From the NCBI GenBank assembly GCA_963837985.1, contig CAWIPN010000001.1, positions 100,418 through 164,417 of the forward strand: DNA of 64,000 nucleotides. Reading direction: 5' to 3'. Positions 1 to 64,000 of this stretch are shown in pieces. The stretch's first letter is position 1, and the number at the start of each line of letters is the position of its first letter. A model generated the notes under the pieces. It did no database searches. It had not been told where the DNA came from and was given only the letters and a program-made list of their open reading frames with translations. Both the position numbers and the translations under genes were made by a program. The DNA is from an uncultured Alphaproteobacteria bacterium. Its GTDB lineage: Bacteria > Pseudomonadota > Alphaproteobacteria > Sphingomonadales > Sphingomonadaceae.

Positions 1-1848
1 GTGCTCATCGACGGCAAGCGCATCGCCAACAAGTCAGGCGGCGCGATCGACCAGCTCCAGCGGACGCCCGCCGACAACGTCGAGCGGGTCGAAATCGTCG
101 AGGCAGCGAGCCTTGGCATTGCCGGCCTCACCGGACAGGTGGCCAATGTCATCCTGAAGAGCGATCAAAAATCTTCCGGGCAGTTCGAGTACGATCCTAA
201 CTGGCGGGCACATTTCGCCGAGCCGGACTTCCTCGCCGGCTCCATCAGCTACACGGGAGCGACCGGCCCGCTCGATTACACTTTGTCCTTGAAGAACGAG
301 CCCGGTCGAGGCGCTCTGGGCGGCCCCGTCCTGATCTACGATCGCTACGGCGTTCTCACCGAGCGGCGGATCGAGCGCTATCATTCCGAATACGACCAGG
401 CGAACATGCAGGTGAAGCTCGGCCTTGACGCTCCCGGGTCATCGGTCGCGAACCTCACGCTCGGCTACGCGCCCTACTGGAACCCACAGCACCAGGCAGA
501 CCGGCAAGTCATTCTCCGGTCGGGCGAAGAACGAGCGCGGACCATCGACTCCGCGCTCAGTGGCTTTGTCGCGGACATCAACGGAGATTACGAATTCGCG
601 CTTGGGCCGGGGCGCCTGAAGCTGATCGGGCTTCGACATTGGGAGCATGAACCGCTCAGCCAGGATCTGGTCATGCGCTACATCACCAGCGGTGCTCACG
701 ACAGCGGGACGAGATTCACCCGCGACACGCATATCGGTGAGACGATTGCCCGCGGCGAATATCACTGGAAGAGCGGCCGTAATGATTGGCAGGTCTCGCT
801 CGAGCGCGCATTCAACTCGCTGGACCAGAAGGGCGGGCTTTTCGAGCTAGATCCGGAAGGACAGTTCGTCGACGTCCCGTTCCCCGAGGGAAGCGGGAAG
901 GTCACCGAGGTCCGGTACGAGGGACTCGCGACGCTCAGCCGGCCGATAACATCGAACCTCGATCTGCAGGTCGCCGGAGGGGCCGAGATTTCGGAGCTCG
1001 ATCGAGTCGACGACGACCAGCCGGCGCGGCACTTTGTCCGGCCCAAGGGTAGTGTCACCCTGGGCTGGCGGCCGTCGCGCGGCTGGGATTTGAGCCTGAA
1101 GCTACGCCGCCGGGTCGGGCAGATCAGCTTTTACGACTTTCTCGCCCAGCCAAAGCTGAGCGACGATCGCGAGAATGCCGGCAACCCGGAGCTGGTGCCA
1201 CCGCAAAGCTGGGAAATCGAAACGGAGTTCGCCCGCGACCTCGGCCGGTGGGGAAAGACCCGACTGAACCTCCACTATTATCGCGTCGAGGACATCGTCG
1301 ACTTCATCCCGATCGGCGACCATGGCGAGGGGGTCGGCAACCTGCCACGCGCCGACCGCCTCGGCTTCGAAAGCACGAGCACGTTTCAAATGGATCCCAT
1401 TGGGTGGAGCGGAGCGAAAATCGACGTCGATTTCGGCGCTGAATGGACGTCGGTGAAGGACCCGCTGACCGGCGACAGCAGGCCGATCAGCGGCGTTCGC
1501 ACGAAGTGGGGCAGCATTGGCGTCCGTCATGACATTCCTGGAACGCAGATCGCCTGGAGCGCCTACGTTCAATATAACGATTATGCACGAAGCTTCCTTC
1601 TGACGGAGATCGACCGGACGCTCGACCTGCCGTGGATCGGAGGCTTCTATATCGAAGACAAGAATGTCGCCGGAATGACGGTTCGCTTCTCGGTCGACAA
1701 TGTCCTCGACGGTCTGCTGGACGGCCGCCACAAGGAGTGGCGCTGGGTCTACGAAGGCTATCGCGACCGCACCCCTCTGGCCTTCTTTCAGAAGCAGGAC
1801 GAGCTGGTCGGTCTTCTTTTCAATATTTCGATCAAAGGCAGCTTCTGA
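1..1848 (+). CDS. TonB-dependent receptor (5'-truncated by window edge)
   Basis: Plug-domain remnant (VLIDGKRIANKSG..LQRTPADNVERVEIV), amphipathic beta-strands, GNPELVP motif, C-terminal F (NISIKGSF). Confidence 0.88.
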   Translation: MLIDGKRIANKSGGAIDQLQRTPADNVERVEIVEAASLGIAGLTGQVANVILKSDQKSSGQFEYDPNWRAHFAEPDFLAGSISYTGATGPLDYTLSLKNEPGRGALGGPVLIYDRYGVLTERRIERYHSEYDQANMQVKLGLDAPGSSVANLTLGYAPYWNPQHQADRQVILRSGEERARTIDSALSGFVADINGDYEFALGPGRLKLIGLRHWEHEPLSQDLVMRYITSGAHDSGTRFTRDTHIGETIARGEYHWKSGRNDWQVSLERAFNSLDQKGGLFELDPEGQFVDVPFPEGSGKVTEVRYEGLATLSRPITSNLDLQVAGGAEISELDRVDDDQPARHFVRPKGSVTLGWRPSRGWDLSLKLRRRVGQISFYDFLAQPKLSDDRENAGNPELVPPQSWEIETEFARDLGRWGKTRLNLHYYRVEDIVDFIPIGDHGEGVGNLPRADRLGFESTSTFQMDPIGWSGAKIDVDFGAEWTSVKDPLTGDSRPISGVRTKWGSIGVRHDIPGTQIAWSAYVQYNDYARSFLLTEIDRTLDLPWIGGFYIEDKNVAGMTVRFSVDNVLDGLLDGRHKEWRWVYEGYRDRTPLAFFQKQDELVGLLFNISIKGSF

Positions 1849-1957
1849 TGGTGGCGGCGGCGCGTCCGCTGGCGGAACCGTTGGTCGATTGGTCGAACTG
1901 TGCTGGCAGCCGCCGGCGGGCGACGTAAGCGCCAGCAAAATCACAAAGGGGGTTCCT

Positions 1958-4102
1958 CTGCGTTCAAATCTCGCCTGCGCATCCGTAGCGCTTTTTGCGC
2001 TTGCAGCGTCTCAAGCCGTTCGTGCCCAGGCTGCGGCGGTGGACAGCGCTCCGTCCCAAAAGACCCCGCCCGGTACGGCGGCGACCTCCGCAGCGCCGAC
2101 CGGCCGAACGCAGCGGTACGACGCGTCGTTCTTCAAACCGTTCGCGCCCCGCACGGCACTGGACATCGCCCGCCAGGTACCAGGGATCAGCCTCGATTTC
2201 GGAAACAGCGACGTGCGTGGCTTTTCCGGCGCGGTCGGCAACATCGTCATCAACGGCTCGCGGCCGAGCAGCAAGTCGGAGTCCCTGGAAACGCTGCTTT
2301 CCCGAATTCCAGCGGCGCGCGTCGTCCGCGTCGAAGTCGGCCCGGGCGACCTCTATGGCGCCGACTACGCCAGCAAGGGCCAGGTACTGAACATCGTTCT
2401 TTCGGCGGAATCCGGAATCGATGGAGAAATCAGCGCGTCTGCGCACCGCGACTGGACCGGCCACATCGCTCCGGACGCGACGGTGACGGCGCTCATCAAG
2501 CGCGGGGATTCCAGCTTCAACCTGTCGGCCGGAACCGGGATCAACGATCACACCGAGGAAGGCAGCGACGACCTCTACGACTTTGCCAGCGGCGACCTCC
2601 TGGAACACCGGCGCAAGATCAACACCATCCGGGGGCGGGACCCCTTCCTCTCGGCAAGCTGGGCGCTTGAGCATGGCGACAACGACGCCATTCACCTCAA
2701 CGCGCGGTGGGCGCCAAGCACGTTCAAGCTGACGCAAACCAACCATGTCACACCGTCCGATGGCGGCCCCGAGCGGGACGATTTGCTGATCCAGCATTAC
2801 AAGACGCCTGTAATCGAGCTCGGCGGCGACGTTTCGCGGTCTCTGGCTTCCGGAGCGATCAAGTTGGTCGGTCTCGCGACCCGCCGGAAAAAGGACAATT
2901 TTGACGCCAGTTACAATCGCGGAACGGGTGGCAGCCCCCTTCTCGGCGGCTTCGAGCAAACCGAAAAGGCGAGCCTCCAGGAGACGATCGGCCGCCTGAG
3001 CTACTCGCAGCCAGAGCTGCTGGGCTTCAGCTTCGAAGGCGGTATCGAGGTCGCCTACAACAAGCTGGACGACAATCTCGACCTGTCGCTGATCGACGAC
3101 AGCGGTACCAGGACCCAGATCGATCTACCCATCGACAATGCGACGGTTTCCGAAATCCGGGGCGAAGGATATCTGAACGCCGGGCGATCCCTCTCCAGCA
3201 ACGTCAGGCTCGACCTGGGTCTTCGCTACGAAGCGTCCAGGCTGAAGGTGCGCGGTGATGCCACCGCCGACCGTACGCTGAGATTCCTGAAGCCGAGCGT
3301 CACGCTCGACTGGCGACCGGGGACCGGCTGGCATACGCAGCTCAGTGTTCGCCGAACCGTCGCCCAGCTGAACTTCTACGACTTCATCAGTTCGGCCGAT
3401 CTCGCGTCGGATCGGGTGAATGGCGGCAATGCGAATCTGCAGCCGCAGCGGGCTTGGGAAGCGCAATTCCTGGCGGAAAAGCCTATCCTTGGCGATGGTC
3501 TCGCCAAGGTCGAGCTTGGCTATGACCTGGTGCAGATGCTTCAGGACCGGGTCCTGATTTACGACAGCGAGGGCAATGCGTTCGACGCGCCGGGCAACAT
3601 CGGCACTGGCCGGCGCCAATTCATCGACATCAGCGTCGACGCCCCGCTGAGCGGCCTCGGTTTGTCCGGAGTGCGGTGGAAGGGCAACGTCACCTTCAAC
3701 AGGACGCGCGTCGAGGACCCGATCTGGCACACCCAACGCCGGTGGACTGATAATTCCGCCAACTGGCCCTGGTTCAACTGGTACACCGAGCTGAGAAGAG
3801 ATGCCGGGTCGCTGTCCTACGGCGTTGCCGCCTCCGACCGGGACAAGTTCTACATTTACAGGACCGACGAGATCTACAGCAATTGGAACGGCGGCCCATA
3901 TGGGACGGCGTTCGTCGAGTACCGTCCGGATTCGAAGACGACGATCCGCCTCGACGCCGACAACATCTTCGACACCGACGCTCATGCACACCGGCTTCTG
4001 TACCGGCCGAACCGGACGGCCACCGACCCGCTGTTCGTCGAGGACCGCGAGCGGAATATCCACACGTCGTTCACTCTGACGGTGAAGCGGAGCTTCGGCT
4101 GA
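1958..4102 (+). CDS. TonB-dependent receptor, paralog of the upstream receptor; start uncertain (CTG at 1958 or upstream TTG)
   Basis: Signal-peptide-like (L)RSNLACASVALFALAASQAVRAQ after AAAGGGGG; plug motif NIVINGSRPSSKS..IPAARVVRVEV; FYDF..GNANLQPQRAWE; ends TLTVKRSFG. Confidence 0.88.
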   Translation: MRSNLACASVALFALAASQAVRAQAAAVDSAPSQKTPPGTAATSAAPTGRTQRYDASFFKPFAPRTALDIARQVPGISLDFGNSDVRGFSGAVGNIVINGSRPSSKSESLETLLSRIPAARVVRVEVGPGDLYGADYASKGQVLNIVLSAESGIDGEISASAHRDWTGHIAPDATVTALIKRGDSSFNLSAGTGINDHTEEGSDDLYDFASGDLLEHRRKINTIRGRDPFLSASWALEHGDNDAIHLNARWAPSTFKLTQTNHVTPSDGGPERDDLLIQHYKTPVIELGGDVSRSLASGAIKLVGLATRRKKDNFDASYNRGTGGSPLLGGFEQTEKASLQETIGRLSYSQPELLGFSFEGGIEVAYNKLDDNLDLSLIDDSGTRTQIDLPIDNATVSEIRGEGYLNAGRSLSSNVRLDLGLRYEASRLKVRGDATADRTLRFLKPSVTLDWRPGTGWHTQLSVRRTVAQLNFYDFISSADLASDRVNGGNANLQPQRAWEAQFLAEKPILGDGLAKVELGYDLVQMLQDRVLIYDSEGNAFDAPGNIGTGRRQFIDISVDAPLSGLGLSGVRWKGNVTFNRTRVEDPIWHTQRRWTDNSANWPWFNWYTELRRDAGSLSYGVAASDRDKFYIYRTDEIYSNWNGGPYGTAFVEYRPDSKTTIRLDADNIFDTDAHAHRLLYRPNRTATDPLFVEDRERNIHTSFTLTVKRSFG

Positions 4103-4170
4103 GGGTGGCGAAGTCGCTGCTCTGGCGCTAGACGAGCGCCGACTTTCCGAAAGCTTCAGGGGTTTCCACA

Positions 4171-5361
4171 GTGGCCGAGCCTGCCATCCTGCCGTTCGAC
4201 TGGTCCGATCCGTTCGACCTGGACTCGCAATTGAGCGACGAGGAACGACTCGTCCGCGACACGGCCGAGGGATATGCGCAGGAAAAGCTGCAGCCGCGAG
4301 TTACGCGGGCCTATCTCGAGGAGAGCTTCGACCGCGACATCCTCAGCGAGATGGGGGAACTCGGGCTGCTCGGCGCCACGATCCCCGAGGAATATGGCGG
4401 GGCCGGACTTGGCTACGTCAGCTACGGCCTGATCGCGCGCGCCGTGGAGCGGGTAGACAGCGGCTATCGCTCGGCGATGAGCGTCCAGTCGAGCCTCGTG
4501 ATGTACCCGATCTATGCCTATGGGACCGAAGAGCAGCGCAAGGCCTACCTACCCCGGCTCGCGAGCGGCGAAATCGTCGGCTGTTTTGGCCTGACGGAGC
4601 CGGATTCGGGCTCCGACCCGGGAAGCATGCGCACACGCGCGCAGAAGATCGACGGCGGCTACCGCCTCAGCGGCAACAAGATGTGGATTACCAATTCGCC
4701 AATTGCCGACGTGTTCGTGGTCTGGGCCAAGTCGGACGCTCACGACGGGAAGATCCGCGGCTTCATCCTCGACAAGGGAGCGAAGGGTCTGTCGGCGCCC
4801 AAGATCAAGGAGAAGCTGTCGCTTCGTGCTTCGATCACTGGCGAGATCGTCATGGACAATGTCGAAGTCGGCGAGGACGCGCTGCTGCCGAACGTCGAAG
4901 GGTTGAAAGGTCCGTTCGGCTGTCTCAACCGGGCCCGCTACGGGATCGGTTGGGGCGCGATGGGCGCGGCCGAATTCTGTTGCAACGCGGCTCGGCAGTA
5001 CACGCTGGACCGAAAACAGTTCGGAAAGCCGCTCGCCTCGACACAGCTCGTCCAGCTCAAGCTTGCCAACATGATCACAGAGATCACGCTCGGCCTCCAG
5101 GCAGCGCTTCGAGTCGGTCGACGCCTCGATGACGGCCAACTGGTTCCCGAGACGATCAGCCTCCTCAAGCGCAACAATTGCGGAAAGGCGCTGGAGATCG
5201 CGCGAATCGCCCGCGACATGCTCGGCGGCAACGGGATCAGCGCCGAATTCCAGGTAATGCGTCACGCCGCCAACCTGGAAACGGTGAACACATACGAGGG
5301 TACGCACGACGTGCACGCGCTCATTCTCGGTCGCGCCATCACCGGAATCGCCGCCTTCTAG
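4171..5361 (+). CDS. gcdH: Acyl-CoA dehydrogenase, glutaryl-CoA dehydrogenase-like
   Basis: [49 protein letters not shown] motifs. Confidence 0.88.
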
Positions 5362-5412
5362 CGGACAGCGCCGGATTTCCTTAAACTTTCCCCGCGCAAA
5401 GGGGGAAAGCGA

Positions 5413-5979
5413 ATGATCACCTGGATTGTCCTTGGCGTCGTCGTCCTGCTGCTTCTGTACGCAGTGGGCATTTACAACCGTCTCGTCCGGCTTCGCGCCC
5501 TCGTCAAAGAGGCGTTCAGCGGCATTACCGTCCAGCTTCGGCGGAGAGCTGACCTCATCCCGAACCTCGTCGAAACGGTCCAGGGCTATGCAACTCACGA
5601 GCGCGAGGTGTTCGAGGAGGTGACGGCACGGCGAGCTGAAGCGGTCCAGGCGCGAAGCGTCGAGCAGACGGCCCAGGCCGACGCGGCGATGACCGGGTTG
5701 CTCGGGCGGTTGCTCGCGGTCGCCGAGAACTATCCGCAGCTGAAGGCCAACGAGAATTTCCTTCAGCTCCAGGACCAGCTGGCGAGTATCGAGAGCGAGC
5801 TCCAAGGCGCGCGGCGCTATTACAACGCCACCGTTCGGGACCTCAACGCCACGATCCAGAGTTTTCCGCCAGTCCTGGTCGCCCGGCCCATGGGTTTCTC
5901 CGAGGAGCCGTTCTACCGGGACGAAGACCAGAGCATCCAGGCTGCTCCGAAAGTCGCGTTTCCCCGCCCGCCGGCGTGA
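5413..5979 (+). CDS. lemA: LemA family protein
   Basis: N-terminal TM, YN.LV.L, LRRRADLIPNLV, AENYPQLKANENFL, RRYYN. Confidence 0.95.
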   Translation: MITWIVLGVVVLLLLYAVGIYNRLVRLRALVKEAFSGITVQLRRRADLIPNLVETVQGYATHEREVFEEVTARRAEAVQARSVEQTAQADAAMTGLLGRLLAVAENYPQLKANENFLQLQDQLASIESELQGARRYYNATVRDLNATIQSFPPVLVARPMGFSEEPFYRDEDQSIQAAPKVAFPRPPA

Positions 5980-7877
5980 CCGTGCGACATCTTCGGCTCG
6001 TCCTCGCCGCGCTGCTGTTAGCCGCCGCGCCCGCCGGGGCGGAAGAGCGGATCACGAGCTTTGTCAGCGATGTCGCCATCCAGCCGGACTCGGCGCTCGA
6101 AGTTACCGAGACAGTCGACGTCCACTCGGAGGGAGACCGGATCCGACACGGCATCTACCGCGATTTCCCGACCCTCTATCGCAGCCGCAACGGCGGCCGC
6201 GTCCGGGTCGGCTTCACCTTTGAAGGCGCCGAACGAGACGGCCGCACCGAGCCGGCAACGGTGGAGCCGCTGGCCAATGGCGTAAGGATGAAGATCGGCA
6301 GCGCCGACACGCAAGTCGAGCCCGGCGACCATCGCTACGTCATCCGGTACCGGACCACGAGGCAGGTCGGGCGGTTCGAGGGTTTTGACGAACTCTATTG
6401 GAATGCGACCGGCAACGACTGGGCGTTCCCGATCGATGTGGCGGAAGCGCGGATCCGCCTCCCCTCCCCGGTCAGCTTCGGCAAGCGGGCCGCCTACACG
6501 GGACCGCAGGGATCGACCGAACACAACGCGGAGGTCGTTTCGGAAGCTCCGGGCGAAATCGCGTTCCGCACGACAGCGCCGCTCGCTCCGCACGAGGGGC
6601 TGACGGTTGCCGCCGCCTTCCCGAAAGCCGTTGTCGGCGAACCCGCTGCGTCCAGCCGCCTTGGCTGGTGGCTGAGCGACTATGGCCCACCGGCCATCGC
6701 TGCCCTCGCCCTGTTCGGCCTCTTGGCCTTCTATTTCGTTGCCTGGCGCCGCGTCGGGCGCGACCCTCGGGCAGGAACGGTCGTTCCGATCTTCAATCCG
6801 CCCGATGACCTCAGTCCCGCCGGGATGCGTTACGTCCGCCACATGTCGGCCGACAATCGAGCCTTCGCCGCGGCGCTCGTCGACATGGGCGTGCGCGGCC
6901 ACGTCAGGATTTACGAAGAGGACGGAGGCTGGTTTTCCAGCGACACGCGGCGGATCGAACGGCTGCCCGGTTCGTCGCCCCTTCCCGAGGAAGAACAGGT
7001 GGCCCTCGACGCGCTCGCTTCGACTGGTGAAGTCGTCGAGATGAAGCAAGAGAACTGGCGCACTTTCTCCTCTGCGGAGAGTGCGTTGGAGCACGTCCTT
7101 CGTGCCAAATACGAAGGGCGGATATTCAAACGGAACACCGGCTGGGCGATTGCGGGCTTCGGCCTGTTTCTCGTCGGCTTGTGGCTTGCCGCAGCGTCGA
7201 TCTCGATCGCCATCGGATTTGCGGACACGGTGACCATCGTCGTTGCCCTCGGAGCGGGCGTAACGGCGGTGCTTTTCATTGTCGTCCAGCACAGGATCGG
7301 ACCGCGGGCAACCTGCCTGTTCAGCGGCCTCGGCCTCCTCTTCGCCTTCGGTGCTCTGGCTCTTGGCTTGCCGCTGTTCGTGCAGGCGCTTGCGAGTGGG
7401 TGGTGGTTCCCGCTCCTCCTTCCGTCACTCGCGCTGCCGGTCGTGATTTCCGCATTCTGGTGGATGTCGGCTCCAACTGCGGCTGGACGGCAGGTGCTCG
7501 ACCACATAGCCGGGTTCGAGCAGTATCTCTCGATAACGGAACGAGAGCGGCTGGACCGAATGACGCCTCCCGAGGACACACCCGAGTTGTTCGAGAAATA
7601 CCTCCCCTACGCGATCGCACTCGGTGTCGAGAATCGCTGGGCGGACCGTTTCGCTCCGGTCCTTGCCGCGGCGGCTGCCCAGGGGCACCAGGGATTCGCC
7701 TGGTATTCGGGCTCGCACAGTCCGTGGAGCGACCCCGGTCGTTTCGTCTCGAGCGTCGGCTCGTCTCTTGCGACCAGCGTCAGCTCCGCGTCGAGCGCGC
7801 CCGGGTCAAGCAGCGGATCGGGCGGCGGCGGTTCTTCAGGAGGTGGTGGTGGCGGCGGTGGCGGCGGAGGCTGGTAA
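5976..7877 (+). CDS. DUF2207-family membrane protein
   Basis: Signal peptide, GIYRDFPT, ELYWNATG, several TMs, LPYAIALGVE..WA, Gly/Ser-rich tail GGGSSGGGGGGGGGGGW; GTGA overlap with lemA. Confidence 0.9.
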   Translation: MTVRHLRLVLAALLLAAAPAGAEERITSFVSDVAIQPDSALEVTETVDVHSEGDRIRHGIYRDFPTLYRSRNGGRVRVGFTFEGAERDGRTEPATVEPLANGVRMKIGSADTQVEPGDHRYVIRYRTTRQVGRFEGFDELYWNATGNDWAFPIDVAEARIRLPSPVSFGKRAAYTGPQGSTEHNAEVVSEAPGEIAFRTTAPLAPHEGLTVAAAFPKAVVGEPAASSRLGWWLSDYGPPAIAALALFGLLAFYFVAWRRVGRDPRAGTVVPIFNPPDDLSPAGMRYVRHMSADNRAFAAALVDMGVRGHVRIYEEDGGWFSSDTRRIERLPGSSPLPEEEQVALDALASTGEVVEMKQENWRTFSSAESALEHVLRAKYEGRIFKRNTGWAIAGFGLFLVGLWLAAASISIAIGFADTVTIVVALGAGVTAVLFIVVQHRIGPRATCLFSGLGLLFAFGALALGLPLFVQALASGWWFPLLLPSLALPVVISAFWWMSAPTAAGRQVLDHIAGFEQYLSITERERLDRMTPPEDTPELFEKYLPYAIALGVENRWADRFAPVLAAAAAQGHQGFAWYSGSHSPWSDPGRFVSSVGSSLATSVSSASSAPGSSSGSGGGGSSGGGGGGGGGGGW

Positions 7878-8408
7878 TCACCACGCCGGTCGTTTCAGGA
7901 CGACCGTCGGAGAACCGTGGTAAGCGCTTTCGCAGACCCGCTCGAAGCCGAGCTTGTCGGCTAGCTTGAGCGACGGTTCGTTAGCGGGAGCGATGATCGC
8001 CCAGATCGGCGTCGGCTCGAGATTGTCGCGCGCCCAATCCAGAACCGCTCGGCAGCTTTCCGACGCCAGTCCCTGCCCGTGCGTCTCGGTCGCGAAAATC
8101 CAGCCCATCTCCGGCTCCTCGCCGAACTCGGGCTCCAGGTCCCTCCAGCCGATGAACAAGCCGACATTGCCGACCAGCGCCTTGTCGCTCTTGCGCTCCA
8201 CGGCCCAGGTGCCGAATCCGTCGAACTGCCAGCCGCCCACCGCTGCCCGCAGCCGGCGCCAGCATTCTTCCGCACCCATCGGCTCAGGCCCGAAGTGCCG
8301 GTGCACCTCGGGCTCCCGCATGATTGCGTGATAGGGACGGAAGTCGTCCTTCCGCCACGGACGAAGGGTCAGCCGCTCCGTTTCGATATGCGGAGCTTCG
8401 CGGATCAC
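7878..8408 (-). CDS. RimJ/RimL-type GNAT N-acetyltransferase
   Basis: IETERLTLRPW, EMGWIF..HGQGLASE, N.PSLKLADKLGF. Confidence 0.9.
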   Translation of the reverse strand: MIREAPHIETERLTLRPWRKDDFRPYHAIMREPEVHRHFGPEPMGAEECWRRLRAAVGGWQFDGFGTWAVERKSDKALVGNVGLFIGWRDLEPEFGEEPEMGWIFATETHGQGLASESCRAVLDWARDNLEPTPIWAIIAPANEPSLKLADKLGFERVCESAYHGSPTVVLKRPAW

Positions 8409-8411
8409 CTG

Positions 8412-8642
8412 TTACTTCTTGCCGAGCTTGAGCCCGCCAAAGCGCTTGTTGAAGCGCGCAACCTGGCCGCCAGTGTCGAGCAGCTTCTGATTGCCGCCCG
8501 TCCATGCGGGGTGAACCTTGGGATCGATGTCGAGATGAAGCGTGTCGCCTTCTTTGCCCCAGGTCGAACGAGTTTCGAACTTGGTGCCGTCGGTCATCTC
8601 GACCGTGATGGTGTGGTAGTCGGGGTGGGTGCCGGATTTCAT
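8412..8642 (-). CDS. rpmE: 50S ribosomal protein L31 (no Cys, non-zinc type)
   Basis: [35 protein letters not shown]. Confidence 0.97.
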
Positions 8643-8750
8643 GTCTGTGTCCTTGAGATTGGCTGGTTTCCGACCAGCCGAAACAGGGTCTTCGTCAAAA
8701 TGTCCTTTGGCGAGGTCCCATCAGGTTGCGGCCCCTTATATGGGGGTGGC

Positions 8751-9317
8751 TCAAGATGCAACCGAGACACGCCGGCGGATGGCCGGGAGCCGGTCCTCGG
8801 CAAGTGCAAATCCGCCGAACAGAAGGGCCGAATACAACAGGTCGCCGGCGAGGCTGTTCTGAAAGAACGGAATGGCCGCGACATAGCAGGCCGCAAGACC
8901 TTGCGCGGTTTGCGGATAGAGCCCGCTGAACAGCCACACGCCCAGATTGGTCAGCACGAAGAACAGGATCGAGCTCGAAATCGCGGCTGCCCCGATGGCG
9001 AGCGCAGTCTTGCGCCGTGCGACGGCCCAACCGATGAGAACTGTGAGCGCGAAGCTTGCGTAGACGAAGCCGATCCCCGGATAAAAACCGCCAAGAACAG
9101 CGTCGCTGACGAGCAAGGCTCCGAACGGTGCCGCGAAGGCCAGCGACTTCTTCGGTAACTGCGCTCCGCTGAACAGCGCCATCGCCGCGATGGGCGAAAA
9201 ATTGGGCGGATGCGGGACCAGGCGAAGTGCGGCTGCGCCGGCGATTGCGGTCAGTATCGCCAGCAGTCGGGCGTTGCTGTCGAAGCGAGTTGCGTCGTTG
9301 GCCATGCTGGCGCTCAT
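8751..9317 (-). CDS. DUF6580-like integral membrane protein (putative vitamin transporter, S-component-like)
   Basis: LRLVPHPPNFSPIAAMALFSGA, ILFFVLTNLGVW, Y..AIPFFQNSLAGDLLY motifs; about 6 hydrophobic segments. Confidence 0.75.
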   Translation of the reverse strand: MSASMANDATRFDSNARLLAILTAIAGAAALRLVPHPPNFSPIAAMALFSGAQLPKKSLAFAAPFGALLVSDAVLGGFYPGIGFVYASFALTVLIGWAVARRKTALAIGAAAISSSILFFVLTNLGVWLFSGLYPQTAQGLAACYVAAIPFFQNSLAGDLLYSALLFGGFALAEDRLPAIRRRVSVAS

Positions 9318-9335
9318 AACCGCCCCGCCGGTCGA

Positions 9336-9363
9336 TTGACAATCGCTGCGTGGCGGCGGAATC
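9336..9363 (+). promoter_or_regulatory. Candidate sigma70 -35 (TTGACA) for the riboswitch-btuB transcript, inside palindrome CGATTG-A-CAATCG
   Basis: Exact TTGACA at 9336-9341 about 30 nt upstream of the aptamer; -10 element weak. Confidence 0.4.
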
Positions 9364-9370
9364 CTCGTAC

Positions 9371-9503
9371 AACGACGAGGGTGCCGTCCACGGTGTTCGC
9401 ACCGATGGGGGCGGTGAAAAGGGAAGCCGGTGCAAATCCGGCGCTGTGCCCGCAACTGTAAGGCCGCCGGCTTGCGGCCGAGCCAGGAACCTGCCTTCGT
9501 CGG
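9371..9503 (+). ncRNA. Cobalamin riboswitch (short form, no long P6 extension)
   Basis: GGTG..AAAAGGGAAGCCGGTGCAAATCCGGCGCTGTGCCCGCAACTGTAA..GAGCCAGGAACCTGCC core; P1 CGACGAGG/CCTTCGTCG; UUCG-capped P2; upstream of a TonB receptor. Confidence 0.95.
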
Positions 9504-9610
9504 TCGTCCGCACCCGGCCGGGACCAGCCGAGACTGCGTGGTGCCGGCTGGGCTCGCCCCGGCGGCTCCTCCGAGGCGACGCTAACGTGTCGTTTCAGGA
9601 GGCAAGACAA

Positions 9611-11482
9611 GTGATTGCATTCATTCTCGCCGCGGCTGCATCGGCGCCCGCTACGGGCCAGCCGGAAATCGTGGTCACGGCTTCGCGCGTGCCGCAGGAA
9701 CAGTCGCAAACCGCCGCAAGCGCGACTGTCATCGATTCAGAGACGATCGAGCGGCTGGGCGACCCCCTGCTCTCCTCCGTGATCCGGCTGACGCCGTCCG
9801 CAGCGGTCGAAAGCGGCGGCCCTGCCGGAAGCATCTCGGAAGTGCGGATCCGCGGCGCCGAAGCCAATCACACCCTGCTCTTCATCGACGGCATCAGGGC
9901 CAACGACCCCGCATCCAACGATACCCCGCGCTTCGAGCTTCTGAACGCGGACATAGCCTCGCGGCTGGAAATCGTTCGCGGCCCCCAGTCGGCGCTGTGG
10001 GGCTCGGATGCGATCGGTGGAGTCGTCACCGTCAACGGCGTACCGCCACAGACTTCGAGCTCGTCCGCATCGGCAGAAGCTGGATCGTTCGGCTTTCGGC
10101 GGGCAGCGGCGTCCGCGGCCATTGCTGGCTCGAAGGCAACCCTCGCGGGAGCAGTCGGCTTCCAGCGAGCGACCGGAATCGACAGCTTCAACGGTCGCGG
10201 CGACAAGGACGGCTATCGCAATCTCTCGGCGCGCCTTCGCGGAAGCTGGGACTTTGCGCCGCAGCTCCAGCTCGGCGTTTCTGCCTTCTCCCTTGCGGGC
10301 CGAAGCGAATTCGACGGCTTCGACCCGGTGACCTACCTTCACGCCGATACGCTCGACAGCAGCAGGAACCGCCTTTCGGCCGGGCGTCTGTGGCTGTCGG
10401 CGGGGCAATCGGAGCGCGGGCTCAGCGGCACCGTTGCCGCCTCGCTCGTCTCCTCGTCCAATCGTAACCTGCTTGCCGGGGACGAGATCAACCGCACCAG
10501 CGGCTCGCGGCGCAACGTCAGCGGGCAGGCCCAGTACCGCTTTGCGACAGGAACCGTTCGCCACACGGTGATTGCAGCGCTCGAGGAAGACCGCGAGGCG
10601 TTTCAGGCCCGCGACAGCATCTATTCCGGCGCGAGCGCCCAGGACCGCCATCGCACGCACCTGGCACTCACGGGCGAGTGGCGAGCAGAGATTGCGGCCG
10701 TCGTCGCCGACGTCGCCATCCGCCGCAATTCGTTCAGCGCCTTCAAGGACGCGACGACTGTACGGGCATCCGCTCTCGTCCACGTGGGCGGCGGGTTTTC
10801 TGTCGCCACATCCTATTCGGAAGGAATAGCGCAGCCCACCTTCTTCGACCTTTACGGCGTGTTTCCGGGGAATTTCCACGGCAATCCCGCCCTCAGGCCG
10901 GAAAGCTCGGCGGGCGTCGAAGGCTCGCTTCGCTATCGCCACAGCGCTCTGGCAGCCTCACTGACCGTCTACAGGCAGCGCCTGCGCGACGAGATCGTCG
11001 ACGTTTTCGATTCCCTCACCTTCTCGTCGAGTACTGCCAATCGAGACGGTTCCAGCCGGCGATCCGGGATCGAGGCACAGCTGCAATGGACTCCTTCGAC
11101 TGCGCTGCACCTGTCGGCGAATTACGCATTCTTGCACGCCACCCAGCCCGGCTCGATCCCGAGCCTTCAATTGCGCGAGGTGCGGCGTCCCCGGCACAGC
11201 GGCTCGATCGAAGCCGACGGGCAAGCCGCAAGGCTCAGCTACGGCGCTTCGCTGGCTTATACGGGAGGGCGGCGCGACAGCAATTTCGACGTCGTGCCGG
11301 CCGAGCAGGTCCGGCTGAAGCCATATTGGCTGGGCGGTGTCCGGATCGGCTATGCAATTGGCCCTCGCACGCAGCTCTTCGCACGCGTGTCGAACCTGTT
11401 CGACGCCCACTATCAGGACGTGTTTGGCTATCGGACGGAAGGGCGCGCCATCTACGCCGGAATCCGGCTCGGCAGCCGCTGA
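9611..11482 (+). CDS. btuB: TonB-dependent vitamin B12 receptor
   Basis: AGGAGG RBS plus GTG; TonB box EIVVTASR; plug motifs (IRGAEANHTLLFIDG, LEIVRGPQSALWGSDAIGGVV); NLFD..Y; downstream of B12 riboswitch. Confidence 0.88.
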   Translation: MIAFILAAAASAPATGQPEIVVTASRVPQEQSQTAASATVIDSETIERLGDPLLSSVIRLTPSAAVESGGPAGSISEVRIRGAEANHTLLFIDGIRANDPASNDTPRFELLNADIASRLEIVRGPQSALWGSDAIGGVVTVNGVPPQTSSSSASAEAGSFGFRRAAASAAIAGSKATLAGAVGFQRATGIDSFNGRGDKDGYRNLSARLRGSWDFAPQLQLGVSAFSLAGRSEFDGFDPVTYLHADTLDSSRNRLSAGRLWLSAGQSERGLSGTVAASLVSSSNRNLLAGDEINRTSGSRRNVSGQAQYRFATGTVRHTVIAALEEDREAFQARDSIYSGASAQDRHRTHLALTGEWRAEIAAVVADVAIRRNSFSAFKDATTVRASALVHVGGGFSVATSYSEGIAQPTFFDLYGVFPGNFHGNPALRPESSAGVEGSLRYRHSALAASLTVYRQRLRDEIVDVFDSLTFSSSTANRDGSSRRSGIEAQLQWTPSTALHLSANYAFLHATQPGSIPSLQLREVRRPRHSGSIEADGQAARLSYGASLAYTGGRRDSNFDVVPAEQVRLKPYWLGGVRIGYAIGPRTQLFARVSNLFDAHYQDVFGYRTEGRAIYAGIRLGSR

Positions 11483-11487
11483 GCGGA

Positions 11488-11964
11488 TTACTCGGCGGGA
11501 GGGTCCGCGATCATCGCGGTGAAGTTCGCCTCGGCAACGACCTTGTCGTCGATCCTGGCACGCCCTGTGAACTTGCACACGCTTGGACGCTTCTGCGCGA
11601 ACTCAACCTCGAGACGCAGGAGAACGCCCGGCTCGACCGGAGCGCGGAATTTCGCGCCTTCGATGGCCATGAAATAGACGAGCTTGCCAGTCCCGGCGAG
11701 ACCGAGCAACTCGACCGCGAGAACGCCCGCCGCCTGGGCAAGCGCCTCGACGATCAGAACGCCGGGCATGATCGGACGTCCGGGGAAATGGCCCTGGAAG
11801 AACTGCTCGTTCATCGTCACCGCCTTGATGGCGACGATTCCCCTGTCGGGGTCGAGGCTTTCGACCCTGTCGACCAGCAGCAGCGGGTAGCGGTGCGGAA
11901 GCGCCGCCATGACCCGCCGGATGTCCAGCGGGCCGGAGGTCGTCGCTTCCGCTCCTTCGCTCAT
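11488..11964 (-). CDS. fabZ: 3-hydroxyacyl-ACP dehydratase
   Basis: [36 protein letters not shown]. Confidence 0.97.
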
Positions 11965-12551
11965 CGGCCTTGCGGCTGCTGCTGCTGCGCCTGCTGCGGA
12001 AGCGGCGTGAGGCTCACGGACGGCAGCGTGGCGTTGACGGCGGCGATAACCGCGTCGGTCACGTCGAGCGCGGGGACATGGGCGATCGTCGAACCGACGT
12101 CGACCGCGAGATTGGCGCCACGCTGAGTCATCACCTGGCTGACCGCGGGGCTGTACTTGGCATCGACCTGGCGGATGACGTTGGCGTTAATCGACTGCAG
12201 GTTTTCCTTCATCTTCTGCAGTTCTTCGTTCGCCTGTTGTTCCTTCTGCTGGAACGCCTGCACGCGCTTCTTCAAAGCAGCGTCCGGCTCCTTGCCGTTG
12301 AGCGCCTGCACCTCCTTTTGGAGCGCCTGGCCTTCGGTTTGCAGCTGGCCGGCAAGAGTCTTCTGCCGGTTCTGCAGAGCCTGGACCTGCGTCTGGAGCT
12401 GCGCCTTTGCCGTCCGGCAGGCGTTGCAGTCGCTGAAGACGCGATCGGTGTCGACGACGACGACCGTGGCGGCCGGGACTCGCTGAGCCTGGGCTGCGGT
12501 GGGGACTGCGACTGCAGCCGCCAGAGCGGAGATAAGGATTGGTGTGCGCAT
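11961..12551 (-). CDS. skp: OmpH/Skp periplasmic chaperone
   Basis: Signal peptide [22 protein letters not shown], Gln-rich coiled coil, position between bamA and fabZ, TGATG coupling. Confidence 0.88.
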
Positions 12552-15259
12552 CAGAATTGGGTTCCTACGTTGAATGAGAACAGTTTCGTGTCGTCGCCCT
12601 TCTGCGACGTCAGCGCCTTGGCGATGTCGAGTCGCAGGGGACCGAACGGCGAGACCCAGTTGACACCGATGCCGATCGCAATGCGCGGCTTCGGAGAATT
12701 GCCAAGAAACACTTCCTTGAAACCGGGTACGAAGGAGTAGCCGGTCGCCGGGCAATCGCTCGCCGTCTGGCCGGAATCGAGGACGATCTGCGGGTCTCCG
12801 CTCGTGATGTCCGTCGGGTTACACGTACCCGGAATGTCGATCAGGCTCGGCTTCTTCAGCCCCCACACGGAGCCGACGTCGACGAATGCCGACGGCCTCA
12901 GGCCGAGACTCCGGATCGACGCGCTGGTGGGCACTTCGAGCTCTAGGCGACCCATGTAGAACGCATGGCCGCCCAGCGCATCGCTGACGAGACGCGCGCC
13001 GGTGGACGTCTTGGCGTTGACGTTGTTCAGATCGACGGCGACCAGGTTGCCGTCGCTGTCGTACGGGATGCGGATGATCCGCGGCCCGATTCCACGAATG
13101 TCGAAGCCGCGCATCTGCGACCCGAAGAAGCGATCCGTGAGACGAACCGGATCGCGACCCGGTCCGGGGCTCTTCTGAAGCGAGTAGATGTAGCCGCCTT
13201 CGAGGTGGCCGGAGAGAATCCAGCCGCCGCCGAAGCTCTTGTACTTCGTCGCTTCCGCCCGCGTCCGGATGTATTTCACATCGCCGCCGAGACCCGCGAA
13301 GTCCTGGCTGAAAGTGAACCTCTGCCCCCGCGTCGGGTGGATTCCGTCGGTGTCGTCATAGGCGAGCGAATGGCCGACAGACGACGTCAGTCGAGTGCCG
13401 ATTTCGTCGCACAGGTAGCGGCCGGCCTTGAGCGGGTCGCACTCGGCCGGAAGCGGGCCGGTACCGTCCGGGTCCGTGAAGTACAGCCCCTTCGACAGCG
13501 AGACCTGGTCCTGCACCAGCGAGTAGCGAGTGCCGTAGGTCATGAATTCCGTGAGCGGAAAACCGAGACGGATTCCGCCGCCCGTGCTCAGCTGCTTGTA
13601 CGTCGTGTTCCGATTGCCGCCGATGTAATTGAAGCTGCTGTAATCGCGGCGGTAAATCTGTCCGCCCAGGAGGATCTGCTTGTCGAGGAAATACGGCTCG
13701 GTGAACCCCGCCGAAATCGACTTCGAATAGCGCGACCAGCTTACGCCGGCATCCAGGGTCTGGCCCATCCCCCGGAAGTTCGTCTGCTGCACTGCGAGCG
13801 AAACGAGGAACTTCTCCAGGCTTGAATAGCCAGCCGAAAACTGCAGCTGCCCTGTCGCCTTTTCTTCAACGTCCAGACCCAGGACGACCCGATCGGGAGC
13901 CGATCCCTCGGTCTGCTTGATTTCCACGTTTTGCTGGAAGTAGCCGAGCGACTGGATCCGGTCCTGCGACCGCTTGATCTTGATGGCGTTGAAGGCGTCG
14001 CCCTCGTTCAGCCTAAATTCGCGGCGGATCACCTTGTCGTGCGTGACGGTGTTGCCGTTGATGTCGATCCGCTCGACGTAGACTCGCGGCGTCTCTCCGA
14101 CCCGGAAAGTCACGTCCATCGTGCGTGTATCGGGGTTGCGCTTATAGGACGGGCTGATGTCGGCGAAGGCATAGCCCAGATTGCCCGCCGTCTCGTTCAG
14201 CGCCGTGACCGTGTCTTCCACCGCCTTCGCGTTGAACCACTCGCCCTGGTGGATGTCGACTTGCTGCATCACCTTTTCTTTGGGCAAGTCGCGAAGGGCG
14301 CTTTGCGCATCGACGGTGCCGAACTTGTATCGCGGACCTTCCTCGATGACGTAGGTGATGATGAAGTCGCGCCGGTCCGGGGTCAGCTCGGCAAGGGCGG
14401 AAACGACCCGGAAGTCGGCGTAGCCCTGAGTCAGGTAGAACGCGCGCAGCTTCTGCTGGTCGGCCGCCAGCCGGTCCGGGTCATAGGTGTCGTTCGACTT
14501 CAGGAATCCGAGCACGCCGCCCGCCTGGCGCGTGTACATTTCCTTCACCAGCCTGCCGTCGCCGAACGCGTGGTTGCCGATAACGTTAATCTTGCGGACC
14601 TTCGAAACCGGCCCTTCGTAAATCTCGAAAATGAGGTCGACCCGGTTCTGGTCGAGGTTGACGATCTTCGGCTCGACGCGTGCCGCGAAGCGGCCCTGGC
14701 GCTTGTAGAGGTCGATGATCCGGTCGACGTCGGCACGGACCTTCGACCGAGTAAAGATTTCGCGGGGCTTGAGCTGGATTTCCGGAGTGATCTTGTCCGA
14801 CTTGAGACGCTTGTTGCCCTCCAGCACGATGCGATTGATCACCGGGCTTTCCTGCACCGTAATTACGATGTTGCCGGTCTCGCCGCCGTTGATGACGACG
14901 TTCGAGAACAGCTCGGTCGCGTAGAGGTCCTTAAGCGCCTGGTCGAGGGTTTCGGCCGTGTAAGTCTGTCCCGGCGTCAGGCCCGAATAGGAAATGATCG
15001 TCCCCGGCTCCAGGCGCTGATTGCCGCGAACCCCGATCGAGCGAATCACCCCCGCCGCCTGCGGAACGGCAACATCCGGCGCCTGCGGGTTCTGCGCGGC
15101 GGTCGGCGCAGCAGTGGTGGCAGCCGGCGCAGTCTCGGGAGTCGTCGGTGCAGGAGCGGAGTCCTGCGCCAGCAACGGGGCCGGGAAGCCCGCCATGATG
15201 GTGCCGACCAGAAGCGCCGCAACTGCACGCCTGCAACTTGTCGATGTCTGTCGAATCAC
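12551..15259 (-). CDS. bamA: Outer membrane protein assembly factor BamA
   Basis: POTRA repeats, T.DKVIRREF, MRGFDIRGIGP loop, SPFGPLRLD, C-terminal F; GTG start at 15259. Confidence 0.97.
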   Translation of the reverse strand: MIRQTSTSCRRAVAALLVGTIMAGFPAPLLAQDSAPAPTTPETAPAATTAAPTAAQNPQAPDVAVPQAAGVIRSIGVRGNQRLEPGTIISYSGLTPGQTYTAETLDQALKDLYATELFSNVVINGGETGNIVITVQESPVINRIVLEGNKRLKSDKITPEIQLKPREIFTRSKVRADVDRIIDLYKRQGRFAARVEPKIVNLDQNRVDLIFEIYEGPVSKVRKINVIGNHAFGDGRLVKEMYTRQAGGVLGFLKSNDTYDPDRLAADQQKLRAFYLTQGYADFRVVSALAELTPDRRDFIITYVIEEGPRYKFGTVDAQSALRDLPKEKVMQQVDIHQGEWFNAKAVEDTVTALNETAGNLGYAFADISPSYKRNPDTRTMDVTFRVGETPRVYVERIDINGNTVTHDKVIRREFRLNEGDAFNAIKIKRSQDRIQSLGYFQQNVEIKQTEGSAPDRVVLGLDVEEKATGQLQFSAGYSSLEKFLVSLAVQQTNFRGMGQTLDAGVSWSRYSKSISAGFTEPYFLDKQILLGGQIYRRDYSSFNYIGGNRNTTYKQLSTGGGIRLGFPLTEFMTYGTRYSLVQDQVSLSKGLYFTDPDGTGPLPAECDPLKAGRYLCDEIGTRLTSSVGHSLAYDDTDGIHPTRGQRFTFSQDFAGLGGDVKYIRTRAEATKYKSFGGGWILSGHLEGGYIYSLQKSPGPGRDPVRLTDRFFGSQMRGFDIRGIGPRIIRIPYDSDGNLVAVDLNNVNAKTSTGARLVSDALGGHAFYMGRLELEVPTSASIRSLGLRPSAFVDVGSVWGLKKPSLIDIPGTCNPTDITSGDPQIVLDSGQTASDCPATGYSFVPGFKEVFLGNSPKPRIAIGIGVNWVSPFGPLRLDIAKALTSQKGDDTKLFSFNVGTQF

Positions 15260-15335
15260 GCGTTCCCCGCCCTTGGATGATGTGCCGCTCGCGAACGCCG
15301 CGGCGATTTGGATGTGCTGCCCTGCCCCAACCGAC

Positions 15336-16454
15336 CTAGCCAATCAAGCGCCCTAGCCGTTCCCAGAGCCCAAATGAGCCAAGGTCGTTCATCGTCGTGA
15401 ACAGGAGCAGCGCAAGGAGCAGTGCAAGTCCTCCACGAAAAGCCCATTCCTGTGCCTGAACACTAACCGGGCGGCGCCGAACTGCCTCCACCGCATAAAA
15501 GAGGAGGTGACCGCCATCGAGTATCGGGACTGGCAACAGGTTGATGAATCCCAGATTAATTGAGAACAGGGCCAGCAGCTGGACGAACTGGAACGGGCCG
15601 AGTGATGCCTGTTGTCCGGCCACCTGAGCCATTTTCAACGGGCCGCCGAGCTCGTCCGCGGAGCGCCGTCCGGTGATGATCTGCCACAGGCCCTGCATCG
15701 TGGTGGCCGTCAGTATCCACGTATAGCTCGCAGCCTGCGGAATGAGCTCGGCAGCAGGGACGGTCTGGAGCTGGCGTCCGGTCGCAAGAACCCCCAGACG
15801 GCCGACCCGGTACTTCTGCCCGAAGCGGTCCTGCTCCTCGTGTACTCCGAGCCTGGTCCGGATCGTCTCCGTTTGGCGGCCGCTTGCGATCCGCAAGGTC
15901 ACCGTCTCGCCCGGGCGGAGGGCGACGACTCGCTGGACATCCTCGAACGTCGGCGTGCCCTCGCCCGCGATAGCTTCGATTCGGTCGCCCTGGTGAAGGC
16001 CCGCCGCAGCGGCAGCGGTTCCGGGCTGGACGGCAGCGACGACGTTGGGCGTTCGCGGCATTCCGAACCAGGCGAAGAAAGCGGCGAAGATGATGATTGC
16101 GAGAAGGAAATTGGCCATCGGCCCGGCAAGGACGATCAGGAAACGTTGCCACACCGGCTTTCCGGCGAAGCTCCGGCCCTCGCGCCGCACCTTCGGCTCG
16201 CCCTCTCCGGAATGCGCCTCTTCATCGACGAAGCGGACATAGCCGCCAAGCGGAAGCCAGCCCACTTTCCACCGCGTTCCGCTCGAATCCGTCCAGCCGG
16301 TGATCTCTCCCCCGAAGCCGATCGAAAAGGTTTCCGCTCCGACTCCGAACAGGCGCCCAACCGCATAATGCCCAAGCTCGTGGAAGAAGACGAGCGGACC
16401 GATCGCGCACACGAAGGCGACGACGATCAACCAGATTGGGGGTTGGGCAAGCAT
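15336..16454 (-). CDS. rseP: RIP metalloprotease RseP
   Basis: FFHELGH, AGPMANF, PDZ region, NLLPVPILDGGH. Confidence 0.96.
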   Translation of the reverse strand: MLAQPPIWLIVVAFVCAIGPLVFFHELGHYAVGRLFGVGAETFSIGFGGEITGWTDSSGTRWKVGWLPLGGYVRFVDEEAHSGEGEPKVRREGRSFAGKPVWQRFLIVLAGPMANFLLAIIIFAAFFAWFGMPRTPNVVAAVQPGTAAAAAGLHQGDRIEAIAGEGTPTFEDVQRVVALRPGETVTLRIASGRQTETIRTRLGVHEEQDRFGQKYRVGRLGVLATGRQLQTVPAAELIPQAASYTWILTATTMQGLWQIITGRRSADELGGPLKMAQVAGQQASLGPFQFVQLLALFSINLGFINLLPVPILDGGHLLFYAVEAVRRRPVSVQAQEWAFRGGLALLLALLLFTTMNDLGSFGLWERLGRLIG

Positions 16455-17614
16455 CAGCAGCAAAGTTCCGGGATGACTGCGGTCGTCCGTTCGCGCGTTT
16501 CCCGATCGAGCGCAACAACTTCCTCGATCGTCCCGGGGGACTGCGCACGGCTGGCCTCAAGCACCTGCTCGACCACTCGGCAGATGTCGGTGAACCTGAT
16601 TCGCCCGTTCAGGAAGGACTCGACGGCCACTTCATTGGCACCGTTGAGGACAATGCTTGCCCCTCCCCCTGCCTCCAGCGCTTCGCGGGCGAGGCGGAGC
16701 GCCGGGAACTTGTCCGGGTCCGGGGCCTCGAAATCGAGCCGTCCGACATCGGCCAGCGACAGCCGCTGCGCCGGGGTTTCCATTCGCTCGGGCCAGGCAA
16801 GAGTGTAGGCAATCGGGATTCGCATGTCGGCGGTTCCCAGCTGCGCAAGCAGCGATCCGTCGACGAACTCGACAAGAGAATGGACGATCGACTGCGGATG
16901 CACGACGACGTCGATCTGCCGCGAATTGAGCCCGAACAAATGATGCGCCTCGATGACCTCCAGCCCCTTGTTCATCAAGGTTGCCGAGTTGACGGAGATC
17001 TTTGCTCCCATCGACCAGCGGGGATGGGCAACGGCCTCGGCCGGAGTCGCTCGCCGCATCTCCTCGCGCGAGGACTGGCGGAAGGGCCCGCCGCTGGCCG
17101 TCAGGAGGAGCCGAGCGATGTCTTCGCGCCGGCTTCCGGCCAGGCACTGAAAGATGGCGTTGTGCTCGCTGTCGACAGGCAGCAACGTCGCCCCGCTTCG
17201 GGCTGCGGCGTCCGTCATGAGCGAACCTGCCGTGACGAGCGCCTCCTTGTTGGCAAGCGCGACCGTCCTGCCCGCTTCGATTGCAGCCATCGTCGGAAGA
17301 AGGCCGGCGCAGCCGACGATTGCGGCCATGACCCAGTCGCAATCGCAGCTCGCCGCCTCAAGAAGCGCGTCGGGACCGCCCGCCGCCCGGCAGGAACTGC
17401 CTTCGAGCCGGTCGCGAAGCTCGTGGAGTTGCCCGGGGTCCGCGACCACGGCGAGCTTCGCACCCGTGCGAAGTGCAGCCTCGGCAAGTAGGTCGGCGTT
17501 CGCTCGTGCCGTCAAGGCGACGACTTCGAAGCTTTCGGGAGAGCGTTCGATCAGATCCAGCGTCGAGCGCCCGATCGAACCGGTTGCACCGAGGATCGAG
17601 ACCCGCCGCTTCAT
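16454..17614 (-). CDS. dxr: 1-deoxy-D-xylulose-5-phosphate reductoisomerase
   Basis: [53 protein letters not shown]. Confidence 0.97.
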
Positions 17615-18243
17615 GCCGCGCCGGCCATGACTGCGATCGCGGCAAGGACCGCGACTGGAAGAAGTCCGTCCACCCGGTCGAAGACGCCGCCATGCCCCGG
17701 CAGCCAGCGCCCTGAATCCTTCACTCCCGCGCGTCTCTTCATCCAGCTTTCGAACAGGTCGCCGGCCTGGGCGGCGACGGCAAAGAGGGGCGCGAGCAGG
17801 AGCGTTACGAGCGGAAGCCCGACAAAGAGCGCCCAGCCGCCGCCGATGACCGTCGCGGCGGCAACGCCCCCGTAGAGGCCCGCCCACGTCTTGGCGGGAC
17901 TGATCGACGGCGCCAGTTTGGGCCCTCCGATCGCGCGCCCGGCGAAATAGGCGCCGATGTCGGTCGACCAGACGACCAGGAATACCCAGAAGACGGCGCT
18001 TGCGCCCTGCTCGGCGTGCTCGCGCACCCACAGCAGCGAAAGCGCGGCGGCAAGAGCATAGACGAACCCGGCTGCGTACCAGGCGAAGCCCCAGCCGCGC
18101 GCCAACCGAACCCATTCGTAGGAAACCGCAGTGGCCACGGCCGCACACAGCAGCGCGAACGCATAGCCGCCGAGCAAGGTCGCGACGAGCGCCGCAACCA
18201 TCAGCACCACGCCGGTGCCCGTGCGGACGAGAAGCTCGCTCAT
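17611..18243 (-). CDS. cdsA: Phosphatidate cytidylyltransferase
   Basis: [51 protein letters not shown]. Confidence 0.95.
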
Positions 18244-18977
18244 CGGCCGCCGAAACGCCGCTGGCGCGCTGCAAACTGCTCGAGAACGCCGTTGAAAGCG
18301 GCCTCGTCGAAATCGGGCCACAAGGCGGGGGTGAACACGAGCTCGGCGTAGGCCGCCTGCCACAGCAGGAAGTTGGAAAGCCGAACCTCGCCGGACGTGC
18401 GGATCAGCAGGTCGAGCTCGGGCAATCCGGCCGTCGAAAGCTCGTCGGCGAAGGCGCGCTCGTCGAGCGCCGAAGGGTCGCAGGTGCCGGCCGCAGCCTT
18501 TGCAGCGAGCGTACGCGCCGCCTCCACGATTTCCCTGCGGGAGCCGTAGTTGAGGGCAACCACGAGGGTCAGGCGGTCGTTCGCCGCCGTCGTTTCGACG
18601 GCCTTCTCCAGAAGCCTCGCCATTTCGGGCCCGAATGCGCGATAATCCCCGATGAGCCGCAGCTTCACCCGCTCGTCCACCAGGCGCTGAAGCTCCTTTT
18701 CGACGTAATAGCGCATCAGGCCGGTGAGGTCGGAAATTTCCTCGTCCGAGCGGCGCCAGTTCTCCGATGAAAAGGCGTAGAGGGTAAGGACCTCGACCCC
18801 GGTGTCGGCTGCGGCCTGAAGGGTGCGGCGAACAGCTTCGGCCCCAGCCTTGTGCCCAGCCGCCCGCGGAAGCCCCCGCTTCTTCGCCCAGCGGCCGTTC
18901 CCGTCCATGATGATGGCGACGTGGCGCGGGACGACCGCCGCCGCCTGCCCTTTCGCAGCGGCCGAAGCTGGGGTCAC
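18240..18977 (-). CDS. uppS: Undecaprenyl diphosphate synthase (isoprenyl transferase)
   Basis: [51 protein letters not shown] overlap with frr. Confidence 0.96.
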
Positions 18978-19534
18978 TTGCCCAGGATTTCCTTTTCCTT
19001 GGCTTCGGCGAGTTCGTCGATTTCCTTGATCGTCTCGTCGGTCAGCTTCTGCACGTCCTGCTCGAGCCGCTTGCGCTCGTCTTCGCTGATGTCGTGCTTT
19101 TTCTCGTCCTGCTTGAGGTGGTCCATGCCGTCGCGGCGAACGTTCCGGACCGCGACCTTCGCTTTTTCCGAATATTGGCCGACGAGCTTGGCGAGCTCCT
19201 TGCGCCGCTCCTCGGTGAGGTCGGGGATCGGAAGCCGGATCATCTGCCCGTCGGTGACGGGGTTCAGACCGAGGCCCGCTGACCTGATTGCCTTTTCCAC
19301 CGGCTGGATGTTCGATTTGTCCCACACCTGCACCGTCAGCATCCGCGGTTCGGGCACGGACACCGTCGCGACCTGGTTCAGCGGCATGTTGGCGCCGTAA
19401 ACCTCGACGTGAATGGTATCGAGCAAGGCGGTCGACGCACGGCCCGTGCGAAGGCCGGAAAGATCGTGCTTCAACGCGTCCACGGCGCCATGCATTCTCC
19501 GCTTGAGATCCGATAAATCCATGGTCGTGCTCAT
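18974..19534 (-). CDS. frr: Ribosome recycling factor
   Basis: [24 protein letters not shown]. Confidence 0.97.
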
Positions 19535-19537
19535 GTC

Positions 19538-20260
19538 CTACTCCTCGTTCTGGACGATCGTCGCAGTCCCGCCTCCGGCGATCACCTCGGCGAGGTTGCC
19601 CGGCTGCCGGATGTTGAAGACGACGATCGGAATGTGATTGTCGCGGCAAAGCGCCACCGCGGCCGCGTCCATGACCTTCAGGTCGTCGCCAAGGACGCGG
19701 TTGAAGGTCAAGCGCTCGTAGCGAGTCGCTCCCGACACCTTCTTCGGGTCGGCGGTATAGACACCGTCGACGCTGGTGCCTTTGAACAAGGCGTCGCAGC
19801 CCATTTCGGCCGCGCGAAGCGCCGCTGCCGTGTCGGTCGTAAAGTACGGATTGCCGGTACCGGCAGCAAACAGCACGATCCGGCCCTTCTCCATGTGCCG
19901 CATTGCGCGGCGCCGGATGTACGGCTCGCACACGGCCGACATCGGGATTGCCGACAGCACGCGCGTGTCGATGCCCTGGTTCTCGAGCGCATTCTGCAGT
20001 GCGAGGGCATTCATCACCGTCGCCAGCATGCCCATGTAATCGGCGCTGGTGCGGTCGAAACCCTTCGCCGCAGCAGCAATTCCGCGGAAGATGTTGCCGC
20101 CTCCGACGACGAGGCAGAGCTCGTGGCCCTGGGCCTTGGCGGCCGCGATCTCGGCGGCAAGTCCGTTGACCACTTCCGGATCGATTCCGAACTGCCCCTG
20201 CCCCATCAACGCCTCGCCTGAAAGCTTCAGCAGGATTCGGTTGAAGCGCGGGCGAGTCAT
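19538..20260 (-). CDS. pyrH: UMP kinase
   Basis: [38 protein letters not shown]. Confidence 0.98.
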
Positions 20261-20296
20261 GGTTGAGGCGTTCCGGTTCTGTTGGGAGGCGACGCC

Positions 20297-20325
20297 CTCT
20301 TAGTGGCGAGCGGCCACAGTGCCAA
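20297..20325 (-). promoter_or_regulatory. Putative sigma70 promoter of the pyrH operon
   Basis: TTGGCA-N17-TAAGAG on minus strand just upstream of pyrH. Confidence 0.5.
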
Positions 20326-20414
20326 GCGGCTGTTGCCTGCTTGGCGCTGCGGTTGCTGCGCGCGAGCGGGCGATGACGGGGATCATGTGCCCGTCTGAGC
20401 CTTCCTGGGGGTTG

Positions 20415-20451
20415 AAAAAAGAGGCGGCCAGGCTCCTCGCCCAACCGCCTC
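20415..20451 (-). terminator. Intrinsic terminator after rpsB-tsf
   Basis: GAGGCGG...CCGCCTC stem followed by TTTTTT on the minus strand. Confidence 0.75.
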
Positions 20452-20476
20452 CCGATGTTCTTGAACGAAAAGCCGA

Positions 20477-21427
20477 TCAGGCGACCGGCTCATCCTTCTT
20501 CTGGCCGGCAGCAGCGGCGACTTCTGCAGCGAAATCGTCCTGCTTCTTCTCGATACCTTCGCCTAGCCCATAGCGGACGAACGCGCTGATCGTGATCTCT
20601 GCACCGGCATCCTTGCCCGCTGCGGCAACGACGTCGGCCACCGGCGTCTTGTTGTCCATCACGAACAACTGCGACAGCAGCGCGTTCTCCTTGCGGAACT
20701 TGGCAAGGCTGCCTTCGACCATCTTTTCGGCGATATTCTGCGGCTTGCCGCTTTCCTTCGCCTTTTCCATTGCAACACCGCGCTCGCGGTCGATCAGCTC
20801 CGGATCCAGCTCGTCGCCATTCAGCGCCAGCGGATTGGCCGCGGCGATGTGCATTGCGATCTGGCGGCCGATCGAGTTCAGAGTGTCAGCCGGAGCGCTG
20901 CTTTCGAGAGCGACGAGAACGCCGATCTTGCCCAGCGGCGAATTCGGCTCGACGGCATTGTGAACGTAGGGCACGACCACGCCCTGCTGAACCTGAAGCA
21001 CCGCGCTGCGGCGGAGCGACTGGTTCTCGCCGATCGTGGCGATGTTGTTCGTCAGCGCCTCTTCGACCGTGCCTCCGCCCGGATAGCCGGCGGCAAGCAG
21101 GTTCTCGACGTTTCCGCCCGTCTGCAGGGCAAGCTCGGCGACGTTCTTCACGAAGTCCTGGAACTTCTCGTTCTTGGCGACGAAGTCCGTTTCCGAATTC
21201 ACTTCGACGACGGCCCCGCGGCTGCCCTCGACGGCAACTCCGACAAGGCCTTCAGCAGCGGTGCGGCCGGCCTTCTTGGCGGCGGCGGAGAGCCCCTTGG
21301 CACGAAGCCAGTCGACGGAAGCCTCCATGTCGCCGTTGTTTTCGGCGAGCGCCTTCTTGCAGTCCATCATGCCCGCGCCGGTGCGCTCGCGTAGCTCTTT
21401 CACGGTTGCGGCAGTGATCTCAGCCAT
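20477..21427 (-). CDS. tsf: Elongation factor Ts
   Basis: [31 protein letters not shown]. Confidence 0.98.
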
Positions 21428-21442
21428 TTCTAAAACCTCCAG

Positions 21443-21507
21443 TTCCCCGGCGAAGGCCGGGGTCCAGTACAAAAAGAGAGACTCCGGATCCCGGCGTTGA
21501 CCGGGAC
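21443..21507. repeat. REP/RPE-like palindromic element in the rpsB-tsf spacer
   Basis: TCCCCGGCGAAGGCCGGGGTCCAG hairpin plus a second TCCCGG-CGTTGA-CCGGGA hairpin, resembling alphaproteobacterial palindromic elements. Confidence 0.55.
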
Positions 21508-21516
21508 ACAGTCGAA

Positions 21517-22272
21517 CTAAGCCTCGAGCGTAGCCTCGGCGGGCGGCTCGGCCATTTCGCCGATATCCTCGCCCTTCGACTGCGCCTGGCCGGTCCGGCC
21601 GGCATTCGCAGCCTCGGCGACCGCATCGCAATAGAGTCGAATCGCGCGGCTCGCGTCGTCGTTCCCGGGGACCGGGAAGGCGATCCCGGTCGGGTCGCTG
21701 TTCGAATCGAGGATCGCGACGACCGGAATTCCGAGCGTGTTGGCTTCCTTGACCGCCAGCTCTTCCTTGTTGGTGTCGATGACGAACATCACGTCCGGAA
21801 GACCGCCCATGTCGCGGATTCCGCCCAGCGACTTTTCGAGCTTGTCGCGCTCGCGGGTCAGCTGCAGCACCTCCTTCTTGGTGAGGCCGGTGGTGTCGCC
21901 GGACAGCTGCTCCTCAAGGCTCTTGAAGCGCTTGATGGAGTTGGAAATCGTCTTCCAGTTCGTCAGCATACCGCCGAGCCAGCGATGATTGACGAAATGC
22001 TGTCCGGATGCCTGCGCGCTCTGCGCAATCGCGTCCTGCGCCTGGCGCTTGGTGCCGACGAACAGCACCTTGCCGCCGCGGGCGACCGTCTGCTGGATGA
22101 AATCCATCGCGCGCGCAAACAGCGGTACCGTCTGCGACAGGTCGATGATGTGGACTCCGTTGCGGTCGCCGAAGATGTACGGCTTCATGCGCGGATTCCA
22201 ACGATGGGTCTGGTGGCCGAAATGCGATCCGGCCTCAAGCAACTGCTGCATTGTGACGACAGGTGCCGCCAT
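21517..22272 (-). CDS. rpsB: 30S ribosomal protein S2
   Basis: [43 protein letters not shown]. Confidence 0.98.
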
Positions 22273-22362
22273 TTGACTTCTCCTTCCGGTTCAAACCTCG
22301 GCGGAACAAGTTGATCCCGGATCGAATCCGGGACACCGGTATGTCAGTTCCGCCTGTGGGAT
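22273..22362 (-). promoter_or_regulatory. Structured rpsB leader (putative S2 autoregulatory RNA)
   Basis: About 90 nt between predicted TSS and ATG, with perfect hairpin TCCCGGAT-TCG-ATCCGGGA and GGCGGAAC/GTTCCGCC pairing. Confidence 0.55.
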
Positions 22363-22369
22363 GCGGCGC

Positions 22370-22398
22370 GCCCTAGCCGAACAACGCCGTCAATTCAA
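22370..22398 (-). promoter_or_regulatory. Putative sigma70 promoter of rpsB-tsf
   Basis: TTGAAT-N17-TAGGGC on minus strand. Confidence 0.55.
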
Positions 22399-22503
22399 CT
22401 GCTTCCAGATAGGATCGCCGGCACTCTTGACAAGCGAGAACAAAGCAGGAACATTGTCTCGTCCCGGCGCCGCTTGGACGCCATCAATCAAGGGACGACA
22501 CCG

Positions 22504-22656
22504 ATGCTTGGACCGCTTTTCAGCCTCTTTTTCCTGGCCTGCTTTTGGGTTGCTGGAAGTCTCGGCCTGCAGCTGTTTTACGACAAGCGCAGAGACATCA
22601 TCGCCGCACTTGGCGGGCGGGGCGGATTGAAGAGGATTCCGCGCGCCTGCGCCTGA
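22504..22656 (+). CDS. Small 50-aa single-TM protein of unknown function
   Basis: AAGGGA RBS, ATG, hydrophobic N-half MLGPLFSLFFLACFWVAGSLGLQLF then basic tail. Confidence 0.5.
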   Translation: MLGPLFSLFFLACFWVAGSLGLQLFYDKRRDIIAALGGRGGLKRIPRACA

Positions 22657-23389
22657 CCCCTGCATAGCTGGCAATGCTGAAGGGTATCATCGCCAGGTAC
22701 AGTACGGCGATCGCAAGCAACGTCACCCAGGTGTTGGTGACGAGCGCGGCACCTAGAAGCCCTATTCCCGCAATTGCGAACAGGCGTGAGGAGCGGCGGA
22801 TTCGAAGGCTCGACCAGCTGTAGGTCGGCACGCTGGAAATCATCAAAAGCGCGACGAACAGGATCCACGGCATCGTCACGTACCAGCCGCGGAACAGGTC
22901 CACGCCCGTCACCAGCCACAGGTAAACCGGCACGAAGGCGAGCCCCGCGCCCGCCGGTGCCGGAATTCCGGTGAGAAAGCCCGCCGACTTGTGCGGCTGA
23001 TCGTCGGAATCGATTTTTGCGTTGAAGCGGGCGAGCCGGAGCGCGCAGGCGAGCGCCAGCGCGAGCGAGGCCGTCCATCCGAATTGCGGTGCGGCGGCAA
23101 GCGACCACAGGAACATGACCAGTGCCGGCGCCACTCCGAAAGCGATAACGTCGGACAGGCTGTCGAGCTCGGCGCCAAAGCGGCTGTCCGCCCTCAGCAG
23201 CCGTGCGATGCGCCCATCCATTCCGTCGAGCACGCCTGCGAACACGATCGCGCCAAGCGCTTTTTCCCATTCGCTCCCGATTGCGAAGCGAATACCGGTC
23301 AGCCCGAAACACAGCGCCAGAGCGGTGACGGCGTTGGGGACGAGCGCTCGAAACGGGATTCCCGCCTGCCCCCCCGGCTTTTCAATCAC
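22598..23389 (-). CDS. pssA: CDP-diacylglycerol--serine O-phosphatidyltransferase
   Basis: [38 protein letters not shown]; coupled to psd. Confidence 0.93.
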
Positions 23390-24123
23390 TGGCTTCGCCC
23401 GGTCAGCGCCGGCTGGATGCCGATTTGCGCAAGCACCGTCTCTCCGGCGATCGCCCGCTGCCCGAGCAACACCTCGGGCCCGGTGCCCTCGGGAAGGTAG
23501 ACGTCCACTCGGCTTCCGAAGCGGATGAGACCGATGCGCTGGCCGGATTCCACTGCATCGCCCTCGTGGACGAAGGTGAGAATTCGCCGAGCGACCAGTC
23601 CGGCGATCTGAGTCACGGCGATCTGGAAGCCCTCGCCCTCGATCAGGAAGTGCTGTCGCTCATTGTCTTCGCTGGCCTTGTCGAGGTCGGCGTTGAGGAA
23701 CTTGCCGGGTACGTAGGCCATCTTGCGCACTCGCCCGGTCACCGGCGATCGATTGATGTGAACGTCGAACACGCTCATGAAAATCGATACGCGAGTCATC
23801 TCGACGTCCTGCAGTCCGTCCGGACCGACGAGCTCGCGCGGCGGCGGCACCTTCGCAATCATCGTGATTAGTCCGTCGGCGGGAGCGACGATCAGGTCCG
23901 CCCCTTGCGGAGTCGTGCGTATGGGGTCGCGGAAGAAGGCGGCGATCCAGATCGTCAGCCCGACCAGCAACCAGCCCACGAAGTGGCTGAGCCCGCCGTA
24001 GACGACGAGAGTCGCCACCGCGGCAATCAACAGGAACTTGCGGCCCTCGGGGTGGACCGATGGAAATCGCCATTTCGTATTCGTGGTGGCGAGCGGATTG
24101 TCCGGCTTTTCGAGCTCAGGCAT
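23386..24123 (-). CDS. psd: Phosphatidylserine decarboxylase proenzyme
   Basis: [40 protein letters not shown] cleavage motif. Confidence 0.96.
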
Positions 24124-24239
24124 GTCGAACGCCCTTATAGACGCGCCACGGCATTAACAATTGCAACAACGACGCGCGGTTGCGTTCATTCGGACGCATC
24201 GCCTATGCGCCCAGCCAATCCCGGCAAAGCAGGACAGAC

Positions 24240-25460
24240 ATGGCCAAGATCAAGGTGAAGAACCCCGTCGTCGAGCTCGACGGCGACGAAATGACTCGAA
24301 TCATCTGGCAGTGGATCCGCGAACGGCTGATCCAGCCCTACCTCGACGTCGAGCTGCTCTACTACGACCTGTCGATCCAGAAGCGCGACGAGACCGATGA
24401 CCAGATCACGGTCGACGCCGCCGAAGCGATCAAGAAGCACGGCGTTGGCGTCAAGTGCGCCACCATCACGCCGGACGAAGCGCGGGTCGAGGAATTCGAT
24501 CTCAAGAAGATGTGGCGCTCGCCCAACGGCACGATCCGCAACATCCTGGGCGGAGTCATCTTCCGCGAGCCGATCGTCATGTCGAACGTCCCGCGCCTGA
24601 TTCCCGGCTGGACGGACCCGATCGTCGTCGGCCGCCACGCATTCGGCGACCAGTACCGCGCCACCGACTTCCTCGTTCCCGGCCCCGGCAAGCTTACGAT
24701 GAAATGGGTCGGCGAAAATGGCGACGAGCTGGACTTCGACATCTTCGACTTCCCCGCATCCGGGGTTGCGATGGGCATGTACAACCTCGACGAGAGCATC
24801 CGCGACTTCGCTCACGCCTGTTTCAACTACAGCCTCAACCGCAAATGGCCGCTGTACCTGTCGACCAAGAACACGATCCTCAAGGCCTATGACGGGCGCT
24901 TCAAGGACCTGTTCCAGGAAATTTACGACAGCGAATACAAGGACAAGTTCGAGAAAGCTGGCATCGAGTACCAGCATCGTCTGATCGATGACATGGTCGC
25001 TTCCGCGCTCAAGTGGAGCGGCAAGTTCGTCTGGGCCTGCAAGAATTACGACGGCGACGTGCAGTCGGACCAGGTCGCGCAGGGCTTCGGGTCCCTCGGG
25101 CTGATGACGTCAGTCCTCATGTCTCCCGACGGCAAGACCGTGGAAGCGGAAGCAGCCCACGGAACCGTCACGCGCCATTATCGTATGCACCAGCAGGGCA
25201 AGGCGACGTCGACCAATCCGATCGCGTCGATCTTCGCCTGGGCCGAAGGGCTCAAGTACCGCGGCAAGTTCGACGACACGCCGGACGTGGTGCGGTTCGC
25301 GGAAACTCTCGAGCAGGTCTGCGTCGAGACGGTGGAAAGCGGCCACATGACCAAGGATCTCGCGATCCTGGTCGGTCCGGATCAGCCGTGGATGACGACG
25401 GAGCAGTTCTTCGAGGCCATCCGCACCAACCTGGAAACGGCGATGGCCGCCTGGGCCTGA
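24240..25460 (+). CDS. icd: NADP-dependent isocitrate dehydrogenase
   Basis: [56 protein letters not shown]. Confidence 0.98.
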
Positions 25461-25473
25461 GCCCGGGAGGAAC

Positions 25474-27087
25474 ATGGTCAGGCAGAAATCAAAGGCGCGG
25501 CTCGAGGTCCGGCGAGCGGAGCTCGGCGACGCCGCGGACATCGTCGATCTCGTCCACCGGAGCTACACCGAGCTCCCCGGCTATAGCGACAGCGAAGTCC
25601 GCGCGCAGATCAATAACTTCGGCGAGGGATGCTTCGTCGCAGAGCTGGACGGGAACATCGTGGGCTATTGCGCCTCGATCCGAGTCCCCGAAAACGTCGC
25701 GCTCACCCCGCACACGTGGCGGGAAATCACTGGCGGCGGCCTCGGTGCACGTCACGATCCCAAGGGCGACTGGCTCTACGGCTACGAAATGTGCGTCGAT
25801 CCGAACGTTCGCGGCCGTCGGCTCGGACGACGCCTGTACGAGGCGCGGCGCGAGCTTGCCGAAAGCATGAGCCTGAAGGGCATCGCCTTCGGCGGCAGGA
25901 TGCCGAACCTCGCGAAAAGCAAGAAGAAGGTCGAAGACGCGCAGGATTACCTGGAGAAGGTCGAAGCCGGACGGATTCACGATCCCGTAATCCGTTTCCA
26001 GCTTGCCAACGGCTTTCAGCCGATCGCTGTCCTGGACGACTACCTTCCCTCCGACCAGCGGTCGATGGGCAAGGCGGCGCTGATGGTCTGGCGCAACCCC
26101 TTCGTCGAGAGCGGCGACGTCAAGCAAGCGGCGCTTGCGCTCGGTGTGGAAAGCGTCCGAATCGCCTGCTGCCAATTCCAGGCCCGCGCCGTCAAGGATT
26201 TCGAGGAATTTCTCGGGAACGTCGAATACTTCGTTGATATTGCTGCGGATTATCGTTCAGACTTCATCCTCTTCCCGGAACTGTTCACGCTCCAGCTGTT
26301 GTCTTTCGAGGAAGGCGAGCTTTCACCCGTCGAGGCGATCGAGAAGCTCTCCACCTACACGCCGCGGATCCGCAAGGCGCTCGCGTCGATGGCGATGAAG
26401 TACAACATCAACATCATCGGCGGTTCGCACCCGACGCGCACCCCCGACGGCGAGATCCAGAACGTGGCCTTCGTCTGCCTTCGCGACGGCGCGGTGCACG
26501 AGCAGGAGAAGATCCACCCGACACCCAACGAGCGTTATTGGTGGAACATCCAGGGCGGCGACAATATCGGCGCCATTCCAACCGACTGCGGCCCAATCGC
26601 AGTCCTCATCTGCTACGATAGTGAGTTCCCCGAAATCGTCCGGCGAGTTGTCGACGAAGGCGCGCAAATCCTGTTCGTCCCCTTCTGCACCGACAATCGG
26701 CAGGGTTACATGCGGGTGCGCTATTGCAGCCATGCTCGCGCGGTCGAAAACCAGTGCTTCGTCGCCATGGCCGGCAACGTCGGCAATCTCCCGAACGTGC
26801 ACAATATGGACATTCAGTACGCACAGAGTGCGATCCTCACCCCGTGCGACTTTCCGTTCGCGCGGGACGGGGTCGCAGCTGAAGCGAGCGACAATGTCGA
26901 GACTCTCACCATCGGTGACGTCAACATGTCGGACCTTCGCTGGGCGCGCGCGGAAGGCACGGTGCGCAACCTCGCCGACCGCCGGTTCGATCTCTACGAT
27001 CTCAGCGTGAAGAAGCGGAAAGGCTCGAAAAAGCCGCCCAAGGGCGAAGCGCCCGAAATCGCTCGTCAGCCGCCCGGCGGAGGCTGA
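25474..27087 (+). CDS. Bifunctional GNAT acetyltransferase / carbon-nitrogen hydrolase (YhcX-like)
   Basis: N-terminal GNAT (LYGYEMCVDP..RGRRLGRRLY); C-terminal nitrilase triad FPEL, EKIH, ICYDSEFPE. Confidence 0.9.
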   Translation: MVRQKSKARLEVRRAELGDAADIVDLVHRSYTELPGYSDSEVRAQINNFGEGCFVAELDGNIVGYCASIRVPENVALTPHTWREITGGGLGARHDPKGDWLYGYEMCVDPNVRGRRLGRRLYEARRELAESMSLKGIAFGGRMPNLAKSKKKVEDAQDYLEKVEAGRIHDPVIRFQLANGFQPIAVLDDYLPSDQRSMGKAALMVWRNPFVESGDVKQAALALGVESVRIACCQFQARAVKDFEEFLGNVEYFVDIAADYRSDFILFPELFTLQLLSFEEGELSPVEAIEKLSTYTPRIRKALASMAMKYNINIIGGSHPTRTPDGEIQNVAFVCLRDGAVHEQEKIHPTPNERYWWNIQGGDNIGAIPTDCGPIAVLICYDSEFPEIVRRVVDEGAQILFVPFCTDNRQGYMRVRYCSHARAVENQCFVAMAGNVGNLPNVHNMDIQYAQSAILTPCDFPFARDGVAAEASDNVETLTIGDVNMSDLRWARAEGTVRNLADRRFDLYDLSVKKRKGSKKPPKGEAPEIARQPPGGG

Positions 27088-28277
27088 GCGGGGCTTTCCA
27101 CCTTCTCCCGGCGGACGCCCAGGCCGATCAGCCGGCCGGGAATGCGCCTCAGGATCGCGAACCGGTCCAGCAGACGAATGAGAAGCGGCGCCTTGCGGAT
27201 CGGTTCCCCGGGCTCGAGCAGCCGCCCGATGATATTGTCCTGCGCAAGCTTCTGCCCTGCCTGGATTATCCGGGTCGGCAACATCCGCCGCTCCTGGACT
27301 TCGTGCAACAGCGGATCGACATCGACGTCGCGTGCAAGCGGGCCGGCGAGGATGTTGGCAGCGGCCACCGCATCCTGAATCGCGAGGTTGATTCCCACGC
27401 CCCCGATCGGGGACATCGCGTGCGCCGCATCCCCGATCGCAAGCAGGCCGGGACGATACCAGCGGGTGAGCCGGTCGAGCGCGACACTGAGCAGCTTCAG
27501 GTCGTCGACGTCGTCGAGGTCTTTGATGTCGATATCGGGAGCCGCCGCATGGACCGCGTCGCGGATGGGTTCGATCCCCTCCTCCTTCAGCCGCTCCGCC
27601 GCGCCCTTGGGGATTACCAGCGCGCATTGCCAATAGTCGCCGCGGTCGATCAGCACGAGGAGCCGCCCGCGCTCGAAGCTACCCCGCAGAGTGTCTCCGC
27701 CGGGCGTCTTGGCGAGCCTGAACCAGAAGACGTCCATCGGCGCACCGAGAGTCTTCACCGGCAGCATGTGAAGCTTTCGGACCAGCGAATCACGCCCGTC
27801 GGCGGCAATGGTCAGCGGGGCTCGCACATCGCTCCCGTCGTGAAGGCGAACCCCGCTCACACCGCCGCCTTCTTCGAGGAATCCCTCGACCGCGGCGTTC
27901 ATCTGCAGGTGGAAACCGGGAAATGCTTTCGCTTCGTCGCGAAGGAAGTCGAGGAAGTCCCACTGCGGCATCATGGCGATGAAGGGTGCTGGCGTGCCGA
28001 GGTGCGACAGGTCACCGATTTTCCACGTGCGCCCGGCAAGCTCCAGCTCCGCGCCCTTGAGCTCACTGTGCGGGCGCTTCAGGAACCGCTTCAGCATCCC
28101 CAACTGGTCGAGGATCTCCATCGTCGAGGGATGCACCGTGTCGCCACGGAAATCGCGAAAGAAGTCGCCGTGCTTCTCCAGCACCTTCACCCGGCACCCG
28201 GCGCGAGCGAAAAGCAGCCCTGTCATCATACCGGCGGGCCCACCGCCGATAACGACCAGGTCGAACCCGGCTTTCAT
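27066..28277 (-). CDS. FAD-dependent oxidoreductase / monooxygenase
   Basis: VIGGGPAG, FRDFRGDTVHPST, AADGRDS, IGDAAHAMSPIGGVGINLAIQDA. Confidence 0.9.
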   Translation of the reverse strand: MKAGFDLVVIGGGPAGMMTGLLFARAGCRVKVLEKHGDFFRDFRGDTVHPSTMEILDQLGMLKRFLKRPHSELKGAELELAGRTWKIGDLSHLGTPAPFIAMMPQWDFLDFLRDEAKAFPGFHLQMNAAVEGFLEEGGGVSGVRLHDGSDVRAPLTIAADGRDSLVRKLHMLPVKTLGAPMDVFWFRLAKTPGGDTLRGSFERGRLLVLIDRGDYWQCALVIPKGAAERLKEEGIEPIRDAVHAAAPDIDIKDLDDVDDLKLLSVALDRLTRWYRPGLLAIGDAAHAMSPIGGVGINLAIQDAVAAANILAGPLARDVDVDPLLHEVQERRMLPTRIIQAGQKLAQDNIIGRLLEPGEPIRKAPLLIRLLDRFAILRRIPGRLIGLGVRREKVESPAQPPPGG

Positions 28278-28324
28278 CTCGCTGTTGCAGTGACAAGCAT
28301 CGCACGCACTGCTTAGAACAGGTC

Positions 28325-30109
28325 ATGGCCGGTGAGCTAGGCGGACACGGACTTCACGACGCGCTGGTGGTGCTCGGCGCCGCCGGCGTCGTCATTCCCG
28401 CGTTCGCACGCTTCCGGATCAGCCCGGTGATAGGATTCATCCTCGTCGGGCTCGCCGTCGGGCCCGCGGGCCTCGGCTCCCTTGCCGGCGATTACACCTG
28501 GCTGTCATTCATCACCATTTCGCAGCGGGATGCGATCGCCCCCTTCGCAGAGCTGGGAATCATCCTGCTCCTGTTCTCCATCGGGCTGGAACTCTCGTTC
28601 CGCCGCTTGTGGGACATGCGGCGGCTGGTTTTCGGAGTCGGCGCTGCCGAGTTGCTTGTCTCGGCGGCGATCATCGCGCTCGTCCTCCACCTGATGGGCC
28701 AGGGCTGGCCGGGCGCGATCGGCCTTGGCCTCGCACTCGCACTGTCGTCCACGTCGCTGGTGATCCCCCTTACCGGCACCCGAAGCCCTGTCGGCCGGTC
28801 GGCGCTGGCGATGCTCCTGTTTGAAGACCTGGCACTGGTTCCGATCGTGTTCGCGCTGGGGGCAATGGCGCCCTATTCCTCGAGCGGGGGCGTGGGGTCG
28901 CTTCTGCTGACGCTGGCGCTTGGGGCTCTTGCCGCGGTTGCGATGCTGCTCGCGGGCCGCCTCCTTCTCCCGCGGCTCTTCGCCCAGGCCGCCCGAACCA
29001 AGAGCCCGGAGCTGTTCCTTGCCGCCTGCCTGCTGGTGGTGATCGTCGCGAGCCTGATTACCACCGCAATCGGCTTTTCCGCGGTCCTTGGCGCGCTGAT
29101 CGCCGAAATCGTCATCGCGGAAACCGATTACCGCGGCGAAGTTGAAGTCATGACGGCACCGGTTCGCGGCCTGGGCCTCGGCATTTTCCTCATCACCGTC
29201 GGGATGAGCGTCAACGTGCGGCTCGTTTACGGGCACTGGCTGGAAGTCGCGGTCGCCGTCGTGGGCGTGCTTGCGGTGAAGGCGGTGGTAACAGGCGGCC
29301 TCCTCCGTCTGGAGGGCGCAAGGCGCGGAGTGGCCGCCGAGGCAGGAGTGCTGATGGCCTCCCCGTCGGAGACCACGCTCATCGTCCTTGGAGCGGCGAC
29401 CGCAGCGGCCCTGATCCTGCCGCAGACTGCAGCCTTCTGGCAGATCGTCACCGCGATCGGCCTGACCATCACACCGCTCCTGGCCTCTCTCGGGCGCGCC
29501 GCCGCCCGCAGGGTCGACAGCGAAATGCCGACTCGAGTGGCTCAGACGCTTCAAGCGGGCGGAACGTCGAAAGTCGTTATTTTCGGCTTCGGCCGGGTCG
29601 GTCGAATGGTCGCGCAGATGCTCGACGCGCACGCGAAGGACTATGTCGCGATCGATTCCGACATCAATTCGGTCGTGGCCGCGGCCGGCGAAGGCTATCC
29701 GACGGTCTACGGCGACGTTGCCCAGCCCGGGCTGATCGAGCGCCTGCGGCGTGGACAGCCGGCGGCGTTCATCCTCACCATGGACAATCCCGTGCTCGTG
29801 GCGCGCCTCACGAAGCGCCTTCGAGAGGCGTTTCCCGACCTGCCGATCGTCGCCCGCGCCCGCGACACGGCGCACGCGGCGCGGCTTTACAAGGCGGGGG
29901 TGACCGACGCGGTCCCCGAAACGCTCGAGGCATCGCTCCAGCTTTCCGAAGCGGCGCTGGTCGATCTCGGCGTCGCGATGGGACCGGTAATCGCGTCTAT
30001 TCATGAGAAGCGCGACGAGTTGCGCGCCCGCATCAAGCAGGAAGCGGACCTGGAGGAAGAGCCGCGCCGGCTCGGGCGGCGGAGTCTTCGGGACTCGGCT
30101 CCGACTTAG
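28325..30109 (+). CDS. KefB/KefC-like CPA2 cation:proton antiporter with TrkA-N domain
   Basis: [26 protein letters not shown], many TMs, FGFGRVG, YGD, ARARD. Confidence 0.88.
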
Positions 30110-32758
30110 GCCGGCACCTTTTCCAAAGCGTCCCTGACCGCCTGCAGCGCTTCGTTCGCCTGTCGAACCGTCGGGACCGCCACCCTGCGCCATGTCGGGC
30201 CTGCCGCCGCCGCCCTGCCCGCCCAGCTTTGCGACCGCCGCTTTAACGAGGTCGACCGCGCTGACCTGTTTCGCCAAGTCGTCGGTCACGCCGACCGCGA
30301 CGCTTGCGCGGCCGTCGTTGACGGCAACGATTGCGCCGACGCCCGAGCCGAGCTTCTGCTTCATTTCGTCAACAGTTGAACGCAAGTCCTTGGGATTCAA
30401 GCCTTCGACAACCTGGCCGAGGAATGCGTAGCCGCCGACCTTCTCCGCCGCCGGTCCCTCCGACTTTCCGCCGCCGGTCGCGAGCGCCTTCTTCGCGTCG
30501 GCAAGCTCGCGCTCGAGCCGCTTTCGCTCGTCCACGAGTGCTGCGATCCGCGCCGGGACCTCGTCGGGTGCGCTCTTGAGAGTCGCTGCCGCCTCGCGGA
30601 GCCTCGCCTCGCGCTCGTTCAGCCATTGCCGCGCCGCTTCGCCGGTCAAGGCCTCGATGCGCCGAACGCCCGAGGAAACCGCGCTTTCGGAAGTAATCTT
30701 CAGCAGCTGGATATCGCCAAGCGCGCGAACATGGGTTCCGCCGCACAGTTCGACCGAATAGTCGCCGTCGCTGGTCCGGCCCATCGAGAGCACCCGGACC
30801 TCCTCGCCGTACTTTTCGCCGAACAGCGCCATCGCGCCCGCCTCGATCGCCTCATCGGGGCTCATCAGGCGCGTGGTCACCGGCTGGTTCCCGCGGATCT
30901 GGGCGTTCACCTCGGCTTCCACGGCCTCGATATCATCGCGGCTCATCGCCTGTGGGTGCGAAAAGTCGAATCGGAAGTGATCGGGCGCAACCAGGCTGCC
31001 CTTCTGCGTGACGTGGGTGCCCAGCCGGTGGCGAAGCGCGGCATGCAGCAGGTGCGTTGCGCTGTGGTTGGCGCGGACCCGGTCGCGGCGGCCGGAGTCG
31101 ACCTTCTGCTGGACGACATCGCCCAGCGAAAGCTCGCCGGCTACGATCCTGGTGCGAAGGACATGGAGCCTGCCAAGCGGTTTCGTCGTATCCTCAACGT
31201 CGCCTTCGAAGCCCTTCAGATTCGTCAGCTTTCCGCTGTCGCCGACCTGGCCTCCGCTTTCTCCGTAAAAGGGCGTCTGGTTTAGCAGGATCTGGACCGT
31301 CTGGCCGACCTCTGCGGACTCCACGCGCTGGCCGTCGCGGACCATGGCCAGGACGACGCCCTCGCCTTCGTCGCCCGAATAGCCGGTGAATTCCGTGCTT
31401 CCGAATTCCTCGGCCAGATCGAACCACATTTCGTCCGATGTCGTTTCGCCGGAGCCCTTCCAGGCAGCGCGAGCGGCGGCCTTTTGCTTCGCCATGGCCG
31501 CGTCGAAACCTTCGTGGTCGACGGCAAGCCCGCGGGCTCGGAGCGCGTCCTCGGTCAGGTCGAACGGAAATCCGTAGGTGTCGTAGAGCTTGAACGCCGT
31601 CTCGCCAGACAGCGTACCGCCCTCTCCAAGATCGGCCGTGGCCTCGTCGAGCAGCTTGAGTCCGGTCGCGAGCGTCTGCCGGAAACGCGTTTCCTCCTGC
31701 TTCAGCGTCGCCTCGATGAGCGGCTGCGCGCGCAGCAGCTCAGGGTAAGCGGCGCCCATTTCCGCGACCAGCGCCGGAACCAGCCGGTGCATCAAGGGCT
31801 CCTTGCTTCCCAGGAGGTGCGCGTGGCGCATGGCCCGGCGCATAATGCGGCGCAGAACGTACCCCCTGCCCTCGTTGGCCGGCAGAACTCCGTCGGCGAC
31901 AAGAAAACCGCTGGCGCGCAAATGGTCGGCGATTACGCGATGGCTCGCCTTGTTGTCGCCCTGGGCCTTCGTGTGCGTGAGCTCCTCGCTGGCCTCGATG
32001 AGCGCGCGGAAGAGATCGGTGTCGTAATTGTCGGGCACGCCCTGGAGCACCGCCGCGATCCGCTCCAGGCCCATTCCGGTGTCGATGCTCTTGCTCGGCA
32101 GTTCGGAGACGATTTCGCCCGCCGACTGCTCGTATTGCATGAAGACGAGGTTCCAGATCTCGACGAAGCGATCACCGTCCTCGTCCGGGCTTCCGGGCGG
32201 GCCGCCGGGAATGTGCTCGCCATGGTCGTAGAAGATTTCCGAGCAGGGGCCGCACGGGCCATCGTCGCCCATCGCCCAGAAATTGTCCTTGGTCGGGATC
32301 TTGATGATCCGGCTTTCGGGCAAGCCGGCGATCTTCTTCCACAAGCCGAAGGCTTCGTCGTCGGTGTGATAGACTGTCGCGGTCAGCCGTTCGGGATCGA
32401 GCCCCCACTCCTTCGTGACCAAGGTCCAGGCCAGCTCGATCGCGCGATCCTTGAAATAGTCGCCGAACGAGAAATTGCCGAGCATTTCGAAGAAGGTGTG
32501 GTGACGGGCGGTGTAGCCGACATTGTCGAGGTCGTTGTGCTTGCCGCCGGCGCGGACGCACTTCTGGGAACTGGTCGCGGTCGAATAGGATCGCGTTTCA
32601 AGCCCGGTGAAAACGTTCTTGAACGGGACCATCCCGGCGTTCACGAACATCAGGGTCGGGTCATTGTGCGGGACGAGCGGCGCCGAGGGCACCCGCTCGT
32701 GGCCGTTCTTCGTGAAAAAATCGAGGAAGGAACGGCGGATGTCGTTGGTCGAGGTCAT
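30106..32758 (-). CDS. alaS: Alanine--tRNA ligase with an apparent 1-bp insertion near 30162 in the last ~20 codons
   Basis: [66 protein letters not shown]; shifted frame gives ..[21 protein letters not shown] ending at 30106. Confidence 0.95.
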
Positions 32759-32810
32759 CGCTCTTGCATGTAAATGCGCTGCTGCACTGCGGCAAGCAGC
32801 ACGCTAAGCA

Positions 32811-33788
32811 GTGTCCATGGCGAAACGATCGAAACCGGCAGTCCCAAGGTACAAGCGCAGGCGCAAGCGGGGAATCGTCGCGCGGCTGGTTGGCTGGATC
32901 GTTCGGCTGGCGCTCGCTTTCGTGGTCCTGTCGCTGCTCTGGGTGCTCGCCTACCGCTACGTCAATCCGCCGGTCACGATCACGATGATCGGCGACATGG
33001 TCGAAGGGCGCGGCGCAACACGCGACTGGATGCCGATCACCAAAATCGATCGCGACATGGTCCGCGCTGCGATCGGCGCGGAAGACAGCAAGTTCTGTTC
33101 GCATCACGGCTTCGACTGGGATGCGATCCAGGACGCCGCCAAGCGCAACGCCAGCGGCGGAAGGATTCGGGGCGGATCGACGATCAGCCAGCAAACCGCC
33201 AAGAACGCCTTCCTGTGGCAGGGCGGCGGCTATGCCCGCAAAGCCCTGGAGGCGTGGTTCACGCTTCTGATGGAGCAGATGTACCCCAAGCGCCGGATCA
33301 TGGAGCTCTACCTCAACCTCGCCGAGACGGGCATCGGGACCTATGGAGTCAATGCCGGCGCGCAGCGCTATTTCGGCCACGACGCAAGCGCCATGACGGC
33401 AACCGAGGCGGCGCGAATCGCGGCGGTCCTGCCGCTGCCCAAGAAGCGCGGCGCCATTGCTCCCAAGGGGTTCACCCGCCGCTACGGCAACAGCATCGCC
33501 GCGCGGATCGGCGTGGTCGGGCGTGACGGACTCGATTCGTGCGTTTACCGCGGCATCTCCGCGCCCGAGAAGAAGGCGCCGCCGAAAGTCAGCAAGAAGC
33601 CGCGGCCGCAGCCTGGCGCGGAATATGAAAGCGCGACCTCATCGCCGCCACCGCCGCCACCGCAGGCGCAAACGACCGCTCCAGAGCCTGCCGCAGAACA
33701 GCCGCAGGCGACGCCCGCCGAGCCCGTGGGCAATGCGCCTGCGAGCACTGTTTCGCCCGATCAGCCGTCCGCAACCAACACGATCTGA
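32811..33788 (+). CDS. mtgA: Monofunctional biosynthetic peptidoglycan transglycosylase
   Basis: AEDSKFCSHHGFDW, RGGSTISQQTAKNAFLW, RKALE, RIMELYLN; Pro/Ala-rich tail. Confidence 0.95.
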   Translation: MSMAKRSKPAVPRYKRRRKRGIVARLVGWIVRLALAFVVLSLLWVLAYRYVNPPVTITMIGDMVEGRGATRDWMPITKIDRDMVRAAIGAEDSKFCSHHGFDWDAIQDAAKRNASGGRIRGGSTISQQTAKNAFLWQGGGYARKALEAWFTLLMEQMYPKRRIMELYLNLAETGIGTYGVNAGAQRYFGHDASAMTATEAARIAAVLPLPKKRGAIAPKGFTRRYGNSIAARIGVVGRDGLDSCVYRGISAPEKKAPPKVSKKPRPQPGAEYESATSSPPPPPPQAQTTAPEPAAEQPQATPAEPVGNAPASTVSPDQPSATNTI

Positions 33789-33827
33789 CAAGAAGCCCGC
33801 GCCGAGCGGTGGCCCGAGGCCGGAGTG

Positions 33828-33853
33828 GGAACGCTGTCGCCCTGCATCTCGTT
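33828..33853 (+). promoter_or_regulatory. EcfG/sigmaT-type general-stress promoter
   Basis: GGAAC-N17-CGTT exact match upstream of hemerythrin gene. Confidence 0.7.
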
Positions 33854-33879
33854 GATTCAACAAAACAACGGAGATGCAA

Positions 33880-34497
33880 ATGACGACACGTTCGAAATCC
33901 AAGTCGCGCAGCCGCAACAGCAGTAAACAGGACAAGAGCGCCTTTTCGTGGGCATCGGACCACGCCGGCACCCTTGCGGGCGCGGCCGCGGCCGGCGCCG
34001 TTCTTGGCTTTGCCGCGCACTTCGGCCGCAAGGCCGTCATGCAGGGCATGGAGGCAAGCGCCGGCGACTGGGAAGCGATGCTGAAAAAGGACCACGACGA
34101 GATCCTCGGCATCTTCGACCAGATGCTCGCAACGGACAGCAGCCAGACGTTCAAGCGCAGCGCGCTGCTGATGAAGCTTGCCCACAAGCTCGACAAGCAT
34201 GCCTATGAGGAAGAGAACGTCATCTATCCCGCGCTTCGCGACGATAACGACACCAAGCAGGCCGACGATCTCGACATGGAGCACGGCCACATCAAGACGT
34301 TCATCTTCGAACTCAAGCAGATGGACGCCGATGCTCGCAACTGGCTCGAGAAGGTGCGCAATTTCCGCGACCTCGTTTCGGAGCATATCCGGATGGAAGA
34401 GGAGCAGGTGTTCCCCGCCTTCCGCGAGGACCTGAACGAGGACAAGAGCGCGAAGCTGACCATGATGGTCAACAAGGCGGGCTTCATGATGGCCTGA
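33880..34497 (+). CDS. Hemerythrin (HHE) domain protein with N-terminal hydrophobic segment
   Basis: DH..I, LDKHAYEEENVIYP, EH..IK, EHIRMEEEQVFP; CGGAGA RBS favours ATG 33880. Confidence 0.87.
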   Translation: MTTRSKSKSRSRNSSKQDKSAFSWASDHAGTLAGAAAAGAVLGFAAHFGRKAVMQGMEASAGDWEAMLKKDHDEILGIFDQMLATDSSQTFKRSALLMKLAHKLDKHAYEEENVIYPALRDDNDTKQADDLDMEHGHIKTFIFELKQMDADARNWLEKVRNFRDLVSEHIRMEEEQVFPAFREDLNEDKSAKLTMMVNKAGFMMA

Positions 34498-34518
34498 CCG
34501 CCGCGGCGCTGGTAAGGC

Positions 34519-37500
34519 CTATCCGACCAGCGCCAGCCTCGGCGGCTCCTGGACGGACAACTCCACATTGCCCTCGCCGGCGATCCGCTCGATCCGCGCC
34601 GCAAGTTCCGCGTCGAGAGCAAAGTCGCGGCCGGCGACAACGGTCGCCTCGCCCCCGCCTTCGAGAGGCAGGCGAAATCGAACCGCGCCGTTGCTTGCCC
34701 GCCGCGAGCATAGTTCGGCCGCGACCGCTCCGATGCAGGACGCATCGGCGATCGTCACCACCATCTGCAGGCGCGTTCTCTTCGCGAGCGACTCGATCGG
34801 CTGGAACCGCTTGATCGCCAGCCTTGGCAGGTCGTCCCCGGATTTCTTGTCGAGCTCGACTGAAATCAGTCCGCACGCCCCCGTCTCCGCCGCCTTTTGA
34901 AGCGCCTCGATCGGCTCGTCGTCGAACGCCGTCGCCTGGAACTGGCCCGACGGATCGCTCAGCGCAGCGGTCAGGAAACGGCGCCCCTTGGCCGACGTCC
35001 TCCAGCGCGCGTCCTCAACCATCGCCGCGATCGTCACTGTTACCCGCTCTCCCTCCCCGATCCGTACGTCCGCCAGTTCGTCGAAGCGTTTCACCTTGTG
35101 CGCCGCCAGCAGGTGCTGGTGCGTGTCGACGGGATGGCCGGAGAAATAGAAGCCGAAGGAATCCCGCTCGGCCGTCATCCTTTCGGCAAGAGACCAGTGG
35201 GATTCGGGAAGCCGGATCGGCGGGACGCTGGAATCCGCCGAGCCGAACAGCCCGTGCTGACCGCTTTCCCTCTGATCGGCGGCGCTTGCCGAATGGGCGA
35301 GGATGGTGTCGGCAGCGGCAAAGACCGAAGCCCTGTTCGACTCCAGGCAATCGAACGCTCCGCCGCCGGCGAGGCTTTCGATCTGACGCCTGTTGAGAAG
35401 CCTGGGTTCGACCCTGTCGGCGAACTGGTCGAGCGAGCTGAAGCGCCCGTTCGACTCGCGCTCTGCAACCACGACCTCCATCGCCTTTTCGCCGACGCCC
35501 TTGAGCGCCCCGAGCGCATAGCGGACCGCCCCCTCCTCGACTGTGAAGAAGGCGTCGCTCGAGTTGATGCACGGCGGCAGGCAATCGACCCCACCCCGGC
35601 GCATGTCCTCCACGAACAGCGCGAGCTTGTCCGTCTGGGCCATGTCGAAGCTCATGGAGGCGGCGTAGAATTCGGGCCGGTGGTGCGCCTTCAGCCAGGC
35701 CGTCTGGTAGGCGACGAGAGCATAAGCGGCCGCGTGGCTTTTGTTGAAGCCGTAGCCTGCGAACTTGTCGATCAAGTCGAACAGTTCGTTCGCCTTGGCC
35801 GCAGGAATGGCGTTGTGAGTCGCGCATCCTTCCACGAACGTCGCGCGCTGCGCGTCCATCTCGCTCTGGATTTTCTTGCCCATGGCGCGGCGCAGGAGGT
35901 CGGCGCTTCCAAGCGAGTAGCCCGCAAGCACCTGCGCGGCCTGCATTACCTGTTCCTGGTAGACGAAGATCCCGTAGGTTTCCCTGAGAATTTCTTCCAG
36001 GAGCGGGTGCGGATATTCGATCTTCGCGCGCCCGTTCTTGCGGTCGCCGAACATCGGAATGTTATCCATAGGACCGGGCCGGTAGAGAGCGACAAGCGCG
36101 ATGATGTCGCCGAAGCCGGTGGGGCGGACCGCCGAAAGCGTGCGCCGCATACCTTCCGATTCCAGCTGGAAAACACCGACGGTGTCGCCCCGCTGGAGGA
36201 GTTCGTAGACCGCCGGATCGTCGAGCGGGATCGAGGCGAGGTCGATCTCCACCGCCCGTTCTTCCAGCAGCCGCTGCCCCTCCTTGAGCACGGACAGCGT
36301 CTTCAGGCCCAGGAAGTCGAACTTCACCAGCCCCGCGGCTTCGACATATTTCATGTCGAACTGCGTAACCGGCATGTCGGAGCGCGGATCGCGGTAGAGC
36401 GGGACCAGCTCGTCGAGCGAGCGGTCACCGATGACCACGCCCGCCGCATGGGTGGAGGCGTGCCTGGGCAACCCTTCCAGCTTCATCGCCAGGTCGAACA
36501 GCCGCTTGACGTCGGCCTCGCCCTTGTACTCGGCGGCGAGCTCGGAAACCCCGTTCAACGACCGTTCGAGAGTCCACGGATCGGTCGGATGGTTGGGAAT
36601 GAGCTTGGCCAGCCGGTCGACCTGTCCGTAGCTCATCTGCAGGACTCGGCCCGTGTCCTTGAGGACCGCCCTCGCCTTCAGGCGCCCGAACGTGATGATC
36701 TGCGCAACCTTGTCGCGGCCGTACTTCGCCTGGACGTAAGCGATGACCCGGTCGCGATGGGTTTCGCAAAAGTCGATGTCGAAGTCGGGCATCGACACGC
36801 GCTCCGGATTGAGGAAACGCTCGAACAGCAGGTTCAGCTCGATCGGGTCGAGATCCGTGATAGTCAGGGCCCAGGCGACGACGGAGCCCGCGCCAGACCC
36901 GCGGCCGGGTCCCACCGGGATCCCGTTCGCCTTCGCCCATTTGATGAAGTCGGCGACGATCAGGAAGTAACCCGCGAACCCCATGTTGATGATGATTTCG
37001 AGCTCGTAGTCGAGCCGTTCGCGATAGCGTTTCAGCTCGTCGCTACCGCGCCCGTCGAGCCTTGCCTGGAGGCCAGCCAGAGCATCGCGCCGAAGCTGCT
37101 CGTCCTCGGCGTCGCTCAGGCTCGGGAGGATCGGCCGCCGCTTGGGCGCACCGACGGCGCAGCGCTGGGCGATGACGGCGGTATTGGCGATCGCTTCGGG
37201 AATATCCGCGAACAGCTCCGCCATCATCGGTCCGCTCTTGAGCCACGCCTCTGGCGATGAGGTCGCGCTCCGCTCCGAGCTTTCGACATATTCGCCCGCC
37301 GCGATGCATAGCATTGCGTCATGGGCGGCGTGGAAGGACGGATCGACGTAAGACGCCGGGTTGGTGGCCACCAGCGGAAGGTCGCGATCATAGGCAAGCG
37401 CGATCAGCGCCTCCTCCGCCGCCTCTTCGACGCGGTCGTTGCGGCGGATCAGCTCGATATACAGCCGGCGCTCGAACTGACCCTGAAGCTGGTCCAGATA

Positions 37501-37959
37501 CTGGGCGGCTTTCCTGTCCTGCTCTTCGGCGAGGAATCGGGCCAGCGCCCCCTCCCCTCCCGCAGTCATCGCGATCAGCCCCCCGCTCAGCGAGGCGAGC
37601 TTCTCAAACGCCACGTGCGGCTGCTGTTCGAGCGGCCGGTCGAGATGGGCCGCCGAGACCAGCTTGCACAGGTTGGCGTAGCCCTCGTCGTCCTTGGCGA
37701 GCAAAGCGAGCCAGTCGATGCCCTCGCCCAGCGACGGCGGCCGGGCGACCGCGAGCATCGTCCCGATCACCGGCTGGACGCCCTTTTCCATGCACGCCGA
37801 AGTGAAAGGCATGGCCGCGTAGAGCCCGTTGCGGTCGGTCAGCGCGACGGCCGGGAAACCGAGCTTCACCGCCTGGGCAGCGATGGCCTTCGGCTCCATC
37901 GCACCTTCGAGCATGGTGAAGCAGGAGAAGACTCGAAGCGGGACGTACGGCGCAGTCAC
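34519..37959 (-). CDS. dnaE: DNA polymerase III alpha subunit
   Basis: PHP domain (ALTD), GPGRGSGAGS, FERFLNPERVSMPDFDIDF, KFDFLGL, YGFNKSHAAAY; GTG start 37959; no intein-sized insert. Confidence 0.97.
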   Translation of the reverse strand: MTAPYVPLRVFSCFTMLEGAMEPKAIAAQAVKLGFPAVALTDRNGLYAAMPFTSACMEKGVQPVIGTMLAVARPPSLGEGIDWLALLAKDDEGYANLCKLVSAAHLDRPLEQQPHVAFEKLASLSGGLIAMTAGGEGALARFLAEEQDRKAAQYLDQLQGQFERRLYIELIRRNDRVEEAAEEALIALAYDRDLPLVATNPASYVDPSFHAAHDAMLCIAAGEYVESSERSATSSPEAWLKSGPMMAELFADIPEAIANTAVIAQRCAVGAPKRRPILPSLSDAEDEQLRRDALAGLQARLDGRGSDELKRYRERLDYELEIIINMGFAGYFLIVADFIKWAKANGIPVGPGRGSGAGSVVAWALTITDLDPIELNLLFERFLNPERVSMPDFDIDFCETHRDRVIAYVQAKYGRDKVAQIITFGRLKARAVLKDTGRVLQMSYGQVDRLAKLIPNHPTDPWTLERSLNGVSELAAEYKGEADVKRLFDLAMKLEGLPRHASTHAAGVVIGDRSLDELVPLYRDPRSDMPVTQFDMKYVEAAGLVKFDFLGLKTLSVLKEGQRLLEERAVEIDLASIPLDDPAVYELLQRGDTVGVFQLESEGMRRTLSAVRPTGFGDIIALVALYRPGPMDNIPMFGDRKNGRAKIEYPHPLLEEILRETYGIFVYQEQVMQAAQVLAGYSLGSADLLRRAMGKKIQSEMDAQRATFVEGCATHNAIPAAKANELFDLIDKFAGYGFNKSHAAAYALVAYQTAWLKAHHRPEFYAASMSFDMAQTDKLALFVEDMRRGGVDCLPPCINSSDAFFTVEEGAVRYALGALKGVGEKAMEVVVAERESNGRFSSLDQFADRVEPRLLNRRQIESLAGGGAFDCLESNRASVFAAADTILAHSASAADQRESGQHGLFGSADSSVPPIRLPESHWSLAERMTAERDSFGFYFSGHPVDTHQHLLAAHKVKRFDELADVRIGEGERVTVTIAAMVEDARWRTSAKGRRFLTAALSDPSGQFQATAFDDEPIEALQKAAETGACGLISVELDKKSGDDLPRLAIKRFQPIESLAKRTRLQMVVTIADASCIGAVAAELCSRRASNGAVRFRLPLEGGGEATVVAGRDFALDAELAARIERIAGEGNVELSVQEPPRLALVG

Positions 37960-38008
37960 CGCGTCACTATGGCACGACCGGCCCGGGATTGAAGCCGGCG
38001 CCACGCGC

Positions 38009-38017
38009 TTTTCCACA
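38009..38017 (+). promoter_or_regulatory. DnaA-box-like 9-mer upstream of dnaE
   Basis: TTTTCCACA matches TTWTNCACA. Confidence 0.4.
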
Positions 38018-38182
38018 GCTAGTTCGTGCGCAACACGGTGGCGCTTGACTGTTTCAATTTGTGTCAACCGATTGTCGTTAACCAATTTCTTGGTGACTCT
38101 GGCAGGATCGCGTGGAATCATGCGCGGGTAGCTGACGAGTGGGTGGCGGCGGCTGCAGTGGTGAACCAGGGGGCGTCACGCA

Positions 38183-38854
38183 ATGTATTCAGGTGCACTC
38201 GCCAGCCCGTCGGGCATTGGCGCAGAAGTCGGTCGTAATTCACGCACAACCCAATTCGAACCAGAATCAACCCGCAACCGGTCGGTCAGCAACTGCGACG
38301 TTCGCGGCCTTCCCTTTCTTTTTCCGCGCGGCGGGTGCCGTCTCGTCATCGACGCAAACGCGCGAATCCTGTGGTCGAGCGAGGGCGAGAACATTCTCGG
38401 CCGCGCCAATGGCTGCATCGCGGTCATGGATGGCCGGATCGTCGGGCGCACGCGCCACAGCGAGCGGCTGCTCAAGGGGCTGCTGGCCGATTGCAGGACC
38501 GCCGATCGGCCAACTCAGCAGCTTCTTTCCAGGGCCGCAAACGAGCTGCCCGAACTACTGGTAACCGCGCGGAGCTCGTCGAGGCCCGAATCCGACGTCA
38601 TTGCCCTGACGTTTCGCGAGCTTGCCGGAGAACTCGACGGCATTCCCGATCTCACTCGCCTGTACGGCCTGACGCCCACCGAGCATCAGATCACGGGGCT
38701 GATGCTCCAGGGCATGTCGGTGACGGCAATCGCGGAGGAGCTGAACAATTCCGTGCTGACGGTCCGTACGCACATCAAGCGCGCCTACGTGAAGCTGAAC
38801 GTCAGCTCGAAGGAGCAGCTCTTCTCGACCATCGTCAAGCTGATGGTCGGCTAA
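38183..38854 (+). CDS. LuxR-type HTH transcriptional regulator
   Basis: C-terminal LTPTEHQI..LMLQG.S...IAEELNNSVLTVRTHIKRAYVKLNVSSK; PAS-like middle; no REC domain. Confidence 0.9.
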   Translation: MYSGALASPSGIGAEVGRNSRTTQFEPESTRNRSVSNCDVRGLPFLFPRGGCRLVIDANARILWSSEGENILGRANGCIAVMDGRIVGRTRHSERLLKGLLADCRTADRPTQQLLSRAANELPELLVTARSSSRPESDVIALTFRELAGELDGIPDLTRLYGLTPTEHQITGLMLQGMSVTAIAEELNNSVLTVRTHIKRAYVKLNVSSKEQLFSTIVKLMVG

Positions 38855-38889
38855 CGCGCCGAGGCGGATGCCACCCCGGCGTTGCGCCC

Positions 38890-39330
38890 TCAATCGGACA
38901 AAACCGAGACGGTCAGCGTATTCAGAAGCGCATCCCGCTCCGCAGGCGTGGGATGAGGCAGTGTAATCGTCATCAGACCGCTCTGGTCGACCGGGCCGCT
39001 GTATCGAAAGCTCATCTCCGAATCCGTCGTCTGGTCCGGCTGCTTGCCCGCATAGTCCGTCTTCGTGTGCGTAAGGTCGGCACCTGCGCCCTTGTTCACG
39101 TGAAGAAGGAGCGTGTGCCCCTTGTTGCAGCCGTGATCTATGAACAGCGTGATTTTCAAGTCCTGGTCGGGCGTGACCTGGAGATCGTGGATCCGCGCGT
39201 TGCACTTGGCCTCGAGCGTCCCGGACAGCGGGATTTTCACCGAGGTCTGGGCGGTCGCGTCCGTCGATGCCGCCGCAGCGAGCAAGAGCGTCACCGCAGT
39301 AGCGAGAGTTGAACTGCGAACGGTCATCAT
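38890..39330 (-). CDS. Secreted minor pilin-like subunit
   Basis: Signal peptide, then QTSVKIPLSGTLEAKC (matches major pilin N-terminus), two Cys; last gene of pilus operon. Confidence 0.65.
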   Translation of the reverse strand: MMTVRSSTLATAVTLLLAAAASTDATAQTSVKIPLSGTLEAKCNARIHDLQVTPDQDLKITLFIDHGCNKGHTLLLHVNKGAGADLTHTKTDYAGKQPDQTTDSEMSFRYSGPVDQSGLMTITLPHPTPAERDALLNTLTVSVLSD

Positions 39331-40265
39331 TTTGGCTCCACTGTCACGGTGATAACATCTTCGTACTGGCCGGCGACCCTTCCGCGAACGTCGAGAATGC
39401 GAGCGGCTATCCGGTAGTTGTCGGCTCCCAGACCGTGCGTGGTCGAACGGTCTATGCGCTTCGCACCCGTGCTGAGATCGACTGTCTGGTTGTCGATTGT
39501 GAGCGAGTAGGGAATTCCCGGGACGCCGGTGCCTTCGAAGCGATGGCGCATTTGGCTCCGAAATTCCGATGAAAGCGTCAGCATGACGGGCGACGTGGCG
39601 CGGACCTGGATGTAGGCGTCGCGCTCTTCCCCTTGTTCAAGCTGACCGAAATCCAGGCCGCTACCGCTGATCCCGCCAAATATCGGCGAGCTACTCCCGG
39701 CAAGGTTGATTTGCGCACGCGCCGGAATGTCGACGAGAATCGACACGATCTGATCCTCTCCGGTTTGCTCCGGCACGCCATTCACCACACGGAACAGCCG
39801 AACGGTAATATCGTCGCGATACGTACCGGCAGGCGCGAACTGTCCCGCAGGCACGATTACCTTCACCGTCTCCACGGGGGAGCCGCGCTGGATGTCCGCG
39901 CCCTTGGGTCCGTTTCCGGGATTGGGCGTAATGACCGCCGTCGGCAGGTTGAGGTCGTTTCGAACGTTCCCGCCGCGAAATTCGAGTTCGTATTCGAGCG
40001 TATGCCCATTGCCCTGCAGAAAGCGTTGGGTGCTCGTTCCCAAGCCGCCCAGCGCAAGGCCGAAGCTGCACCCTTTCATCCGGGGCGTGAACATCAGTTC
40101 GAACTGCTCCGTCTCCCGGACGTTCTCGAAGGGGTCGTAAATCAGCCGGACCATGGTCGAATCCGGACGCACACGTATGAAGCAGTTGTCCGGCGGCACG
40201 TCCGCCAAGGCGGGAGAGGCCACAAAGAGTAGCGACAGCCAAGCGGCCGCGATCGTAGTCTTCAT
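39327..40265 (-). CDS. Two-domain fimbrial tip adhesin-like protein (spore coat U-like domains)
   Basis: Signal peptide; repeated domain ends PAGTYRDDITV and AGQYEDVITVTV; LDFG.L motif; ATGA coupling to usher. Confidence 0.65.
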   Translation of the reverse strand: MKTTIAAAWLSLLFVASPALADVPPDNCFIRVRPDSTMVRLIYDPFENVRETEQFELMFTPRMKGCSFGLALGGLGTSTQRFLQGNGHTLEYELEFRGGNVRNDLNLPTAVITPNPGNGPKGADIQRGSPVETVKVIVPAGQFAPAGTYRDDITVRLFRVVNGVPEQTGEDQIVSILVDIPARAQINLAGSSSPIFGGISGSGLDFGQLEQGEERDAYIQVRATSPVMLTLSSEFRSQMRHRFEGTGVPGIPYSLTIDNQTVDLSTGAKRIDRSTTHGLGADNYRIAARILDVRGRVAGQYEDVITVTVEPK

Positions 40266-42727
40266 TGTTCTTTCCCCGCCTTTGCGACCACCCGTCCGAC
40301 TTCCACGATTCCCTCACGGGACTCCGGAACGACGATGTCTGTGGTCAAATCATCCGGTCCGATCCGGATGCGGTAACGCCCTGGTGCGAGGCCGGTCGCG
40401 ACGAACCGGCCCGCCTTGTTGGTGAATATCTGGGTCTTGGTCTTCTTCGGCTTGTCGAGCCATTCGACGGAGCCGACTGCCAGGCCCACGGGGGTTCCGT
40501 CAGCGCCCACGAGGTTCCCCTGCACCGTCCGGTTCTCATCGGATCCGACTTGCGCGAGATAGCCGGTCGCCGGGCCGGGCATCAGCTCGTAGTAAGACTT
40601 GCCCGGGTCGTAACCGTCAGGGAGGTCGACCGCGCGCAACGTGACCTTCCTTGGCGCGTGCGGACCGCCCGCCGGGGCGAGCGCCGGGCCGAACCACCCG
40701 GAACGGGCGATGATCTTCTCGTCCTCGATGCCCTGTGTCACGAGCACGTCGCTGTCGAGTGTGCGATGCGGATAGGCCAGGAGGAAATTGGAGCCCACGG
40801 GCCGCCCGAGGGCGAACCTGCCGCCCGCAAATGCAAGCTCGGTCGCGATTGAATAGGAGCTGCGCTGTTCGATGTTGCTACCGTTGCGGTCAGCAGTGAC
40901 GTCGTGGCGAACGGCTAGGAAGGCGCGGTTCGCATTGTAGGTCAACTCACCGGAGCCATCGAGGCCGTCATGACCACGGCTGAACACAGCGCGATATCCA
41001 AAGTCGCTCAGGCTGTTGTCGCGGAAGCGGGAAAGCTCGAACTGCGCCGTTCCCGCCCTGCTGTCATAGGACGAACGGCTGTTTCGACGCGGCCCGAGAG
41101 ACCGTCCGAACGTGATGAAGAAGCGCGACGCCGCGCCCTCGTCGGTTCGTGACCGCTCGACATTGGCGCTGACGCTGAATCCCGCCAGCTGAACCGAAAC
41201 GGAGGCGCCATAGGAATAAAGGGCGGGACGGTCTGCCCTGCGCGTCGTCACCAGGCCGAACAGGCCAATTCCGAACCGCTTGAAAACACTGGCCGAGATT
41301 CGGCTGCGCAGGTCGAACTTGCTGAGGTCGCTGCCCGGGATGTCGCCCAACGCAACGAAATTCTTCGACTTTGTTCCGACCTCCACATCCACGGTGGGAT
41401 TGTAAATCGGGCCGAAGCCGCTGCCGCCGATCTGGTAGCTCAGCAGCAGTTGGTGGCCCATTCCGGCGACCTCGTCGCGGGACATCGCCGCGGCCAGCGC
41501 GAATGTACCGAACTTGCTCGCCCAGCCGGCGCTCACGCCCGCCATCGCCTGGTGCTTGTCGGCCTGGAAATCGGCGCCCGCGGTGAGCGTCTGGGTTATC
41601 CCACGGCGATAGTAGCCCGTCACCGTCGGACTTCCCGAATAAGTGATCAGCCCGTCGTCGTTCCGAAGCTGCGGAACGCCCGCGTAGAACCCGAACTCCG
41701 ACAGTCCGGGGTCGAGCAGGTTGAAATTGAAGAACTGCGAAAAGGACGCGATCAGCCGCCGCCCATAGTCGTCGACGACGTAAATCTCGATCTTGTTCAG
41801 CCCGGACGCGAAGTTGAAGTCGCGGACGTCGTACTGCCCCCGCTCGAGCCGGTAAGCTCTCGTCGGAGCGCCGTTGACGAGGATTTCCACCGTCGCCGCT
41901 TGCTCGAGAGCGAATTTGAACAGGCCCGCCGGGCGCACGTTCCGGTACGGCTGCAGCTCCGAATAATTCTTCTCGATGCCGATGCCCCCGATCGGAGCCC
42001 CGCCCTGGAACCCCGTGGTCGTGGGCGAGATGTCGCCTGCGAGATAGCGCATGGCGGTGTCGCGATTTTCGTGGGTCAGCGTGATTGCACCGCGTCGAAA
42101 CCGCCGCCGCTCGCTGCCGTCGTAATAGGTCTCGGCGAACAGGTTGAACCCGTTTTCCCCGCCGAGATTGAACGCCGTCTGGTTGGCGACCTTCACCGGC
42201 TCGAACGTGCTGAACAGCCCGTTGTCGTGGGACACCGCCTGGCTCAGGCTCAGAATCGAGGAGCCGGAGAACGCCGCCGGCTGGTCGAACTTGGTGGAGT
42301 CGATTTCCGGACCGGAGACGACCTCGATCGACCGGGCACCCTGCTCCTTCAGCGGGATCGAGGCATGGATTTCCAGCGTCTCGGGATTGTATTCGACCTT
42401 GACTCCGGCCTCGTTCAGAATCGTCGCCGGGACCATTCCGCCCGCCGCTTCCGGCGCCGCGATTTTCGCCTTGGTTTCGGGTTTGAGCCGGTCGCCCATC
42501 AACCGGACGAAATCGTCGTAGTTGACGGAGAAGCGGTCGCCATCGGTCACTTCGGCGGCGATGTCGCCCAGGTAGCTGCCGGAAAAGATCAGCGGCAGGT
42601 TGATTCGCGTGGCGGCCTGCGGGGGGCGCTCGGGCGCCACCTGCGCGAATGCCGGCATTGGTGCAGCCATCGCCAGCACCAGAGGAATGGCGCTGCGGGT
42701 CAGCAGGTGCCGTGAACGGGCCCTCAT
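40262..42727 (-). CDS. Fimbrial outer-membrane usher
   Basis: 821 aa, signal peptide, beta-barrel pattern, GDI.P..TGFQ....GGIGIEKNY, ATVEILVNG....YRLE.GQYDVRDF..SGLN.I, YYRRGIT..LTAG. Confidence 0.88.
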   Translation of the reverse strand: MRARSRHLLTRSAIPLVLAMAAPMPAFAQVAPERPPQAATRINLPLIFSGSYLGDIAAEVTDGDRFSVNYDDFVRLMGDRLKPETKAKIAAPEAAGGMVPATILNEAGVKVEYNPETLEIHASIPLKEQGARSIEVVSGPEIDSTKFDQPAAFSGSSILSLSQAVSHDNGLFSTFEPVKVANQTAFNLGGENGFNLFAETYYDGSERRRFRRGAITLTHENRDTAMRYLAGDISPTTTGFQGGAPIGGIGIEKNYSELQPYRNVRPAGLFKFALEQAATVEILVNGAPTRAYRLERGQYDVRDFNFASGLNKIEIYVVDDYGRRLIASFSQFFNFNLLDPGLSEFGFYAGVPQLRNDDGLITYSGSPTVTGYYRRGITQTLTAGADFQADKHQAMAGVSAGWASKFGTFALAAAMSRDEVAGMGHQLLLSYQIGGSGFGPIYNPTVDVEVGTKSKNFVALGDIPGSDLSKFDLRSRISASVFKRFGIGLFGLVTTRRADRPALYSYGASVSVQLAGFSVSANVERSRTDEGAASRFFITFGRSLGPRRNSRSSYDSRAGTAQFELSRFRDNSLSDFGYRAVFSRGHDGLDGSGELTYNANRAFLAVRHDVTADRNGSNIEQRSSYSIATELAFAGGRFALGRPVGSNFLLAYPHRTLDSDVLVTQGIEDEKIIARSGWFGPALAPAGGPHAPRKVTLRAVDLPDGYDPGKSYYELMPGPATGYLAQVGSDENRTVQGNLVGADGTPVGLAVGSVEWLDKPKKTKTQIFTNKAGRFVATGLAPGRYRIRIGPDDLTTDIVVPESREGIVEVGRVVAKAGKEQ

Positions 42728-43443
42728 TGCGTCACCGGCGCAACTCGCTCGGCCGCGATCGGTCCCACCAGCTCCGTAGTCAGGGGAATGTCCGCCGTGC
42801 GCGTCGCACCGGGCGTAATCCAGCGAAGGTTGAAGCGGTCGCGCAAGGTCGCCGGGTCGATCTGCAACGCATCGGCACCCGAGCCGAGCCGCAGCCCTTC
42901 GCTGTCGATCCTGCCGTAGCTCTTGCCGAGGTTTGCGAAGGTGACCCGCGCGATATTCCCGTCCGCAACCGCCAATTCGATCACGATGTCGGGCTTCGCG
43001 CCTTCGGGAACGACGTTCGCAATCGTCTTGAAATCGAACAGGAAGCGGAGCTTGGGATCGGCCTTCGCGCCCTCGATCGGCACCTGCCGGAAGGAGATCG
43101 CGTAGGTCGTCGAGCGGTCAATTGCCTTGTCGCCGACATAGCGGATCCGCACCTGCTCCCGCTCGCCGGCGCCGACGATGAATTGCGACGGGATGATTTC
43201 GAAGTCCGGCGCGGCGGGCGAATCGATTGGCTGCCCGTCGGCATCGAAGGTTCGGCGCGCGACCTTGACCTCCACTGCCATGCCCCGGTTCTGGCTGTTC
43301 CAGAACTCGATCTTGCGCGCGGCGCCCCGGCCCTCGGGCGCAAGGTCGTACACCATCGGGGTCACGTTCTGCGCGACCGCCGGAGCCGGCGCGACGGCGA
43401 CGGCCGTCGCAATCGCCAGCAGGAAGGGTCGCGCGCTGATCAT
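42724..43443 (-). CDS. PapD-like periplasmic pilus chaperone (second copy)
   Basis: Signal peptide, NVTPMVYDL, FEIIPSQFIV.AG.REQVRIRY, TYAISFRQVP, N.GKSY. Confidence 0.8.
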   Translation of the reverse strand: MISARPFLLAIATAVAVAPAPAVAQNVTPMVYDLAPEGRGAARKIEFWNSQNRGMAVEVKVARRTFDADGQPIDSPAAPDFEIIPSQFIVGAGEREQVRIRYVGDKAIDRSTTYAISFRQVPIEGAKADPKLRFLFDFKTIANVVPEGAKPDIVIELAVADGNIARVTFANLGKSYGRIDSEGLRLGSGADALQIDPATLRDRFNLRWITPGATRTADIPLTTELVGPIAAERVAPVTQ

Positions 43444-43450
43444 AGACGGG

Positions 43451-44146
43451 TTAGATCAGCGGGCCGATCATCTTCAGCGTCGGCTGCCCCGAAACGTCCG
43501 GAACGAGGAACTCGCGCTTCGCTCCCGGCGGGATCAGGGTACGCCCTGCGATGTCGGCGAGCTTGGTGCCTTGAACTACTGTGCCGCCGAAATCGAGCGA
43601 CAGCGCATCGACATAGATGAAGCGGTCGCCGTCATTGCGGATCGTCACCATGACGCCGCCGTCGGCGGGCGCCGACGCTTCGAGCACCGGCTTGGGCCGC
43701 ATCGACGGAGTGGCTACGTGAATCGATGCGCCGATTCGAAGGATTCGCTGGACGCCTGAGTCATTTTTCTCGCTCAGGTCGACGGGGATTTCGCTCGCGT
43801 AGAGCGTGAAGGAGCGCGATTTGTCGATCGCGCCGCCCACCCACTGGACCCGCACCGCCTGGCTCTTGCCCGGCGGGACGGTCGCCTGGACCGGGAAAAT
43901 CGTGAACAAATCGTCGGCCGGGGTCTGGACCTCGGTCCCGTCGGGATTCACCTTGCGCTCGACCACGTCGAACGACACCGGCAACGGGACATTTCTGGGA
44001 TTCCTGACGGCGATTCGAATGCCGCCCGCGTCCTTCGGCAGGTTGATCACGTTGATCGTCGGCTGCACGTCCATCGCGGCGGCGGGGACGGCCAGCATCG
44101 CGGCAAGGACGAGGAAGAGGCGGATTACATGGCGAGGCATCGGCAT
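43451..44146 (-). CDS. PapD-like periplasmic pilus chaperone (first copy)
   Basis: Signal peptide, MDVQPTINVI, FTIFP.QATVPPGKSQAVRVQW, FTLYASEIP, N.GDRFIY. Confidence 0.82.
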   Translation of the reverse strand: MPMPRHVIRLFLVLAAMLAVPAAAMDVQPTINVINLPKDAGGIRIAVRNPRNVPLPVSFDVVERKVNPDGTEVQTPADDLFTIFPVQATVPPGKSQAVRVQWVGGAIDKSRSFTLYASEIPVDLSEKNDSGVQRILRIGASIHVATPSMRPKPVLEASAPADGGVMVTIRNDGDRFIYVDALSLDFGGTVVQGTKLADIAGRTLIPPGAKREFLVPDVSGQPTLKMIGPLI

Positions 44147-44185
44147 TTCCCGGGACGTTAAAGGCAGGACCGTAAACAAAAGTTT

Positions 44186-44214
44186 GAGCCGGGGAGCATG
44201 ATGCCCCCCGGCCC
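44186..44214 (-). terminator. Hairpin between major pilin and chaperone (partial terminator or mRNA stabiliser)
   Basis: 13-bp G:C/G:U stem GGGCCGGGGGGCA/TGCTCCCCGGCTC followed by AAACTTTTGTTT on minus strand. Confidence 0.6.
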
Positions 44215-44225
44215 AAGAGCCACCC

Positions 44226-44701
44226 TTAGTTCGGGGTGATCTCAGCAGTGACGGTGTCGGTGTACGTACCGGCGATCGTCGCAGGAGTGTCAAGCTGGAC
44301 GCTCATGCCGCGGGTCTGGTCGGCATTGGCAACCGTCGGGAAGCCAGTGATCGACTGCGGCGAGGAAAGCGAAACGCCCGCCGCCCACGTCGTGCCCGAA
44401 CCGCTGACGATGAACTTGTACGGAACAGCGTTCGAACCGCTCTTCAGGCTGCCGCTATTTGCGGACGAAAAGGTGACGGTCGCGCTGCCACCATAGTTGC
44501 AGTTTGCGGTCAGCAACTCGGCGCCCTGCACAGCCGTGCTGGTCATGTTGAGGGCATCGAACGGACCGTTCAGGTAAGCGGAGATCGAGCAGCTCTTTGC
44601 GAGCGTGCCCGACAGCGGAATATCGTGACGCTGGTGTCAGCAAAAGCCGGCGTTGCGGCAAAAGCCGTCGAAGCGACGGCAGCAAGAAGAAGCTTTTTCA
44701 T
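44226..44701 (-). pseudogene. Major pilin subunit interrupted by an apparent 2-bp (AT) insertion at 44620-44623
   Basis: Signal peptide MKKLLLAAVASTAFAATPAFA; removing AT gives DTSVTIPLSGTLAKSC..TANCNYGG..AGTYTDTVTAEITPN (157 aa). Confidence 0.8.
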
Positions 44702-44803
44702 GAGAAGTCCTTTGCGTTGGGTGAAGCCGAGGGTTCGCCGCCCCGCAAAGGATTGCGCCCCCCCACCAGCCGCTTTCGAGTCATGGCCGACTCGGCTGCG
44801 GCG

Positions 44804-44818
44804 GTAACGATTCGTTAA
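44804..44818 (-). promoter_or_regulatory. CtrA-box-like site containing a GANTC (CcrM) site upstream of the pilin
   Basis: Minus strand TTAA-CGAATCG-TTAC (TTAA-N7-TTAA with one mismatch); GATTC at 44809-44813. Confidence 0.5.
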
Positions 44819-44921
44819 GTCGTTGCCGGAACCGGCGCGTCCCCAATATTGGTTACGCCGGAAAATATTTCCCAAAATGAGACAATGACTTGCGGACGCT
44901 CCGCGAGCGCAGCCTCCCCGG

Positions 44922-45191
44922 CTACAGCGGCCGGCGCTGTTCCAGCCACGCCGCCGCCTCGGCAATCACGAAGCCGGAATGATCCTCGTCCACCCGCGAA
45001 ACCCAGATCCGGTCGCCCGGGGCGACATGCGCGGACAAGTGGTGGCGAAGCGTGTCGGCATCGGTCGGGGAATCGACCAGGTGCGCTCCGTCCAGAAGGC
45101 GGATGCTGTCATACTGGTCCAGGACTTCGTGAAGGCCGCTATAGTCGCGGCCGTTCTGCTGAAGATCGAACGCAACGCAATACACCGCCAC
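44922..45191 (-). CDS. Small stand-alone Cas2/VapD-like (ferredoxin-fold) protein
   Basis: GAGGGGG RBS plus GTG; (M)AVYCVAFDL....DYSGL...L.......LLD..HLV.......LRHHL..HV..GDRIWV pattern. Confidence 0.55.
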   Translation of the reverse strand: MAVYCVAFDLQQNGRDYSGLHEVLDQYDSIRLLDGAHLVDSPTDADTLRHHLSAHVAPGDRIWVSRVDEDHSGFVIAEAAAWLEQRRPL

Positions 45192-45290
45192 TGCACACCC
45201 CCTCGAGAGTCCCGATTCGGCACTCAAGCTATTAATCGGGTTTACCGGCGAGCGTATAAGAAAATTGTGACGGTTACGGTTTAATCGCCG

Positions 45291-46244
45291 TCAACCACGC
45301 CACCGATCGGCCATGATGTCGCTGATCTCGCGCATCCGGCTCCGATAAGTGTTGGCGATGCAATCGTTGGACCCACAGCAATTCCGGAACGCCAGGAATC
45401 GATCGCGCGTGCGGTTCAAAAGCCGCCGCTGGCCCTTGTCGGCGTTCATCAGCGCGCGATTGAACTGCGACGCCATCTGCCGGTCCAGGGCGGCAAGGCC
45501 GGGATCGTTGCACACGGCGATTTCGGAGCGCGTGCTGGCGTCGGCGCAATCGAAGCTGGGGTTCGCCTTCTGCGGCTGCGGCTGCGGCGGCTGTTGCGGC
45601 TCGGGCGTTTGCGCCATGTCCGGCTGCTGCCCGACTTGCGAATCCGGCTGCCCGGTCAGATCGATCGATGGTTGCGGCGCCGGCTGGCTGGGCGCCGTTC
45701 GCGACAGGGTCGCCAGCGGGATGACGAGCGAATCCACGTTCCCGAGGCGGATGACGTTGCCGCTGTGGTCGGCAGCCGGCTGGATCGTGTAATCGATGTC
45801 GCCGGACAAGGATCGCCGCCCTCCATCGGCCGCCACTCCCGGCGGCAGGCTGAGCACCGCAACCCCGCTGCAGCTGACGCTGTGCAGGCGGTCGTCGATA
45901 CCGCGCACCACGGGCCCGCTCATGCGGAGGAGCGCGAAATCCGCCAGTCGCGTGTACTGCTGCTCGTCGCTTCCGCGCACTTCCGCCGCCCGGCGGAAAA
46001 GCTCCCGGCGAATGGCGTCATAAGTCGCTTGCGCGGAACACCAGGCGTCGGGATTGAAATCGGCCTGTTTCGCGGCCTGCGGCTTCGGGGCGGTCTCTTC
46101 GGCCGTGAAGCGGTTGTCCCACAGCGACGATCCGGCGAGCAGCACCCCGGCGACGACGGCGGCGAGAAGAGCCGCGACCAGCCACCACGTCCGTCGCCGG
46201 CGCGGCGGATGCTCGTGGACGATCTCGACATCCTCGTCGGTCAT
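45291..46244 (-). CDS. Membrane-anchored LprI (DUF1311) lysozyme-inhibitor-like protein
   Basis: N-terminal TM, Pro/Gln linker, C-terminal PSFDC..A...E.AVC.D..LAALD..M..RDRFLA.R..C....C. Confidence 0.8.
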
Positions 46245-46915
46245 TCAAGCACCCCTTCGTGAAGGCGCACCACCCGGTCCATCTTCCTGGCGAGCCGCTC
46301 GTTGTGCGTGGCGACGAGCGCCGCACTGCCCTCCCCCTTCACCAGCGAAAGGAATTCGCCGAGCACGGTGTCGGCGGTCGCTTCGTCGAGATTGCCGGTG
46401 GGCTCGTCGGCAAGAACGAGCGGCGGGCGGTTGGCGAGCGCGCGTGCGGCCGCGACCCTCTGCTGCTCTCCGCCCGACAGTTTCGCGGGGCGATGCTCCA
46501 GCCGGTTCGCAAGCCCCAGCTTGGTCAGCAGCTCGCCGGCGCGATCGCGCGCTTCCTGCGGCTCGGCGCCGCGGACGAGCTGCGGAAGCACGACATTCTC
46601 CAGGGCCGTGAACTCGGGAAGCAGGTGGTGGAACTGGTACACGAAGCCGAGCAAGTTGCGACGAAGCCGCGTTCGGTTCTCGTCATTGAGCACCGAGGCT
46701 TCCTGGCCTCCGAGCCGGATCGATCCTTCGAACCCGCCCTCCAGAAGCCCGACCGCCTGCAGGAGCGTCGATTTGCCCGATCCGGACGGGCCCAGCAACG
46801 CGACGATCTCGCCCGGCATCACCTGCAGGTTCACCCCGCGAAGCACCTCGATCGTGACGTCGCCCTGGCGAAAGCTTCGCCGCAGGTCGCGCGTTTCGAG
46901 AACCGGCTCACTCAT
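46241..46915 (-). CDS. lolD: Lipoprotein-releasing ABC transporter ATPase
   Basis: [41 protein letters not shown]. Confidence 0.96.
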
Positions 46916-48158
46916 AACGAAGCACCTGCACCGGATCCGTGCTCGCCGCTTTCCACGCAGGGTAGAGCGTGGCGAGGAAGGACAGCACCAGCGCGACGAT
47001 GACGATGGCGGTGACTTCGAACGGATCGGTCTTGGAGGGCAAATCGGTGAGGAATCGAACCGACGGGTCCCACAAATTCTGGCCGGTCAGATACTGGATC
47101 GCGTTCACCACGTCCTGGCGGAAGAAAAGGAAGATCGCGCCGAGAACCAGCCCCAGGAGGATTCCGAGCGACCCGATGGTGACGCCGACCGTCACGAACA
47201 CCTTCATCATCCCGCGCCGGCTCGCGCCCATTGTGCGCAGGATCGCGATGTCGCGCGTCTTGGCCCGGACCAGCATGATCAGCGACGACAGGATGTTGAA
47301 CACCGCGACGAGCACGATCAGCGACAGCACCACGAACATCGCCACGCGCTCCACTTCGAGCGCTTCGAAGAGGGCCGAGTTCATCTGCTTCCAGTCGACG
47401 ATGATCCCCTTGCCCTGCACCAGCGGCTTCAGGGGCGCGATGATCGAATCCACCCGGTCGGGATCGGTCGTCTGGACTTCGATGGTGCTGACGTTGTCGC
47501 CCATCAGGAGCAAATTCTGCGCGTCCTGCATCGGCATGACGACGAAGCTGTTGTCGTAATCGTAGATGCCGACCTCGAATACCGCCCCGACGGTGTACGA
47601 CACGATGCGCGGCACCGTTCCGACCACCGTGGAGCGGCCTTCGGGACTGATCAGGCTGATGGTGCTTCCCGGATAGGCGCCCAGCGTTTCTGCAAGGCGC
47701 GACCCGATTGCGACGCGGCCGCTTCCCGGCGAAACGAGGCGAAGGTCGCCAGCCTGCACATTGCCCGAAATGACCGGATTGTGCTGAATGTCGTCCATTC
47801 GCATGCCGCGAACCAGCACGCCTTCCACCCGCCCGTTGGACGAGGCCATAAGCGGCTGCTCGATCAGCGGAGTCGCGGAGGTGACTCCGGGCAGCTTGCG
47901 CGCCTTGTCGGCAATGCTTTTCCAGTCCGGAAGCTGGCCTTCATAGCCCTGGACGATCGCGTGCCCGTTGAGCCCGGTGATCTTGTCGAACAGCTCGGCC
48001 CGGAAGCCGTTCATCACGCTCATCACGATGATCAGCGCGGCAACTCCGAGCGCGACCGCCAGAAGGCTGATGGAGGCGACGAGGAAGATGAAGCCCTCCC
48101 CTTTGCCGGGGAGAAGGTAACGGCGAGCGACCATCCGCTCGTACGAATTGAGGATCAT
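46908..48158 (-). CDS. lolE: Lipoprotein-releasing ABC transporter permease LolC/E
   Basis: [57 protein letters not shown]. Confidence 0.95.
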
Positions 48159-49477
48159 CCCGTCAGCCTCGCAAGCGCGCTCTCGACGCTCAGTTCCTCA
48201 CGCTCGCCGGTCGCCCGGCGCTTCAGCTCGACCACGCCGTTCGCGACCCCGCGCGGGCCGACGATGACCTGCCAGGGCAGGCCGATCAGGTCCATCGTGC
48301 CGAGCTTCACGCCGCCGCGGTCGTCGCGGTCGTCGTACAGCACCTCAATTCCCGCTCGCCGCAGGTCCGAATAGATTCGATCGGCGGCGGCGACCGTCGC
48401 CTCGTCGTCGTGCCGCATCGTGACAACGCCCACTTTCCACGGGGCAACCGATTCCGGCCAGATTATTCCCGCTTCGTCGTGGCTCGCTTCGATGATCGCC
48501 GCGACCAGGCGCGACACGCCGATCCCGTAGCTTCCCATCATCGGCGTGATCATCTGCCCGTCCGGGCCAGACACCTTCAGGCCCATCGATTTCGAATATT
48601 TGTCGCCGAAGTAGAAGATGTGACCCACTTCGATCCCGCGGCCGGTGCGCTTACGCTCGTCGGAAACGTCCGCCCAGCGCGCCTCGTCGTGAGTTTCGTC
48701 GGTGGCCGCATAGGTACAGCTGACGTCGGTGAAGAGGTTGTGGAGGCCCACCGGGTCGTCGTAGCCGAGCCCGGACCGGCTCCAGTCCATGTCGTCGAAG
48801 GCGGCATCATAGAAGACTTCGCTCTCGCCCGTGGGAGCAAGAACGATGAACTCGTGCGAAAGGTCGCCGCCGATCGGGCCCGATGCGGCCGCCATCGGCA
48901 CCGCCCGGATTCCCATCCGCGAAAAGGTGCGCAGGTACGCGAGGAGCTGGGTGTAGTAACTGAGCCGCGCACCGGCCTCGTCGAGGTCGAAGCTGTAGGC
49001 GTCCTTCATCAGGAATTCGCGGCCGCGCATCACTCCGAACCGCGGTCGCACTTCGTCCCTGAATTTCCACTGTATGTGATAGAGCGTGCGCGGGAGGTCG
49101 CGGTAGCTCTTGGTGTCGTCGCGGAACAGCGACGTGATCATTTCCTCGTTGGTCGGCCCGTAGAGCATCTCGCGCTCGTGCCGGTCGCGGATCCGCAGCA
49201 TTTCCGGCCCGTAGGCGTCGTAGCGGCCGCTCTCCCGCCACAGCTCTGCGCTCTGAAGCGTCGGCATCAGCACTTCCTGAGCGCCTGCGCGGTCCTGCTC
49301 CTCGCGAACGATCTCCTCGATTTTTTGCAGCACGCGCACGCCGATCGGCAGCCACGCATATATCCCCGCAGCGGTCTGGCGGACGAGGCCGGCACGAAGC
49401 ATCAGCTTGTGACTGACGATTTGCGCGTCCGACGGGCTTTCCTTCAGGACCGGCAGAAAGGCGCGCGAAAACCGCAA
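48155..49477 (-). CDS. proS: Proline--tRNA ligase (short type without INS editing domain)
   Basis: TTG start after [58 protein letters not shown]. Confidence 0.96.
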
Positions 49478-49510
49478 GTCATGATCCTCGAATTGCTGTT
49501 GGCGGCGAAG

Positions 49511-49538
49511 CCCTAGGGCGCTCTCCCGCGCAAGGCAA
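49511..49538 (-). promoter_or_regulatory. Putative sigma70 promoter of proS with palindromic -10
   Basis: TTGCCT-N16-TAGGGC on minus; GCCCTAGGGC also gives TTGCTG-N16-TAGGGC on plus (49493-49520). Confidence 0.45.
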
Positions 49539-49753
49539 TGGAATGCCGCGGGTGGAATGCCGTGTGTCCGCAGGGACACAGAGCGGGCGAGAAAGCCACT
49601 CGCACGCCACTCCACGGGTGACAAGCGGGCCGAACGAGGTTTAGTTTTTCCTGGTGCCGAATGCTCCGCTCTAGGGCGACGTTTCGGGGCCGCCCGAAAG
49701 TGCGGCGGAGACACTGTTCAGGGGGCTGACGAGCAATCGTCACGCAGGACGCC

Positions 49754-49874
49754 CGGATCGCAATGCGGTCCGGGCGTTTGCTTTTCCGGATTGAACTGGC
49801 GGATCGCAATGCGGTCCGGGCGTTTGCTTTTCCGGATTGAACTGGCGGATCGCAATGCGGTCCGGGCGTTTGCT
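49754..49874. repeat. 46-bp tandem repeat, 2.6 copies, each with a terminator-like hairpin
   Basis: Unit CGGATCGCAATGCGGTCCGGGCGTTTGCTTTTCCGGATTGAACTGG at 49754 and 49800, plus a 29-bp partial copy at 49846. Confidence 0.95.
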
Positions 49875-49887
49875 ACGATCGGTCCTG

Positions 49888-50937
49888 CTATTTTCTGGCG
49901 TTCGACAGATCGAGCGTCCCGGCTGGCGCGAATCCGTACCTGCGGTAAATGGCCTGCGCTTCAGTGCTTCGGAGAAAGTCGAGAAACGCCGCCGCAGCCT
50001 GCGGATGCGGTGCGTCGACCAGCGATCCGGCGGTATAGGTCGCCGACCGGTTGGTCGAATTCGGCAGTTCGACGATGTCGAGCCCCTCGCTCGCTCTCGA
50101 CGCATGGTAGAGCGCTTCCGATTCCCACACGGGCGCGACGTCGGAGAGGCCGGCCATCAGTCGCATCGGCAATTCGCGATGGTGAATGTGCGTCAGATAC
50201 GTGGTTCCGGCCTTCACCTTGTTTTCCATGATGACGGATTTCAGCTTCTCGCCACCCGCGGCGACGTAGGCACCCTCGATCTGCCGGGCAATTCCTTCCC
50301 ATGCTGGGTTGGGCATCGACACACGGACATCGTTTCGAGCGAGGTCGGCGAGTGTACGGACATGCTTCGGGTTGCCCTTGCGCACCATCAGCGCGAGCTT
50401 GTTGTCGGCATAATCGACGAGCCGGGCGAAGCTGCGGCGTTCGGACTGCATCGCAACCATGCCAGACTTGCCGCGAGTCAGAACGTCGGGCTTCAGCGCA
50501 ATTCGCAAATTGCCGATTGCGAATGCCCCGCCGTGATTGGTGACCGCATCGACAAGAATTCCCGGCGGAAGCGTAACGTAGAACAGGCGCTGATATTCGG
50601 GATGGACGCGCTTGAACGCAGCCATCAGTTCCTGGACGACCATATATTGGTTGCCGGCGAAATAGACGACCAGCTGTGGGTCGACGATGTCGCCGTGCAG
50701 GTCGGGAAGATTATTGACTTCTGGAACCGTGAAATTTTTCGAATCCGATGGCGCCGGATCCCACGGCGGAAAGATCGCGGCGGGGAATCCGAGCGTTGTC
50801 GGCTGGCCGGAATAGCCCGACAATTGCTGCCAGCTTTGCTGCTCGGTGCCTGGCGCCTCGGCAAACGACTTTGCCCCTGCGGGGACAGCGAGCCCTGCAA
50901 GCGCGGCGATGGTCACTGCTTTGAACCCCGGGTGCAT
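49888..50937 (-). CDS. Periplasmic oxyanion-binding protein, ModA-like (molybdate/sulfate/thiosulfate)
   Basis: Signal peptide; YFAGN, NKLALMVRKGNPK.V..LADL, SMPNP, D.A.VW.SEA, AAAFLDFLRS.EAQAIY.RYGF. Confidence 0.75.
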   Translation of the reverse strand: MHPGFKAVTIAALAGLAVPAGAKSFAEAPGTEQQSWQQLSGYSGQPTTLGFPAAIFPPWDPAPSDSKNFTVPEVNNLPDLHGDIVDPQLVVYFAGNQYMVVQELMAAFKRVHPEYQRLFYVTLPPGILVDAVTNHGGAFAIGNLRIALKPDVLTRGKSGMVAMQSERRSFARLVDYADNKLALMVRKGNPKHVRTLADLARNDVRVSMPNPAWEGIARQIEGAYVAAGGEKLKSVIMENKVKAGTTYLTHIHHRELPMRLMAGLSDVAPVWESEALYHASRASEGLDIVELPNSTNRSATYTAGSLVDAPHPQAAAAFLDFLRSTEAQAIYRRYGFAPAGTLDLSNARK

Positions 50938-50975
50938 CGTGACTCCTGAATGGACCGGCGGCGACGCAGCGAAGA

Positions 50976-51530
50976 TTACATTTTCACCAGCGAATAGCCT
51001 TTGGCTTCCAGCTCCGGCACCGCGATCAGCGCTGACAATGTCACCCCGACCTTCGGGTTGACGTCTTTCACCGCGTAGTCGGAATCGGCGAGCGCTTGTC
51101 CGCAGACGTAGAACGTAACCCCGGCTTCCAGCAGCCTCGAGATCAATTCATTGTCCGGATTGGCCTTGCCAAATTTCGCCTTGTAGGCAGCCTCATTGAG
51201 GATTGTATTGGTCGCGCCGCCGTGAATTACCGCGACGAATTGGCGATGAGCCTTGTCCACGCCGGCGAATTCGTAGGCGTTGACCGCCCTGGCGACATGA
51301 TCGAGCGCCGAATTTATACCCTTGCCGTTCGTTTTGTCGGCAGTGACGTCGAACACGATCTTGTGAACCGCCGACGGAGCCGGCATCAGCGCCGCTCCGC
51401 TATACGTCAGAATATCCCCATAGCCGGGAACGGCCGGCGAGACGCGCTGGGTTCCGGCAACCGGCTCAGCCACTGCCGGCGTTGCAGCAAGTGCGGCGCC
51501 CAGCGCTGCGGCCAAGATGATCCGAACCAT
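50976..51530 (-). CDS. Exported DsrE/DsrF-like family protein
   Basis: Signal peptide; KIVFDV, VAVIHGGA, NP..ELI..L..AGV.FYVCGQAL (single Cys). Confidence 0.8.
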   Translation of the reverse strand: MVRIILAAALGAALAATPAVAEPVAGTQRVSPAVPGYGDILTYSGAALMPAPSAVHKIVFDVTADKTNGKGINSALDHVARAVNAYEFAGVDKAHRQFVAVIHGGATNTILNEAAYKAKFGKANPDNELISRLLEAGVTFYVCGQALADSDYAVKDVNPKVGVTLSALIAVPELEAKGYSLVKM

Positions 51531-51640
51531 GTGTCTCCCCTTTTCGCCTGACGAATCCGGCTGATGCCTTCAGTGAAAACTTATGGCCCGCCCAACGGCC
51601 GCGCACAACTCGGAGAGGATAAAGGCGCACTCGCCAAGAG

Positions 51641-51717
51641 TGGTAGCGGAGGAGGGACTTGAACCCCCGACACGCGGATTATGATTCCGCTGCTCTAACC
51701 AGCTGAGCTACTCCGCC
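51641..51717 (-). tRNA. tRNA-Met(CAT), probably elongator
   Basis: Cloverleaf GGCGGAGTAGCTCAG..GCGGA-ATCATAA-TCCGC..GTTCAAGTC..CCA; G4:C69/G5:C68 argue against Ile2; no C1:A72 mismatch of fMet. Confidence 0.93.
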
Positions 51718-51844
51718 CCAATCGCGGCTCTCCGCTGTCCTTCCGGACCGGGCGGCGCCATTCAAGAAAGCTGCACACGAAGCAGGTGCGCGCGGCGATA
51801 TAGGAGCGGCGAGTGAGGCGGTCAACGAACGACGAGACTTCCTA

Positions 51845-51869
51845 GGAACCGGTTACGGCCGCTCTCGTT
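51845..51869 (+). promoter_or_regulatory. EcfG/sigmaT-type general-stress promoter
   Basis: GGAAC-N16-CGTT upstream of DUF3775 gene. Confidence 0.65.
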
Positions 51870-51893
51870 GAGCCGATCAAGGCAAGAGAGATT

Positions 51894-52322
51894 ATGGACA
51901 CCGCAACACCCCTCGAGACACTTTGCCGCATCGTATTGCGAGCGCGCGAATATGAAGCCCAGACTCCCAGCGAGTACGATGCCGATGAAACGGCAGACAA
52001 TGTCGATGACGAGGACGAAGGCTCGCTTTCCGTCCTCGACGATTCGATCAACGACAGCGTGGAGGAAGAACTCCGCTCGATCCTCGAGGATCTCGGAGAG
52101 GACCAGCTGATGGAGGTCATCGCGCTGTGTTGGGTCGGGACCGGCAATTACGATGCGTCGGACTGGGACGAGGCGCTCCAGGAAGCGCAGGAAATGCACG
52201 ACGACGGCGGCACCGAAGCGATTATCGACGAGCTTCTCGAAATGCCGCTGCTTCCGTCCGTTCTCGAAGCCGGCCTCGCCGCGTTCGACCTCAATTGCGA
52301 CGGTGTCGGCGAGGTTACCTGA
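51894..52322 (+). CDS. DUF3775 domain protein
   Basis: Acidic; LCRIVLRARE, L.EDQL.E..AL.WVG.G.Y...DW.EA, LLEMPLL...LEAGL..F. Confidence 0.8.
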   Translation: MDTATPLETLCRIVLRAREYEAQTPSEYDADETADNVDDEDEGSLSVLDDSINDSVEEELRSILEDLGEDQLMEVIALCWVGTGNYDASDWDEALQEAQEMHDDGGTEAIIDELLEMPLLPSVLEAGLAAFDLNCDGVGEVT

Positions 52323-52332
52323 CGCCGCCGCG

Positions 52333-52821
52333 TCAGCGGAAGGTCCAGCTCGCAAGCGACTCCCAATCGCCATCGACGTAACGAACCAGCTGAAGCCCCG
52401 GGACCCTGAGCGGCCGCGGTTCGATAACGCCTCTCATTTCGCGAAGAAGCGCTCGGGAAACGCTAGGCTCCACCTTGTTCTGGATGGTGATGTGCGCAGT
52501 CCATGCGCCCTGATCCTGCGCCGAAAGGAGTCCGTGAAACTCGGCCGCAAGATCGGCCCGGATTTTCGCCAGGTCCGGTGAGGCAACGCGAAGCGCAACG
52601 CCGCTGTCGAGGTCCATTGCGCCGACAATCTGCGCGTCCGGTGCTTTCGCCTGTGCCGCTCGAGCGAGGCTTCGCCGAACCTCGTTTTCGGCCGAGGGCG
52701 GCAAGGACCGGAAAAGAGTCAGGTGCGCCGGCACCCGGTTGCGCTCCGGCGGGTAATGCCGGCGGCGAAGCGAATCGAGCCACGCGAAGTCCGCTTTGCC
52801 CAGCTCACCGATGACGATCAG
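52333..52821 (-). CDS. 2'-5' RNA ligase / 2H phosphoesterase family protein, no canonical start codon found
   Basis: Two H-x-T motifs (PAHLTLF, AHITIQNK); RRRHYPPERNRVPAHLT; start placed at CTG 52821 tentatively. Confidence 0.75.
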   Translation of the reverse strand: MIVIGELGKADFAWLDSLRRRHYPPERNRVPAHLTLFRSLPPSAENEVRRSLARAAQAKAPDAQIVGAMDLDSGVALRVASPDLAKIRADLAAEFHGLLSAQDQGAWTAHITIQNKVEPSVSRALLREMRGVIEPRPLRVPGLQLVRYVDGDWESLASWTFR

Positions 52822-52832
52822 CGCAGCCGCTT

Positions 52833-54773
52833 CTAGATCTCCAGCTGGCTTCCAAGCTCGACGACGCGGTTGGTCGGAAGCTTGAAGAACTCCATCGCGC
52901 TTTCCGCATTGCGAAGCATCCAGGCGAACAATTTTTCGCGCCAGATCGCCATTCCGGGCCGGGCGGAAGCAAGCAACGTCTGGCGCGCGAGGAAGAAGCT
53001 GGTGTCCATCATCTTGCACGTCGGCCCAACCCCTTCGACGCGCGCAAGCGCGGCAGGGACGTCGATTTCCTCCATGAAGCCGTAGCGGAGCACGATCCGG
53101 AAGAATCCCGAGCCATAGTCGTTGACGGTGCAGCGATCCTTGCGCCGGATGAAGGGAACGTCTTCGATTCGAACGGTCAGCAGGAAAACGCGCTCGTGGA
53201 GCACCTTGTTGTGCTTCAGATTGTGCAGGAGCGCGTGCGGCACGCCCTCCATCGAACTGGTCATGAACACCGCGGTGCCGGGAACGCGCGCGGCACTGGG
53301 GACCGCCGACTTGATGAATATCTCCATCGGCAGGGTCGCCTCGTTCATTCGCGAGATCATCAGCTGGCGCCCTCGAGCCCAGGTCGTCAGCAAGGTGAAG
53401 GCTATCGTCGCGATCAGCAGGGGGAACCAGCCGCCCTGCGGCACCTTCAGGAGGTTCGCGGAGAAGTAGAGAAGGTCGATCCCGAAGAAGAGGAACAACA
53501 GCCCGAACACCAGCCAGCGGTTCCATTTCCACATCACCAGAAGCACGACGCTGATGAGGACGCCGTCTATGAGCATGGCCCCCGTCACCGCGATCCCGTA
53601 CGCCGCCGCGAGGTTCGACGAGTTGCCGAAGGTAAGGACGAGCAGCAGCACCATGACGAGCAGCGCCCAATTGATCACGGGGATGTAAATCTGCCCGGCA
53701 GCCGATTCGCTGGTGTGGGTAATCCGCAGCCGTGGAATGAAGCCCAGCTGGATGGCCTGCTGAGTCACGGAAAAAGCGCCCGAAATCACCGCCTGGCTGG
53801 CGATGATCGTCGCCATCATCACCAGGAGCACCAGCGGGAGGCGGAGCATATCCGGGGCCATGTAGAAGAACGGGTTCTTCACCGTCTCGACCGCGGCGCC
53901 AGGGTCTTCGGAGAGCAGCATCGCCGCCTGCCCCATGTAGTTCATCAGCAGCGCCGGCATGACGAAATAGAGCCAGGAAACCCGGATCGGCTTGCGGCCG
54001 AAATGGCCCATGTCCGAATACAGTGCTTCGGCACCGGTCACTGCCAGCACGACGGACCCCATGGCGACGAACGCCCTCACCGGCTCCTGGACGTAGAAAT
54101 TCACCGCGTTCCACGGATTGAGGGTGTTCAGGATCACCATCGGCCGATCGACGATGTGCCATGCCCCAAGCACCGCCAGCACGAGGAAATAGAACATCAT
54201 GATCGGGCCGAAGAGAGCACCGACCTTCGCCGTCCCCCGGGCCTGGAGGGCAAACAGTCCGACCAGAATCACCACCGCCAGCGGAATAACGAGCGGGTCG
54301 AAAATCGGATTGACGGTCTTGAGACCCTCGACGGCGGAAAGCACTGAAATTGCCGGGGTAATCATCGAATCGCCGTAGAACAGCGCGGTCGCGAACACGC
54401 CCAGCAGAACGATTCCGCCAGTCCACTTGGCGCGACCGTCGAGCGAGCGGTTGATCAGCGCCAGCAGTGCGAGGCTGCCGCCCTCCCCCTTGTTGTCGGC
54501 GCGCATGATGACCGTCACGTATTTCACCGTGACGATGATCATCATCGACCAGAAAATGAGGCTCAGGACTCCCCAGATGTGAAGCTGGTCGGGGACGAGC
54601 GTGTGGGTTCCGGCGAATGTCTCGCGGAACGAGTAAATGGGACTGGTCCCGATATCGCCGTAGACGATACCGATCGCCGCAATGGCCAGCTTGTGCAGCG
54701 GGCCATGCGCCTCGGGGTGGTGATCTTCGTTGGTCGTCACCTCTTCCGCGACGCCGGTTCCGGTAATGCTCAT
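52833..54773 (-). CDS. kup: KUP/HAK/KT potassium transporter
   Basis: [59 protein letters not shown]. Confidence 0.97.
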
Positions 54774-54944
54774 GCGTGCAAAGTCGATTCAGGCTGTTCG
54801 CGGACGCGCACTCTATGTGCCACTGCCCCTGGCGTGGCGACGGGCGCGGCCTAGCACTCGTCCCGAAATGCCGCAATCGCTGCTTACAAGTGGCAAAAGC
54901 CCGTCTATAGGCGCCGCGCTGAACATAATTGGAGCGAACGAATA

Positions 54945-56060
54945 ATGCGTATTGGGGTGCCGAAAGAGATCAAGAACAACGAGTTTCGAGTCGGCCTGAC
55001 CCCCGCATCGGTTGCCGAACTCGTCGCCGCCGGCCACGAGGTCAACGTCCAGGCCACTGCCGGCGAGGGGATCGACTGCCCCGATTCGGCCTTCGAGAGC
55101 GCCGGTGCCAACATCCTCGAAACCGAAGCGGACGTGTTCGACGCCAGCGACATGATCGTGAAGGTGAAGGAGCCGCAGCCGGAGGAGATCAAGCTCCTCG
55201 AGCCGCGCCACATCCTCTTCACCTATCTCCACCTCGCCGCCGACAAGCCGCAGACCCTGGGGCTGATGGAATCGGGCGCGACCTGCATCGCCTATGAGAC
55301 CGTGACGTCCAGGAGCGGGTCGCTTCCGCTCCTCAAGCCCATGAGCGAGGTCGCCGGCCGCATGTCTGTCCAGGTCGGCGCGCATTATCTCGAAAAGGAG
55401 CAAGGCGGCCGCGGAGTCCTGCTCGGCGGAGTGCCCGGAGTGGGACCTGCGAAGGTCGCCATTCTCGGCGGCGGAGTCGCCGGCGTGAACGCGGCCCAGA
55501 TGGCCGTCGGAATGCGGGCCGATGTCACCATCTATGACATCAACATGGAACGCCTGGCGGAACTCGACATGTTCTTCTCGAGCCAGATCAAGACCGCTTA
55601 CGCGTCCAAGGCGGCGATCGCACGGGCAGTCGAGAAATCGGAGCTCGTGATCGGCGCCGTCCTGCTTCCAGGAGCCGCTGCGCCGAAGCTCGTCACCCGC
55701 GACATGCTCCCGACGATGAAACGCGGTTCGGTGCTCGTGGACATCGCGATCGACCAGGGCGGGTGCTTCGAGACCAGTCACCCGACAACCCATGCGGACC
55801 CCGTGTACGAAGTGGATGGAATCATTCACTATTGCGTTGCAAACATGCCGGGCGCGGTCGCCCGTACGTCGGCCTTCGCCTTGAACAACGTCACCCTGCC
55901 GTTCGTGATGAAAATCGCGAACCTGGGCGCTGAAGAAGCGATGCTCCGCGATCCGCACCTCGCGGCGGGACTGAACGTGTCGGGCGGAAAGGTCCGGCAC
56001 GAGGCCGTTGCCGAGGCGCTGGGGCTTCCGTTCGAAGGTGCGCTTGGGCTGGAACATTAA
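54945..56060 (+). CDS. ald: Alanine dehydrogenase
   Basis: IGVPKEIKNNEFRV, VKVKEP, FTYLHLA, PMSEVAGR, DIAIDQGGCFETS, HYCVANMPGAV. Confidence 0.97.
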   Translation: MRIGVPKEIKNNEFRVGLTPASVAELVAAGHEVNVQATAGEGIDCPDSAFESAGANILETEADVFDASDMIVKVKEPQPEEIKLLEPRHILFTYLHLAADKPQTLGLMESGATCIAYETVTSRSGSLPLLKPMSEVAGRMSVQVGAHYLEKEQGGRGVLLGGVPGVGPAKVAILGGGVAGVNAAQMAVGMRADVTIYDINMERLAELDMFFSSQIKTAYASKAAIARAVEKSELVIGAVLLPGAAAPKLVTRDMLPTMKRGSVLVDIAIDQGGCFETSHPTTHADPVYEVDGIIHYCVANMPGAVARTSAFALNNVTLPFVMKIANLGAEEAMLRDPHLAAGLNVSGGKVRHEAVAEALGLPFEGALGLEH

Positions 56061-56076
56061 AGGAACATGCAACGTT
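56051..56076 (+). promoter_or_regulatory. EcfG/sigmaT-type general-stress promoter
   Basis: GGAAC-N17-CGTT overlapping the ald stop, upstream of DUF3072 gene. Confidence 0.65.
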
Positions 56077-56114
56077 CGCCTTTCGACCCACGTGATTGAA
56101 AAGGCGACGAATCG

Positions 56115-56339
56115 ATGTCCGAGAAAATTCCCGATCATCCCAAGCAAAATCCGACCGGAAACGCGGAAAAAGACCCCGATGAATGGGTCACCGGCGATGA
56201 AGGAATGACGGGCGCGCAGGCGTCCTATCTCAAGACCTTGTCCGAAGAGGCAGGCGAGGAGTTCGATCCCAACTTGAGCAAGGCCGAGGCGTCCGAGAAG
56301 ATCGACGCTCTTCAGGAGCGGACCGGGCGCGGCGATTAA
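56115..56339 (+). CDS. DUF3072 domain protein
   Basis: KDPDEWVTGDE.MTGAQASYLKTLSEEAGE.F...LSKAEAS.KIDAL. Confidence 0.88.
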   Translation: MSEKIPDHPKQNPTGNAEKDPDEWVTGDEGMTGAQASYLKTLSEEAGEEFDPNLSKAEASEKIDALQERTGRGD

Positions 56340-56947
56340 GGCTTTGCGGGTTTGTCCAAGGCCTTGATGGCATCGGCCACCATCGGCCGCCAGGACGCAT
56401 CGTCGGGTGCCGAGGCGAGAAGTTGCTTCCATAGCGCCACGGCGCTGTCGCCATCCCCGGAGCGAGCGAGCGCAAGGCCGAAGAAAAACAGCGGCGCGGG
56501 ATGCCCCGGCGCGAGCTCGGCGGCGCGCCGGTAAGCGAATTCGCTGGCCGGCGTAAGCACGCCCGCGTGATCCACAAGCGCATTTGCTAGTCCGACCCAC
56601 AGCTGGGCGTCCCGCGGATGCTCGCGAACGGCGGAGGTGAGGATATCCACCGCTTCCTGAGTATTGCCGCGCTCGGCGAAGGCTTCGGACATGGCGAGCC
56701 AATGCTCCGTTGGCGAAAAGTTGCCGAAGAAGGCGTGGCGCACATCGGCAAGCGGAATCGGCGATTCGAGCGATTGCGCGGAGCGCGGCGATCCAGCCAG
56801 CCCGGGATGCCCCTGAATGACGTAGCCGACGCAGCCGAACAGCAGTGCCGAGGCGGTCATCATCAGCATTGGCCCGCGCACGCGAAGCAGCCACAGGCAG
56901 CCCAGTGCAGCTGCGAACAGCAGCGCGAGAACGATCCAGCCGCTCAC
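56336..56947 (-). CDS. TPR protein of cytochrome c maturation (CcmI/CycH-like)
   Basis: N-terminal TMs, TPR-like W..L...L, P..F.GLALA..G...A..LW..LL; coupled to ccmH. Confidence 0.75.
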   Translation of the reverse strand: MSGWIVLALLFAAALGCLWLLRVRGPMLMMTASALLFGCVGYVIQGHPGLAGSPRSAQSLESPIPLADVRHAFFGNFSPTEHWLAMSEAFAERGNTQEAVDILTSAVREHPRDAQLWVGLANALVDHAGVLTPASEFAYRRAAELAPGHPAPLFFFGLALARSGDGDSAVALWKQLLASAPDDASWRPMVADAIKALDKPAKP

Positions 56948-57360
56948 TCGGTCGCCCTCTTCTTCAGCCGTGTGCGGGCGACGAACGCGCCCGCGGCAAG
57001 GAGCGCCAGCGGCGCCAGCCATAGCGGCCAGGTGAGCGGCTCCGACGGCGGGCGGAAGGTGATCCAGGCGCCGTACCGGTCAATGAGCCACGATCGGATC
57101 GTCGACGGCTTCTCGCCCGCGGCAATTCGGCGGCGCACCATGTCCCGCATGTCGCCGGCAAGCTCGGCGTCCGAATCGGCGATCGACTGCCCCTGGCACA
57201 CGAGGCAGCGGATTTCTTCCATGAGAGCCTGTGCCTTCGCCTCCTGCCGCGCGTCGGGAAGCTGGCGATTGGCCCAATAGGCCGGCGGAAGCGACGAGTT
57301 GGCGAGCGCGGGTACCGGAGCCGCAGCAGCGAGGGCGAAGGCGAAGAGCAGGTGCTTCAT
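56944..57360 (-). CDS. ccmH: Cytochrome c biogenesis protein CcmH/CycL
   Basis: IRCLVCQGQSIADSDAELA.DMR, RYG.WI..RPP. Confidence 0.93.
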   Translation of the reverse strand: MKHLLFAFALAAAAPVPALANSSLPPAYWANRQLPDARQEAKAQALMEEIRCLVCQGQSIADSDAELAGDMRDMVRRRIAAGEKPSTIRSWLIDRYGAWITFRPPSEPLTWPLWLAPLALLAAGAFVARTRLKKRATE

Positions 57361-57881
57361 CGCGCGCCCCGTATCGCTTCCATTAATGCCGGGATGTCGT
57401 CTGGCTGAATGGGGCCGATATGTTGCATGCGAATCATTCCCCGCCCGTCGACGACGAACGTTTCGGGGACACCGGCTGAACCAAAAGCGAGCTGGATGTT
57501 GCTCTGCCGGTCGGCTCCGATCTCCACGAACGGATTGCGGTTCTCGGAAAGGAAGCGGGCGAGGTCCGCCGGCTTGTCGCGGACCGCGATCCCGACGATC
57601 GGAACGCCCTGCTTCCTGAGCTGCCAGAGGACGGGCGCTTCCCCCACGCACGGCACGCACCAGCTCGCGAAGAAGTTCACGAGCTTGGGCCTTCCGTCCG
57701 CGAGATCCGCCGAGGAAATCGGCTTTCCGCCCGGAATGGCTGCCGGGGCTGCAAACTGCGGGACCTTGCTGCCGACCATCGCCGATTCGATTGCGGTGTC
57801 GGGCGGGTTCGCGAGCCTCCACACGAGGGCCGCGACGACGACCCCGATGACGAACAGCGGCAGGAGACGAAGCCACCTCAC
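57357..57881 (-). CDS. ccmG: Periplasmic thioredoxin CcmG/DsbE
   Basis: VNFFASWCVPC, GVPETFVVDG.G.IR.QHIGP. Confidence 0.93.
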   Translation of the reverse strand: MRWLRLLPLFVIGVVVAALVWRLANPPDTAIESAMVGSKVPQFAAPAAIPGGKPISSADLADGRPKLVNFFASWCVPCVGEAPVLWQLRKQGVPIVGIAVRDKPADLARFLSENRNPFVEIGADRQSNIQLAFGSAGVPETFVVDGRGMIRMQHIGPIQPDDIPALMEAIRGAR

Positions 57882-59782
57882 CAGTCGCGCTCCTTTCGCC
57901 AGCCGCGCCACGCCCGGCCGCCGAGCGACAGGGCGCCGCCCAGCGCAATAAGGCCGCCTCCGAGCCAGATGAGGGTCACGAGCGGTTTCCACCACAAACG
58001 GATCTGCCAGCGCCCGTCCTCGGCGGGCTTGCCGATGACGGTATAAAGCTGGCCTGCAAGAACCGTTTCTATTGCCGCTTCGGTCGTCTGGGTCGGCGGA
58101 TCGGTGTAAAATCGCTGCTGCGGTTTCAACACCGTCACGCCGCCACCCCGTGACGCGCGAAGCTCCGCCTGCAGCGCCGTCCAGTTGGACCCAGCCGCAG
58201 GCGTGACGGATTTCAGCTCGACCAGCCATGGTCCGACCGCGATCGGCTCGCCGGGCCGGGCCGCGGTGAGTACTTCCTTGGTCAGCAGCGTGCTCGCCGC
58301 CATTCCCGCAATCGCGACAGCGACGCCGAAGTGGGCGACGACCATGCCCCAGGTTGAAAGCGGCGTTCGCCGGAGCTTTCGCCCGAGCAGCGGAAGGAAC
58401 GCCGAGATGGCCAGCATCGCGGCCACTCCGAGCGCGATCTTGGCGAGGACGCTACCCCCGGGGATGACGATGAAAGCGATAACGATGACGGTGACGCCGA
58501 CGAGGGCCGGGATGACGAGCCGCTTGACCCTGGCGCCGGAGTCGCGTCGCCAGTTGAGGAGCGGCCCGACGCAGACGAGCATGACGAGCAATAGCGCCAT
58601 CGGTCCTGCGACGGTGTCGAAATACGGCCCGCCGACCGAAAGCTTGGCTCCAGTCAGTGCCTCGACGACGAGAGGATATAGCGTTCCCACGAAGACGATA
58701 CCGAGGATCACGGTCAACAGGAGGTTATTCCCCACCAGCGCCGCTTCGCGGCTGACCAGTTCGAAACGAGGTCCTTCGGCAAGCTTGCCCGAGCGCAGGG
58801 CGAACAATGCGAACGCCGCGCCGACATAGATGGCGAGGAGGACGAGAAGGAAAGACCCGCGCTTGGGATCGACGGCGAAGGCGTGAACGGAGGTCAGAAT
58901 TCCGGAGCGGACGAGAAACGTACCGACCATCGACATGGAAAAGGCGATCATCGCCAGCATCACAGTCCAGGCGCGAAGCGAATCGCGCGCTGCGAGCACG
59001 CCGACCGAATGGAGGAGCGCGGTAGCGGCAAGCCACGGCATCAACGATGCATTCTCGACCGGGTCCCAGAACCACCAGCCGCCCCAGCCCAGCTCGTAAT
59101 AGGCCCAATAGCTCCCGGCCGTGATTCCCAGCGTAAGCAGAATCCAGGCGCCCAGAACCCACGGACGCATCGCCTTTGCAAGGGCGCTGTCCACACGCCC
59201 GGTAACCAGCGCACCCACGGCAAGGCTGAACGCGACCGAAAGCCCGACATAGCCAAGGTAAAGCGTCGGCGGATGAAAGACGAGCCCGGGGTCCTGGAGG
59301 AGCGGATTGAGCCCCCTGCCCTCGAACGCCGGTGGATACAGTCGCTCGAATGGATTGGACGAGAACAGAAGGAAGGCGAAAAAGCCCATCGCGAGGGCAC
59401 CCTGCGCGCCGAGCGCAGCGGTCAGAGTCCGCTCCTCGAGCCTGCGTGAAAAGATCGCCAGCGCCGCCCCCGCCACTCCAAGGATCGTGACCCACAGGAG
59501 CATCGAGCCCTCGTGGTTCCCCCACGCGCCGGCAACCTTGTAGAGCCATGGCTTCGCGCTGTGGCTGTTCTCCGCCACCAGAAGGACCGAGAGGTCCGTT
59601 CGCGCGAACACGAGCATCAGCATGCCCATCGCGAAGAGTGTCAGTGCGCCCTGGACAATGGCGATCGAGCGCACTGGTGCCGTGCCGGCACGAGCCGGCG
59701 CCGTTCCAAAGCCGAGGAACATCTGCAGCAGGGCGAGCGCGGCAGCGAGCCACAGCGCGGCAAGGCCGGCCTCGGCGATCAC
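57878..59782 (-). CDS. ccmF: Heme lyase CcmF
   Basis: WGNHEGSMLLW, LNPLLQDPG..HPP, WAYYELGWGGWWFWDPVENAS, RSGILTSVHAFA. Confidence 0.96.
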   Translation of the reverse strand: MIAEAGLAALWLAAALALLQMFLGFGTAPARAGTAPVRSIAIVQGALTLFAMGMLMLVFARTDLSVLLVAENSHSAKPWLYKVAGAWGNHEGSMLLWVTILGVAGAALAIFSRRLEERTLTAALGAQGALAMGFFAFLLFSSNPFERLYPPAFEGRGLNPLLQDPGLVFHPPTLYLGYVGLSVAFSLAVGALVTGRVDSALAKAMRPWVLGAWILLTLGITAGSYWAYYELGWGGWWFWDPVENASLMPWLAATALLHSVGVLAARDSLRAWTVMLAMIAFSMSMVGTFLVRSGILTSVHAFAVDPKRGSFLLVLLAIYVGAAFALFALRSGKLAEGPRFELVSREAALVGNNLLLTVILGIVFVGTLYPLVVEALTGAKLSVGGPYFDTVAGPMALLLVMLVCVGPLLNWRRDSGARVKRLVIPALVGVTVIVIAFIVIPGGSVLAKIALGVAAMLAISAFLPLLGRKLRRTPLSTWGMVVAHFGVAVAIAGMAASTLLTKEVLTAARPGEPIAVGPWLVELKSVTPAAGSNWTALQAELRASRGGGVTVLKPQQRFYTDPPTQTTEAAIETVLAGQLYTVIGKPAEDGRWQIRLWWKPLVTLIWLGGGLIALGGALSLGGRAWRGWRKERDW

Positions 59783-60228
59783 TTCTCGACCGTTGTCGCC
59801 GCCTTGTGCTCGGCGGCAATGTTGCCGAGTTCGGGCGGCATGTAGCGCTCGTCGTGTTTGGCGAGAATCGTATCCGCAACGAAGACGCCGTCGCCACGCA
59901 TGTGGCCTTCGGCGATAGCGCCGCTTTGTTCGCGAAACAGGTCGGGCACGATTCCACGATAGACCACCGGCACCTGCGCCTTGCCGTCGCCAATTCGAAA
60001 ATGGATGGTGACGCCGTCCGGGACCTTTGCGATCGACCCCTTCTCGACCATGCCGCCAAGCCGGATCGGCTGTCCGACCGCAGCTTTGCCGGACGCAATC
60101 TCGGCGGGAGTGTAGAAATATGCGGCGCGGTCCTTGAGGCCCCACATCGCAAGCAGGACGGCCGCGAGTACCGCCACGACGGCAAGGACGATCAGAACCA
60201 GCCGCTGGTGTTTAGGCTTGGCTATCAC
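59779..60228 (-). CDS. ccmE: Heme chaperone CcmE
   Basis: IRLGGMV, VPDLFRE..G.IAEG, ILAKHDERYMP. Confidence 0.95.
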   Translation of the reverse strand: MIAKPKHQRLVLIVLAVVAVLAAVLLAMWGLKDRAAYFYTPAEIASGKAAVGQPIRLGGMVEKGSIAKVPDGVTIHFRIGDGKAQVPVVYRGIVPDLFREQSGAIAEGHMRGDGVFVADTILAKHDERYMPPELGNIAAEHKAATTVEK

Positions 60229-60353
60229 TTTCGCCGAAGCCTCTCCGCTTCGCGTTCGGCACGGCGCATGGCGCGCAGCGAAAGCAGCAGCAGCGCCGCC
60301 GTCGAAACGATTGCGACCGCATAAGCAGCGATAACGAATGGCCACGGGTTCAT
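60225..60353 (-). CDS. ccmD: Heme exporter protein CcmD
   Basis: 42 aa, hydrophobic N-half (WPFVIAAYAV) and basic tail; between ccmC and ccmE with 4-bp overlaps. Confidence 0.8.
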   Translation of the reverse strand: MNPWPFVIAAYAVAIVSTAALLLLSLRAMRRAEREAERLRRK

Positions 60354-61066
60354 TCGCTGGATGTCCGTCTCAGGCGCGCTTCGACCCGAGCTCTCGCGAG
60401 CTCGCCCCGCATTCGCATCAGGACCGCGGCTGCAAACAGGAAGGTGAAGCCGAAGACGGTCAGTGGAAGCGGCCACAGGATCGACGGCGCGATCGTCGAC
60501 CCGGACAGGCCGATACTCTCGCCCTGGTGCAACGTCCTCCACCACAGCACGGAGAAATGGATGATCGGCAGGTTCACCGCACCGACCAGACCGAAAATCG
60601 CCGTCATGCGCCCTTCTCCGCTGCGCTCGCTTTCGGCGGCGGCGAGCGCGATGTAGCCAAGATAGAGGAAAAACAGGATCAGCATCGAGGTGAGCCGCCC
60701 ATCCCATTCCCACCACGTGCCCCAGGTCGGGCGTCCCCACAGCGAGCCGGTGACGAGGCAGACGGCCGTGAAGGTCGCTCCGCACGGAGCGATTGCACGG
60801 CCGGCGACAGCAGCGAGCGGGTGCCGCCACACGAGTTGCACGATTGCAGCAGCGGCAATGCCAGCCCACCCGGCCATCCCGAGCCAAGCGGCCGGGACAT
60901 GGATGTAGATTATCCGTACGGTCTCGCCCTGAAGGTAGTCCGGCGGCGTGAACAGCAGACCCGCAATCATACCGGCTGTTGCAAGCACCAGGCCGATAGC
61001 CAGCAACCAGCCGGTCGCAGGCCTCGCGATACGAAGGAATCGCGCCGGGTTCGCAAGCGCGTGCAT
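60350..61066 (-). CDS. ccmC: Heme ABC exporter permease CcmC
   Basis: IIYIHVPAAW, WWD-type motif GSLWGRPTWGTWWEWDGRLTS, NLPIIHFSV.WW.TLHQ. Confidence 0.96.
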   Translation of the reverse strand: MHALANPARFLRIARPATGWLLAIGLVLATAGMIAGLLFTPPDYLQGETVRIIYIHVPAAWLGMAGWAGIAAAAIVQLVWRHPLAAVAGRAIAPCGATFTAVCLVTGSLWGRPTWGTWWEWDGRLTSMLILFFLYLGYIALAAAESERSGEGRMTAIFGLVGAVNLPIIHFSVLWWRTLHQGESIGLSGSTIAPSILWPLPLTVFGFTFLFAAAVLMRMRGELARARVEARLRRTSSE

Positions 61067-61077
61067 TGGGCCGGCGA

Positions 61078-62127
61078 CTACCCCCTTCCGATCAGCCGCT
61101 GCGCCATCGCATCGGCGACCGCAGCAGGGTCTCGGCCCGTTTGCGCGCTTTCGGTCCAGATCTGGTCGAGGCGCCGCGGTATGCCCTCGATCCGCTCGCG
61201 AACAAGCTCGGCATCTCCGTCCCCGAGATATTCCGTGCAGACGTTGATGATTCCACCCGCGTTGATGACGTAGTCCGGCGCGTAAAGGATTCCGCGGCTG
61301 TCGAGGCGCGCACCGTCGGCAGCCGTGGCGAGTTGGTTGTTCGCGCCGCCGGCGACAATCGGCGTCTTCAGTTTGGAAATGCTCTCTTCGTCGAGGATCG
61401 CGCCGAGCGCGCAGGGGCTGACCACGTCCGCGTCAAGAAAGAGCACCTCGTCGGCAGGGACGACGGTTCCGTCCACGCGATCGGCGAGGGCCTTTGCCTT
61501 GCCCGCATCGACATCGGCGATCGACAGCTTCGCCCCTTCCGCAGCGGCGTGAGCGGCGACTCCCGTCGCGACGCTGCCGGCGCCCTGGAGGGCAATGTGG
61601 AGGCCATCCACGCTGTCCTTGCCCAGCGCCCGTTTGACGGCCGCCTTTATTCCAAGAAAAACTCCCAGCGACGTATGGGGTCCCGGATCGCCGCCGACCT
61701 GCTTCCCCTCGCTCGGAAGCCCGGCGACATACTGGGTCTGTCGCGCGACCTCGACCATGTCCTTGACGCTGATGCCGACGTCCTCGGCGGTGATGTAGCG
61801 CCCGCACAGGCGCTCTACGGCCTTGCCGAAAGCGGCCATCATTTGCGGCGATTTGTGCTTGTCCGGCGGCGCCAGGAGAACGGACTTGCCGCCACCGAGC
61901 GGAAGCCCGGCCATGGCGTTCTTGTAGCTCATCCCGCGCGACAGGCGCAGCGCGTCCGTGAGCGCGTCGGAAGGATCTTCGTAATGCCAGAAGCGAGCGC
62001 CGCCCGCTGCCGGGCCGAGATGGGTCGAGTGGATCGCAATGATCGCCCTCAGGCCGCACTCTGGCTCGTCGACGAAGTGAACGATTTCGTGCGCGTCGAA
62101 ATCGGGGAAACCCCAGGGCGTGTCCAT
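61078..62127 (-). CDS. Leu/Phe/Val dehydrogenase
   Basis: HSTHLGPAAGG.RF, LRLSRGMSYKNA.AGLPLGGGK, YITAEDVG, GGANNQL, YAPDYVINAGG. Confidence 0.93.
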   Translation of the reverse strand: MDTPWGFPDFDAHEIVHFVDEPECGLRAIIAIHSTHLGPAAGGARFWHYEDPSDALTDALRLSRGMSYKNAMAGLPLGGGKSVLLAPPDKHKSPQMMAAFGKAVERLCGRYITAEDVGISVKDMVEVARQTQYVAGLPSEGKQVGGDPGPHTSLGVFLGIKAAVKRALGKDSVDGLHIALQGAGSVATGVAAHAAAEGAKLSIADVDAGKAKALADRVDGTVVPADEVLFLDADVVSPCALGAILDEESISKLKTPIVAGGANNQLATAADGARLDSRGILYAPDYVINAGGIINVCTEYLGDGDAELVRERIEGIPRRLDQIWTESAQTGRDPAAVADAMAQRLIGRG

Positions 62128-62160
62128 TGCTGCTTGAATACCCGTCCAGTGAAGCGAAGG

Positions 62161-62238
62161 TGGGGCGATCGAGGGGACTTGAACCCCCGACCCCTGGTAC
62201 CACAAACCAGTGCTCTAACCAGCTGAGCTACGATCGCC
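62161..62238 (-). tRNA. tRNA-His(GTG) with encoded G-1 and C73
   Basis: Cloverleaf, anticodon loop TTGTGGT, CCA end. Confidence 0.95.
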
Positions 62239-62346
62239 ATAGTGCGCCAGAGATTGCTGCGAGAGCTTCCCCAGAGCGCGGGCGGTCCTTAGGGTCGGCG
62301 GCCCCTTAACGCAAGCCGAACGGAGGCGAAGCTGACGAACGAAACG

Positions 62347-62769
62347 ATGCGCAAGTTCGGCTATCCCGACACGCTCCTTCGCGAGTTCGATCACTGGGTC
62401 GTTCTCGTCCGGCCGGCGCAGGTCACCCTCGGCTCGCTCGTTCTCGCCGCGAAGAGCGACGCCACCGCCTGGTCCGATCTGCCGGACGAAGCTTTCGCCG
62501 AGCAGGCGCAGGCGATCCGCGCGGTCGAATGCGCGCTCGGCAGCTTCAGCCGCTACGAACGCATAAATTACCTGATGCTGATGATGGTGGACCCGCACGT
62601 CCACTTCCACGTCGTCCCGCGCTACTCTGGAAGGCGTTGCTGGAACGGGATCGACTTCCCCGATGCCGGCTGGCCGGGACCGCCTCAGCTCGGCTCGGCA
62701 GTCGCGCTGGACCCGAACCAGCTCGCCAGCCTTTGCGCCGAGCTGAAGCCGGTCGTTCAGCGAAGTTAG
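62347..62769 (+). CDS. HIT family hydrolase
   Basis: RPAQVTLGSL, NYLMLMMVDPHVHFHVVPRY histidine triad. Confidence 0.9.
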   Translation: MRKFGYPDTLLREFDHWVVLVRPAQVTLGSLVLAAKSDATAWSDLPDEAFAEQAQAIRAVECALGSFSRYERINYLMLMMVDPHVHFHVVPRYSGRRCWNGIDFPDAGWPGPPQLGSAVALDPNQLASLCAELKPVVQRS

Positions 62770-62836
62770 CAAACGGCGTTTACCTCTTGCAGTTGGCGAG
62801 CCGCAGGCACATGCACGCGCTTGGGAGAGGAGTACG

Positions 62837-63556
62837 ATGGACCTGAGTCGACGGCCACGATCGGCGGCCGCTGCGGGCGTGTCGCTGAAGGACACGCTTG
62901 TCGCCGCGGGACTGAGTGGCGAAGCCGCCGCCGCAGTCGATTCGATCCCTCACAAATATGTTGCAGCGGACCCGAAACGGCCGCTTCGTGAGATCGGGAC
63001 CGTCCGCGACGAAGTCCTGTTCGTCAGCACGGGCATTCTCGCCAAGGTGAAGCCCGACGGCGCCGGGCGGCGGCAAATCGTCGCGTTGCGCTTCCCCGGC
63101 GAGGGGATTCTACCGTCCGACGAACCCGCGAACTTCGCCGTGCAGGCGGTGGTCAAAAGCGAGGTCCGCATTGCAGGTGCCGAGGACTTTCACCGCGTCG
63201 TCGACAGCTCAGCCGAGCTGCGGCGTTTCTTCTGGCGCCTCGTCCACCGCAACGAGGCGATTGGTTACGAGTGGCTGGTCAACTGCGGCCGCCGCAACTC
63301 GACCGCACGAGTCGCTCACCTGCTGTGCGAGACAGCGACTCGAAGCGGGATCGACGGCGAACGCGAAACCATGGTCAATCCTTTTACCCAGCAGCAGATC
63401 GCCGACATCACCGGGCAGACGTCGGTCAACGTCAACCGAGTCTTCGCCGAGCTGGAGCGACAGGGGCTGATCGAAAGAAGCGGGCGCAACATCGCCTTCC
63501 GCGACTGGCGAGAGCTTCGCCGTATTGCGAGTTTCCACTCGACATATCTCGACTAG
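62837..63556 (+). CDS. Crp/Fnr family transcriptional regulator
   Basis: cNMP-like domain (GRRQIVALRFPGE), RVAHLLCE, HTH FTQQQIADITGQTSVNVNR; no Fnr Cys cluster. Confidence 0.9.
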   Translation: MDLSRRPRSAAAAGVSLKDTLVAAGLSGEAAAAVDSIPHKYVAADPKRPLREIGTVRDEVLFVSTGILAKVKPDGAGRRQIVALRFPGEGILPSDEPANFAVQAVVKSEVRIAGAEDFHRVVDSSAELRRFFWRLVHRNEAIGYEWLVNCGRRNSTARVAHLLCETATRSGIDGERETMVNPFTQQQIADITGQTSVNVNRVFAELERQGLIERSGRNIAFRDWRELRRIASFHSTYLD

Positions 63557-63623
63557 GCGCAGCCGATCGGATTGTGCCGGAGCACCGCCAGGATCGACGT
63601 CGTGGTGTTGCGTCTGGAAGGAA

Positions 63624-63698
63624 TGGTGGGCGCGGCAAGGATTGAACTTGCGACCCCTGCGGTGTGAACACAGTGCTCTACCACTGAGCTACGCGCCC
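63624..63698 (-). tRNA. tRNA-Val(CAC)
   Basis: Cloverleaf, anticodon loop TTCACAC, CCA end. Confidence 0.95.
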
Positions 63699-63766
63699 GA
63701 ACCGTTTCCAAAGCCCTTCGGGGGCCGGTTGCGGGAGGCCGCATATAGCCGCCCAATCGACCCTGT

Positions 63767-64000
63767 CTAGCTTTGGACTGCGTCCTTCAGCACCTTGCCC
63801 GGACGAAACTTCGGCTGGGAGGTCGCCTTGATCTGCATGGGCTCGCCGGTACGCGGATTGCGGCCCGTGGACGCCTTTCGACGAGTCACGGAAAAATTGC
63901 CGAAACCGACCAGCCGGACCTCATCGCCGCGCTTGAGCGCAGACGTAATCACATCGAGAACCGTTTCCACCGCCCTGCCGGCTTCGCCACGGCTCAATCC
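63767..64000 (-). CDS. hup: HU family DNA-binding protein (5' end beyond window)
   Basis: V.LVGFGNF.V..R.A..GRNPRTGE...I.A...PKF.PGK.LK. Confidence 0.93.
   Translation of the reverse strand, partial: GLSRGEAGRAVETVLDVITSALKRGDEVRLVGFGNFSVTRRKASTGRNPRTGEPMQIKATSQPKFRPGKVLKDAVQS

Follow-up and report, generated by a model that had tools for sequence, protein, structure and literature searches.

The 64,000-nucleotide stretch of DNA analyzed here (the window) carries a gene cluster that very probably encodes an archaic (sigma-type, Csu/CupE-like) chaperone-usher pilus, one belonging to a distinct subclade with two chaperones. The pilus is probably not made in this genome, as an insertion of 2 bases disrupts its main pilin gene. 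Archaic chaperone-usher pili have been called the pilus class that is both the most widespread and the least understood, and mechanistic knowledge of them rests on Csu and CupE, which have one chaperone each (PMC4654587, PMC10104325). On the minus strand, the genes of the cluster run in the order pilin, chaperone, chaperone, usher, adhesin, and small subunit, with a LuxR/GerE gene converging at the end:

38183-38854, plus strand: LuxR/GerE regulator gene, 223 amino acids as maximal open reading frame
38890-39330, minus strand: small subunit (minor pilin), 146 amino acids, signal peptide
39327-40265, minus strand: two-domain tip adhesin (SCPU), 312 amino acids, signal peptide
40262-42727, minus strand: outer-membrane usher, 821 amino acids
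42724-43443, minus strand: chaperone 2, 239 amino acids, adjoins usher
43451-44146, minus strand: chaperone 1, 229-231 amino acids, adjoins pilin
44184-44216, minus strand: stem-loop in the spacer between the pilin and chaperone 1 genes, from a terminator scan
44226-44621, minus strand: mature part of the major pilin (IPLSGTLAKSC...AGTYTDTVTAEITPN), out of frame with the signal peptide
44570-44701, minus strand: 5′ part of the major pilin, signal peptide MKKLLLAAVASTAFAATPAFA followed by DTSVTI, ATG at 44701
44758-44764, minus strand: G7 tract inside the conserved GGTGGGGGGG block, ~60 nt 5′ of the pilin ATG, read from the sequence
44803-44818, minus strand: second conserved upstream block, TTAAC-N5-GTT(T)ACC, a perfect palindrome (TAACGAATCGTTA) in the window
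44839-44856, no strand: palindromic motif ACCAATATTGGGGAC, pattern CCAAnnTTGGKGAY, ~146 nt 5′ of the pilin ATG

Open reading frames occupy the positions at which the initial annotation had placed the six genes, and the 4-bp overlaps it described among the last four were found at three junctions (chaperone 2/usher, usher/adhesin, and adhesin/small subunit). Its six-gene pilus holds as a cluster of six genes, five of which encode intact structural proteins; the pilin is frameshifted and does not form one open reading frame. We found no tRNA or island markers beside the cluster, whose base composition was not distinct from that of its flanks. An Rfam search of positions 38000-46400 returned no family, and no promoter was found in a sigma-70 scan.

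This set of six genes and its order are shared by at least nine independent sphingomonad or alphaproteobacterial loci, the window included (the other eight are L002, L004, L008, L009, L013, L014, L015, and L016), and the arrangement is therefore not due to chance. The order pilin, chaperone, chaperone, usher, adhesin is also found in the gammaproteobacterium Microbulbifer and the betaproteobacterium Noviherbaspirillum. Relative to the window, these members are 57-68% identical in the pilin and 51% in chaperone 1; identity drops to 28% in the usher, 30-33% in the adhesin, and 23% in chaperone 2. A genome scan with a single usher found no loci; the genome scan with profile A2 yielded five and the metagenome scan two. 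Among the loci fetched, the nearest single-chaperone relatives of the usher lie in multi-pilin clusters of Novosphingobium jiangmenense (L005), a metagenome-derived genome (L006), and Vibrio maerlii (L011), with ushers 27-30% identical to that of the window; the ushers of the two-chaperone loci of Microbulbifer and Noviherbaspirillum are just as distant. The chaperone of these three clusters is ~29% identical to both window chaperones. L005 and L006 have a Csu/CupE-like layout of one chaperone and four to seven tandem pilin genes, and a gene of 294-357 amino acids follows the usher (the L006 product matches the window adhesin) with no small subunit after it.

The frame that encodes the pilin signal peptide (MKKLLL...AFADTSVTI) opens at 44701 and reaches a stop at 44570-44572, and the mature pilin (IPLSGTLAKSC...TPN) is encoded in a different frame at 44621-44226. 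A DNA alignment of this region has ACGATATTCCG in the window versus AACATTCCG or AGCATCCCG in relatives. The difference is a +2-nt insertion (ATAT) at ~44619-44623 that looks like an AT duplication and falls directly after the signal peptide, after codon 27. In 11 of 11 related loci, where intact pilin genes encode 154-185 amino acids, the pilin is intact at this point. As signal peptide and mature sequence are no longer read together, export of the rod subunit is prevented, and the pilus is in all likelihood not made. That the other five structural genes are still intact suggests recent inactivation. The initial annotation missed the frameshift, which argues against a functional pilus in this strain. 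Programmed frameshifting or phase variation at the lesion was rejected, because the sequence lacks a slippery heptamer and contains just two AT units.

We found no public run covering the pilin region, and all five other genes are intact and of the same lengths as their orthologues. It is conceivable, if rather unlikely, that the insertion is an assembly or sequencing artefact, that the operon is fully functional, and that the strain makes the pilus. However, a 2-nt insertion in a non-homopolymer context is an untypical error for current platforms, we noticed no further broken gene in the cluster, and the related loci uniformly lack the lesion. We favor a genuine disruption. In this genome, the locus is best annotated as an archaic chaperone-usher pilus operon whose major pilin gene is disrupted, and it should not be taken to confer adhesion.

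Read through the lesion, the pilin matches the SCPU family (PF05229) with 28.6 bits (cutoff 22.4) over residues 26-152 of 157 and is 50-74% identical to the intact pilins of 11 other loci. The mature protein begins D1-T-S-V-T-I-P-L-S-G-T-L-A-K-S-C16, with a second invariant Cys 30 residues later, and both cysteines are invariant, at the sequence level, in 11 pilins and five small subunits. The Cys pair that the initial annotation had pointed out is present, as are the C-terminal AGTYxDxxT motifs, which it had given as GTYxDxxT. Cys16 falls at the position of the conserved Cys16 of CsuA/B, whose Cys16-Cys62 pair is a reference feature for archaic pilins (PMC4654587). Comparison of pilin profiles A6 and A9 with PDB matched no CsuA/B or CupE1 chain.

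The adhesin has no N-terminal donor strand, as its mature N terminus (DVPPDNC) is devoid of an alternating hydrophobic stretch. Its C-terminal domain is an SCPU domain (26.5 bits, cutoff 22.4, residues 243-308), both domains end in an AG(T/Q)Y.D.IT motif, and Cys28 and Cys66 are invariant. An AlphaFold2 model (pLDDT 81.8), a check that the initial annotation had proposed for each subunit, matched CsuE best among solved structures (6fjy_B, E = 5.6e-12), followed by CfaE/CfaB, CupB6, FimH, and PapG. A CsuE-like two-domain tip adhesin without a donor strand points to a tipped fibre, as does a single major pilin with a canonical donor strand. The SCPU family owes its name to a spore-coat protein, and protein U is deposited on Myxococcus spores by an archaic chaperone-usher system. 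Moreover, non-fimbrial structures are possible for chaperone-usher systems (PMC4390875). Given the evidence for a tipped fibre, we nevertheless consider it improbable that the chaperone-usher machinery builds the SCPU proteins into a surface coat or capsule-like layer of non-fimbrial type instead of long pili.

The small subunit is a paralogue of the major pilin with the same Cys pair (alignment A6), and the N-terminal donor-strand segments of the two proteins are nearly identical (QTSVKIPLSGTLEAKC in the small subunit and DTSVTIPLSGTLAKSC in the pilin). It matched the L002 pilin by BLASTP (E = 3e-8) and no Pfam or NCBIfam family, including SCPU. Its homologues comprise ~13 representatives of 136-149 amino acids among the 1.84 billion searched. 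The subunit is present in nine of nine alphaproteobacterial loci and in L019, and L017 and L018 lack it; only alphaproteobacterial loci have a small pilin paralogue in the position after the adhesin. Since it carries the donor strand of the pilin, the small subunit is a candidate adaptor or terminator.

The usher sequence, used alone or as a 28-sequence profile, did not match any usher in Pfam, NCBIfam, or PDB. Despite this, its identity is settled by transitive homology and a structure model. Twenty of the 28 usher homologues carry PF00577 (best E = 1.7e-13), and the ushers of L017 and L018 score above the Pfam cutoff for this family. The AlphaFold2 model (pLDDT 82.1) fits full-length FimD (3rfz, E = 2.7e-36, TM 0.59-0.72) and also PapC, aligning with them over 700-830 columns. 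By these matches the protein qualifies as the outer-membrane usher expected of any chaperone-usher pathway, for which a β-barrel with a plug, an N-terminal domain, and two C-terminal domains is typical. No archaic usher was among its solved-structure matches.

Chaperone 2 matches PapD_N with 25.7 bits, over the cutoff of 23, and chaperone 1 lies just under it (21.1 bits, E = 3.2e-4). The two proteins are 28% identical to each other. For the chaperone profile A5, the top solved-structure match was CsuC (E = 1.4e-4), with EcpB second (E = 0.017) and the classical chaperones SafB and Caf1M behind. A proline aligned to CsuC Pro59, the invariant D1 proline, is kept in all 12 chaperones of A5. The carboxylate anchor of CsuC consists of Arg89, which is a hallmark of non-classical chaperones, Tyr196, and Arg174. 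In a weak HMM alignment, the Arg89 anchor is not evident in the window chaperones, its column containing Thr in chaperone 1 and Ala in chaperone 2, and the Arg174 column contains Arg in chaperone 2 and not in chaperone 1.

The genes of the cluster have diverged to different extents. Across nine loci, pairwise identity averages 61-62% for the pilin and chaperone 1 and 40-45% for chaperone 2 (40%), the adhesin, and the small subunit. Homologues of chaperone 1 form 64 clusters, 63 of them at ≥47% identity, and include gamma- and betaproteobacterial proteins; in L017 and L018 the protein retains 51% identity to chaperone 1, with ushers at only 28%. Chaperone 2 and the second Microbulbifer chaperone share 23% identity (E = 1e-10; hhalign probability 98.4%). 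From this contrast in rates, the only criterion used for the pairing, we infer that the slow-evolving chaperone 1 is the private chaperone of the major pilin and that the fast-evolving chaperone 2 serves the adhesin and the small subunit. A mirror-tree test, in which pairwise identities were correlated with the usher partialled out, did not link either chaperone specifically to a subunit. In L019, chaperone 2 is deleted and the adhesin is frameshifted, and the pilin, chaperone 1, usher, and small subunit are kept, which also fits a division of labor between the chaperones.

Several features tie the cluster to the archaic class. The read-through pilin and the adhesin C-terminal domain are SCPU subunits and the small subunit aligns with the pilin; a donor strand precedes the invariant Cys pair in the sequence; and the adhesin, like CsuE, has two domains and no donor strand. 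The sigma placement derives from the SCPU, CsuC, and CsuE matches and from transitive homology, rather than from an usher tree. With these matches, the affinity to Csu and spore-coat U proteins that the initial annotation had suspected is borne out. The canonical archaic gene set (major and minor pilins, one chaperone, usher, and adhesin) is not what the window contains, but the mismatch, which consists of two adjacent chaperones, the absence of an upstream minor pilin, and a post-adhesin pilin, is a difference of layout and not of class. As archaic systems are already known in alphaproteobacteria (PMC4654587), the locus is a variant within a known class and not a new class. The proposal of an undescribed, distinct subtype stands in part: the sub-branch is uncharacterized, and its usher and small subunit go unrecognized in direct Pfam and NCBIfam comparisons. 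A literature search for two-chaperone archaic systems found none. A search for work on chaperone-usher pili in Sphingomonas was likewise empty, which agrees with the view that these pili have been little studied in sphingomonads.

Like the window cluster, the Csu pili of Acinetobacter baumannii (csuA/B-A-B-C-D-E) have SCPU-type subunits with a donor strand before Cys16 and an adhesin gene directly 3′ of the usher gene. However, Csu has one chaperone and the window two, and the minor pilins that Csu encodes between the major pilin and the chaperone are missing from the window, which has a small pilin after the adhesin instead. The window, unlike Csu, also has a linked LuxR-type regulator with its own N-terminal domain, and similarity is so low that the window pilin and usher match no Csu chain in PDB. 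CupE of Pseudomonas aeruginosa (cupE1-6) belongs to the same archaic class, but has one chaperone and two upstream minor pilins, neither of which applies to the window. Expression of cupE is controlled by the PprAB two-component system, and four relatives of the window (L002, L004, L014, and L015) similarly encode a two-component system, a MASE1 kinase and a response regulator, beside the cluster. In the window, no histidine kinase or response regulator adjoins the cluster. The cupE usher and adhesin genes overlap, suggesting translational coupling (PMC10104325), and the corresponding window genes overlap likewise. The usher is described as the best-conserved component of chaperone-usher clusters (PMC10104325), whereas in the window clade its conservation is far below that of the pilin and chaperone 1.

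The initial annotation had also likened the cluster to ecpRABCDE. Two chaperones, a post-adhesin subunit gene, and a linked LuxR-type regulator are indeed all present, and the first and last of these are shared with the ECP locus. ECP pairs EcpB with its major subunit EcpA and EcpE with its tip subunit EcpD. The two chaperones, EcpB and EcpE, are documented in PMC4654587, where EcpB is only presumed to be cognate to EcpA. An ECP-like (alternative, alpha-class) system could further be argued from a weak NCBIfam EcpR match of the regulator (E = 5.6e-4, confined to the HTH), from EcpB as second-best solved-structure match of the chaperone profile, and from CfaE and CfaB ranking just behind CsuE for the adhesin model. 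We regard this assignment as highly improbable, since the subunits are SCPU proteins whereas ECP, a different chaperone-usher class, has non-SCPU subunits; CsuC precedes EcpB ~100-fold in E-value; and the regulator scores 20 bits with the EcpR model, whose cutoff is 300, and is not orthologous to EcpR. The gene orders also differ, as EcpB and EcpE are separated by the usher and adhesin and the window chaperones are adjacent. The resemblance to ECP is thus an analogy, which looks convergent, and an archaic pilus remains the preferred reading. As a functional analogy for a division of labor between chaperones, ECP is the best available.

Assembly of such a pilus might proceed as follows. All six structural proteins, which carry predicted Sec signal peptides, would enter the periplasm, where chaperone 1 would take the SCPU major pilin and chaperone 2 the two-domain tip adhesin, and probably also the small pilin paralogue. 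Because it lacks a donor strand, the adhesin would reach the usher first. The fibre would then grow by donor-strand exchange through the N-terminal T-S-V-x-I-P-L-S-G-T-L preceding Cys16, and the small subunit would be placed either once between adhesin and rod, as an adaptor, or at the base, as a terminator. The finished fibre may function in adhesion or biofilm formation.

Tentatively, and with somewhat more doubt than confidence, we suggest that these loci represent an undescribed archaic lineage spread across alpha-, beta-, and gammaproteobacteria and characterized by two chaperones. Its unusually conserved module would consist of the pilin and a private chaperone (51-74% identity across classes), with the usher, adhesin, and second chaperone at 23-33%. 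Sphingomonads may have added a single-copy pilin paralogue with the donor strand of the pilin, as a length terminator or adaptor, together with a dedicated LuxR-type regulator and its palindromic operator. With its two diverged chaperones, a single rod pilin under strong constraint, and an extra pilin that is optional, such a lineage provides a simple model for asking how subunits are told apart by archaic chaperones, what determines fibre length or tip attachment, and why a pilin exposed at the surface is under tighter constraint than its usher.

The regulator has a C-terminal HTH (Pfam GerE, E = 1.8e-11, residues 163-214) and is ~30% identical over 172-174 amino acids to the pilin-adjacent GerE genes of L004 and L016 (E = 5e-15 and 9e-16, respectively). 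Its N-terminal domain is common to the cluster-linked regulators of relatives. Homology begins near 38336, and the sole in-frame ATG, GTG, or TTG upstream is at 38183. The gene is convergent with the cluster, as initially annotated, but this orientation is peculiar to this genome; in relatives, the regulator gene lies upstream and is co-directional or divergent.

The spacer between the pilin and chaperone 1 genes contains a stem-loop of 15 base pairs followed by a U-run, and in eight of eight loci tested the same spacer contains a perfect GC-rich hairpin of 10-15 bp whose sequence differs between loci. This hairpin is likely an attenuator or an mRNA-stabilizing element that sets an excess of pilin over the assembly proteins; it would raise pilin amounts relative to the downstream genes, which could be translationally coupled via their ATGA overlaps.

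Upstream of the pilin gene, the palindrome CCAAnnTTGGKGAY has its one site in the 64-kb window. It occurs once per locus, always 5′ of the pilin, in six other independent sphingomonad loci (L002, L004, L014, L015, L016, and L019), all with GerE genes nearby. The site at 44839-44856 is therefore a candidate operator of the linked LuxR-type regulator, which may act on the conserved palindromes in this position. Between this site and the pilin gene lies the GGTGGGGGGG block, which L004, L015, and L016 conserve and which is interrupted in L002 and L014.

The open reading frame (ORF) map agreed with the initial annotation in both coordinates and layout, with six cluster genes on the minus strand and a regulatory gene converging on the cluster end:

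44226-44701, minus strand: pilin, from a signal-peptide ATG at 44701 to a stop at 44226
43451-44146, minus strand: PapD-like gene, chaperone 1
42724-43443, minus strand: PapD-like gene, chaperone 2
40262-42727, minus strand: usher, 821 aa
39327-40265, minus strand: adhesin, 312 aa
38890-39330, minus strand: small subunit, 146 aa
38183-38854, plus strand: GerE/LuxR gene, convergent on the cluster end

The last four cluster genes are linked by ATGA-type 4-bp overlaps. As read from the translations, a signal peptide ending in AxA is obvious in all six structural proteins.

Taken together, the pilin, chaperone, usher, and adhesin features described below place the locus, with high confidence, among archaic-type (sigma class) chaperone-usher pilus loci. 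The C-terminal domain of the adhesin matches Pfam SCPU at 26.5 bits (cutoff 22.4), and the read-through pilin matches it at 28.6 bits across almost its full length. For PapD_N (Pfam, cutoff 23), chaperone 2 scored 25.7 bits and chaperone 1 scored 21.1 bits. Using a 12-sequence chaperone profile, we obtained CsuC as the top match (E = 1.4e-4) and EcpB as the next (E = 0.017), followed by the classical SafB and Caf1M. The 821-aa protein had no direct match in Pfam, NCBIfam, or PDB, profile search included; PF00577 is present in its homologues at about 30% identity, and the ushers of Microbulbifer and Noviherbaspirillum, which share the two-chaperone layout, exceed the Pfam cutoff. Full-length FimD (E = 2.7e-36) and PapC were both matched by the AlphaFold2 model of the usher (pLDDT 82). 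The adhesin model (pLDDT 82) was closest to the CsuE chain of the CsuC-CsuE complex (E = 5.6e-12); CfaE/CfaB, CupB6, FimH, and PapG ranked next. The adhesin N terminus, DVPPDNC, lacks a donor strand, which fits a tip subunit that is unable to polymerise. In the mature pilin, the first cysteine is at position 16, after an alternating hydrophobic stretch (V4, I6, L8, and L12). This is the arrangement of CsuA/B, in which the donor residues are Val8, Leu10, and Ile12 and the disulphide joins Cys16 to Cys62 (PMC4654587). The likeness to ECP proposed in the initial annotation did not extend to class, as an ECP or alternative assignment was unsupported: the EcpR model scored 20 bits (cutoff 300), and the two chaperone genes are adjacent, whereas in ECP they are separated by the usher and adhesin genes.

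In eight further independent loci, the same six genes occur in identical order and the pilin is intact. These loci are from GCA_016851065, Sphingomonas arenae, a Sphingopyxis MAG, an alphaproteobacterial MAG, and four metagenome contigs. Searching with chaperone 1 as the query yielded 64 clusters, of which 63 show at least 47% identity; the 64 include those of Microbulbifer (a gammaproteobacterium), Noviherbaspirillum (a betaproteobacterium), and Sphingomonas changnyeongensis. The order in Microbulbifer and Noviherbaspirillum is pilin, chaperone, chaperone, usher, and adhesin, with the small subunit absent; a small pilin at the end of the cluster is a feature added in the alphaproteobacterial loci. 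The second gene of the Microbulbifer cluster was recognised as a chaperone by hhalign (probability 98.4%) and has diverged (23% identity to chaperone 2). Thus, the two-chaperone layout is the mark of a lineage spread over more than one proteobacterial class, and the locus is likely part of a distinct two-chaperone subclade. The ushers of Novosphingobium jiangmenense and a JGI genome, at about 30% identity, lie in clusters with one chaperone and four to seven pilin genes.

Conservation differed among the components. When the nine loci with all six genes were compared in pairs, the mean identities of the pilin (61%) and chaperone 1 (62%) exceeded those of the usher (49%), the adhesin (45%), and chaperone 2 and the small subunit (40% each). 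Between the window and Microbulbifer or Noviherbaspirillum, identity was 57-68% for the pilin and 51% for chaperone 1, compared to 28% for the usher, 30-33% for the adhesin, and 23% or less for chaperone 2. As the usher is normally regarded as the best-conserved component of chaperone-usher clusters (PMC10104325), its position below the pilin and chaperone 1 is unusual. A natural variant of the cluster occurs in the complete genome of S. changnyeongensis (CP047895.1, 8001-12663), where chaperone 2 is absent, with 133 nt from chaperone 1 to the usher, and the adhesin is frameshifted into 115 and 171 aa; the genes for the pilin, for chaperone 1, for the usher, and for the small subunit are intact. 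The rates in the nine loci, the cross-class contrast, and these gene losses support, without proving, a division of labour in which chaperone 1 would serve the rod pilin and chaperone 2 the tip proteins, a proposal in which we place middling confidence. A partial-correlation test on pairwise identities in the nine loci gave no specific chaperone-subunit pairing signal. The proposed division would be analogous to that in ECP, where EcpB is assigned to EcpA and EcpE to EcpD.

The small subunit, which has no Pfam or NCBIfam family, can be aligned with the major pilin (BLASTP E = 3e-8). The two proteins have a donor segment in common (QTSVKIPLSGTLEAKC versus DTSVTIPLSGTLAKSC), and the alignment revealed two cysteines identical in both and a similar C-terminal strand. 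HMMER, run exhaustively against 1.84 billion representatives, recovered only about 13 proteins, of 136-149 aa, so the small subunit is a narrow-range minor pilin. With its pilin-type donor strand, it should fit the same acceptor groove as the pilin, whether on a pilin or on the pilin domain of the adhesin, and may act either as an adaptor or as a terminator of the chain. The 4-bp overlap between its gene and that of the adhesin suggests that the two proteins are made at similar low stoichiometry.

In the window, the pilin gene is split over two reading frames. The frame from 44701 encodes MKKLLLAAVASTAFAATPAFADTSVTI and then reaches a stop at 44570; the remaining pilin (IPLSGTLAKSC...AGTYTDTVTAEITPN) lies in the -1 frame, from 44621. 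DNA alignment revealed ACG-ATATT-CCG in the window and AAC-ATT-CCG or AGC-ATC-CCG in three intact relatives, and the lesion is thus a 2-nt insertion, apparently a duplication of AT. As the downstream frame has no start codon ahead of an internal Met, the mature part of the pilin cannot acquire a signal peptide. No public sequencing run was found to contain this stretch. One explanation is that the insertion is an artefact, which we consider rather unlikely, since errors do not usually take the form of 2-nt insertions away from homopolymers. For the same reason we favour a real lesion. Because the pilin is frameshifted, the pilus system is probably inactive in this genome.

Conserved elements lie upstream of the pilin gene and between the pilin and chaperone 1 genes:

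44839-44856: palindrome ACCAATATTGGGGAC, pattern CCAAnnTTGGGGAY, a conserved non-coding block upstream of the pilin gene
44803-44818: second conserved block, TTAAC-N5-GTTTACC, after the first palindrome; palindrome TAACGAATCGTTA in the window
44758-44764: G-rich block with a G7 run, inside conserved GGTGGGGGGG, after the first palindrome
44216-44184: perfect hairpin of 15 base pairs, then a U-run, between the pilin and chaperone 1 genes

The palindrome at 44839-44856 occurs nowhere else in the 64-kb window. Six other independent sphingomonad loci carry the motif at exactly one site each, always upstream of the pilin, and GerE genes are nearby in all six. We infer that the palindrome is a candidate operator of the linked regulator. 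About 170 residues of the window's LuxR protein are homologous, at some 30% identity (E about 1e-15), to the products of GerE genes in S. arenae and the related six-gene locus L016, where these genes lie directly upstream of the pilin; matches to the regulators of other relatives are confined to the HTH. The regulator is upstream and co-directional in three six-gene relatives (L002, L004, which is S. arenae, and L014) and upstream and divergent in two others (L015 and L016). Only the window has a homologous regulator in a downstream, convergent position; the GerE gene that Noviherbaspirillum has there is unrelated. Next to the cluster in L002, L004, L014, and L015 are genes for a histidine kinase with a MASE1 domain and a response regulator of GerE type, and no such pair lies beside the window's cluster. 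The pair, which recalls PprAB control of cupE, suggests an additional, dispensable control layer.

In each of the eight loci tested, the spacer between the pilin and chaperone 1 genes holds an equivalent GC-rich hairpin (10-15 bp, of differing sequence). In other chaperone-usher operons, stem-loops after the major-subunit gene act as attenuators or stabilisers, and either role would fit this hairpin. The G run at 44758-44764 recalls the homopolymer tracts that occur in phase-variable fimbrial promoters, but two relatives have an interruption in this short run.

Alphaproteobacteria are already known to have chaperone-usher systems of the archaic class (PMC4654587), and operons of the chaperone-usher type sometimes include additional chaperones (PMC10104325). 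In our literature search, we found no paper on archaic chaperone-usher pili with two chaperones, nor on such pili in Sphingomonas. The class, with its SCPU pilins, CsuC-like chaperone, CsuE-like adhesin, and usher, is therefore known; the cluster differs in its uncharacterised two-chaperone architecture, the inverted conservation pattern, the extra pilin paralogue, and its own regulator and candidate operator.

The cluster is flanked by dnaE (34519-38121) and, on the other side, by two unannotatable genes, then lolD and lolE-like genes. No tRNA or mobility genes were found adjoining it, and its base composition is like that of its flanks. Genomic neighbourhoods are quite different among relatives, indicating that the cluster moves between genomic locations. 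One unannotatable gene (45291-46244, minus strand) encodes 317 aa, in which a membrane anchor at the N terminus is followed by a Pro/Gln-rich linker and a C-terminal domain that contains Cys; the protein has no Pfam family and only weak NCBIfam matches. The other (44922-45227, minus strand), between the pilus cluster and lolD, encodes a 101-aa protein with no Pfam family. Neither has a counterpart beside the cluster in relatives. Plus-strand ORFs of 421-787 aa lie antisense to dnaE (34897-37260), the usher (41450-42715), and the lolD/lolE-like genes (46302-48374); we rejected these as genes, as they are typical shadow ORFs at a genome G+C of about 64%. A spacer of only 35 nt (38855-38889) lies between the LuxR stop codon and that of the convergent small-subunit gene, and it holds a GC-rich inverted repeat without a T-run that could be a shared bidirectional terminator.

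Follow-up and report, generated by a model that had tools for sequence, protein, structure and literature searches.

A strain-specific pair of genes at tRNA-Met, encoding a periplasmic binding protein and an exported DsrE-like protein, belongs to families that mostly accompany the thiosulfate dehydrogenase TsdA

In most genomes that encode a certain subfamily of periplasmic binding proteins, the binding protein and an exported DsrE-like protein with one cysteine accompany TsdA, and a copy of the gene pair lies at a tRNA-Met gene in the 64,000-nucleotide stretch of alphaproteobacterial DNA analysed here (the window). The best explanation for this copy is horizontal acquisition of a conserved periplasmic pair that reached a tRNA-Met hot spot without the cytochrome, which makes the window a natural experiment on the separability of the two. 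The literature regards TsdA as an enzyme that suffices by itself, with TsdB, at most, as its electron acceptor, and our full-text literature search found no description of an operon of DsrE-like protein, binding protein and TsdA, or of a role for the pair. The association suggests that periplasmic thiosulfate or tetrathionate chemistry includes a step so far unstudied, for example capture of the substrate, removal of the product or an intermediate bound to protein.

Results

The two genes are on the minus strand, with the gene for the DsrE-like protein (50976..51530, 184 aa) ahead of that for the binding protein (49888..50937, 349 aa), both open reading frames being those given by the first-pass annotation. 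On our reading of the sequence, the 38-bp spacer between them (50938..50975, minus strand) holds the Shine-Dalgarno motif AGGAG of the binding-protein gene; the other gene has the motif GGGGAG, and the two are probably co-transcribed. A tRNA-Met gene (anticodon CAT; 51641..51717, minus strand; found by ARAGORN and by the Rfam tRNA model at 65 bits) occupies the same strand, so that the pair begins right at the tRNA 3' end, as a two-gene islet in the position that the first-pass annotation had described. Rfam yielded nothing at the locus other than this tRNA, a scan of 49450-51950 for sigma-70 promoters returned no site, and a terminator scan around the islet gave matches at chance level only.

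Comparison by blastn with the corresponding loci of four same-genus genomes shows that 49794..51640 (minus strand), comprising extra repeat copies and the two genes, the DsrE-like gene included, is specific to this strain and missing from all four aligned relatives. The alignment picks up again exactly at 51640/51641 in all four, and the islet is thus bounded upstream by the 3' end of the tRNA. The downstream border is formed by a tandem repeat (49754..49891, strand unassigned; 2.7 copies of a 46-nt unit, each with the hairpin ACGCCCGGATCGCAATGCGGTCCGGGCGT, rich in G and C); its third, incomplete copy touches the stop codon of the gene for the binding protein. A repeat copy at 49720-49793 is kept upstream of proS in the four relatives, whereas the extra copies are not. 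The predicted RNA fold of the tandem repeat (-65.1 kcal/mol, z = -4.45) is stable, and the repeat is likely a terminator or insulator ahead of proS.

Both flanks of the islet are conserved. Beyond the tRNA lies a DUF3775 gene (51894..52322, plus strand; PF12616, 66.7 bits) that is syntenic in the relatives, and downstream of the islet lies proS (48155..49476, minus strand), the product of which is 70-84% identical to the prolyl-tRNA synthetases of ten same-genus genomes. The true start of proS is probably the TTG near 49476 and not the GTG at 49714, judging from the matches in these ten genomes, which start from the second residue of the 441-aa query, and from the relatives' proS reading frames, which begin at an equivalent LR(V/L/F)SR..FLPVLKE. 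The pair had also been described as rich in codons ending in A or T, which holds in comparison to the flanking genes (GC3 of 0.72 and 0.71 vs. 0.81-0.85) and is less marked genome-wide, where its GC3 is only near the 20th percentile; in overall GC content, the pair ranks in the 2nd-5th percentile among 1572 open reading frames of the genome. The low-GC bias is real with respect to the flanks and modest with respect to the genome.

The binding protein was found in 0 of 60 related genomes, and in the relatives the interval from tRNA-Met to proS holds different cargo, for example a metC-like gene or, in one relative only (L093, 2445-2684), an integrase fragment. The islet has two features of tRNA-associated islands, a position at the tRNA 3' end and absence from close relatives. 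It contains no integrase gene, and its far border shows no repetition of the end of the tRNA.

We then characterized the two proteins. The binding protein matches the Pfam family PF13531 (SBP_bac_11) with 137.5 bits against a cut-off of 25, and its AlphaFold (AF2) model (pLDDT 90.2) has the two-lobed fold of type-II binding proteins. The best PDB matches of this model in Foldseek are of the ModA/WtpA/PEB3/Sbp type, at only 14-21% identity. YvgL-like and ModA structures give target-normalised TM-scores as high as 0.86, and a profile comparison puts PEB3 and AcfC nearest among proteins of solved structure; these are all too distant for the ligand pocket to be read from them. The protein lacks cysteine. 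Judging by sequence, it is a member of a distinct SBP_bac_11 subfamily, the hallmark motifs of which (PPW, DLHGD, FAGNQ, TLPPGIL, MPNPxWEG and IHHR) are nearly invariant across 123 sequences, and it retains all 16 residues that are invariant in the alignment of these sequences. The motifs IFPPW, FTVPEVNNLPDLHGD and THIHHRE, to which attention had been drawn in the first-pass annotation, are all present, and the N-terminal extension that had seemed atypical proved to be a hallmark of the family, nearly invariant in the 123 members.

The label 'ModA-like' did not survive comparison with curated models, in which the protein scores far below the cut-offs both for ModA (26.6 vs. 62.5 bits for TIGR01256, 20.9 vs. 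253 for NF007958, and 33.6 vs. 288 for NF002918) and for Sbp/CysP (40.6 vs. 155.5 bits for TIGR00971, 37.3 vs. 308 for NF008106, and 33.7 vs. 288 for NF008022). Many members of the subfamily are named 'molybdate ABC transporter substrate-binding protein' in public annotations, and our findings suggest that these names are wrong. The window gene is the only PF13531 gene in this genome, which is 93% complete and has no ModB- or CysTW-type permease, its BPD_transp_1 permeases being pstC and pstA only, flanked by pstS, pstB, phoU and phoB; the window itself contains no transporter genes. We also considered a replacement of the 'SGG' anion loop of Sbp by 'WEG' and set it aside, its basis being one local alignment.

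The DsrE-like protein matches PF02635 (33.2 bits, cut-off 22.7) and is the only protein in the genome to do so. Its AF2 model (pLDDT 90.5) retrieves in Foldseek the structures of MTH1491, ST0148, DsrE/F-like proteins, YchN, DsrEFH and TusBCD (including 1l1s, 2pd2, 3mc3, 1jx7, 2hy5 and 2d1p), those of DsrE fold with E <= 0.001 being only about 9-17% identical to it. The NCBIfam models, including NF052225 ('thiosulfate dehydrogenase'), do not match the protein. The domain and fold matches bear out the earlier description of a DsrE protein with a single cysteine: the only one in the precursor is C143 (motif VCGQ). This residue does not vary among 18 aligned homologues, and in a set of 76 its conservation is at least 85%; hhalign aligns its motif with the cysteine of Tat-type homologues. 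The window protein departs from the family in one of 12 alignment columns with conservation of 85% or more. Both proteins of the pair appear to be exported, in agreement with the first-pass annotation, with predicted Sec-type signal peptides that we read from the sequence by eye (MHPGFKAVTIAALAGLAVPAGA ahead of KS and MVRIILAAALGAALAATPAVA ahead of EP; residues 1-21 in the DsrE-like protein).

To place the pair in its genomic context, we performed a census of 84 loci of the binding-protein subfamily, using profile searches over all open reading frames. In 77 of the 84 loci, a DsrE-like gene on the same strand lies within 3 kb of the gene for the binding protein, with the order and orientation seen in the window; this conserved co-occurrence supports the first-pass interpretation. 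A TsdA homologue is found within 5 kb of the binding-protein gene in 67 loci, most of the remaining loci being truncated contigs, and 65 of the 84 loci are of the operon type in which DsrE-like gene and binding-protein gene are associated with tsdA. This association supports the link to a sulfur oxyanion that had been proposed for the pair, the alternative of a metal oxyanion being unsupported. The neighbouring cytochrome matches TsdA of Allochromatium vinosum with E = 1e-54 and the TsdBA fusion 5lo9 with E = 3e-83, and TsdB often accompanies TsdA in these operons. The pair occurs in Pseudomonadota, Bacteroidota, Thermodesulfobacteriota, Myxococcota and Kryptoniota, and a collection with one genome per species yields at least 587 matching stretches from five or more phyla. 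The three closest homologues of the DsrE-like protein that we looked up (54%, 47% and 44% identity) are each encoded next to such a binding protein.

Other recurrent neighbours are accessory genes of sulfur metabolism: a TauE sulfite exporter, a DUF442/BLH sulfurtransferase domain, and an MBL-fold protein, the homologue of which in the present genome matches the dioxygenase part of Blh; LysR or ArsR genes frequently flank the operon. No permease, ATPase or other transporter gene is conserved beside the 84 subfamily members, which, together with the lack of a cognate permease in the genome, upholds the transporter independence proposed earlier. In five checked genomes without TsdA within 5 kb of the binding protein, TsdA is encoded elsewhere in all five. 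In the clade of Thioclava, L010 and L001, the binding protein is kept unlinked from TsdA, and L001 also keeps the DsrE-like gene. Two kinds of candidates were rejected in the course of the census: long 'DsrE' or 'SBP' fusion proteins, which are upstream extensions or out-of-frame read-through, and a UbiE-type methyltransferase divergent from the Dyella operon, which is an ordinary ubiE (PF01209, 304 bits) and was judged an unrelated housekeeping neighbour.

No cytochrome gene is present within 8 kb of the pair in the window. The only TsdA gene of the genome is on contig C8 (C8:49184-50213, identified by tblastn), is colinear with an intact 342-aa homologue, and encodes CxxCH motifs and the RGCF cysteine-ligand motif. 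It carries a 1-nt frame break that splits the TsdA domain, and the profile search of the genome with PF21342 gave no match. This frame break may be an assembly error; the thiosulfate system may also be inactive in this genome. TsdA on C8 adjoins a 235-aa protein with a Tat signal (RRR motif), a remote homologue of the DsrE-like protein of the window (hhalign probability 92%, E = 5e-7, with the cysteine motifs aligned) that matches NF052225 with E = 6e-7 and 29 bits, against a cut-off of 300. The first-pass annotation had taken the pair for a self-contained module and had not foreseen the usual third partner, TsdA, encoded here beside this Tat-exported DsrE-like protein. Both the Tat-type protein and TsdA of C8 were found in 0 of the 60 relatives. 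SoxY is absent from the genome, and no DoxD match exceeds the cut-off (best match, 20.8 bits). That the pair was acquired alone, away from the cytochrome, in a genome with such strain-specific components argues for a separable functional unit.

Discussion

We consider that there is about an even chance that the pair is an accessory for periplasmic thiosulfate or tetrathionate chemistry, working in trans with TsdA of C8. We infer the ligand of the binding protein and the cysteine chemistry of the DsrE-like protein, and the capture, transfer or detoxification proposed earlier for the pair is likewise purely inferential. The binding protein would capture thiosulfate or tetrathionate in the periplasm and hand the ligand to a redox partner, and Cys143 of the DsrE-like protein would carry a thiosulfonate or sulfane sulfur group, with no import through an ABC transporter by the pair. 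Cys143 could be a product acceptor, reacting as in archaeal DsrE3A (tetrathionate + Cys-SH -> Cys-S-SO3- + thiosulfate), or else serve the SoxA-related TsdA as its cysteine co-substrate. In vitro, TsdA needs no helper for full activity (PMC9237845, which cites this as established), so the pair is unnecessary for catalysis as such.

A stronger version of this proposal, which we regard as possible and on the unlikely side, is that the pair is a portable substrate-handling cassette for enzymes that form tetrathionate in the periplasm and that TsdA couples thiosulfate, brought to it by the binding protein, oxidatively to the DsrE cysteine, in a minimal Sox-like, carrier-based pathway. If so, the cassette could be acquired separately and could function in trans together with a TsdA already provided with its own Tat-type DsrE partner, and TsdA, a SoxA homologue, would do more than condense two free thiosulfates.

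Among the alternatives to an accessory of TsdA, assimilatory scavenging independent of TsdA, in which thiosulfate held by the binding protein would lose its sulfane sulfur to the DsrE cysteine, for import through a channel of the YeeE/PmpAB type, is distinctly unlikely. The genome has neither Sbp/CysP nor CysTW, and its sole gene of the PAPS_reduct family is a CysD adjoining CysNC, so that no CysH was found, although CysH may be located in the unassembled 7% of the genome. A PF04143 'sulphur transport' fragment adjoins genes for a persulfide dioxygenase and TauE on contig C4, and the closest relatives of the binding protein (Thioclava and L010) are those in which it is unlinked to TsdA. However, a YeeE-type gene is linked to the pair neither here nor in the 84 loci, the partner across the family is a respiratory cytochrome and not an importer, and the checked genomes with unlinked TsdA (5/5) still encode it.

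We assign a low probability to the alternative that the pair is a periplasmic sensor, in which the ligand-bound binding protein, the thiol state of the DsrE-like protein, or both would signal the presence of sulfur compounds to a regulator or a chemoreceptor. The profile-level proximity to PEB3 and AcfC and the LysR or ArsR genes that are often found beside the operon are consistent with such a role, as are three loci of Lysobacterales (L033, L053 and L082), in which the signal/TM segment of the DsrE-like protein shares its reading frame, uninterrupted by a stop codon, with an ArsR-type HTH domain, a frame that would give a candidate membrane-anchored regulator with a periplasmic DsrE domain. 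Nevertheless, this candidate frame is limited to these three related loci, most loci have free-standing DsrE genes, and the pair in the window has no adjacent sensor kinase, MCP or regulator.

Equally improbable is that the pair is a functionless, decaying leftover of a dsrE-sbp-tsdBA operon, a fragment that reached the tRNA-Met hot spot unaccompanied by its cytochromes. In favour of such decay are the lack of TsdA in the islet, the frameshift in the only TsdA of the genome and the uniqueness of the islet among the 60 relatives, but both reading frames are intact and have good ribosome-binding sites, nearly all residues conserved in the families are retained (11 of 12 columns in the DsrE-like protein and 16 of 16 in the binding protein), the clade of Thioclava, L010 and L001 likewise retains the binding protein without linkage to TsdA (in L001, with the DsrE-like gene), and the frame break may stem from the assembly. 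Finally, that the binding protein is a component of a ModABC or CysPTWA importer encoded elsewhere, next to an unrelated DsrE gene, as the molybdate names in public annotations, the ModA/Sbp-like fold and the weak matches to CysP, Sbp and ModA models might suggest, is very improbable and largely refuted by the scores far under all of these cut-offs, by the restriction of BPD_transp_1 permeases to pstC/pstA in the 93%-complete genome, and by the 84 neighbourhoods, which conserve DsrE and TsdA and not a permease or ATPase.

Comparison with known systems shows what the pair shares with each of them and where it departs from them. The type-II periplasmic binding-protein fold is common to the window protein and to the PF13531 relatives ModA/WtpA, Sbp/CysP/SubI and PEB3/AcfC, but the identity is only 14-21%, the scores are below all curated cut-offs, and the window protein differs from them in an extra structured N-terminal segment (PPW...DLHGD), an invariant HHR and the lack of a detected ABC partner. 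DsrE3A/TusA of Metallosphaera cuprina and DsrEFH/TusBCD share the DsrE fold with the window protein, in which Cys143 is a candidate counterpart of their reactive cysteine, and the chemistry that we propose is the same, DsrE3A forming Cys-S-thiosulfonate from tetrathionate (PMC4175335). These proteins are, however, cytoplasmic and have TusA, Hdr or DsrC as partners, whereas the window protein is exported and has a binding protein as its partner. In Methylovirgula thiovorans HY1, the sox operon for periplasmic enzymes of thiosulfate oxidation has been noted to encode also an exported DsrE-like protein (the sulfurtransferase MHY1_00068, for which a role was hypothesised; PMC9371685); the likeness is by description only, and the partner in that case is SoxYZAB, in contrast to TsdA and the binding protein for DsrE-like proteins of the window type, the present genome being without SoxY.

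Homologues of TsdA or TsdBA (A. vinosum TsdA, 4wq7; Marichromatium purpuratum TsdBA, 5lo9) are found beside the pair in 67 of the 84 loci and on C8, and these systems share with the pair the periplasmic compartment and, presumably, thiosulfate and tetrathionate as substrates. The published tsd loci consist of tsdA or tsdB-tsdA only (PMC9237845 and its references), we found no mention of DsrE-fold or binding-protein partners of TsdA in the tsd literature, and in the window the cytochrome is outside the locus altogether. The closest published analogue of the pair appears to be the sulfur-induced cluster of Acidithiobacillus ferrooxidans, tsd(AFE_0042)-sbp(AFE_0043)-doxDA-rhd, which encodes a thiosulfate dehydrogenase with a Tat signal, a periplasmic solute-binding protein, DoxDA and a rhodanese (PMC6335251, Fig. 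6; PMC2754497, tables) and which matches the thiosulfate loci of acidophiles that the first-pass annotation had mentioned. The A. ferrooxidans TSD is Tat-exported and roughly 25 kDa, whereas the DsrE-like protein of the window has 184 aa, a Sec-type signal and no match to NF052225; DoxDA and rhd are part of that cluster, whereas the present genome lacks DoxDA and the islet lacks a rhodanese; and A. ferrooxidans is an acidophile, whereas the host of the pair is apparently a small-genome sphingomonad, with best matches named Sphingomicrobium. What the two loci have in common is a haem-free exported protein, a thiosulfate dehydrogenase in A. ferrooxidans, paired with a periplasmic solute-binding protein in the absence of transporter genes.

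Conservation of the pair and its operons

Both ORFs proposed in the first-pass annotation were recovered on the minus strand, 38 bp apart and each preceded by a Shine-Dalgarno sequence: a binding-protein gene (49888..50937, 349 aa) and a DsrE-fold protein gene (50976..51530, 184 aa), which share their strand with tRNA-Met(CAT) (51641..51717). By Pfam, the small protein is a member of DsrE (PF02635, 33.2 bits vs. a cut-off of 22.7), and the large protein belongs to SBP_bac_11 (PF13531, 137.5 bits). AlphaFold models made from family alignments (pLDDT of 90.5 and 90.2 for the DsrE-fold protein and the binding protein, respectively) match DsrE/YchN/TusD-type structures in the first case, and ModA/WtpA, YvgL-like, PEB3/AcfC and sulfate-binding proteins, at only 14-21% identity, in the second. 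The signal peptides claimed for both proteins agree with N-termini that, read by eye from the sequence, look Sec-type. All 18 aligned homologues share the lone cysteine of the DsrE-fold protein (C143, motif VCGQ), and its conservation across 76 homologues is at least 85%.

Assignment of the binding protein to ModA, Sbp or CysP was rejected, with every curated NCBIfam model far under its cut-off (26.6 bits vs. 62.5 for TIGR01256, and 40.6 bits vs. 155.5 for TIGR00971); profile comparison places PEB3 and AcfC (E = 5e-16) nearest to it among solved proteins, ahead of Sbp and ModA. The PPW, DLHGD and IHHR motifs, singled out in the first-pass annotation, are not peculiar to this protein: they are near-invariant across 123 homologues that are ~50-65% identical and come from several phyla. 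The AlphaFold model shows a well-ordered N-terminal segment. The binding protein is a member of a distinct, tightly conserved PF13531 subfamily.

A scan for this subfamily over one genome per species gave at least 587 stretches, and profile searches were run over all ORFs of 84 loci, namely the best 80 of these at least 587, the window and three others. A DsrE-like gene lies on the same strand within 3 kb of the binding-protein gene in 77 of the 84 loci, a cytochrome gene within 5 kb in 67, and both together in 65; 'missing' partners mostly correspond to contigs that end within ~1 kb. In Bacteroidota, the DsrE-like gene encodes a divergent protein of 152 aa, which PF02635 nonetheless recognises. 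The operon cytochrome is bona fide TsdA, the dihaem thiosulfate dehydrogenase / tetrathionate reductase (E = 1e-54 vs. A. vinosum TsdA, and E = 3e-83 vs. the TsdBA fusion 5lo9), and its gene is often preceded by that of a TsdB-like dihaem cytochrome. Recurrent accessory neighbours are a TauE sulfite exporter, a DUF442/BLH sulfurtransferase domain, an MBL-fold protein, EamA and LysR regulators; no permease or ATPase gene recurs beside the binding protein in the 84 loci.

The three nearest DsrE homologues with inspected neighbourhoods (54%, 47% and 44% identity) are all encoded directly upstream of a subfamily binding protein, in one locus as DsrE-SBP-TsdB-TsdA beside LysR, and a Maricaulis homologue (35%) stands alone. 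Because the neighbourhoods seen from the DsrE side and from the binding-protein side agree, the two genes do co-occur in other genomes, and the lack of co-occurrence that the first-pass annotation had named as evidence that would refute its reading was not found. The pair is conserved, and this without a transporter.

Five other genomes that encode the binding protein and have no TsdA within 5 kb of it (Thioclava electrotropha, two gammaproteobacterial MAGs and two Sphingobacteriaceae genomes) all carry TsdA elsewhere. The maximum-likelihood tree places the window's binding protein in a nine-member clade with the proteins of Thioclava and of locus L010 (support 100/100), the only two members with full flanks, neither of which has TsdA nearby; this clade nests within the TsdA-linked family. 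The binding protein, TsdA and a twin-arginine-signal (Tat-type) protein encoded beside TsdA are each absent from all 60 related genomes surveyed, 36 of them of the same genus, and the genome of the window has all three, spread over two contigs. The pair is tied to TsdA through operon structure and phyletic pattern.

Several operons have additional features. The Bacteroidota form (L039 6279-13488 and similar Mucilaginibacter loci) encodes, in order, TsdA, the 152-aa DsrE and the binding protein; AhpC, DUF305 and a YncE-like beta-propeller may come next, and then another SBP_bac_11 paralogue, which is short (246 aa) and 22% identical, and LysR. A Desulfarculaceae MAG (L013 5308-8858) has, between its DsrE and binding-protein genes, a gene for a 636-aa protein in which a domain of the dihaem cytochrome c peroxidase type (CCP_MauG) is fused to a TsdA-type domain. 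At three Lysobacterales loci (L033 6991-7875, L053 6984-7868 and L082 5697-6581), a reading frame uninterrupted by stop codons joins an ArsR-type HTH (~100 aa) to a signal/TM segment and a DsrE domain; the frame may encode a regulator that is anchored in the membrane and senses through a periplasmic DsrE domain, or it may contain an internal start that was not recognised.

TsdA and other sulfur genes of the same genome

A Pfam search of the genome for the SoxA/TsdA domain gave no match; tblastn with the operon cytochromes identified its sole TsdA gene on another contig, C8 (C8:49184-50213; L090 5185-6214). The encoded protein contains the two CxxCH motifs as well as RGCF, the Cys-ligand motif. 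An intact TsdA of 342 aa, encoded on a metagenome contig, aligns colinearly with it and is 79% identical across the final 218 residues. A 1-nt frame break (GAT TTC C TCG) separates residue 124 from residue 125 and reflects either recent inactivation or an assembly error.

Directly upstream lies the gene for the Tat-type protein (C8:48454-49161; L090 4455-5162), of 235 aa with a single cysteine, a twin-arginine signal and the motif VRFAVCG. It has no Pfam match and scores weakly against NCBIfam NF052225, 'thiosulfate dehydrogenase' (29 bits vs. a cut-off of 300). Profile-profile comparison reveals remote homology to the window's DsrE family (hhalign probability 92%, E = 5e-7), in an alignment that pairs the cysteines. 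The gene of a 74%-identical homologue has an intact TsdA next downstream, and those of two more distant homologues are alone.

In the assembly as a whole (2.16 Mb, 8 contigs, 93% complete), PF13531 and PF02635 match one gene each, the pair itself. Just two genes encode BPD_transp_1 permeases; with pstS on one side and pstB-phoU-phoB on the other, they are pstC and pstA. Neither DoxD nor SoxY was found in this 93%-complete genome. The binding protein is a true orphan, with no transporter partner in the 93% of the genome that is assembled, and uptake of molybdate or sulfate as the role of the pair is essentially excluded.

A sulfur cluster on contig C4 (~6480-9480; L091 2484-5483) encodes an ArsR-type regulator, a persulfide dioxygenase (the Blh dioxygenase part, E = 1.6e-113), a 145-aa fragment of the PF04143 sulphur-transport family and a TauE sulfite exporter. 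In Rhodanobacter, the tsd operon is flanked by homologues of this dioxygenase and of TauE. On C8, cysNC (640 aa) and cysD occupy 4179-7000, and the only PAPS_reduct match of the whole genome is CysD, adjoining CysNC. Since CysH was not found in the 93%-complete genome, the pathway of assimilatory sulfate reduction may lack a step, or cysH may be part of the 7% that the assembly does not cover. Sulfur scavenging as the role of the pair is a minority option.

The islet between tRNA-Met and proS

Alignment with four genomes of the same genus shows homology across proS and over a hairpin element of 74 bp (49720-49793), and none beyond 49793 until exactly the tRNA 3' end (51640/51641); the window's DsrE gene sits in this stretch missing from the relatives. 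The GC-rich hairpin element is found upstream of proS in relatives too, and in the genome of the window is repeated exactly at the islet border, as a tandem of 2.7 copies of a 46-nt unit (49754-49891), the last, partial copy of which abuts the binding-protein gene at its stop codon. The region 49720-49891 folds strongly (-65 kcal/mol, z = -4.5). The listed 519-aa proS ORF (GTG at 49714) is probably ~79 codons too long; ProRS ORFs of relatives begin at the equivalent of a TTG near 49476.

Between tRNA-Met and proS, relatives (L093-L100) carry differing cargo: a metC-like gene in three, an integrase C-terminal fragment with a glycosyltransferase in one (L093 2445-4288), and two small exported ORFs in one; YcaO/TfuA-like genes precede proS in two, and in others the synteny is broken. 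This interval is thus a variable hot spot, with the pair as strain-specific cargo. No integrase or att-like repeat was found in the islet. The richness in A/T-ending codons ascribed to both genes holds for GC3 (0.71-0.72 vs. 0.81-0.85 in the flanks), and the GC content of the pair is in the 2nd-5th percentile of the genome's ORFs; the agreement of composition with strain-specific cargo is weak. In this genome, the pair is a separately acquired islet, and genetic decay of that islet is a minority option.

Discussion

The association with TsdA suggests that thiosulfate or tetrathionate would be the ligand of the binding protein, that Cys143 may act as the carrier of a thiosulfonate or sulfane group, and that the pair would serve the C8 TsdA in trans. 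Sensing is a minority alternative to such a role. Full-text literature searching returned no description of a partnership of DsrE, binding protein and TsdA, and the module, which occurs widely and is mis-annotated, would be a so far unexplained helper of this well-known enzyme; the window holds a stripped-down variant of the module that would act in trans.

Among known systems, a sox operon encodes a periplasmic DsrE-like protein, the function of which is not known (PMC9371685). The first-pass statement that similar binding proteins occur in thiosulfate-oxidation loci of acidophiles is borne out by a sulfur-induced cluster of A. ferrooxidans that comprises AFE_0042, AFE_0043, doxDA and a rhodanese-like protein, where AFE_0042 carries a Tat signal and was subsequently recognised as a thiosulfate dehydrogenase that lacks haem and forms tetrathionate, and AFE_0043 is a periplasmic solute-binding protein (PMC6335251, PMC2754497); the likeness of the pair to AFE_0042/AFE_0043 is one of published descriptions. 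In Metallosphaera DsrE3A, a Cys-S-thiosulfonate is formed from tetrathionate (PMC4175335).
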